Below, one piece after another: positions 1 to 32,000 of a stretch of DNA of 32,000 nucleotides; position 1 is the first letter of the stretch, and the number at the start of each line of letters is the position of its first letter. Where the stretch lies: the NCBI GenBank assembly GCA_002794465.1, contig MTSL01000046.1, forward strand, positions 2,578 to 34,577, in the 5' to 3' direction. The stretch is from Paramicrosporidium saccamoebae KSL3 (Eukaryota > Fungi > Cryptomycota). A program made the translations under genes and the position numbers. The notes under the pieces are model-generated. The model had not been told where the DNA came from. It saw nothing but the letters and a program-made list of their open reading frames with translations, and did no database searches.

Positions 1-1379
1 GAAGTGCATGGGGGATTGGGACATTAGGGACGTGCACACAATGTGCTAAATAGTCTATCATTTGATTCAGACCCGGGGCCTTGGGATCAATAATCGACAT
101 TGATTCGGCCAACCAAAGAAGTACCTTTACGTTGGCACCTTGCAGCACATACTCGACTTGTGTAGACAGAATCCTTGCCAGTCGAAGCATGCTGGACGCC
201 AGAGACTCGCTCCAAAATTCATCTCCAACTAGATCCAGCACAAAAGAAGCCAAACTTTGTAATAGTTCGCCGAGATTGGAAAAACTCAATGCTTCCCAAG
301 AATGAACTCGTGGATCCACCCCCTTTTCGTACTGCTGGACACCACTATCGTTAGAATTGCCGCCGGACCTCTGCAAATCAGCTGCTCTCTGGAGAGCATC
401 CTTACAAACACCCTCAACCGGTAGTGTTGCAAAAATTTCCATTAATTTAGTTACGAGCTCCTTGATCGTCATACGATTATCAGATGAATTCTGTTCTCGG
501 CCCCGCAGACGTCTAGATCGTGTCGAGACTTGCGAATAGTCCTGGATGTTGTTGATGCTTCCAGCTTGCGACAGCATTAGGGTTGAATCGTCTATTAACT
601 CTGCTTCCTCCACAACCATTGGGGAGGGAATGTTGTTTTGGAGGAACAATAATTCCACTGGCGTCACAAGTCCGGCCTTGTAATCTTCTCCGTGAGAATT
701 GATGCGACGTTTGGGCACCAATTCAAGGGCGTCCTCTGCAGCAGCACAAATTTTGTCAATGGTGTCGCCGAGTCTGGCTCCATCATCAAGTTCAATCTGG
801 ATTTTTACCGCACGTTTTGGCTCCGTCTTGAGAGCGTCTGTATAGTCCATAGTATTGGGGATTTGCATCGGATTCTCAGTCCTTCCAATGGCCCTGCCCA
901 GTCCATCGAGCTCCAACTTTCGTTTCCTGTCAAATGGCACCAGCTCTGTATATTTCTTCAGCGCCAGCCTCTTTGCCACCAACTCTCGATACCCTCCATT
1001 CAGGGAATCTGCCAAATTGGCCCAGAACAGCGCCTCGTTGGGGAACCACTCGACCGTCTCTAGGGACAATCCTACCAGTCCGGTGGGCTCAACCTTTCTC
1101 CCCACGTCATATGCAAGAGCTAGACAGCTACGCTGTAACTCTCGAAGAGAGGGCTGGACGGCGAGGCCAGCGGAAAAAAGCTCGCCATCGAGGAGAGACG
1201 ACAATCGTTTCCAGGCCGAGTCAATGTCTGTTCTGCATGTTTCCAAGACTTGCTCAAACTCTGTCCGTAATTCGGCATACTATGAGGATGAACGCAGCCA
1301 TCCGCTGCGGTACCTGAATGCGTTGCTGCAAAGCGACTTGTGAATCGCCAGAATCTGTATTCAATGCAAAAAAAGACAT
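1..1379 (-). CDS. HIR3/Cabin1-like histone chaperone complex subunit (5' part; runs off window start)
   Basis: Exon 1 is 1379-1314 (MSFFALNTDSGDSQVALQQRIQ), followed by a 34-bp GT-AG intron at 1313-1280. The frame is then open from 1279 to position 1 (YAELRTEFEQVL...RSRRLRGREQNSS...) and is missing from the ORF track. The N-terminal MSFFALN and the RSRRLRGRE segment recall yeast Hir3 (MSMFNALN; RSSKRFKERE) from memory. Confidence 0.5.
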
Positions 1380-1620
1380 TTTTGTTATTTTTCGTTTCGA
1401 TAGTTTAATTAGAATCAAGGTGGGGAGAGAAAATATTAAAGAGTCAATATGTGGGTACCACGCCGGTGAGCCCATAACAACTGGTAATGAATCATTTCTT
1501 GTCGCCCACTTATATTGACACTGTGACCGCGCCCCCACCACGCAACAATATTAAGCGAGAGCTGTTTTCAGGGCAAACTCTTTGATCCGATCATGCTACA
1601 AGTAGAGACTCTCGTCCCTT

Positions 1621-1784
1621 TGTCGCGTAGTGGGGATAAATAGTATGGACTGTCAGACGGGAAGGGGGGTTTGTTCACTGCTAATCCTATAATAGTATGG
1701 ATACACATCTCACTGTCCTCAAATACCCAGCAACTAATCAACCCTCTACGTCACATAGCCAACTAATCAGTCTTCTATGTCACA
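1621..1784 (+). mobile_element. 164-bp non-autonomous element, copy 1 (solo LTR or Ginger-type MITE)
   Basis: Starts TGTCGCGTAG and ends CTATGTCACA. Flanked by a 4-bp direct repeat CCTT (1617-1620 and 1785-1788). Differs from the reverse complement of 12304-12467 at 13 of 164 positions, with no gaps. Confidence 0.85.
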
Positions 1785-1939
1785 CCTTGGACGCGAACCA
1801 GCTCACCACATAACGGCTCGATTTTGAAAACAACCGCAAAACTTAATTGGGCGCCTTTCCTTTTAATTGGGTGGGTATATAATAGCTACGGGCCAGGGAT
1901 AATACGCTTTTCATATAGGCCTGAACGCGTCCGGCATGA

Positions 1940-2860
1940 CGGGGCTACATTGGCGTTATCCTAAAGATACTTGAGTAGGGATGGGCAACCACTGATTATA
2001 TTCAGATCAATTTACAAACTTGGTGGGGATTACTTGATGGTCTCTAGATGCCCTGAAGTGGCGGCAATATGCACCGAAAGTTTTGCCGGGCATTGCATTT
2101 TCTTATTATTGTGCAGCAATTTTAAGCATCAAGACTGCACAAGTTTGTAGAGTACTGCCAGGCTCACCATGATTATATCTGAAATTGAGATTTTCCTTGA
2201 GTCTTTCTTGCAGCAATGACAAGAATTTTAGCCTGGCGAGTCATTCTGTACATTGGTATGAGTTGCCAGTAGGCCGTTCTGTCTTTTTAAACAGAGTTTT
2301 GGGGTATGGCTGTAGACGGTATGGAAGAGACGTGCAAGCTCCTCAGTAGACGTAACTGTATGAGAGGCGGTATAAGCGGTGCCTGATCTAAGCTTATAAT
2401 ATCAATGATTTGATCAATGATGCGTGTGTATGCATATTTAAGCATCACGTCTACACTCGCTGTAACCGCCTCTGCCATGCCAGATTTGGGGACAACGACC
2501 TCATTAACTGTGCCAAACTTGACCAAGCTGCTGCGCAATCGCTTTTTGGGGGAGACTCTTGAAGAGCAATGCGTCACCTTTCGACACGTTGATTTACATG
2601 CAGGAATCCTCTACTATCCGCCCTACCTGAGAGCTAGTTTTACTAATTAGGGGCCGCCATTTACAGGTCGCGATCTTTATCTGACCATTCGTTTGAACGA
2701 GGTCAATTGTACTTTTGAAGTAGCTGGTTGGCCCATCGCAGGCCAGATGGAAGTAGTCTTTCTAGCCCTCAGCTTTTTGGAGATAAGGCTAAGAAATCGC
2801 ATTGTCCAAGTTCGGATCAGCAATTGCACCATGTAAAATAATTCGATGATGCAGTCGCTG
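1940..2860 (-). pseudogene. Possible decayed ankyrin-repeat gene
   Basis: Minus-strand fragments GKT(frameshift)VHIAATSGHLETIK* (~2085-2025), LKYL*DNANV (~1975-1945), HLACDG (~2750) and ILHGAIADPN (~2840) resemble the ankyrin consensus GxTPLHxAAxxGHLEIVKxL. They are broken by stops and frameshifts. Confidence 0.35.
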
Positions 2861-3327
2861 ATCCGAGTTTAGACATGTATATGAGCTATAGAATAACAAA
2901 GTGATTTGTAGGTTTATTGTTGAAAATATATGGATGGAGTGGATAAATTTGCACAGGCTTGGTCGTTAGCGGCTAATCAAAAAGATCAGTCCAATTTTAA
3001 CAAAGACCCAGTCAGAGATCCTACTACTCTGCGGTAATTCTATTGGTCCTCCCTTGCTCACAAGTCTTGTGCATTCCATGCTTTTATTCACTGTACAGCA
3101 TAGCTTGATACTCGTCAATTATTTGTGGTAAATATTGTCTTACAATATATGCCTGTCAGAGTCTCATTATCACTAAAAGTCACATAACCACCGCCATGAC
3201 CACTACCACCGCCGCTATTAATCCAAAGTCCCACTATGGCTAAAAATAGAAACAATGGAATCGATAACTATAGTTGGCAGCTGATTGGTGATTCTGTCTG
3301 TCAGTCACGATCACGCAGAAGGACGAC

Positions 3328-4902
3328 ATGTATTCGCCAAACCTTAGCCCAGGAGCAGCTAGTACTGATGGATTATTGCATAGCCATTACCCGTCAATGG
3401 CAAACATTAGAATGCCAAAAATGCTTCCTTTCCGAATGATTGCCAGAGCTTTAGTGGGGGCCCTAGTATTCGGTTCAGTGATCTATCTCCTGGCGGCAGT
3501 TGTTAGCCAAGGCGAATTCAGTGAATTGGAGACCTTTTCCGCCATCACGCCAAACCTCACTGAAATTCCAAATATCGAAGATCACGCGCTCAAGTCGTAC
3601 GCCTCGTCGAGGCTCTCTGAGATGCTGGCCACCAGTGATTTTGTGGAATTTGCTCGCCGACTGCGTTTTTTCGGAGAAATATTCGATAGCTATGAAATGA
3701 CGTATCCTGAACATGTCGCCAAATATTCTGCGGCACTTGCGGAACGAAATGGAGCCATCGAAAAACTCGCACTATTAGGCAAGGAGCCTATCCCGGAAGA
3801 GCTGCAGCGGGCGGCCACTCGAGAGATTTTTCCATATCCTGCTAGCTCAGTGCTCTGGGATCTTGAGCGCGAAATATTCCCTTGGGCCCATCATCGCTTC
3901 AGCTCGCTCCTAGAAATGAAGGCTAGCTTTAGTGGTCGTGGTATTGTCATTCCAACGGGCAGCCATCATTTACGCTTTGCTATCCATTTAATCAAACACA
4001 TTCGCTTGCTAAAATGCTCGCTACCTATCATTGTGGCTTATTCGGGAGATGGCGACCTCAAAAAGGAAGAAATTGACTACTTACGACACATGGGAGTTGG
4101 TACTATGGACGTTGCCGAGATTTTCAATACGGCGTCGCTTTCGCTTCATGGATGGGAAATTAAGCCATTTGCTCTTTTGGCTGCGCCCTTTGAGGAGGTC
4201 ATCTTGGCAGATGCTGACATTGTCTTTCTCCAGAACCCCGCTGTAATGCTAGATGACCTGGACTATCAAAAACATGGTGCAATCATTTTCCATGATCGCA
4301 CTTTATTTGCCGGTGACCAAGGAAAAACGGATTGGCTTAATCGAAATTTGCCCCATCCGCTGAGTAGAAGAGTCTTGGAGAGCCGAATGTACTTGAAAAA
4401 ATCTGCGCACGAACAGGAGAGCGGCGTGGTTGTATGGAACAAGAAGACTCGATTATTAGGGCTCCTCGCAGCATGCAAAATGAATGTAAAGGCAGAGAGA
4501 GACGAGGTGACATACAAGGTGTTTTATGGAGACAAGGAATCATTTTGGCTTGGACTGGAAATGGCTGCCCAGAGCTACACGCATCTACAGCCGGTTCCAG
4601 GTGTTATTGGTGACTCGCGGTATGATAGAAAGAAAGATCAGCTGGTCGCTTGTGGAAGAATTCTTCAGTTTGACCGACAAGCTTGGCCTCTCTGGTTTAA
4701 CGGTGCAATTGTACTGGATAAACGAAGCAGAGCTGGATCTCTGAAAATTATGAATTTCACTCATTTTGCACGCGAAGGAAGTTGGGACTTTGGCACCTCT
4801 TGTCTGGATGTTGATGTTACACCTATTAATGGAACCCTCAAAGCAATGATTGATGAAATTGCCGCTCTCTGGATTCCGAACCTTGATTACACCAAGATAT
4901 AG
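3328..4902 (+). CDS. Alpha-mannosyltransferase, GT71 (MNN1/MNN2-like), paralog 1
   Basis: 524-aa intronless ORF with an N-terminal type II TM anchor. Motifs: RGIVIPTG, GWEIKPFALL, DxD motif LADADIVF, HEQESGVVV, YGDKESFWLG. The true start may be a downstream ATG. Confidence 0.9.
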   Translation: MYSPNLSPGAASTDGLLHSHYPSMANIRMPKMLPFRMIARALVGALVFGSVIYLLAAVVSQGEFSELETFSAITPNLTEIPNIEDHALKSYASSRLSEMLATSDFVEFARRLRFFGEIFDSYEMTYPEHVAKYSAALAERNGAIEKLALLGKEPIPEELQRAATREIFPYPASSVLWDLEREIFPWAHHRFSSLLEMKASFSGRGIVIPTGSHHLRFAIHLIKHIRLLKCSLPIIVAYSGDGDLKKEEIDYLRHMGVGTMDVAEIFNTASLSLHGWEIKPFALLAAPFEEVILADADIVFLQNPAVMLDDLDYQKHGAIIFHDRTLFAGDQGKTDWLNRNLPHPLSRRVLESRMYLKKSAHEQESGVVVWNKKTRLLGLLAACKMNVKAERDEVTYKVFYGDKESFWLGLEMAAQSYTHLQPVPGVIGDSRYDRKKDQLVACGRILQFDRQAWPLWFNGAIVLDKRSRAGSLKIMNFTHFAREGSWDFGTSCLDVDVTPINGTLKAMIDEIAALWIPNLDYTKI

Positions 4903-4978
4903 ACTATTGGCTCGCACTTGGTGTTACTAAATATAGTAGTAGAAATAAAGCGATTCGTCAAAGTGGTCCTTCAGTGGC

Positions 4979-5043
4979 TCGTTAAAGCAGTTCGTTAAAG
5001 CGGTTAGCCAAGCGGATTATTCAAGCGACTTGTTAAGGCAATT
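4979..5043. repeat. Degenerate 13-bp tandem repeat x5
   Basis: Units tcgttaaagcagt / tcgttaaagcggt / tagccaagcggat / tattcaagcgact / tgttaaggcaatt lie just upstream of paralog 2. Confidence 0.6.
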
Positions 5044-5064
5044 TGCTAAAATCTCCCGTTGAAC

Positions 5065-6453
5065 ATGGTTACTAAATTTCACAGGCTCCTACTGTCTACG
5101 CTTGTATTCTTGTTATTTGTATGGTCGGCGAAACGGCTTATATTTGGATCTCAAGACGATCAAGAACAGATAATGACATTTACTTACGTACCTCGAAACC
5201 GGACTGAAATTCGAACATTGTCGGTTCTTGAGAGTCTTGGTTTGGCAAACTATGCACTCCCCAAGATACTGGATGACTTGAACCCGCAGGATGTTAGGGA
5301 GATTAGTCGAAGGGCGCGGCTGTTTGCGCACATTCATCCAATTCCCACCAGACCTGTTACCGGTGAGCTCGGTTCCGTTCTTGAAAAGAATCTTTATGGC
5401 TATGTTCTGGACAAGTACGGATCAGTAACGGCCTTGGCACGAAGCTTCATTGGTGGTGGGCGAGGCGTAGTAATTACCACAGGGAATTTGTACTTTCAAT
5501 TTGCTGTTCATCTAATACGATCCTTGAGGATGCTTAATTGCGATCTACCCGTCGAAATATGGTACAACGGAGCCAAAGACTTGAACACGACCAACACTGA
5601 CTTTATCAAAAACTTTCACCAGGTCAAGGTCAAGAACATTCGAGATCACTTTTCGGTAAAAATGGAGACTTGGGACATTAAGCCATTCGCAGTCATTGCC
5701 AGTGCGTTTGAAGAGGTGCTATTGTTAGATGCTGACACTGTATTTGCGCAGAATCCCGAAGTACTCTTTAATGACGAGGGCTACATTAAGAATGGTGCCT
5801 TGTTCTTCAATGATCGGTCCCTATTTCCGGGTCAGGGAGAAAAATCAAACTGGATCCTCTCCATGTTTCCTGAGCCTCACAGCATACGGCTGCAGAATTT
5901 ACGAATGCTCCAAGCCAAAAGCCAGTATGAGCTTGAGGCCGGGTGTCTTTTACTTGACAAGAGACGCCATTTCCATGGCTTACTTGCCGTCGGCTGGCTC
6001 AATTGCCCGGGACCCATCAAAGACACTATTCGGGAGGAGACTCATGGAGAGAAGGAAACTTTTTGGATTGGTCTTGAGATGCTTGACGAGTCTTACTCTT
6101 TTATGCCAAATCTCCCTGGATCCTTGGGGACAGTGACCTATAATGAGGGCGATCGTGTCGAAGAGTTGTGTGGCAAGCTGGCGCATTTTGGACGCGATGG
6201 AAAATTGCTGTGGTTCAATGATGCCATTGCGGCCAGCAAATTGCCAGAGGACTACTTCCTTAACGTCTTGTCAGATTTAACGCACTATGCCCTAGAAAGG
6301 GAGGGCGAGTGGGAAGCATTATGTTTACGAAAAGGACCGTTTCACAAGCTGGACGAGGACCAGCTCAAGATGATCGAAAAGCTAAAATCCCTCTATCGCT
6401 TTAATCCCATTGAAAGAACTCTAAAACCACCGGTTGAAGATTTTGAACAATAA
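5065..6453 (+). CDS. Alpha-mannosyltransferase, GT71, paralog 2
   Basis: ATG at 5065 (the ORF track starts at TTG 5059). TM anchor followed by RGVVITTG, TWDIKPFAVI, LLDADTVF, YELEAGCLL and HGEKETFWIG. Confidence 0.9.
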   Translation: MVTKFHRLLLSTLVFLLFVWSAKRLIFGSQDDQEQIMTFTYVPRNRTEIRTLSVLESLGLANYALPKILDDLNPQDVREISRRARLFAHIHPIPTRPVTGELGSVLEKNLYGYVLDKYGSVTALARSFIGGGRGVVITTGNLYFQFAVHLIRSLRMLNCDLPVEIWYNGAKDLNTTNTDFIKNFHQVKVKNIRDHFSVKMETWDIKPFAVIASAFEEVLLLDADTVFAQNPEVLFNDEGYIKNGALFFNDRSLFPGQGEKSNWILSMFPEPHSIRLQNLRMLQAKSQYELEAGCLLLDKRRHFHGLLAVGWLNCPGPIKDTIREETHGEKETFWIGLEMLDESYSFMPNLPGSLGTVTYNEGDRVEELCGKLAHFGRDGKLLWFNDAIAASKLPEDYFLNVLSDLTHYALEREGEWEALCLRKGPFHKLDEDQLKMIEKLKSLYRFNPIERTLKPPVEDFEQ

Positions 6454-6545
6454 ATATGTTGCCATTTTACGAGTTGTGAGTTGTGAGGTGGAATCGGATA
6501 AATCGAATCGCGAGTTGGAATCTAACAGATTGAGGGGTCTTGAAT

Positions 6546-6716
6546 AGCCAATACTCCCTGCCGTTTAAGGACTAGACTCTAACAGGTTGGAAACCTTGAA
6601 CAATTAGAAATTAACATAAAGAGACCTTAGCCAGCCAATACTCCTTGCTATTATAGCTAGATCAGGGGCTCCAATAAAACAAGTCCTCGCGGCCGTCGGG
6701 GGCTCGACTAGCCAAT
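6546..6716 (+). promoter_or_regulatory. Cluster of three AGCCAAT (CCAAT-box-like) motifs
   Basis: AGCCAATACTCC occurs at 6546-6557 and 6633-6644, and AGCCAATCA at 6710. All lie upstream of the paralog 3 ATG (6780). Confidence 0.4.
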
Positions 6717-6779
6717 CAAGCTGTAATCAACCTACCCCCAATCGTCATAATCCTCTGAACGCGGGTAGAAGGCGCCGAG

Positions 6780-8222
6780 ATGAAACTAAAGAGAGATTAT
6801 CGTCTGATTTCTTCCCAATCTGAGAGTTATTCTTCAAGTAGCCTTGGAAATGGTGGCACACTTGCTGTTGGCAAAGTCTTTGTGAAGAGGCTCATATTTC
6901 TGTGTGTGCTCCTTGCCATGATCACCTTGTTTGCAGTATGGCTTATTCCCTTGCTCGGGAAATCTAAGCAGGATGGCAATGTGCAATATGATATTCAGCG
7001 TCGTACGGATTTATTTAGGAAATACTGTACTGAAGAGCCGCTAATCGGGCCACATTGGGACGAGCTTAATTCAGAATTGTCCAAAGAACTGGATGGATCA
7101 ATACTCACAACAGCGCTACACTTTCGTCTATTTAAGCATCTCCATCAAAAATATTTGAAAGAGGAATTGCCACAGGAGCCGGGATTTGACGTTTACCAAA
7201 AGCTGGAGCGCAAGCTGTTTCCCTGGCTAGTACGAGATGGTGACGTCCGTAAGATTGCACCCAAGAACGAAAGAGGCATTGTGATTGCTACGGGTCAGCG
7301 CTACTTTCCCATGGCCGTCCACACCATCAGATCGCTCCGTCTCTGGAACTGCACCCTCCCGGTTGAGATTTTTCATCTTGGAGGAGACGATTTGCATCAA
7401 GAGTCAAGAGACTTTTTAGCGCGCCTTCCCAATGTCTCATTGATCGATGTGGGGACCGTATTCAATATGACTATTCTTGACCTGAAGAGCTGGGACATTA
7501 AGCCCTTTGCTGTCCTCGGGTCATCATTCCGCGAGGTCATACTCGTGGATGCCGATGTCGTATTCACAGAAAATCCCTCTGTGCTGTTTGATTACGACGA
7601 ATACAAGTCGACCGGGACAGTGTTCTTTCGTGATCGTTTCTTCATTAGTCGGACAGCTGATTATGCCGCCTGGTTTGAAAAAATTATTCCGCATCCACAC
7701 AGTGAGAAGCTTCAGAAAACGCGCATGTATAGAGGGGAGACGAACTATGAGCAAGAATCCGGAGTTGTTGTGATTGACAAAGGAAGAAGACTGATGGGCT
7801 TGCTGGCAACATGTTTATTAAACTGCAAAAAGGAACGAGGAGACATTCACGCAAATACTCATGGCGAAAAAGAGACATTTTGGATCGGATTTGAAATTGC
7901 CGAGGAGCCCTACGAGTATCTGGAGGAGCAGGCTGGAGTCGTGGGGGTGGCAGTTCGGCTTGCACAAACTGGACAAACCATCCTTTGTGGCCACGTTGCC
8001 CATTTCGACAAAACCGGCAAGCTCCTGTGGTTCAATGACGGCATCGTCGAAGACAAGAAAGCGCTAATAATGAATGTTGGCGAGTTTAAACATGTGGAGA
8101 ATAACGGAAACTGGCTAGGAATGTGTCTTGCCGTTAACACTCTTCGCCAGATCCCGGCGGAACAGTCTAAGATGATTGATCGTATGAAAGAATTGTGGGT
8201 GACCAATCCAGCCGTACAGTGA
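6780..8222 (+). CDS. Alpha-mannosyltransferase, GT71, paralog 3
   Basis: 480-aa ORF with a TM anchor, RGIVIATG, SWDIKPFAVL, LVDADVVF, YEQESGVVV and HGEKETFWIG. Confidence 0.9.
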   Translation: MKLKRDYRLISSQSESYSSSSLGNGGTLAVGKVFVKRLIFLCVLLAMITLFAVWLIPLLGKSKQDGNVQYDIQRRTDLFRKYCTEEPLIGPHWDELNSELSKELDGSILTTALHFRLFKHLHQKYLKEELPQEPGFDVYQKLERKLFPWLVRDGDVRKIAPKNERGIVIATGQRYFPMAVHTIRSLRLWNCTLPVEIFHLGGDDLHQESRDFLARLPNVSLIDVGTVFNMTILDLKSWDIKPFAVLGSSFREVILVDADVVFTENPSVLFDYDEYKSTGTVFFRDRFFISRTADYAAWFEKIIPHPHSEKLQKTRMYRGETNYEQESGVVVIDKGRRLMGLLATCLLNCKKERGDIHANTHGEKETFWIGFEIAEEPYEYLEEQAGVVGVAVRLAQTGQTILCGHVAHFDKTGKLLWFNDGIVEDKKALIMNVGEFKHVENNGNWLGMCLAVNTLRQIPAEQSKMIDRMKELWVTNPAVQ

Positions 8223-8338
8223 GGTAACTGAGTGTGGGTGATAAATTGTAAGGTATTCGAGTGTGAGTCGTATATTGTGAGGTATTTGAGTGTGAGCCGC
8301 AAATTGTGAGGTATTCGAGTATGAGCGGTAAATTGAGG
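8221..8338. repeat. 29-bp minisatellite x4 starting at the stop codon of paralog 3
   Basis: Units gaggtaactgagtgtgggtgataaattgt / aaggtattcgagtgtgagtcgtatattgt / gaggtatttgagtgtgagccgcaaattgt / gaggtattcgagtatgagcggtaaatt. Confidence 0.85.
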
Positions 8339-8746
8339 CAAACTTTGTATTAAAATTCAATCAACTATGAATGCCGCTCTGACTTAGGCTACCTCTACAT
8401 ATTGGCGGAACCATTGATGGACCGTTGGATTAACAATAAACGTGTTCCCTTTTTGCTTGGTATCATCTCAATTGTGAGGTAATACATTGACCAGTAGATT
8501 CTTGTTAAGAGTGGTGTAATTATGAAAAAGCAGACGATAGGCCGTTAGACCAATCCCCAGACCCGCTGTGTAACAGTAGGACTAGCCGTCCTCGATACTG
8601 CCTACACATTCATAGAATTCATCGGATTATCGAATCCACCTGATAGTCTCCTATATACCGACTCTTGCATTGAATCACCAGCTCTCGTGCTCGCTATATG
8701 GCTCGTCGGTCGGACACCCTGGTCGGCCAGCGCGTCTCAAAAGTTC

Positions 8747-8790
8747 GTAAGACCCCTCTGACCTTGCCGGGTATTAACCATCTATTGTAG
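8747..8790 (+). other. Putative 5'-UTR intron of RPL9
   Basis: GTAAGA donor, TATTAAC branch-like site and TTGTAG acceptor; 44 bp, ending 7 nt before the RPL9 ATG. Confidence 0.7.
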
Positions 8791-8797
8791 GGCTCCA

Positions 8798-9364
8798 ATG
8801 AAGACCATTCAAACTACTGAGATCATCTCCATTCCCTCTGAAGTCAAGGTTGAACTTGACGGCCGCAAGGTCAAGGTCACTGGACCCCGTGGAACTCTTG
8901 AGCGCAACTTTTCCTTCATCCCGTTGGATATTACCCGCTCTGGAAAGAACCAGCTGAACGTCACTGTTTGGTTTGGAGGCCATAAGCACTTGGCTTGCAT
9001 CCGCACCATCTGTTCCCATATTAAGAACATGATCAAGGGAGTCACCAAGGGATTCCAGTTCAAGATGCGCTCGGCATATGCCCATTTCCCCATCAACGTG
9101 TCGATTGTTGATAACAAAAAGACTATTGAAATCCGCAACTTTGTTGGTGAAAAGATTGTGCGCCGTGTCCCCATGTTGGGTGGTGTCACTGTTGATGTCA
9201 CTGATCAGAAGGACGAGATTGTCCTCCGTGGTGCTGACCTGCAGAACGTCTCCCAGAGTGCCGCTACCATTCAGAACCTCACCAAGGTGAAGAACAAGGA
9301 TATCCGTAAATTCTTGGACGGTATCTACGTCACTGAGCGCTCGACTATTGAAAAGGTGGAGTAA
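8798..9364 (+). CDS. RPL9: 60S ribosomal protein L9 (uL6)
   Basis: 188 aa with the motifs VKVTGPRGTL, KMRSAYAHFPINV, EIRNFVGEK and KNKDIRKFLDGIYV. Confidence 0.98.
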   Translation: MKTIQTTEIISIPSEVKVELDGRKVKVTGPRGTLERNFSFIPLDITRSGKNQLNVTVWFGGHKHLACIRTICSHIKNMIKGVTKGFQFKMRSAYAHFPINVSIVDNKKTIEIRNFVGEKIVRRVPMLGGVTVDVTDQKDEIVLRGADLQNVSQSAATIQNLTKVKNKDIRKFLDGIYVTERSTIEKVE

Positions 9365-9432
9365 ATGTTCGAACCCATGCCAATAAATACACGTTCTATT
9401 CCTAAAATGCTACATTAGGGGGGTAGTGTGAG

Positions 9433-9450
9433 TATATATATATATATATA
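9433..9450. repeat. (TA)9 microsatellite
   Basis: Read directly from the sequence. Confidence 0.9.
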
Positions 9451-9684
9451 TTGAGTGGTGAGAGAGTACATGCACGAATCAGGGACCTTGTTAAACAGTA
9501 TCTACTTATGACTAGCGTCCTGATGTAGACATTCATGCTATCCTACAATCCAACGTGTTAAAGATAAGGGCGTATATATTCTCGCGCAACAAGTCAAAGA
9601 TTCACTAAACTCGTCCGTCCCACAAACTCACATGCCAAATATAAAAGTTGTTTGTCGCCCTTGTTGGTCACTTGTGTTCAGTTG

Positions 9685-10659
9685 ATGATTCCCGAAAAGC
9701 TACGGTCGGGCTCGGTTCCTGGGACGCCACGCTCTGATTCTATTCCGGGAAAGTTGCGGTCTGATTCTTTGCTTCCAGGAACCTCTGCGCTGCCTCTCTT
9801 CCAGTCAAGTTTACTGATTTCCAATGAGCGGTGTTTACCTCTGCTAACTTGCAACGAGCTGTGTATTGGATTTGTGTCGGCTATAAACATCCCGCTCTTC
9901 CGAAATAGCAAGTATTTTTCCTACACCAAGATTGACAAAACACGGGTTCTTAAACTAAAATCACCACACTTGACCGAGGCAGGATTGGACGGGTTTGTTG
10001 CTGAGCTGCGCAAAAAGGGGCTCATTAGCGTGGAAGGTACCGATCCAGTGAGCGTGTTTGCAGACCGAGGCTCCCAGCCTATTTGCCGTGTAGAGAGAGG
10101 GATTCTGGAACTATTGGGAGCTAAAACGTCCCGGGTTAGCGTGGTGGCATTCAGTGGAAAAAGTCGCAACTGCAAAATTCTGCTTGGGAAGAGGCAACCA
10201 ACGGCTATGGCCAACCCTGCCAAGTACCAGCTATTGTTATCTTTCGACTACGATAGACTAACCGTTACGCGGGAAGAGTTGGCTGAAATTGCATATCGTG
10301 GTATTGAACTACAACCAGATTCATATGGAAAGTTGAAATCGGCTGGCCTAAAGACCTTTGCAAAGAAGACGGCTAGTGGAGTCTCGAGAATTTCCACGCA
10401 CACCTACGAAATCGATATTACGGACAGCCCATTATTTGCGCCCAAAGTCACTCAGGTTATAGAAGCTTATGAGACTGTGCCAATCCACACTGTTCTGGAT
10501 AAATGCCATGCCGGTGTTGTCTGCTGCCATGACATTCCGATCATTGTCGACTTTTGTATAAGACATGGAATCATAACCCCCGAAACTGATGAACAGTTTG
10601 TCCTGGTGAATCAAACTTTAAACTACGACATGCACAGGCTATACAAAAAAGAGCTTTAA
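9685..10659 (+). CDS. YJR142W/NUDX20-like Nudix-fold protein with a degenerate Nudix box
   Basis: ATG at 9685. VERGILELLG, KILLGKR and the C-terminal IIVDFCIRHGIITPETDE match the family pattern ERAA..LFG / WI.RR / DFLIRHGIITPE as remembered. The KExxEE helix is absent. Confidence 0.7.
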   Translation: MIPEKLRSGSVPGTPRSDSIPGKLRSDSLLPGTSALPLFQSSLLISNERCLPLLTCNELCIGFVSAINIPLFRNSKYFSYTKIDKTRVLKLKSPHLTEAGLDGFVAELRKKGLISVEGTDPVSVFADRGSQPICRVERGILELLGAKTSRVSVVAFSGKSRNCKILLGKRQPTAMANPAKYQLLLSFDYDRLTVTREELAEIAYRGIELQPDSYGKLKSAGLKTFAKKTASGVSRISTHTYEIDITDSPLFAPKVTQVIEAYETVPIHTVLDKCHAGVVCCHDIPIIVDFCIRHGIITPETDEQFVLVNQTLNYDMHRLYKKEL

Positions 10660-10673
10660 AGTTTTGCAAATAT

Positions 10674-11548
10674 TTACTTTCGCTTCTTAGTCTCTTTTCC
10701 ACGGTGCAAAGACCTTCGTGCTAGCGATCTCCCCAGTTTATAGAACCAGTAAAAATTGAGAATGTGTGTAGTCAGGTTGGCGGCAAGAGACCCAATGGTC
10801 CAGGGCAACGGCACGCGGTGGTGCATGGTATACAGATCTTTTAGGAATCGATAGGTCAAGTAAGAGCCGAAAGTAAGACGGACTCCTACGTAGGCAAGCA
10901 GCCCACAGATGTCATTCAGAATGATTGCCTTTCCACCCCCGTAGCCCAACTACACCAATCACTCATCAAGTCGAGTTAATTTACCTTTTCCAGAAACCAG
11001 TGCATGTCAACAAATATAGTGCTAAACTCGAACAAGAGGAATCTGCTCGTTGGGTACATCATGAATGGCCGATAGCAGCTGAGAATCCCTCCTAATCCGA
11101 GAAGGGCATGCACAAAGAACCCTTTTCCATACTGACGAATATACCAAGCACAGCACATTACATCCCACAAAAAATAGCCCACGGAGAAGGAGAACATGGA
11201 CCCAAATTCACGAGAGTATCCAAACACGCGGTCTTCGATAGTGTGCGCCAGCTCGTTATCATACCACAGACTGAGACTCCAACAACAAACAATGATGGCG
11301 TGGAGGAAGGAGGCTGCCATGTGGCCCCACTTGGCGCGCGCGTGCTCGTCATCCTTCAGCTTCTTCTTCTTGGAGTACCGCACCAAACTTGGAGCAATAA
11401 AGTAGTACGATATCCAAGAGGTGGCCGTAAAGAGCACAAATGCTACCAGAATCTGGTAGCCATGTTGCGGAAGCTCCTTTAGACGGTTCTGTTTGGACAG
11501 AAACTTTTCAATAGCGGTCCGAATGGTTGCATGTATTGACTCGCCCAT
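10674..11548 (-). CDS. TLC (TRAM/LAG1/CLN8) domain membrane protein, TMEM56/Tda4-like
   Basis: Exons 11548-10985 and 10949-10674 with a 35-bp GT-AG intron. Multi-TM protein with SFLHAIIV, FSVGYFLWD, FFVHA and FEFSTIFVDMHWFL motifs. Confidence 0.85.
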
Positions 11549-11736
11549 CGTACGGACCAAAAAAGGAACGGACCAGGCTCGCAGCGTGGGCCAATAAAAG
11601 CCCGCCACCACGGAACAAGACCTGCTAGTTTCACAATAAAGATGGGAATATGACTATTTTCTTTGAATGAATATACCGTCAAGGACTGCGCAAAGCATAT
11701 AACTGTGCAAGCAGGCGTAGCAGCCCTGGGTTTTGG

Positions 11737-12186
11737 ATGAATTGGACACGGATTCTCTTGGAAGTAAGCATGGCCATCCAATTTACTATCCTCTGCATAG
11801 TCGGTGAAGAAGCAGATACAGAAGCTAATGTCTACGAGAAAGCCCATCGTCATCGACAAGCAAGATTTGGTAGAATCGACAATGAAGGGTTCGGGACCAG
11901 GTAACTCGGTTGGTTGGCGGTGCTAATGCAAGGTGGACAGGCTGTAAATAAGACGAATAATGCCATATGCATACTGCACAAGCCCACAGGCATACAGGTG
12001 AGGAGTCACAAGACCAGAAGCCTGGAGCTCAATCGGAAGGATGCGCTTCGACATTTGGAAGCGCAACTTGACGATATGATAAATGGTGCTGCTAGCAAAT
12101 CGAATATTGCCACATTGAGGCTCCGGGAGCGGAAGCGAGTCCAATCGAGTAAAAGCAAAAAGAAGCACATTACCCTCGAGACGTGA
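11737..12186 (+). CDS. Mitochondrial peptidyl-tRNA hydrolase / ribosome-rescue factor (C12orf65/mtRF-R-like, RF-1 domain)
   Basis: Exons 11737-11763, 11801-11900 and 11933-12186 (introns of 37 and 32 bp) give 126 aa. Splicing restores KGSGPGGQAVNKT, followed by HKPTGIQV and RSLELNRK, a basic C-tail and a presequence-like N-terminus. Confidence 0.85.
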
Positions 12187-12303
12187 TAAAACATGAAACG
12201 ATCCGCTATATTTAAGAAATACTGACACGTTTGATAAAAAGAGTTTGGCACTTGAGAGGCATTATAGCCGCTATGCAACTATACAGCTATAACGAAATAA
12301 TAG

Positions 12304-12467
12304 TGTGGCGTAGAAGATTGATTAGTTGGGTATATGACGTAGAGAGTTGATTAGTTGCTGGGTATCTAAGGTCAGTGAGATTTGTATCCATACTATTATA
12401 GGATTAGCAGTAAACAGACCCCCCTTCCCGTCTGACAGTCCATACTATTCATCCCCACTACGCGACA
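12304..12467 (-). mobile_element. 164-bp element, copy 2 (inverted relative to copy 1)
   Basis: TGTGGCGTAG...CTACGCGACA with a 4-bp TSD ATAG (12300-12303 and 12468-12471). Confidence 0.85.
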
Positions 12468-12554
12468 ATAGTACAATATACAATATCAAAGAGTAAGAGT
12501 ATATCTAACGGGCCAAAAATCCCAAGAGTCTTTATCACAATCCGCTTATAATCC

Positions 12555-12607
12555 TCATACAACGCCCATATTATCTTCACACAACGCCCATATTATCTTC
12601 ATACAAC
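12555..12607. repeat. 22-bp tandem repeat x2.4
   Basis: tcatacaacgcccatattatct / tcacacaacgcccatattatct / tcatacaac, upstream of DID2. Confidence 0.8.
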
Positions 12608-12734
12608 TTTTACATGGCCCTCACACAATTCCCAAGTGTCAGTTCGTTTTTGGTGTTTACTATAGGCCGCACTTCATTGGACAGTCACCAGCTTATATTT
12701 TCCGTACCCTCGTGGCCTTTACAACACTTTTGAG

Positions 12735-13625
12735 ATGGGACTCGAACGTAAGCACTGATGACAGAGTATTTAAGGGTCATGTAGAGCAGCTATTCACCAT
12801 GAAGGCACATTGTAACTCGAGTTTCTAATATTGGTTAGCTTGCGAGCAAGCAAATGGCCCGCAACGCCAGAAAATGCGAAAAGGAGGAGGCCGCACAGAA
12901 AATCCAGGTTAAAAAGGTGCCCATCCCACCACCTGTATTCACACAAGGTAGGCTATAGAAAAGGGCAATCCGGAGATGGCAAGGATATATGCTACCAACG
13001 CTATCCGGAAAAAGAACGAAGCCCTCAACTATTTGAAGATGAGTGCCCGTTTCGACACGGTGGCCTCTCAAATCAGCTCTGCAGTCACGACAGGAATGGT
13101 AACAACAATTTTGGGGCAACTAACCTAGTTTAGGTACCAAAGATTCTGGGCAAACTAACCTGGTTTAGGTACCAACGATTCTGGGGGTCTAAGCTAGTTT
13201 AGGTATCAACAATTTTGGGGAATCTAACTTATTTTAGGTGTCAAAGACCATGTCCAACGTTGTCTCTGGATTGGAAAAGGCCGTTGCTACTGACAATGTC
13301 GAAAAAGTATACCCTCGCCGTATCAGTGGGTTTGATCATTCTGTAGATGTCTCTAATGATGGACCAATTTGAAGAACAATGTGGAATGCTCAACACTCAG
13401 ACGTCCTACATGGACAGTGCCATGTCTACTAGCGGTCAGCTGACCACGCCGATGGACCAAGTGGATGAGCTCATCCAGCAAGTCGGCGATTCTCATGGCC
13501 TAGACGTCAAGATGGCACTCAGAAGCTCCGAAGCGCCTTCTGGATCGCCAATTGCAAATGCCTCAGTTGCTGATCAGAATGACGAACTGACCCAACGCCT
13601 CAATGCCCTACGAGGCGGAATTTGA
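12735..13625 (+). CDS. DID2: ESCRT-III accessory subunit Did2/Vps46/CHMP1 (Snf7 family)
   Basis: Exons 12735-12747, 12785-12804, 12839-12916, 12952-13098, 13238-13306 and 13347-13625 give 201 aa: [19 protein letters not shown]...[26 protein letters not shown]...MDQFE...[11 protein letters not shown]. Intron 2 is GC-AG. Confidence 0.92.
13099..13237 (+). repeat. Composite intron made of four tandem mini-intron units (35+35+34+35 bp)
   Basis: Units are 13099-13133, 13134-13168, 13169-13202 and 13203-13237. Each starts GTA, carries CTAAC (CTAAG in unit 3) and ends TTTAG. Confidence 0.92.
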
Positions 13626-13676
13626 ACGATGGGATAAAGTGCAAAATAAATATTAGTTCTACTACTATCACTTTGT

Positions 13677-15474
13677 CTAAAATTTGACGGAGCGCGAAAC
13701 GTTTGTGCGGATACCCGAAGTCTCTCCAGAATACTGTTTGGATGCCCCACTGGCAACAGATTTGAACGACTTTATCTTTTTCTGGGCACTCTCCCACTTT
13801 TGGCGTTGACGTACGCGAGGATTCCTAACCTCCTTGGGACGATGGGGAGTAAGTCCCTTATTCTTCATCATCTCATAGGTGACGGGACGATCTGCGCCGG
13901 GAGTAGAGTCACGGAGAGAACGATACTGAACCGGCTTGGACTGAGGACCGCTCTTCTTGAAGGACGAGCGAGCCTTGGCCATTTTGTACATGTCGTCTTC
14001 ATATTCTCCAAGATCATCCTCAATTTCAGACATGTCCGAGGCAATTTCATCGTCAACCTGTGAAGTCTTCTTTTGCTTCTTTGGTCTCTTGGCAGGTACG
14101 TCATCATCTCCTCCTGTACGTTTGCTCTTTGCAGCCTTGGTTCCCAACAGACGATCAAGAGCGCTCTTTCCCGACTTGCCAGTCTTTTCGGTTTCTCTGA
14201 AAAAGTCGTTAAGATCCTCGAGCTCATCCACCGGCTTTGCCTGTTGCTTCTCAATTTGGCGAAGCTCTTTCTTGGAGAGAGTGAGACGCAAAAAGTTGTC
14301 CTCTTCATACTCATCACGTTTCTTTGAGGAAGATCCCTGCTTGCTACGGCCATAAACCGGGTCAGTACTCTCTTCCTCTGGACAGTCTTCAAGATCAGCT
14401 TGGATATCTGCAAGCAGTCGGGATCGAGAAGCCAATATCTTTTCCCGCTCATCCAGCTTGTCCACCTTGCTCTTGGAGTCTCTGAAATGAACGGGGGCGA
14501 CTTTGGGTGCCTTGTAGGCTCCCGAGTCTGACTCGTCGCTGCTACCCGCCGATTCAAGACGGTCCAAGTTGGGACGGAAGGCAAGACTCTTTTCATCTTC
14601 ATCATCTCCTCCCGTTGCAACGGCCTTTCCGGCGGCGGCATTGAGCAGCTTATCAATTTGATACTGCAACTTGACCTCCATGGGCTTGATTTTTTCAATC
14701 AACAGACGATACTTGATCAGCCGCTCAATAACTGGATGGTCTTTGATGCCTTTTCCTTGCACTTTTAACAACAGATAATACGCAAGATTGGCACAGTAGC
14801 CAATCAAGAGCTGATACTTTGTCTCAAGGAAGCACAGTCCTTTGTCAGTCTTGCTAGCCTTGAGCTTGCCCAACACTGGTTCGATATGGTTGCGCATTTC
14901 TGCAATGCTTTTGCGGAATTCTCCCAAAAATTGTTTAGTCTCTGGAGCATGTTTCTCAATTATCTCGAGCTTTTCGTCTTCGGGGAGAAGTACCTCTAAC
15001 GATTCCACATCCAGACCAACCAAGTCGGATTCACTTGCGTACTTGTCCTCCAGTATATCATCGTCATCATCAGACAGGTCAAGAGTGACGGGTCCAGACT
15101 TTGAAAGGGCAACACGAGACTTTACAAAGTCGTCCTCTGACATGGAAGAGAGCTGTTTCCGTTGCAGCTTGCGAGCCTCGGCGGCTTCGTCCTTGAGATC
15201 TTCTGAAGAGGCATCTGCCGAGTAGAATGTCTTTTTGCTGCGTCCCCACGCTTCCTCTTCCGAGTCTGACGGAAGGTCCATCACAGCCTCTTCTGTGTCG
15301 CTGTATCCTTGCGAGCCGTCACTCTCTTCCAAAAGAATCTTTTCACGTTGCGCCTGGACTATAATATTAGAGTCGACAAGTGTGCATGTTACAGGAATCT
15401 ATATCATCGTCAGAGAATGTCTCTGTATGCTTTTTCTTCGGCGGACCTCTCGGTTTACTTTTTGCCTTGGACAT
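13677..15474 (-). CDS. SAS10: SSU processome component Sas10/Utp3
   Basis: Exon 15474-15393, a 34-bp intron, then exon 15358-13677. Acidic N-terminus, HPVIERL...KLQYQIDKL (Sas10/Utp3/C1D domain) and a C-terminal KNKGLTPHRPKEVRNPRVRQR...YSGETSGIRTNVSRSVKF. Confidence 0.95.
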
Positions 15475-15763
15475 GAACAATGGTACCAGGGTTGGCCGTC
15501 AGTGCGCGGGTGTATGTATGTTTAGTGCGGTCGGTGTGCTTAACATTATTAGCTTGGTTGGCTTTGGCTTTGAGCTTGAATTTGGCTTTAGATTTATGGT
15601 ATCAACTGGAGCGTTTTGATCCGTACATATTACGGGTTGGCCTCAACTGAGATTTCTGATCGACACCTTGACGAACAAGGGCTTGTGATTCGTAGATCCG
15701 TTCTTTTATACACACATTGTTTACAAAGATTTTATAACTGACAAAGAATATCTGAATTGGCAA

Positions 15764-16203
15764 CTAATGAAAAGTCCCATTAACACCAGTCGCATCATAG
15801 ACTGAGGAACCATAGTCGCCATGGCCCTTTTCCACTTTTGTGACTTCTTTGTACTTTTGCAGATAGAGCTTCATGAGTTGGCCATATTGGTCAAAACCGA
15901 GAGCCTCCATGGCCCATACAATATCCTCGCCGTTGATAGTCTTGCGCTTTTCCTGCTGACAGCGATCACTGGCCCTAAACAACGGTCAGAAATGCACCCA
16001 CTGTACTCTGAAGTAATAAAGGCAATAAACTCGGAGACACACTCCTGCACAGTCTCTTTGGCGTCTTTGGCGATTTTGGCATTTGACGGAACTGCCTGTT
16101 TCATGATTCGGGCGACATTCGCAATGGGCAGCAGGCGGTCCTGCTCGCGAATGATATCGTCGTCGCCGCCCTCATCGTGGGCGGCGTTCTCGGGTGATGA
16201 CAT
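15764..16203 (-). CDS. HAP3: CCAAT-binding factor subunit NF-YB/Hap3
   Basis: Exons 16203-16007 and 15974-15764 with a 32-bp intron. Sequence [17 protein letters not shown]...[24 protein letters not shown]|[18 protein letters not shown]. Confidence 0.97.
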
Positions 16204-16386
16204 TTTTGCACTCGGAATTTTGAAAGTCTACAATAATGTCAAGAATTCCCCGCCGGTGTACTGGCGTGTTTAGAGGCGACGAATAGTGGTCGTCTCTGAA
16301 TTGGCCAATAGCGCGGGAGGGTGTCAGTGCTTGTGTAGAGTCCACCACTGGTTCCCGCCACTGCCACCCCTGGCAGGACCAAATAG

Positions 16387-18031
16387 ATGCCGACGCCCGC
16401 CACATTGTCCGCCAGCGAATTTGTAGTTGACCGAGTGAGTCATTGGAAGTCGCTCAATTCAGACGAAAAGAGTCGTCAGGAGGCAATCCTCGAGTTTCTG
16501 AATACCGAAACCACCTATTACCAAAGACTAACCATTCTTCACGAGGCACGCTGACGGCGAGACTTTTGTCATCATTTTAGGTTTTCTACCAAGCCTGTGA
16601 GAATATTTTAACCTCTGCAGAACGCAGTGTGATCTTTCAAAACCTGGACGAGCTATTACTGCGGGCCGGATTGTTGCTGTCCGACCTCAAGTGTCGCCAA
16701 GCCCAGGAAAAGGGGATCGTCTCGTCAGTGTCAGATCTTTATTTGGCGCACTTGAAAGATTTCAGTTGCTTTCGCAAGTATTGTATGGGACATGAGGAAG
16801 CGTCCAAGATGCTCAGACAAAAATTGGATTCGAATTCCCGCTTTTCCAAGCTTGTAAGGGTACATGAAATTGCATCCGACTCAGGTTTTAGGAATTGATC
16901 AATGATCCACGCTGCTCCAGTCTGGATCTAGCCAGTTTCCTGCTGGAGCCAGTCCAGCGACTTGCTCGGTACCCGCTTCTTTTGAAGCAAGTATGGATTG
17001 GTGGGCATTCTGATATTGTAGATTTTGCATTTTACCGATAGAACCCAGTCTGATCACCAGGTCACTCTGGAGGCCGTGCAAGCCAGCGAAGCCTTTCTGC
17101 AGGACGTAAACGAATCTGTTCGTCTACACCAGTCTCAGGCCCGCCTTGGGTCCCTACAGAGTCAAATTCTGGTCCAGCTCGATGGTGATGTATCATTCGT
17201 CTTTTTAATTCCCAATGATTTCGACAGAACGACGTTGGATTTGAACTAGTGGGCTCTACCCGAAAGAACCTTCCTCGATGCATCTTTATGGAGGGGACCT
17301 TGTGGAAATGCAGGAGCAAGCGCAAGATTCACGCACTGCTTTTGACCGATATGCTGGTCCTCTTGGAACAGGAGGGGACAAAATATTCATTTTATCGTCC
17401 CGTATGCTCTTGATCATTTGTTCATGTCAATAGCCCCTCAGCATTGAAGAGATTACTCTGCGTGACGTCAACTTTGGCGCGCTTAAATTGAAACTCGCGG
17501 GCGGGTTAAAGAGTAAACTAGTCTGCCTGCATGTCATGCATTATAGAGGAGTGTTGTTTTGAAATTTCTCGTGGAGCCGAATCGATATGCGTTGCAACAG
17601 AAATGCTGGCAGAGAGACAAAAATGGTTCCGCGAGTTTGAAAAGGTCAAGACAAGACCAGTTCCACAGGACAATCTGATGCTTCCCTGTATTGGCACGGT
17701 TCGAGTTACTGTTCTCTCTGGAAAGAATATCCCATGTGACATGGAGTCTTATTGTTCTCTCGACCTGAATATTCAAAACACCGAGACCCGTCCAGTAGGG
17801 GGATTGAATCCCATCTGGAATCAATCTGAAGTGCTCTGCATGGCTTCATTTGATGATGTCCTGCGGCTTTCCGTATTTAATTATAAGAAATATGCTCCCA
17901 ACGAGCTCTTGGGATTCAAGGATCTGTCGCTTGATTTTTTGGAATACTACAACGAGCGTTCCACCGAGCCCATGACCGTGCCAGTAGGATCTGGTAGTGT
18001 TACCATTTCCTTCCAATATCGCCAACTGTAA
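16387..18031 (+). CDS. RhoGEF DH-PH-C2 protein (resembles the intersectin C-terminal module)
   Basis: Exons 16387-16545, 16581-16859, 16892-16990, 17022-17189, 17228-17401, 17434-17512 and 17547-18031 give about 480 aa. DH motifs RQEAILEFLNTETTY and SFLLEPVQRLARYPLLL; PH motif EGTLWK...LLTDMLVL; C2 motif VRVTVLSGKN...NPIWNQ...LSVFNY. Intron 1 is GC-AG. The start codon is tentative. Confidence 0.85.
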
Positions 18032-18089
18032 CTCGTAAAAATTGTAAAAGTTTTACCTTTCCGAGGATCCTGATGAAGGAACTAGTAAC

Positions 18090-18231
18090 TGTCGCGTAGA
18101 ATATTGATCAGTTGGGTATTTGAGGACAGTGAGATGTGTGTTCATACTATTCTAGGATTAGCAGTGAATAAGTTCTCTCCTCGTCCCTTCCTGCCTGACA
18201 AAGTCTGTGGTTTTTCCTCCACTACGTCACA
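18090..18231 (-). mobile_element. 142-bp element, copy 3 (variant subfamily)
   Basis: TGTCGCGTAG...CTACGTCACA, with flanks GTAAC/GTAAT (imperfect TSD). Shares the core CTCACTGTCCTCAAATACCCA and CACTGCTAATCCTA with copy 1. Confidence 0.8.
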
Positions 18232-18426
18232 GTAATGATCTATAAGGACAAATCAAAGACGCTCAACAAAATTGTAAAGTCTGAGGTTAGTGAAAGACCT
18301 CTTTATTGGAATCCTAGATCTGTTGTTATATCATCTCGTATAAAGTAGCGGATCGCCCATCAAAAGGCCTATGTGGTAAGCATGGTTCTTTCCCCGCCAG
18401 AAAAACACGTGGCAACGCAGACAGTT

Positions 18427-19359
18427 TTATTGATTATCGGATTGGAGATGTTGCAGTTTGGGGACGAGCTGATGGGCTAGCATTTCTAAATCGTGTGACC
18501 TCGCACAACTGGCCTGGAGTACCTCTTCATGGGTCGGTTTTGGGACATTTTTGGTCCGCTCATCCTGTGATATCGCCACATTCGTGATTAGGGAAAAAGC
18601 AATAACATTCATTCCAGCATGGCTGGCAGCAATCACCTCGGGGGTGGTGCTCATTCCTACTGCGCTGCCGCCAATGCATTGGAGGAAGCGAACTTCGGCA
18701 GGTGTTTCGAAAGAGGGACCGCCAACGCCGACATAGACGCCGCGCTTAATGCCTGTGACATGGGCTTCTTCAGCAGCTGCCTGTAGAAGATTGTAAGATT
18801 CTGGATGGTATGCACTGGTCATGGATGGAAATCGAGGCCCCAACGGCAAGTTTTCACCACGCAAAGGAGAGTGGCCCGCTAGACTTAGAAAGCTAATGTG
18901 ATCTTCAATGACCATCAGATCTCCAACTTGAAATGTGGGATCGATCCCGCCAGCAGCATTTGTTACAAGAACAGTTTTAATACCAAGCAATGATAGGACC
19001 CGGATAGGATAGACGATATCTTCCAGTGAATGACCTTCATAATAGTGAATTCGACCAAGCAGACACACAGTCACCACATTATTCAATAGACCCACCACAA
19101 GTTCGTTTTTGTGCCCAGCAATTTTCGATGTCGGAAAGTGATCCATTTTTGAGTACGGGATGGAGACGGTCTTGGTCATTTTACTGGCCAGACTGGACAG
19201 GCCCGAGCCGCACACAATTGCCACTACTGGCTGTTTGTACTCGGGAGGTACTGCGTCCCGGATGTAATCTGCAGCATCTTTCATGTTGCGTAGCTTGACA
19301 TCCATTGTGTTGGAGTCATTGTCCCATTTGCGGGCAACCAAATTTGTCTGCGGTACCAT
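18427..19359 (-). CDS. PNP1: Purine nucleoside phosphorylase (trimeric, eukaryotic type)
   Basis: Motifs AIVCGSGL, GHKNELV, GRIHYYEGH, TNAAGGI, GPSFETPAE, AVGMSTTPEV and FSLITN. Confidence 0.97.
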   Translation of the reverse strand: MVPQTNLVARKWDNDSNTMDVKLRNMKDAADYIRDAVPPEYKQPVVAIVCGSGLSSLASKMTKTVSIPYSKMDHFPTSKIAGHKNELVVGLLNNVVTVCLLGRIHYYEGHSLEDIVYPIRVLSLLGIKTVLVTNAAGGIDPTFQVGDLMVIEDHISFLSLAGHSPLRGENLPLGPRFPSMTSAYHPESYNLLQAAAEEAHVTGIKRGVYVGVGGPSFETPAEVRFLQCIGGSAVGMSTTPEVIAASHAGMNVIAFSLITNVAISQDERTKNVPKPTHEEVLQASCARSHDLEMLAHQLVPKLQHLQSDNQ

Positions 19360-19442
19360 CTTGTTTATTGCGACTGACCAGAAACGAAATTGTCATAACA
19401 ACAATATTTATTTCTAATTACCGCTGGATCCGGCAGTCGATC

Positions 19443-20498
19443 ATGAAGATTGTCCTGCCGCTACTTTTATTGTCATTCTGTAGCGGCGAAAATGCTGATG
19501 GCGGCTATCGACTGTCACTAAAGTCACGCAAAATGCCCGTCACTGTAATCCCTCCGCAGTATATGGGTGGTAAGGAATCGCCGGTGGTAAAGCTGGCGGA
19601 TTCTGGAATTCTGGAGATGGAAATCAACTTGGGCCAGCCCGCCCGTTCCGTCAACATGCTCTACGACTGCGCTGGGAGGGAAACTTTTCTCCCTGCTTCA
19701 CTGACCGCCAAGGGGACATCCTATTCCATGGTTATTACGCATCGTGGGACCTGGCGTGATTTGTTGAATATCGGCGGCCTCAAGGTCGAGCAAGAATTCC
19801 AATTCTATGATGAAGAAGTGGGCCGACTCGGGCTCAATGTGGACCAGACTGGCCAGCCGCTGTTCAACAACATTGTAAACAGACGGATGCTTGGGATGCA
19901 AATCTTTTCAACCCTTCTGACACGAGTCAATGGACAGCTGATGGGCGAATTGCGGGTTGGGGAACTTGAGAAGAGCTTAAAAGGTGCTCAACTGCGCTAT
20001 AACCAAGTACTGCTGGACGAATTGGGCTGGTCGCTCCGAGTCTTTGATGTCCGAATGGGGCAAGAATATCTTGGCTACAAGGGCCGTGTTGTGATTGACA
20101 CTCTGACTCCCTATGTTGTGGTCCCCGTGGTAATCTTTACCGCCATTGCCCAGCTCCTCAAGATGCCCATCATGCTGGACAAGGATGTCCTTATGGCAAA
20201 GCCTGTGCACTGCAAAGGTCTCCGCAAGCTCCCTCCACTTCACTTTGCCATTGAGACGGACGAATTTGTTTGGGATAGTGCCCACTACATTATATCCACG
20301 GACGACGGCCAATGTCGTCTGGCATTGGCAGGCTTTGATGCACATGTTGATGGCATGCCCGTATGGATCTTTGGAACGAGTTTTTTTGTGGATCGCGCAA
20401 CCGTCTTTGATTTACAAACTGGACACATTGGACTGACGGATTATGAGGCAGACGCGCGCCAGGACGAAGTGGTTATGCTCGTTAAAGATGCTCTGTAA
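19443..20498 (+). CDS. Secreted pepsin-fold (A1) aspartic-protease-like protein with degenerate active-site motifs
   Basis: Signal peptide MKIVLPLLLLSFCSG at ATG 19443. EINLGQPARSVNMLYDCAG, VVIDTLT and WIFGTSFF...VFDLQTGHIGL align with the pepsin scaffold. Confidence 0.75.
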   Translation: MKIVLPLLLLSFCSGENADGGYRLSLKSRKMPVTVIPPQYMGGKESPVVKLADSGILEMEINLGQPARSVNMLYDCAGRETFLPASLTAKGTSYSMVITHRGTWRDLLNIGGLKVEQEFQFYDEEVGRLGLNVDQTGQPLFNNIVNRRMLGMQIFSTLLTRVNGQLMGELRVGELEKSLKGAQLRYNQVLLDELGWSLRVFDVRMGQEYLGYKGRVVIDTLTPYVVVPVVIFTAIAQLLKMPIMLDKDVLMAKPVHCKGLRKLPPLHFAIETDEFVWDSAHYIISTDDGQCRLALAGFDAHVDGMPVWIFGTSFFVDRATVFDLQTGHIGLTDYEADARQDEVVMLVKDAL

Positions 20499-20669
20499 AT
20501 ATTTAGAATACAATAAAGATGCTCTGTAGATATTTAGAATACAATCAAGAGGCTCTGTAAATATTTATAATACAATAAAGGTGCTCTGTAGATATTTATA
20601 ATACAATCAAGATGCTCTGCAGATATTTATAATGCAATCAAAATGCTCTGTAGATATTTAGAATACAAA
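20484..20669. repeat. 31-bp minisatellite x6 that includes the stop codon and AATAAA
   Basis: Consensus (a/c)aagatgctctgta(g/a)atattta(g/t)aatacaat. Unit 1 encodes K-D-A-L-stop of the pepsin-like gene. Confidence 0.92.
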
Positions 20670-20678
20670 TCCCTTGGT

Positions 20679-21761
20679 CTATTTATGTAGGATCCTAGAT
20701 CTAGTAGACTTGCCGTGGAATGGATCGGTCTGTTCATTGCCACTTCTCAGCATGGCAACTGTCATGGCCTTGGCTTGCGCGTCGCGCCAAAATGTAAAAA
20801 TTTCCGAAGAGAGTCGCCTCCCCTCTGGCTCGTCTATGCAGAATGACAGATTCTCGTCATAGTAGCATTCGCTCAGAACTAGTGGGATTTCCGAGGCAAT
20901 ATCATACTGTGGCGGATCTGAGCATTTGGAAATGTCCAGAAGATGGTCAACCACCTCTGGAGGCTCTATTCCGCGTCCAACCAAAAACAAAATCTCCATT
21001 GTACAGCGCACCTGGTGGTAGAGGAAGGCACTGCCATGGATTTCATATTCGTACATTTCATTATCCAGTTTTCTGATGGTGGAGGAAAAGATTCGTCTGG
21101 TGAAAGAATTTACTGCCTTGTCAATGCGACAAAAATTACGAAAATCGTGCTCGCCCACCAGCTTGGCAGCCGCCTCTTCCATCCTTGTCAGATCCAATCC
21201 GAGTCCGTGGAAAAAGTACTTGTAACGACGTCCCCGACACGAGAAGCGTGCGTCGAAAGTGGATGGAATGGGTGACCAGCCTAACACGCGAATGTCATCG
21301 GGCAGTAGACGGTTGAGCATTGTGCACACTGGCACCTCCAACTCGTCAGTTTCGTGTTTCTGGCCGCTGGAGCGAATAGTTACAGCAACCACTTGCCCCG
21401 TTGCGCTCACGCCAGCATCCGTCCTCCCACACCGGGAATACTGACACGTCTTGGGCGACTCGATAAGTCTGGTTCTCATTAGGGCAGCAAAGAGCAAATC
21501 CTCTACTGTCACAACTGTCGGATTCCGGGTGCTCTCTGCGCCGTCCGGTTTATAGGACATTTGCGACGCAAAACCATTGTACTCCCAGCCAAAGTAAGCA
21601 ATCTTTAAGGCGATGCGTTTTGTCGGATACTGGGAAAAGTCAAGGGGCCGCTGTGGCTTGCTCTTCTTGACCGACTTGCCTTCCAAGGAATATATCCGCT
21701 GAATTAGCTGTTCATGCGTCCATTTCGAATAGTCCGTGTCCAAGAGAGCACGTCGCTTCAT
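20679..21761 (-). CDS. PUS3: tRNA pseudouridine(38/39) synthase, TruA family
   Basis: YSKWTHEQLIQRI, RIALKIAYFGWEYNGF, YSRCGRTDAGVSATGQV, FDARFSCRGRRYKY and GSAFLYHQVRC. The frame stays open up to ATG 21914, but 21761 fits the Deg1 N-terminus better. Confidence 0.93.
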   Translation of the reverse strand: MKRRALLDTDYSKWTHEQLIQRIYSLEGKSVKKSKPQRPLDFSQYPTKRIALKIAYFGWEYNGFASQMSYKPDGAESTRNPTVVTVEDLLFAALMRTRLIESPKTCQYSRCGRTDAGVSATGQVVAVTIRSSGQKHETDELEVPVCTMLNRLLPDDIRVLGWSPIPSTFDARFSCRGRRYKYFFHGLGLDLTRMEEAAAKLVGEHDFRNFCRIDKAVNSFTRRIFSSTIRKLDNEMYEYEIHGSAFLYHQVRCTMEILFLVGRGIEPPEVVDHLLDISKCSDPPQYDIASEIPLVLSECYYDENLSFCIDEPEGRRLSSEIFTFWRDAQAKAMTVAMLRSGNEQTDPFHGKSTRSRILHK

Positions 21762-22019
21762 ATAAGATCCCAAGACACGAAGAGCCCTCAGCCTGAAGTA
21801 AGGTAGGGTTGGGTAGGGTAGGATGAGATGGCGACCCCAGTAGCCGGATGTGGAATCCAGACAAATATGACGCAGGGTGGATTCTTTAATTCTGCTATAG
21901 ATAGAGACCATCATTTCTTGGGCACAAATAGCCGAATGTAAAGTAGGGTGGATTCATTGTTCTCGTTTATTACAAATGTAGTCAGGTTCCTTTGCGGCCA
22001 GATTCCTTTCATTGATTCT

Positions 22020-23489
22020 CTACTCTGATGGACCATTGCAAATATAGAATAGCATGTATGCGTTACATCGGACCACCTCTTGCCATGTGCAGGCAGAGAC
22101 ACAGGCATCGTCGATCCAGAACCATTGGTCTCGGCTCTTGATGAAGCAAGTATAATGGCCACTATCAAGATTTCCAACGTGACTTGTAACAGCAAAAAGA
22201 TGGTATCCATATTGGCCAGGACCATCGGTAGAGCCCGTCGCCATGAATGGTAGTAGAGAGAGATACTCTTCAAAATGGATGGCCGTGTCAATCTTGGTAG
22301 AGGACAGACCATGTTCAAAACGCTTGAGGTGGATGGACAAAATCTGGGGACTGGAACGGATGGTTAGTTGTTTTGCAATCTCGGGATGGTTCCGGTGACA
22401 TGCACTACAAATGTAGTTTCCAGCAGGGAGATGCTCCGCTCGGGTGAATCTGTGCAGACATTCCTCGAGGTCAAGACCATCCATGCTGGGAGGAATATCT
22501 AGCGATATATCCAGGAACGGATCCAGTGTTTCAGTGACATTTCCGCACTGCAGACAGGTCAAGTCGGATTGGAGGACGCCGGAGAATATCCGATGCACAA
22601 CACAGCTGCAATTGTACATGGCTCCTTCCAGGTGGGTGTGGAGAGTATTCCGCATGGTCACAAATAGCTCATGGGCGTCCTGTTGTTCGTAGCCCGCAAG
22701 ATCCTTGGATATCCTCCACAGCGATTCCAGCATCCTGTTGGGCGCAATTGGAATGTCGCCTCCATCGTACATTCGACAGAATATAGAGTCCATTTCGCAC
22801 GCAATACAAGCTTCGTTGGATCTTGCCCTTGGACACGTCTTGGCCAAATGCAATGGCCCATCCGGAGCCAAAAAGAATTTTCTGAGAGGTTCAATGTGCA
22901 GTATGGTCTGGAGGATGCAATTCATAAAGCATGTATTTCCCAAATTATAAAGCCCCCGAATGTTTCCACAGTGACGCTTTGCCGTCTCGCCACTCTCTGC
23001 AATCCAGGTCTGCACTTTGTCGAATTGCGCAATTGTCTGGCTGGCATCCGAGTTGGACTGTCTACTTTCCAACCACACCGAGGCCATCAGGTCGTTCCAA
23101 ACCCATACCTTACAAACTGAGCAGAACATGGCGCCACTCTGGATTTCTATAGACAATGCGTGCCCCGACTCTGAACTGTGTGTCTGCTGATGGTTTGCTG
23201 GATGGCCACAGGCGACCCGCGGACACTGCAGACACACTTGCAATGGCGACTGATAGGCTGCACATTCTGCACAACACAGAGCCTCGCAGCCCCAATGAAG
23301 CCGACGGGCCACAGTATGGTACATTTTCAAAAAGTCGCTCATGGACGACAGATGTTTGCAACGTATCAAAGCCGGCACGTCATTTTGGCTGGGTTGTGTG
23401 TTGGAAATGGCCGAAACTGAAGAGGCCTCATCAGCTTCAGAGATTGGTGCTGCTGCCACTTTGGTGGGACTTGATTTTTTCGATCCCAT
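22020..23489 (-). CDS. UBP8: Ubiquitin C-terminal hydrolase USP22/Ubp8-like (SAGA DUB)
   Basis: N-terminal ZnF-UBP-like Cys/His pattern, Cys box GLYNLGNTCFMNCILQ, QQDAHE, and His box HVGNLDSGHY. Confidence 0.88.
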   Translation of the reverse strand: MGSKKSSPTKVAAAPISEADEASSVSAISNTQPSQNDVPALIRCKHLSSMSDFLKMYHTVARRLHWGCEALCCAECAAYQSPLQVCLQCPRVACGHPANHQQTHSSESGHALSIEIQSGAMFCSVCKVWVWNDLMASVWLESRQSNSDASQTIAQFDKVQTWIAESGETAKRHCGNIRGLYNLGNTCFMNCILQTILHIEPLRKFFLAPDGPLHLAKTCPRARSNEACIACEMDSIFCRMYDGGDIPIAPNRMLESLWRISKDLAGYEQQDAHELFVTMRNTLHTHLEGAMYNCSCVVHRIFSGVLQSDLTCLQCGNVTETLDPFLDISLDIPPSMDGLDLEECLHRFTRAEHLPAGNYICSACHRNHPEIAKQLTIRSSPQILSIHLKRFEHGLSSTKIDTAIHFEEYLSLLPFMATGSTDGPGQYGYHLFAVTSHVGNLDSGHYTCFIKSRDQWFWIDDACVSACTWQEVVRCNAYMLFYICNGPSE

Positions 23490-23677
23490 TAAACCATTTT
23501 CATTTCGTATTAGTGTAGTGTTATTGCTGTAGAGGGAGTGGGGGTGTAGGTAAAGGGAGTGTGAATAGTATTAGTGGTGATGATGTTGGTATTGGTATTG
23601 GTATTGAGATATGTTACGATATAATGTGGCATAATATAATACTAGGACGCTTTATGACATGCCATAATATTGAAATA

Positions 23678-23827
23678 TGCCATGGCATGATATTGCACAA
23701 CACGGCAGGGTACTCCACGACAAAGCACAACACAACACTACACAGCACAGCACAACACATCACACCAAACCACACCACACCACATCACACCAAACCACAC
23801 CACACCACATCACATCACCATACAACA
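23678..23827. repeat. Degenerate pentamer array (NNNCA/NNNTA)x30
   Basis: The 150 bp parse into 30 pentamers, all ending CA (27) or TA (3). It includes a 25-bp repeat catcacaccaaaccacaccacacca x2. Confidence 0.85.
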
Positions 23828-23904
23828 CTCTCAAAGTCGCCCTATAGGATAGAGTGTTTACATCACTAAATCTTGTGTGATTGGCCAACAAGAAGCTTTG
23901 CTCA

Positions 23905-24319
23905 ATGGGCATCGTCCTCAGACAATATCTCGATAGTTCGTCAGTCGTAACTTGTCGACAGTGTCGGACACACCTTACTGAACCGGATGAGGTCATCTCT
24001 AAAGAGTTCCAGGGACAACATGGTCGGGCGTACCTTTATGCGACAGTGTATTCCAGGCTCAGTGTGCTCACATGTAGGATCAACGTGGTTGAGGGCGAGC
24101 CGGCAGCAAAGACAATGACTACAGGACAGCACGTAGTGTCAGACATTTCATGCACCTATTGTGGAATCAAGATTGGCTGGAAATATGTAACCATGCTCTG
24201 GAACCTTAATTTTCTAGATCAAGGCCACTGAGCCGTCGCAGAAATACAAAGTCGGACATTTTATTCTCGAACGAGCACTCATTTCTGAAATGGAACAAAC
24301 TGATGCCGTCCGGTTATAA
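23905..24319 (+). CDS. Yippee/YPEL/Moh1 family zinc-binding protein
   Basis: Exons 23905-24047, 24078-24186 and 24218-24319 give 117 aa. Motifs CRQCRTHL, SKEFQGQHGRAYL, MTTGQHVVSDISCTYC and GWKY|IKATEPSQKYKVGHFILE. Confidence 0.95.
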
Positions 24320-24343
24320 GCACTAATAAATTTCCCTTTCTGC

Positions 24344-24736
24344 ATGTATTTTTGGCGGAGTATCCCGAGGGGCCTTGGGAAGTGGTCCAGCACGCGGCCT
24401 GGAGCACGGTTTGGCTCTACGCATGCAAAGGAACAATTTAACGAACCAGGTGGTAATCTCTTTGGCCGCATAGTAGTGTTTCCATTTTTCTTCAACCTGT
24501 AGCCCGGCAAAGCATATCCTGTGGATTGGGCAGACCGCATATACTCTATCTTTTATCTAGGCGGACTGGCCGTCTTTGTTTTCCTCTACCAATACAAGCC
24601 CGACACTGAGTATCCATTGTCGCATTACTAAGTGTCTAGTCCGTACAAGTGGGCGAGGAGAGAGGCTCTGAAGCGTATGAAGGAGCGTGGTGTGGATCTG
24701 GACGAATATCGTTACAGACTGCCTCAAGTGTATTAG
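24344..24736 (+). CDS. NDUFB11: NADH:ubiquinone oxidoreductase ESSS subunit (NDUFB11-like); absent from the ORF track
   Basis: Exons 24344-24472, 24503-24609 and 24640-24736 (two 30-bp introns). Arg/Ser-rich presequence, NEPGGNLFG..PG, one TM helix, then YKPDTDPYKWARREALKR, matching the fungal ESSS pattern KPDTSIQTWA..EA..R. Confidence 0.85.
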
Positions 24737-24935
24737 CCAAAACTAAACTATTTCTTAAGATTTGGAATATTAAAGACGCCATAATCGTAGAATGGACGCC
24801 CCGAAGCGTATAGAGGAGCGTAGAGTGGATCTGGACAAATATCGTTACAGACTGCCTCAAGTGTATTAGCCAAAACTAAACTATTTCTTAAGATTTGGAA
24901 TATTAAACGACGTCATGATTGTAGAATAGACGCCC
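24670..24935. repeat. 133-bp tandem duplication spanning the 3' ends of two convergent genes
   Basis: Units 24670-24802 and 24803-~24935. The NDUFB11 stop occurs at 24736 and 24869; the kinesin-like stop occurs at 24748 and 24881. Confidence 0.95.
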
Positions 24936-27506
24936 GGATCAACATTTCGTCGCTCCTTTCCGAGGGTGGTCGTGGCTTCAGTTGCTTTTGTACGGTCGGG
25001 GAGTTTTATGCGCTTGCGGCTGTCGTCCTGGTTGAATGAGAGACCAGCAAGGATGTTTTCAGTTCCAGATGGCTTCCTGACGACGCCAGGAATAAAAGCC
25101 GATGGCTTCCAGACCTTTGCAGGACTGACGCCGGTCTGTAATGCCTGTGATTTCTGTGGGGTCCCAGGAATAACAACTTCCTCCTCCTCGATGGTTGTCT
25201 TGGTCGTCTTTTTTGATCCAGCCGATTTGGTTGGTTTCACCGTCTCGGCTTTGGGTTCAATCGATTTGCCAACTTTTTCTGGTTCGGTTCGTTTGGAAGT
25301 CTTGGTAGCTTCTGGTTCGGCTTGTTTGACAGTCTCGGCAACTTCTGGTTCAATCTTTTGTAATTCAACCTCTGCCTTTCTTGGTCGCCCTCTTGGCTTT
25401 GGTGCAGCTTTGATGGGCTCTGTTACCCGCCGAAGTCTACTAACGATTGGTTCAACATTTGCTGCAGGCTTGGTCGACTGCTTACCTGAATGTTTAGCCA
25501 GCTGCTTAGCCGGATGCTTAACCGGACTATCCACTACGCTTTCTGCACCTGCCTCATCCTCTACACTGGTATCACTCTCAGACTCCACAGGGGCAATCTT
25601 TGACTTTTTGGCAACCACTGGCTTTGCAATAATTGAGGAAGCCTCCTTTTCTTTAATCAAGACTCGTAAATCTTCCATCACATTTTGCATCGCATCTCGC
25701 TCGTGCTGCCACTTTTCCTCCATTGCCTTGATCGTCCTGCTGATCTCTGGGGACTGGGGTTTTCTGGACAAGACTTCAAGTTTTGCCTGTAGAGTCACGT
25801 TCTCAATCTTCAGGGCACCCAGCTTGGACTCTAGCTCTTTTACTGTGGTCTGGAATGTATCTGCTTTGCTCTCAAGACTGGCAAGCTTCTTTTGAAGCAT
25901 AACCTCGGACGATTTTGTCTTTTTGAGGTCAGCTTCAAGCTCTGCCAACTCTTTGGATTGTCCCTTTAATCGTTTCGAATCCTCTGCCGAGGTAGACTCG
26001 ACACTGGACTTTGCCTTTTCCAAGGCGGAAATTTGCATTTCCAGTGTCTGGATCTTGCTTGTGGCCGAGGAAAGGCTTGATTGCAGACTCTGCTTTTCCT
26101 TCTGCGTCACTTGGAGACTCTTCTGGGCAGTATCGAGCCGGCCAGTTAGACCATCAATTTCTGCCTTGAATTCGTTCTCAATCTTTTCCTTTTCCGACAC
26201 GGACGAACGAAGGCGCTCCTCCAACGCCGACAGCTGATGCTGCTTAATCTCCATTTCTGCAAGAAGCAAGAGCCGTTCGTGTTCCATACATACTAGATCA
26301 ATCTCGCACTGACGAATTCGCTCGTGAACCTGCAATCTCTCCATGCTGAGACGGCTCATTTCGTATTCAAATTCCCAATTCTGGCGGCTTCCTTTAAATC
26401 CAGAAGTTTCCTGCTCTGATAACAGGTCTTCGCGTTGAAGTTCTGTCAGATGTAGGGCCTTCTTTAGCTGTTTCAGCTCGCGACGAACGGCGCGGTGTTC
26501 GAGTTCAAGCCGACCATGCGTTTCAACGAGGACAGCGAGTTCGCACATTTCGGGCGATTCGAGGAGCGGAGTAGGATGATTCTTGATCCGTCGCATAGCC
26601 GAGAGGAGTTGAGTAAAGCTTTGTAAATGACGAGCAACTGCGGTGCGAGGTAAATCAGCCACCACCAGAGTCATCCACGAACCACCAAAACACGGCTCAA
26701 TCAGCGAAGAAAGGAAGGACGACTGTGTCCGCGTGTCTTGTGCAACGACTTCTTGGCTCAGATTTAGAATTGTAGACCCTAACATGTTAGTTCGCCAAGG
26801 TTCAGCGTTTTTACAGAGTTGGGCGAGCGACTTTTCTAGCTGAGATCCAGTTGAGATGCAGCCCAGATCGGCAAGCACAAGAGTAGACATGGCTCCGGGA
26901 AGAGTAGTGTCGCTTGGTCGCACAAACAAGCGTACCAACAAGACACAGGGTAGAGAATAGCCCTGTTGCAGCGAGTCAATGATAGACTTTGTCGAGTCAG
27001 CTGCGCCAAGAGGACTCCAGTCTTCCAATTTTTGCACGTCTGCCAACAATTTCCGTTCATAGGACGCCAAGTCAATACAACTGGTGTCACTAACGCCAAA
27101 CATGGAGAACGAAAGCGAAATATTGTGTTCTTTTTGCTCATCCAGCTTTTCTTGGAGCAATTCCAAAATGTGCTGGAGTAGAGTACAGAACGAGCCCACC
27201 TTTTCCGCTTCTCCTCCCATGCAGATGACGCTGCACGAAATTCCATGGAGTAGGTTTTGCAGCAGTTTTGGGATATTGGCTTTTGCGGAGAAGAGCGGCT
27301 CTACGGGATTGTCCAAGCAAAGGTCGTATTCATGACTAAAGTTTGATCAAGTGACATTGGGAATACGTAGTGGAGGACTCTTCGGTGCTCACCACAACTG
27401 CACTGCCACCGCTTAATTCGATAGCAGCTCTTGACGCTGGGAGGTGTCCAACAATGCTGGTGGCATCTTTGACGCGCACCGCTACCTGTACATTCGCCTG
27501 GCGCAT
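24881..27506 (-). CDS. Highly divergent kinesin-like protein (degenerate motor domain, coiled coil and low-complexity tail)
   Basis: Exon 27506 (or 27521)-27367 contains ANVQVAVRVK; a 31-bp intron follows at 27366-27336, then exon 27335-24881. GISCSVICMG, LVLADLG, SSFLSSLIEPCFGGSWMTLVV and AMRRIKNHP correspond to kinesin GYNGTIFAYG, LVDLAGSE, SKLTRLLQDSLGGNSKT and RAKNIKNKP. Confidence 0.75.
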
Positions 27507-27546
27507 TAACCAATCAAACATTCCCGCCACAAATTTATTATTACAT

Positions 27547-28446
27547 CTAACGGTAAATCACGAATATTATGAAAGCTGCCAGCGCCAGTAGTAGGATAAT
27601 AATGAGGACAGCTGTGAAAATTGACGAGTAAGAGGCCGATTTCTTGCGTCGTTCTTCAGTGGGATTCTGTGCCTCTACATCAACGAGACCGATGCCGCTG
27701 CGATCTGCCGATGGCCCGATCACGATGGGCTTGACCTCTGGGGAGCTATTGCTATCGTCAAATTTGACACTTTTCTTAATGGGTGGCTCGTCGATGGCGA
27801 CTTTTGTGTTAGTTGGGGACGTTAAGGGGACTGGCGAGGTTGAGGGGACTGGTGAGGTAGAGGGTGATGAGGTAGAGGGTGGTGAGGGGAGCGGTAAGGC
27901 TGAGGATGATGAGGGGGCTGGTGAGGTTGGGGGTGAGGTAGAGGGTGATGAGGGGGTTGGAGGAACTGGAGAAACTGGTGCGGTCGAGGGTACGGTGACT
28001 TTGTCACTAATTTCCACCTGTGTCATTTCTTCAGGATTTGCAAAAGTATCGTCTTTGTCATTACTGTGATCAGATTGGGGTGAAGTGGCCTTTCCTGGTG
28101 TTCGGATACCAGGAGCATCTGTAGCAATCCATTCCGGACTCTTTAGCTCTGGAGACACTGCTATGGGGAAAATTGGCATCGGAGACGACAATGGGGACAC
28201 TGCCACTGGAGATGTTGGAGGTATTCTTTTTGGTGCTACATCTGTATGCTCCGAATCTGAATCCTTTTCCGTTCCCATCACTTTGTTCGCTCTAGCCGTT
28301 TCATCTACTTGTTCAATGGGGTCCTCGAACACTGGTTCCTCATATATGGGATGCTCTTTATGCTGCCGATTATACAGACTGTCAATAAAGTCGTCAATCT
28401 TTCCAAATCGGCGAACATTGTGCGACTTTTCCCCCGGATCGCTCAT
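27547..28446 (-). CDS. Hypothetical Pro/Ser/Thr-rich protein with a C-terminal transmembrane anchor
   Basis: First ATG is at 28446 (frame open to 28668, GTG). PST repeats (STSPVP, PSSPST), then RRKK followed by a hydrophobic helix ending 2 residues before the stop. Confidence 0.65.
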   Translation of the reverse strand: MSDPGEKSHNVRRFGKIDDFIDSLYNRQHKEHPIYEEPVFEDPIEQVDETARANKVMGTEKDSDSEHTDVAPKRIPPTSPVAVSPLSSPMPIFPIAVSPELKSPEWIATDAPGIRTPGKATSPQSDHSNDKDDTFANPEEMTQVEISDKVTVPSTAPVSPVPPTPSSPSTSPPTSPAPSSSSALPLPSPPSTSSPSTSPVPSTSPVPLTSPTNTKVAIDEPPIKKSVKFDDSNSSPEVKPIVIGPSADRSGIGLVDVEAQNPTEERRKKSASYSSIFTAVLIIILLLALAAFIIFVIYR

Positions 28447-28747
28447 ACCGCTTCGTCTCGAGGGGGCGCTAGCCTTGCTAATGTATAGACCATGTGATTG
28501 GAGAGTACCAAGATGGACCCAATCAGAATTCGTTCCCGGCAATTTGATTGGACAGCCCACTGAATTGGAGTGTCCGCTTATGAGGGGGATTTCAATCCAG
28601 ATAATCACTTCCCTCCACAGGTCAGCCCTGTTTGTGAGTGAGTACACGTTGAATAAACAATCTTTCACTCGGACTCGACAGCAATTACCACTGGCCTATA
28701 CCGTGATCGATCTGTTATAGAAAAAATGGCATTATTCGTAAATTTCC

Positions 28748-29401
28748 ATGCAGCTTCCGGCAACGTCTAGTCTTGTGCCCCTCTTTCTTGCTGCTGGACT
28801 CTTTGTCACAAGTCAGGCTCGCAGTCTGTCTTACCGAATGAAAGGCTCTGAGAACAAGTCATGCTTTTATGCTTACGTGGACCCAAAAGTGCCGCTCAAC
28901 AATGCTCTCCTTCAATTCTACTACGCCGCCGGCGATGCCAAGGGCAGCGACATTGTCTACGTTGATGCCTCTGTCACAGGGCCCTCTGGACAGCCACTGC
29001 ACAGCCAGAGCCGCCAAACACATGCCGAGGTGAATATCAAACCACCTCAGGCCGGCGAGTATGCCCTCTGTCTCACTCACCACGGCTCGCCCTCGGACAA
29101 GAACGTGGATGTAGACGTTACTCTGCCCACTATGCCACCGCAGGCGAACCAAGAGAAGGACGACACGGCCAAGTTGGAGGCCACTGTGCACAAGCTGCAG
29201 CGCGAGCTGTCCGATTTGGTCCATACGCTACGCTATGTCAAGAATCGCGAACGCCGCAACTTGGAGACGGTGGAGAGTGTGGAAGGATGGGTGTTTTACA
29301 TTTCTATCTTTGAGGTAATGCTAATTATTGGAATGTCGCTACTGCAAGTTACAGTCCTGCGCATGTTCTTTTCCGGTAATCGCAAACATCAGCGCGTGTA
29401 A
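28748..29401 (+). CDS. p24/emp24/gp25L (TMED) cargo receptor
   Basis: Signal peptide, GOLD domain with two Cys (KSCFY, EYALCL), coiled coil RERRNLETVES, a TM helix and a short tail QVTVLRMFF. Confidence 0.92.
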   Translation: MQLPATSSLVPLFLAAGLFVTSQARSLSYRMKGSENKSCFYAYVDPKVPLNNALLQFYYAAGDAKGSDIVYVDASVTGPSGQPLHSQSRQTHAEVNIKPPQAGEYALCLTHHGSPSDKNVDVDVTLPTMPPQANQEKDDTAKLEATVHKLQRELSDLVHTLRYVKNRERRNLETVESVEGWVFYISIFEVMLIIGMSLLQVTVLRMFFSGNRKHQRV

Positions 29402-29472
29402 TTTGTCTAAATAATAACCAATGTTTGAAAAATTCAATCCATAATCAATAATACATAACCCGTGGTAGTTGT

Positions 29473-30709
29473 ATGGTATTGGAGGGACTAAAACGAGCTG
29501 AGCAGTTTATTACCGTTCTCCGGAATGCCGGCTACCGCAACGAAGCGGGCAGAACGCTAAAGCCGGAGCATTTGGACCACGAATTTGAGAGTCGTCCAAC
29601 TACAGCGGCATTGCTGGCATTGGCGGATGGACTACGAGCGCGTGTCCTGTCCGAAGTAGAAGTACTGCAGTACCAACCTGAATTGCTGCTGAAAGTTTAG
29701 GTTACAACATCTTGCAAATTTGGGACTGTTGGACGGCTTACTGGAGGGCCTGGACGAGGCAGAGCAACCAAAAGTGATGCCTACTAGTGAAAAAATTGAG
29801 CGACTCTATGAATTGAATGGACAACTTGAAAGACTACTGGATGCCCAGTCCATTTCTGAACAGACTTGTCTCGCGGAATTAGAAAAGCTGCCTTTAGTGG
29901 AGAGGGTTGAGACGATAGATGTGCTTAGCATTACACAGTCTAAATCGGAACCGCTTGACATGCTGATAGCTGAGTATGACGGACTGCAAGAGCAGATAAA
30001 GGAAACTCTTGACAAGTGCTTTGAAAAATTGTTCACGCCGCTGGACACTACAGACCCTGACGAGCCGGTGCTACGATTCAAGACAATATCCAACTCTGAC
30101 CTGATACGACAACCTTGGCACCCTGAAGATTATGCATTTTATGAGAGTAAAATTACCAAGGCCATCGATGCATTACGCATGTATGGATTCAAGCTGTGCA
30201 TTGAGGAATTGGTGCACGGCGATCAACAGATTCGTGCACGGAGAAGCGCTTATCAAGCCGAGATGTATTCTCAAATCACAGCACTACAATTGCGACGTCT
30301 TTGTTTGGGAACCATCTTTCACGAGGCTCTGAACAACCTTGGCTCGCACCTTCAAAAGTCTTGCAATGAGTTGCTGGGATCCTTGAACTCGGCAAAGTCA
30401 AAAATGTCGCCCGTTTCTACTTTTGCGCAATACACAGTAAATGACCCTTTGACAAGCGTTGCCATCAGGCGTCCAAGCCATACGCACCGGATCGAAGACC
30501 ATGTAAAGAGGCTGAAAAGTCTTGAATCTTCCATTGCTCAAGTTAGTCATCTAAGTCTATGTTTCTTAAACGACGCAGCTGAAGTCGAACCACTGCCCCT
30601 ATCCGTCAAGCATGAAGAATCGGCTCTTCGATCTATTACTATGGAAATGTCAGAGATGCTTTCTCTTAATGCCACTGAAGCAGAACGAGTGCGTCTAATG
30701 TCTAAATAA
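29473..30709 (+). CDS. HAUS3: HAUS augmin-like complex subunit 3
   Basis: Exons 29473-29669 and 29701-30709 (31-bp intron) join two track ORFs into 401 aa. EQFITVLRNAGY...L..EHLDHEFE...VLSEVE...LEGLDEA parallels human HAUS3 EFVETLKKIGY...EDFDWLFE...VLSERE...LEGAALDEA from memory. Confidence 0.7.
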
Positions 30710-31106
30710 ACGGTCCTGTGGTTGATGGAGGGTGGGGTCTTGACTATTTAGATTGTCGGCCAGTTGGTATTCCGCTCTGTATGATTGTTCCGATACTGTG
30801 TCGGTTCATCGGCCAAAATTACACAAGAGCCTAGGGCTCACCAGCCGTCTTGGACCGGTTACTATGCAATATTACATATTAGGCAATGCCATGCCTGTAC
30901 GAAACAGGCGTCTTGGTGAAGCCCTGACAACACACAATGTCAAGCATTGACGTCGGAGTCCTCATGATTCGCCTGCTGAAGATTGCGGGTGCGCAAATCA
31001 TTTGTTGCTGACTGGTATTATAGTAAAGGAGCAGCTTACTGCCGATTTTGCCACTCAACGCCCAAGTGTATTTCATCAGGCTAGTGCTGATGTTATCTAT
31101 CGGCTA

Positions 31107-31856
31107 CTATCGATTGTCTAGTGGGATTAATCCGTGAAGATCCATAATTGGGAAATACAGGGTATTTTGCTCTCCATCTTGGACCTTGACACAACGACAT
31201 CCCCTCTCAACGCATGTATAACGTCGGCCATTATAGACCAAATTGTCAACATTAACAGAACGTGTGCCACAGTACGAGGCTACAAGCTCGTAATTAAAAG
31301 AGTACATCAGCGAAATTAGAGCATAGACAAGACTAACCCGCAGCGGAAATAGGATTAAAATGACAGTTTGGCAAAGAAACCCCCAAACATCCGAAAGTAT
31401 TGGGTCACTAATGGGGGACACTTTTGCTTCGGGGAGAAAGAATGCTTCAAAGCGCTCCCATGATATGCCATCATCATTGACATTACCCCCAGAGCCCTGC
31501 TCTTTGTAGATCTTGCGATGATATGCCGCACGATATCTGAGAATCATCAGAAATAAGAAGTAAGGTACGGCGAGGCAAAGGAGCCCCCAATCTAATTTCT
31601 GTCTCCCATGCCAAAGGATGGGAGAAATCGCAGAGAGAAGGATCATGGAGGGAAAAAGTATAGAACAAATATGAAAATGGTTAATTGTGTGCATCTTGTT
31701 GCAGACCGAGTGCTGTAACGGCACACTAGGATATATATACATCAAGCGGGGATTGGCCTCCTGAAGACATGAAGCAGGGTGCCTTATTGGTGAAAACGCT
31801 CTCCCCGGGGTCGTATTCTCTAATTTAGGTAACTGCCTTGCTGATTGGCTCGCCAT
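31107..31856 (-). CDS. Hypothetical multi-pass membrane protein
   Basis: 249-aa ATG-initiated ORF with about 4 hydrophobic segments. No family recognised. Confidence 0.5.
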   Translation of the reverse strand: MASQSARQLPKLENTTPGRAFSPIRHPASCLQEANPRLMYIYPSVPLQHSVCNKMHTINHFHICSILFPSMILLSAISPILWHGRQKLDWGLLCLAVPYFLFLMILRYRAAYHRKIYKEQGSGGNVNDDGISWERFEAFFLPEAKVSPISDPILSDVWGFLCQTVILILFPLRVSLVYALISLMYSFNYELVASYCGTRSVNVDNLVYNGRRYTCVERGCRCVKVQDGEQNTLYFPIMDLHGLIPLDNR

Positions 31857-31927
31857 GAATTACCCTTTAATACTGTCCAATCAATACCCGCCGCACTGCA
31901 GCGTGCTCCATCGAATTTTAATAAGGG

Positions 31928-32000
31928 TGTCGCGTAGTGGGAATGATACCACGGACTTTGTCAAGCGGGAAGAGAACCCGTTCATTTTTAATCCAATAGC
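31928..32000 (+). mobile_element. Element copy 4 (truncated by the window end)
   Basis: TGTCGCGTAGTGGG start. The segment ccacggactttgtcaagcgggaagagaac resembles the reverse complement of copy 3 (ccacagactttgtcaggcaggaag...gagaac). Confidence 0.75.

What the first reader, a model, noticed from the sequence alone, without database searches (positions are those of the whole stretch)
13099..13237. Four complete mini-introns stacked head-to-tail in DID2: candidate recursive splicing across zero-length exons
Seen in sequence: DID2 intron 4 is exactly four copies of a 34-35 bp unit (GTAACAACAATTTTGGGGCAACTAACCTAGTTTAG / GTACCAAAGATTCTGGGCAAACTAACCTGGTTTAG / GTACCAACGATTCTGGGGGTCTAAGCTAGTTTAG / GTATCAACAATTTTGGGGAATCTAACTTATTTTAG). 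Every unit keeps a GTA donor and TTTAG acceptor, and three keep CTAAC (unit 3 has CTAAG), while the interiors have diverged. This creates three internal AG|GT junctions. All 23 other introns I placed here are 30-44 bp, which suggests strict intron-definition splicing. Retaining any single unit shifts the frame, and retained unit 1 also brings an in-frame stop. Exon 5 begins GTGTCAAAGA, matching the unit 2 start GTACCAAAGA at 8 of 10 positions, a microhomology that could let slippage copy exactly one intron. Established: recursive splicing at AG|GT ratchet points is known mainly from very long animal introns, and nested stwintrons from fungi. Inference: here a tandem-amplified tiny intron is removed in four separate reactions, with splice signals kept under selection.
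Basis: partly seen in the sequence, partly recalled or inferred. Interest (0 to 1): 0.92.

Follow-up and report, generated by a model that had tools for sequence, protein, structure and literature searches.

The report
Four whole mini-introns in tandem
In the amoeba parasite Paramicrosporidium saccamoebae, one intron of the DID2/CHMP1 gene is a head-to-tail array of four complete copies of a normal 35-base intron; the structure is real and unusual, but no RNA data were available to show whether it is cut out in one step or several.

Summary
Window 13099-13237 is a 139-nt intron of DID2/CHMP1 in Paramicrosporidium saccamoebae (contig MTSL01000046.1). It consists of four units of 35/35/34/35 nt, 74-86% identical to each other. 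Each unit has GTA at the start, CTAAC (CTAAG in unit 3) ten bases from the end, and TTTAG at the end. This creates three internal AG|GT junctions.

Seventeen other introns I could place in the window are 31-40 nt (median 34). Each unit is therefore a typical intron of this genome, and the whole array is about four times the normal length. Retaining any combination of units gives a premature stop.

One metagenomic relative has a single, unrelated 68-nt intron at exactly this codon boundary. Ten other orthologous loci have none there. The array is therefore a local amplification of a whole intron at an older intron site. I found no other copy of the unit.

Stepwise (recursive) removal is plausible, but nothing here tests it. 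Conservation of the internal splice signals is only suggestive (p about 0.04-0.15). Relatives splice 68-nt introns, so a strict length limit is not established. Recursive splicing across zero-length exons is already documented in fission yeast and Cryptococcus, so this would be a new variant of a known kind. Published RNA-seq for this organism could settle it.

The parts
12735..13625 (+). DID2/CHMP1 (Snf7 family) coding region: 6 exons, 201 aa
   Evidence: Spliced model. Pfam Snf7 E=4.6e-9, covering profile positions 6-167 of 171. Best named hit is 'Charged multivesicular body protein 1 [Paramicrosporidium saccamoebae]'. The window is identical to GCA_002794465.1 contig MTSL01000046.1.
12952..13098 (+). 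Exon 4, ending ...ACA GGA ATG (Met86); the intron that follows is phase 0
   Evidence: gapless alignment to orthologues across the junction.
13099..13133 (+). Unit 1 (35 nt): GTAACA...CTAAC...GTTTAG; predicted branch A at 13123; junction AG|GT at 13133|13134
13134..13168 (+). Unit 2 (35 nt): GTACCA...CTAAC...GTTTAG; predicted branch A at 13158; junction AG|GT at 13168|13169
13169..13202 (+). Unit 3 (34 nt): GTACCA...CTAAG...GTTTAG; predicted branch A at 13192; junction AG|GT at 13202|13203
   Evidence: It has a one-base deletion and a C-to-G change at the last branch-motif position, relative to the other units.
13203..13237 (+). Unit 4 (35 nt): GTATCA...CTAAC...TTTTAG; predicted branch A at 13227
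13238..13306 (+). Exon 5, starting GTG TCA AAG A (Val87); its first 10 nt match the unit starts at 6-8 of 10 positions
12748..12784 (+). DID2 intron 1 (37 nt, phase 1); position shared with a chytrid orthologue
12805..12838 (+). DID2 intron 2 (34 nt), apparently GC-AG; position shared with a chytrid and with L007
12917..12951 (+). DID2 intron 3 (35 nt); position shared with a chytrid, L007 and L010
13307..13346 (+). DID2 intron 5 (40 nt); position shared with a chytrid

Best explanation
A single tiny intron, at an intron position older than this species, was copied in place until four complete copies lay head to tail. The copying was probably replication slippage or unequal exchange, helped by the G|GT shared by both intron boundaries.

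Each copy kept its own 5' splice site, branch site and 3' splice site, and has the length this organism's spliceosome normally handles (31-40 nt). All four must leave the mRNA.

Any 5' site can pair with the branch and 3' site of its own unit or of a later unit. Whatever remains is still a valid, shorter array butted against exon 4 or exon 5, so every route ends in the same mRNA.

I think the usual route uses at least one internal AG|GT junction. That is, removal takes two or more reactions, with exon 4 re-spliced from a regenerated ATG|GTA site, rather than one 139-nt excision. Once internal sites are used at all, each depends on its neighbours staying functional. That dependence would keep the signals intact.

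Shown: the structure, the gene model, the need for complete removal, the normal size of the units, and the local origin. Inferred: the duplication mechanism, the multi-step route, and selection on the internal signals.
For: - **Array and units:** confirmed.
- **Complete removal required:** every retention product has a premature stop.
- **Unit size:** 17 other introns are 31-40 nt, mean 34.0, sd 2.8. The units are 34-35 nt, with the branch A 10 nt from the 3' end like the other introns. No intron over 40 nt was found in the window; the two 70-nt candidates are fusions of separate genes. Domain continuity supports the spliced models.
- **Signal quality:** three units carry a perfect CTAAC, which none of the 17 other introns has.
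- **Signal conservation:** the 12 variable columns avoid the splice signals. Fisher p = 0.036 with signals defined beforehand and 0.0016 post hoc.
- **Older intron site:** the same phase-0 position holds a single 68-nt intron in relative L007.
- **Local origin:** no other copy of the unit in the window, in 9 related loci or in JGI metagenome contigs.
- **Duplication is common here:** other 22-33-nt-period tandem arrays occur in this window.
- **Register:** it is exact, which is what a filter against frame-breaking duplications predicts if single units are spliced out.
- **Precedent:** zero-length-exon recursion occurs in fungi with short introns.
Against: - No RNA evidence of any kind was available.
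- The selection signal is weak. It gives p = 0.095 with a narrower signal definition and 0.045-0.15 when only the sites free under one-step splicing are counted. Some non-signal blocks (CAA, ATT, TGGG) are also invariant.
- A close relative splices a 68-nt intron at this site, and other relatives appear to have introns of 41 to about 77 nt in this gene. Microsporidia splice a relatively long intron better than their other introns. A hard length limit is therefore unproven.
- The census covers only 32 kb.
- A 3' splice site abutting a 5' splice site may hinder simultaneous recognition.
- The public annotation simply treats the 139 nt as one intron.
Confidence: 0.5

Rival explanations
1. It is an intronic minisatellite spliced as one ordinary 139-nt intron, using the 5' site of unit 1 and the branch and 3' site of unit 4. 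The internal GTA, CTAAC and TTTAG are relics of a fairly recent duplication that have not yet decayed.
For: The annotated protein joins TTGM to VSKTM in one intron. Relatives carry introns of 68 to about 77 nt in the same gene, and long introns are spliced well in microsporidia. The depletion of changes at internal signals is not robustly significant (p 0.045-0.15). Tandem arrays of similar period are common in this window.
Against: No other intron over 40 nt was found in 32 kb. Three equally good or better branch and 3' sites would have to be skipped. The units have diverged 14-26% from each other, yet all 12 donor, CTAA and TTTAG columns are unchanged. An exact whole-intron register is not required by this model, although G|GT microhomology could produce it.
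Confidence: 0.35
2. The array is a regulatory device. Incomplete removal of units produces frame-shifted, stop-containing transcripts that are degraded, which tunes DID2 output.
For: Every partial product carries a premature stop. Splicing linked to nonsense-mediated decay is known in fission yeast.
Against: There is no evidence of partial products. The array is absent from all relatives examined, which manage with one intron or none at this site. Nothing suggests DID2 needs such control.
Confidence: 0.08
3. The units are copies of a mobile intron-generating element (an introner) that inserted repeatedly at AG|GT sites.
For: The AG|GT junctions would be natural targets. One other intron (29670-29700) shares GTACCAAC at the start and GTTTAG at the end.
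Against: nhmmer and blastn find no other copy in the window or in 9 related loci. The junction pattern is absent from JGI metagenome contigs. The unit has no terminal repeats and no special fold. At 35 nt it is far shorter than known introners.
Confidence: 0.04
4. Assembly artefact: the true locus has fewer or more units.
For: The genome was assembled from Illumina reads trimmed to 80 nt, shorter than the array.
Against: The longest exact repeat inside the array is 14 nt and every unit is unique, so reads and k-mers of 15 or more resolve it unambiguously.
Confidence: 0.03

Closest known systems
Recursive splicing through zero-nucleotide exons (ratchet points): Drosophila Ubx and about 200 other sites, vertebrate long introns, S. 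pombe SPNCRNA.445, C. neoformans BOT1
   Same: A 3' splice site directly abuts a 5' splice site (AG|GT) inside what is annotated as one intron. After the first excision, the upstream exon meets a regenerated 5' site. The fungal cases show this happens in intron-definition organisms, in introns that are long for their genome: 336 nt in S. pombe, and 375 nt split into 210 + 165 in C. neoformans.
   Different: Here the whole intron is only 139 nt, holds three such junctions, and its pieces are diverged copies of each other. The known ratchet points are single sites in unrelated intron sequence and are conserved across species. Here the relatives lack the array. RNA proof exists for the known cases and not for this one.
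Stwintrons and other complex intervening sequences of fungi (Flipphi, Fekete and colleagues)
   Same: An intervening sequence is made of more than one U2-type intron unit and removed by consecutive reactions. Small duplications of splice signals are proposed as their origin, and in Lipomyces one-step and two-step removal coexist.
   Different: In a stwintron, the inner intron interrupts a splice signal of the outer one, so the order of removal is forced. Here the units abut, no signal is interrupted, and any order would work.
Intron gain by tandem genomic duplication (Rogers AGGT model; potato RdRp, vertebrate and Drosophila cases)
   Same: A tandem duplication creates extra splice-site pairs, and splicing restores the original mRNA.
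   Different: In that model exon sequence is duplicated and one copy becomes a new intron. Here an existing intron was duplicated as a whole. Similarity between the unit and the flanking exon is limited to the first 10 nt.
Introners and introner-like elements
   Same: These are sequence-similar introns that multiply.
   Different: Introners are dispersed in tens to thousands of copies and are much longer. This unit was found only at this one locus.

Membership tests
Zero-nucleotide-exon recursive splice site | A 3' splice site immediately followed by a 5' splice site (AG|GT) inside an intron | tested here: met
   Three junctions, TTTAG|GTA, at 13133|13134, 13168|13169 and 13202|13203.
Zero-nucleotide-exon recursive splice site | A branch site at a working distance upstream of the internal 3' site, and a usable 5' site regenerated after ligation | tested here: met
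   CTAAC or CTAAG with the A 10 nt from each unit's end, as in the other introns of the window. The regenerated sites ATG|GTACCA and ATG|GTATCA resemble donors used elsewhere in the window. This is sequence-level evidence only.
Zero-nucleotide-exon recursive splice site | RNA evidence: intermediate junction reads, separate lariats, saw-tooth read density | not testable with these tools
   No transcript-derived sequence of this organism was found in the searchable collections; the best hits contain no spliced 201-aa product. RNA-seq exists.
Zero-nucleotide-exon recursive splice site | Conservation of the junction in related species | tested here: not met
   L007 has a single unrelated 68-nt intron at this site. 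Ten other orthologous loci have none there.
Stwintron (spliceosomal twin intron) | An internal intron interrupts the donor, branch or acceptor element of an external intron | tested here: not met
   The units are abutting, not nested, and every signal is intact in the primary sequence.
Introner / introner-like element | Many sequence-similar copies at unrelated intron positions | tested here: not met
   There are no further copies in 32 kb, in 9 related loci or in JGI metagenome contigs. The rest of the 7.3-Mb genome could not be searched.
Intron created by tandem duplication of exon sequence (Rogers model) | The intron sequence is a copy of the adjacent exon sequence | tested here: inconclusive
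   The anchored match of unit starts to the exon 5 start is 6-8 of 10 (p about 0.02-0.04). L007 shows 11 of 18 (empirical p = 0.018). Unanchored local alignments are not significant.
Intronic minisatellite | Head-to-tail copies of a 10-100 nt unit lying within an intron | tested here: met
   TRF: period 35, 4.1 copies, 79% matches. The array coincides exactly with intron 4.
DID2/CHMP1 (ESCRT-III, Snf7 family) | A Snf7 domain over the whole protein, with CHMP1 orthologues as best matches | tested here: met
   Pfam PF03357, profile positions 6-167 of 171. Named hits are CHMP1. Synteny is conserved with the relatives L008 and L014.

The most novel reading that the evidence does not exclude
The spliceosome of this reduced parasite is tuned so tightly to introns of about 35 nt that it cannot remove 139 nt in one step. 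The array would then be an obligate chain of up to four excisions across three zero-length exons. The internal splice signals would be locked in by mutual dependence: losing one site would strand the products of its neighbours. Whole-intron tandem duplication would then be a distinct way for introns to multiply in place.
Probability: 0.2. Interest if true: 0.8.

Novelty: new variant of a known kind. Interest (0 to 1): 0.55.

Why it matters
If the units are removed separately, this would be the most compact natural case of recursive splicing. It would also be a natural experiment on how an intron-definition spliceosome chooses among identical, evenly spaced splice sites. It would show that a whole intron can be amplified in place without harming the gene, and that such copies can be maintained because each depends on the next. 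That bears on two open questions: how intron length is constrained in tiny-intron genomes, and how introns multiply. If the array is removed in one step, it is a harmless intronic minisatellite, and it would show that this organism tolerates introns four times its norm. Either answer is obtainable from RNA-seq data that already exist.

Tried and rejected
- **Other copies of the unit:** blastn-short and an nhmmer profile against the window and loci L001-L009 found only the four units. A strict junction pattern found nothing in JGI metagenome contigs.
- **More orthologues from JGI metagenomes:** three distant loci, none with an intron at this site.
- **More P. saccamoebae contigs through mannosyltransferase paralogues:** the 'ncbi' hits came from other assemblies, so the intron census stayed at 32 kb.
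- **Gene finder allowing introns up to 400 nt:** it fused neighbouring genes and was discarded. With a 75-nt cap it still proposed two introns of 70-71 nt. These are intergenic, because both upstream proteins have natural C-termini.
- **Structured RNA or snoRNA in the long intron:** no Rfam match, and folding gives z = -0.53.
- **Homology of the units to the L007 intron:** not significant.
- **Origin from exon sequence:** unanchored alignment is not significant.
- **History of the four units:** pairwise differences of 5-9 do not resolve an order of duplication.
- **Literature:** I found no description of head-to-tail whole spliceosomal introns. The genome paper never mentions introns.

Full report
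**What is there.** The window is identical (0 mismatches over 20,772 nt) to contig MTSL01000046.1 of Paramicrosporidium saccamoebae KSL3, assembly GCA_002794465.1. This organism is an intranuclear parasite of amoebae and a sister lineage of the microsporidia. Tandem Repeats Finder reports 13098-13239 as a period-35 array with 4.1 copies and 79% matches.

**The gene.** I built the coding region by hand from the sequence and from homology. The ATG is at 12735, and the introns are 12748-12784 (37 nt), 12805-12838 (34 nt, apparently GC-AG), 12917-12951 (35 nt), 13099-13237 (139 nt) and 13307-13346 (40 nt). The stop codon ends at 13625.

The 201-aa product is a Snf7-family protein (Pfam profile positions 6-167 of 171). 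Its best named hits are CHMP1/DID2. It aligns without a gap across the intron 4 junction (TTGM|VSKTM) to every orthologue. The locus is syntenic with two metagenomic relatives, in the order RPL9, TLC-domain protein, DID2, Sas10, NF-YB. All 15 combinations of retained units give a premature stop, so the complete 139 nt must be removed.

**How unusual the length is.** I wrote a simple exon-chaining gene finder and checked its output against homologous proteins from the syntenic locus and against Pfam domain continuity. This placed 17 other introns in the window. They are 31-40 nt long (median 34, mean 34.0, sd 2.8), mostly begin with GTA, and have a degenerate branch motif 8-16 nt from the 3' end where one could be found.

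Two candidates of 70-71 nt are not introns. In both cases the upstream protein ends in a natural C-terminus (a tail anchor in one, a p24-type tail in the other).

Each unit (34-35 nt, branch A 10 nt from the end) is therefore a typical intron of this genome, while the array is about four times the normal length. None of the 17 other introns has a perfect CTAAC; three of the four units do. No other pair of abutting intron-like sequences occurs in the window, and shuffled windows give 0.06 on average.

**Comparison with relatives.** I recovered the DID2 locus from twelve other sources. L007, a Logan assembly 84% identical in protein, has one 68-nt intron at exactly the same phase-0 boundary (ATG|GT...AG|GTT). 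Its sequence is not detectably related to the units. L002, L003-L006 and L009 (78-85% identical), L008 and L014 (about 68%, syntenic) and L010-L012 all read straight through this site.

In the chytrid Obelidium mucronatum, the DID2 introns coincide with P. saccamoebae introns 1, 2, 3 and 5. None lies at 86|87, but there is one 12 codons downstream. P. saccamoebae has thus kept old introns that its relatives lost. The intron 4 site predates this species, because it is shared with L007. The four-fold array is specific to this lineage.

**Origin.**
- The unit occurs nowhere else in the window, in nine related loci or in JGI metagenome contigs. A dispersed mobile element is therefore not supported, although the rest of the genome could not be searched.
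- The window contains other tandem arrays with periods of 22-33 nt (8242-8335, 12547-12607, 20483-20668, 25277-25351), so local tandem duplication on this scale is common here.
- Both intron boundaries read G|GT, which lets slippage copy exactly one intron.
- The first 10 nt of exon 5 match the unit starts at 6-8 of 10 positions (anchored p about 0.02-0.04). L007 shows a similar anchored match between its own intron and its own exon 5 (11 of 18, empirical p = 0.018).
- Unanchored alignments of the intron against the flanking exons are not significant. I treat an origin from duplicated exon sequence as a lead only.
- Pairwise differences among the units (5-9 of 35) do not resolve the order of duplications.
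- The longest exact repeat inside the array is 14 nt, so the assembly is unambiguous despite the 80-nt reads.

**Are the internal signals under selection?** Twelve of the 35 aligned columns vary.
- With signal columns fixed beforehand as GTA, the five branch-motif positions and YAG, only one of the 11 signal columns varies, against 11 of the other 24 (Fisher one-sided p = 0.036).
- With GT, the branch motif and AG, p = 0.095.
- With the post hoc set GTA, CTAA and TTTAG, p = 0.0016.
- Counting only the 33 unit-sites that would be free if just the outer sites were used, one change is seen. Depending on how many independent changes are assumed, p = 0.045-0.15.

This is suggestive and no more.

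**Mechanism (inference).** Any of the four 5' sites can pair with the branch and 3' site of its own unit or of a later unit. Whatever is left is again an intact, shorter array joined to exon 4 (regenerating ATG|GTA) or to exon 5. Every route therefore ends in the same mRNA. An intron-definition spliceosome that normally spans about 35 nt would meet a complete, consensus-quality intron before the distal sites. So I consider use of at least one internal junction, meaning removal in two or more reactions, somewhat more likely than a single 139-nt excision. Once internal sites are used, a mutation in one of them would strand its neighbours' products, and this would explain why the signals persist. 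The exact whole-intron register is also what one expects if units are spliced singly, because any duplication carrying extra exon bases would then break the frame.

Against this reading:
- There is no RNA evidence.
- Relatives splice introns of 68 nt and probably about 77 nt in this gene.
- Microsporidia splice a relatively long intron better than their other introns.
- An abutting 3' site and 5' site may interfere with each other.

I put multi-step removal at about 0.5 and one-step removal at about 0.35.

**Comparison with what is known.** Recursive splicing across zero-length exons is established in Drosophila and vertebrates. Stwintrons are nested, not abutting, so that definition is not met. 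Intron gain by tandem duplication concerns duplicated exon sequence. I found no report of a head-to-tail array of whole spliceosomal introns, and the genome paper does not discuss introns at all. I therefore rate this as a new variant of a known kind: known if viewed as recursion sites or as an intronic minisatellite, new in that the pieces are four copies of one complete minimal intron.

**Verdict.** This is a real, clean and unusual structure at a single locus. Its interesting reading is plausible but untested, and it can be tested directly with RNA-seq that already exists. Interest 0.55.

Noticed in passing
window 12805-12838: DID2 intron 2 appears to be a GC-AG intron (AAG|GCACAT...GGTTAG|CTT). 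No GT donor gives the conserved reading frame, and the same position holds a GT-AG intron in L007 and in a chytrid. It could also be a base error in the assembly.
   Followed up: partly
window 12854-13625 (annotated protein P0001): The public gene model for DID2 (176 aa) looks wrong outside intron 4. It lacks the first two exons, and it uses a 44-nt version of intron 3 that drops the conserved VKK. It also reads into intron 5 and skips the conserved [18 protein letters not shown]. The gene predictor was trained on Rhizopus, which may explain poor handling of introns of about 35 nt.
   Followed up: partly
window 10674-11548 (-) versus annotated 11022-12054 (-): The TLC-domain (TRAM/LAG1/CLN8) gene is annotated as a 209-aa product with only a weak Pfam hit. 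A 280-aa model with one 35-nt intron (10950-10984) covers positions 1-196 of the 198-position domain profile and matches the syntenic orthologue.
   Followed up: partly
window 20483-20668, 8242-8335, 12547-12607: These are intergenic tandem arrays with periods of 31 (6 copies, between two convergent genes), 29 and 22 nt. The 22-nt array lies just upstream of DID2. Arrays with a period near 30 nt seem frequent in this genome. All three are less diverged (84-89% matches) than the DID2 array (79%).
   Followed up: no
window 29670-29700: A 31-nt intron begins GTACCAAC and ends GTTTAG, like units 2 and 3 of the array. Overall similarity is not significant, so this may just reflect the consensus at intron ends.
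   Followed up: partly
L013 (Obelidium mucronatum DID2) versus window 13238-13273: The chytrid has no intron at the array's position but has one exactly 12 codons (36 nt) downstream, which is about one unit length. Together with the weak match between the intron starts and the exon 5 starts in both P. saccamoebae and L007, this hints at relocation of an intron by tandem duplication. It is unproven.
   Followed up: partly
window 16387-18031: The separately annotated RhoGEF and C2 genes may be a single RhoGEF-PH-C2 gene joined by six introns of 31-38 nt. The first 40 positions of the RhoGEF profile are still missing from my model.
   Followed up: partly
L007 1744-1811 and 2170-2278: The relative's 68-nt intron contains three TGAAT motifs spaced about 9 nt apart. 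The end of the contig is a long GAT/GAC (Asp-rich) repeat. Introns in this relative (41-68 nt) are longer and more AT-rich than those of P. saccamoebae.
   Followed up: no
window 27841-27960 and 23726-23818: One repeat encodes a Ser/Pro/Thr-rich stretch in a tail-anchored protein on the minus strand. The other is a CACAC-type microsatellite.
   Followed up: no
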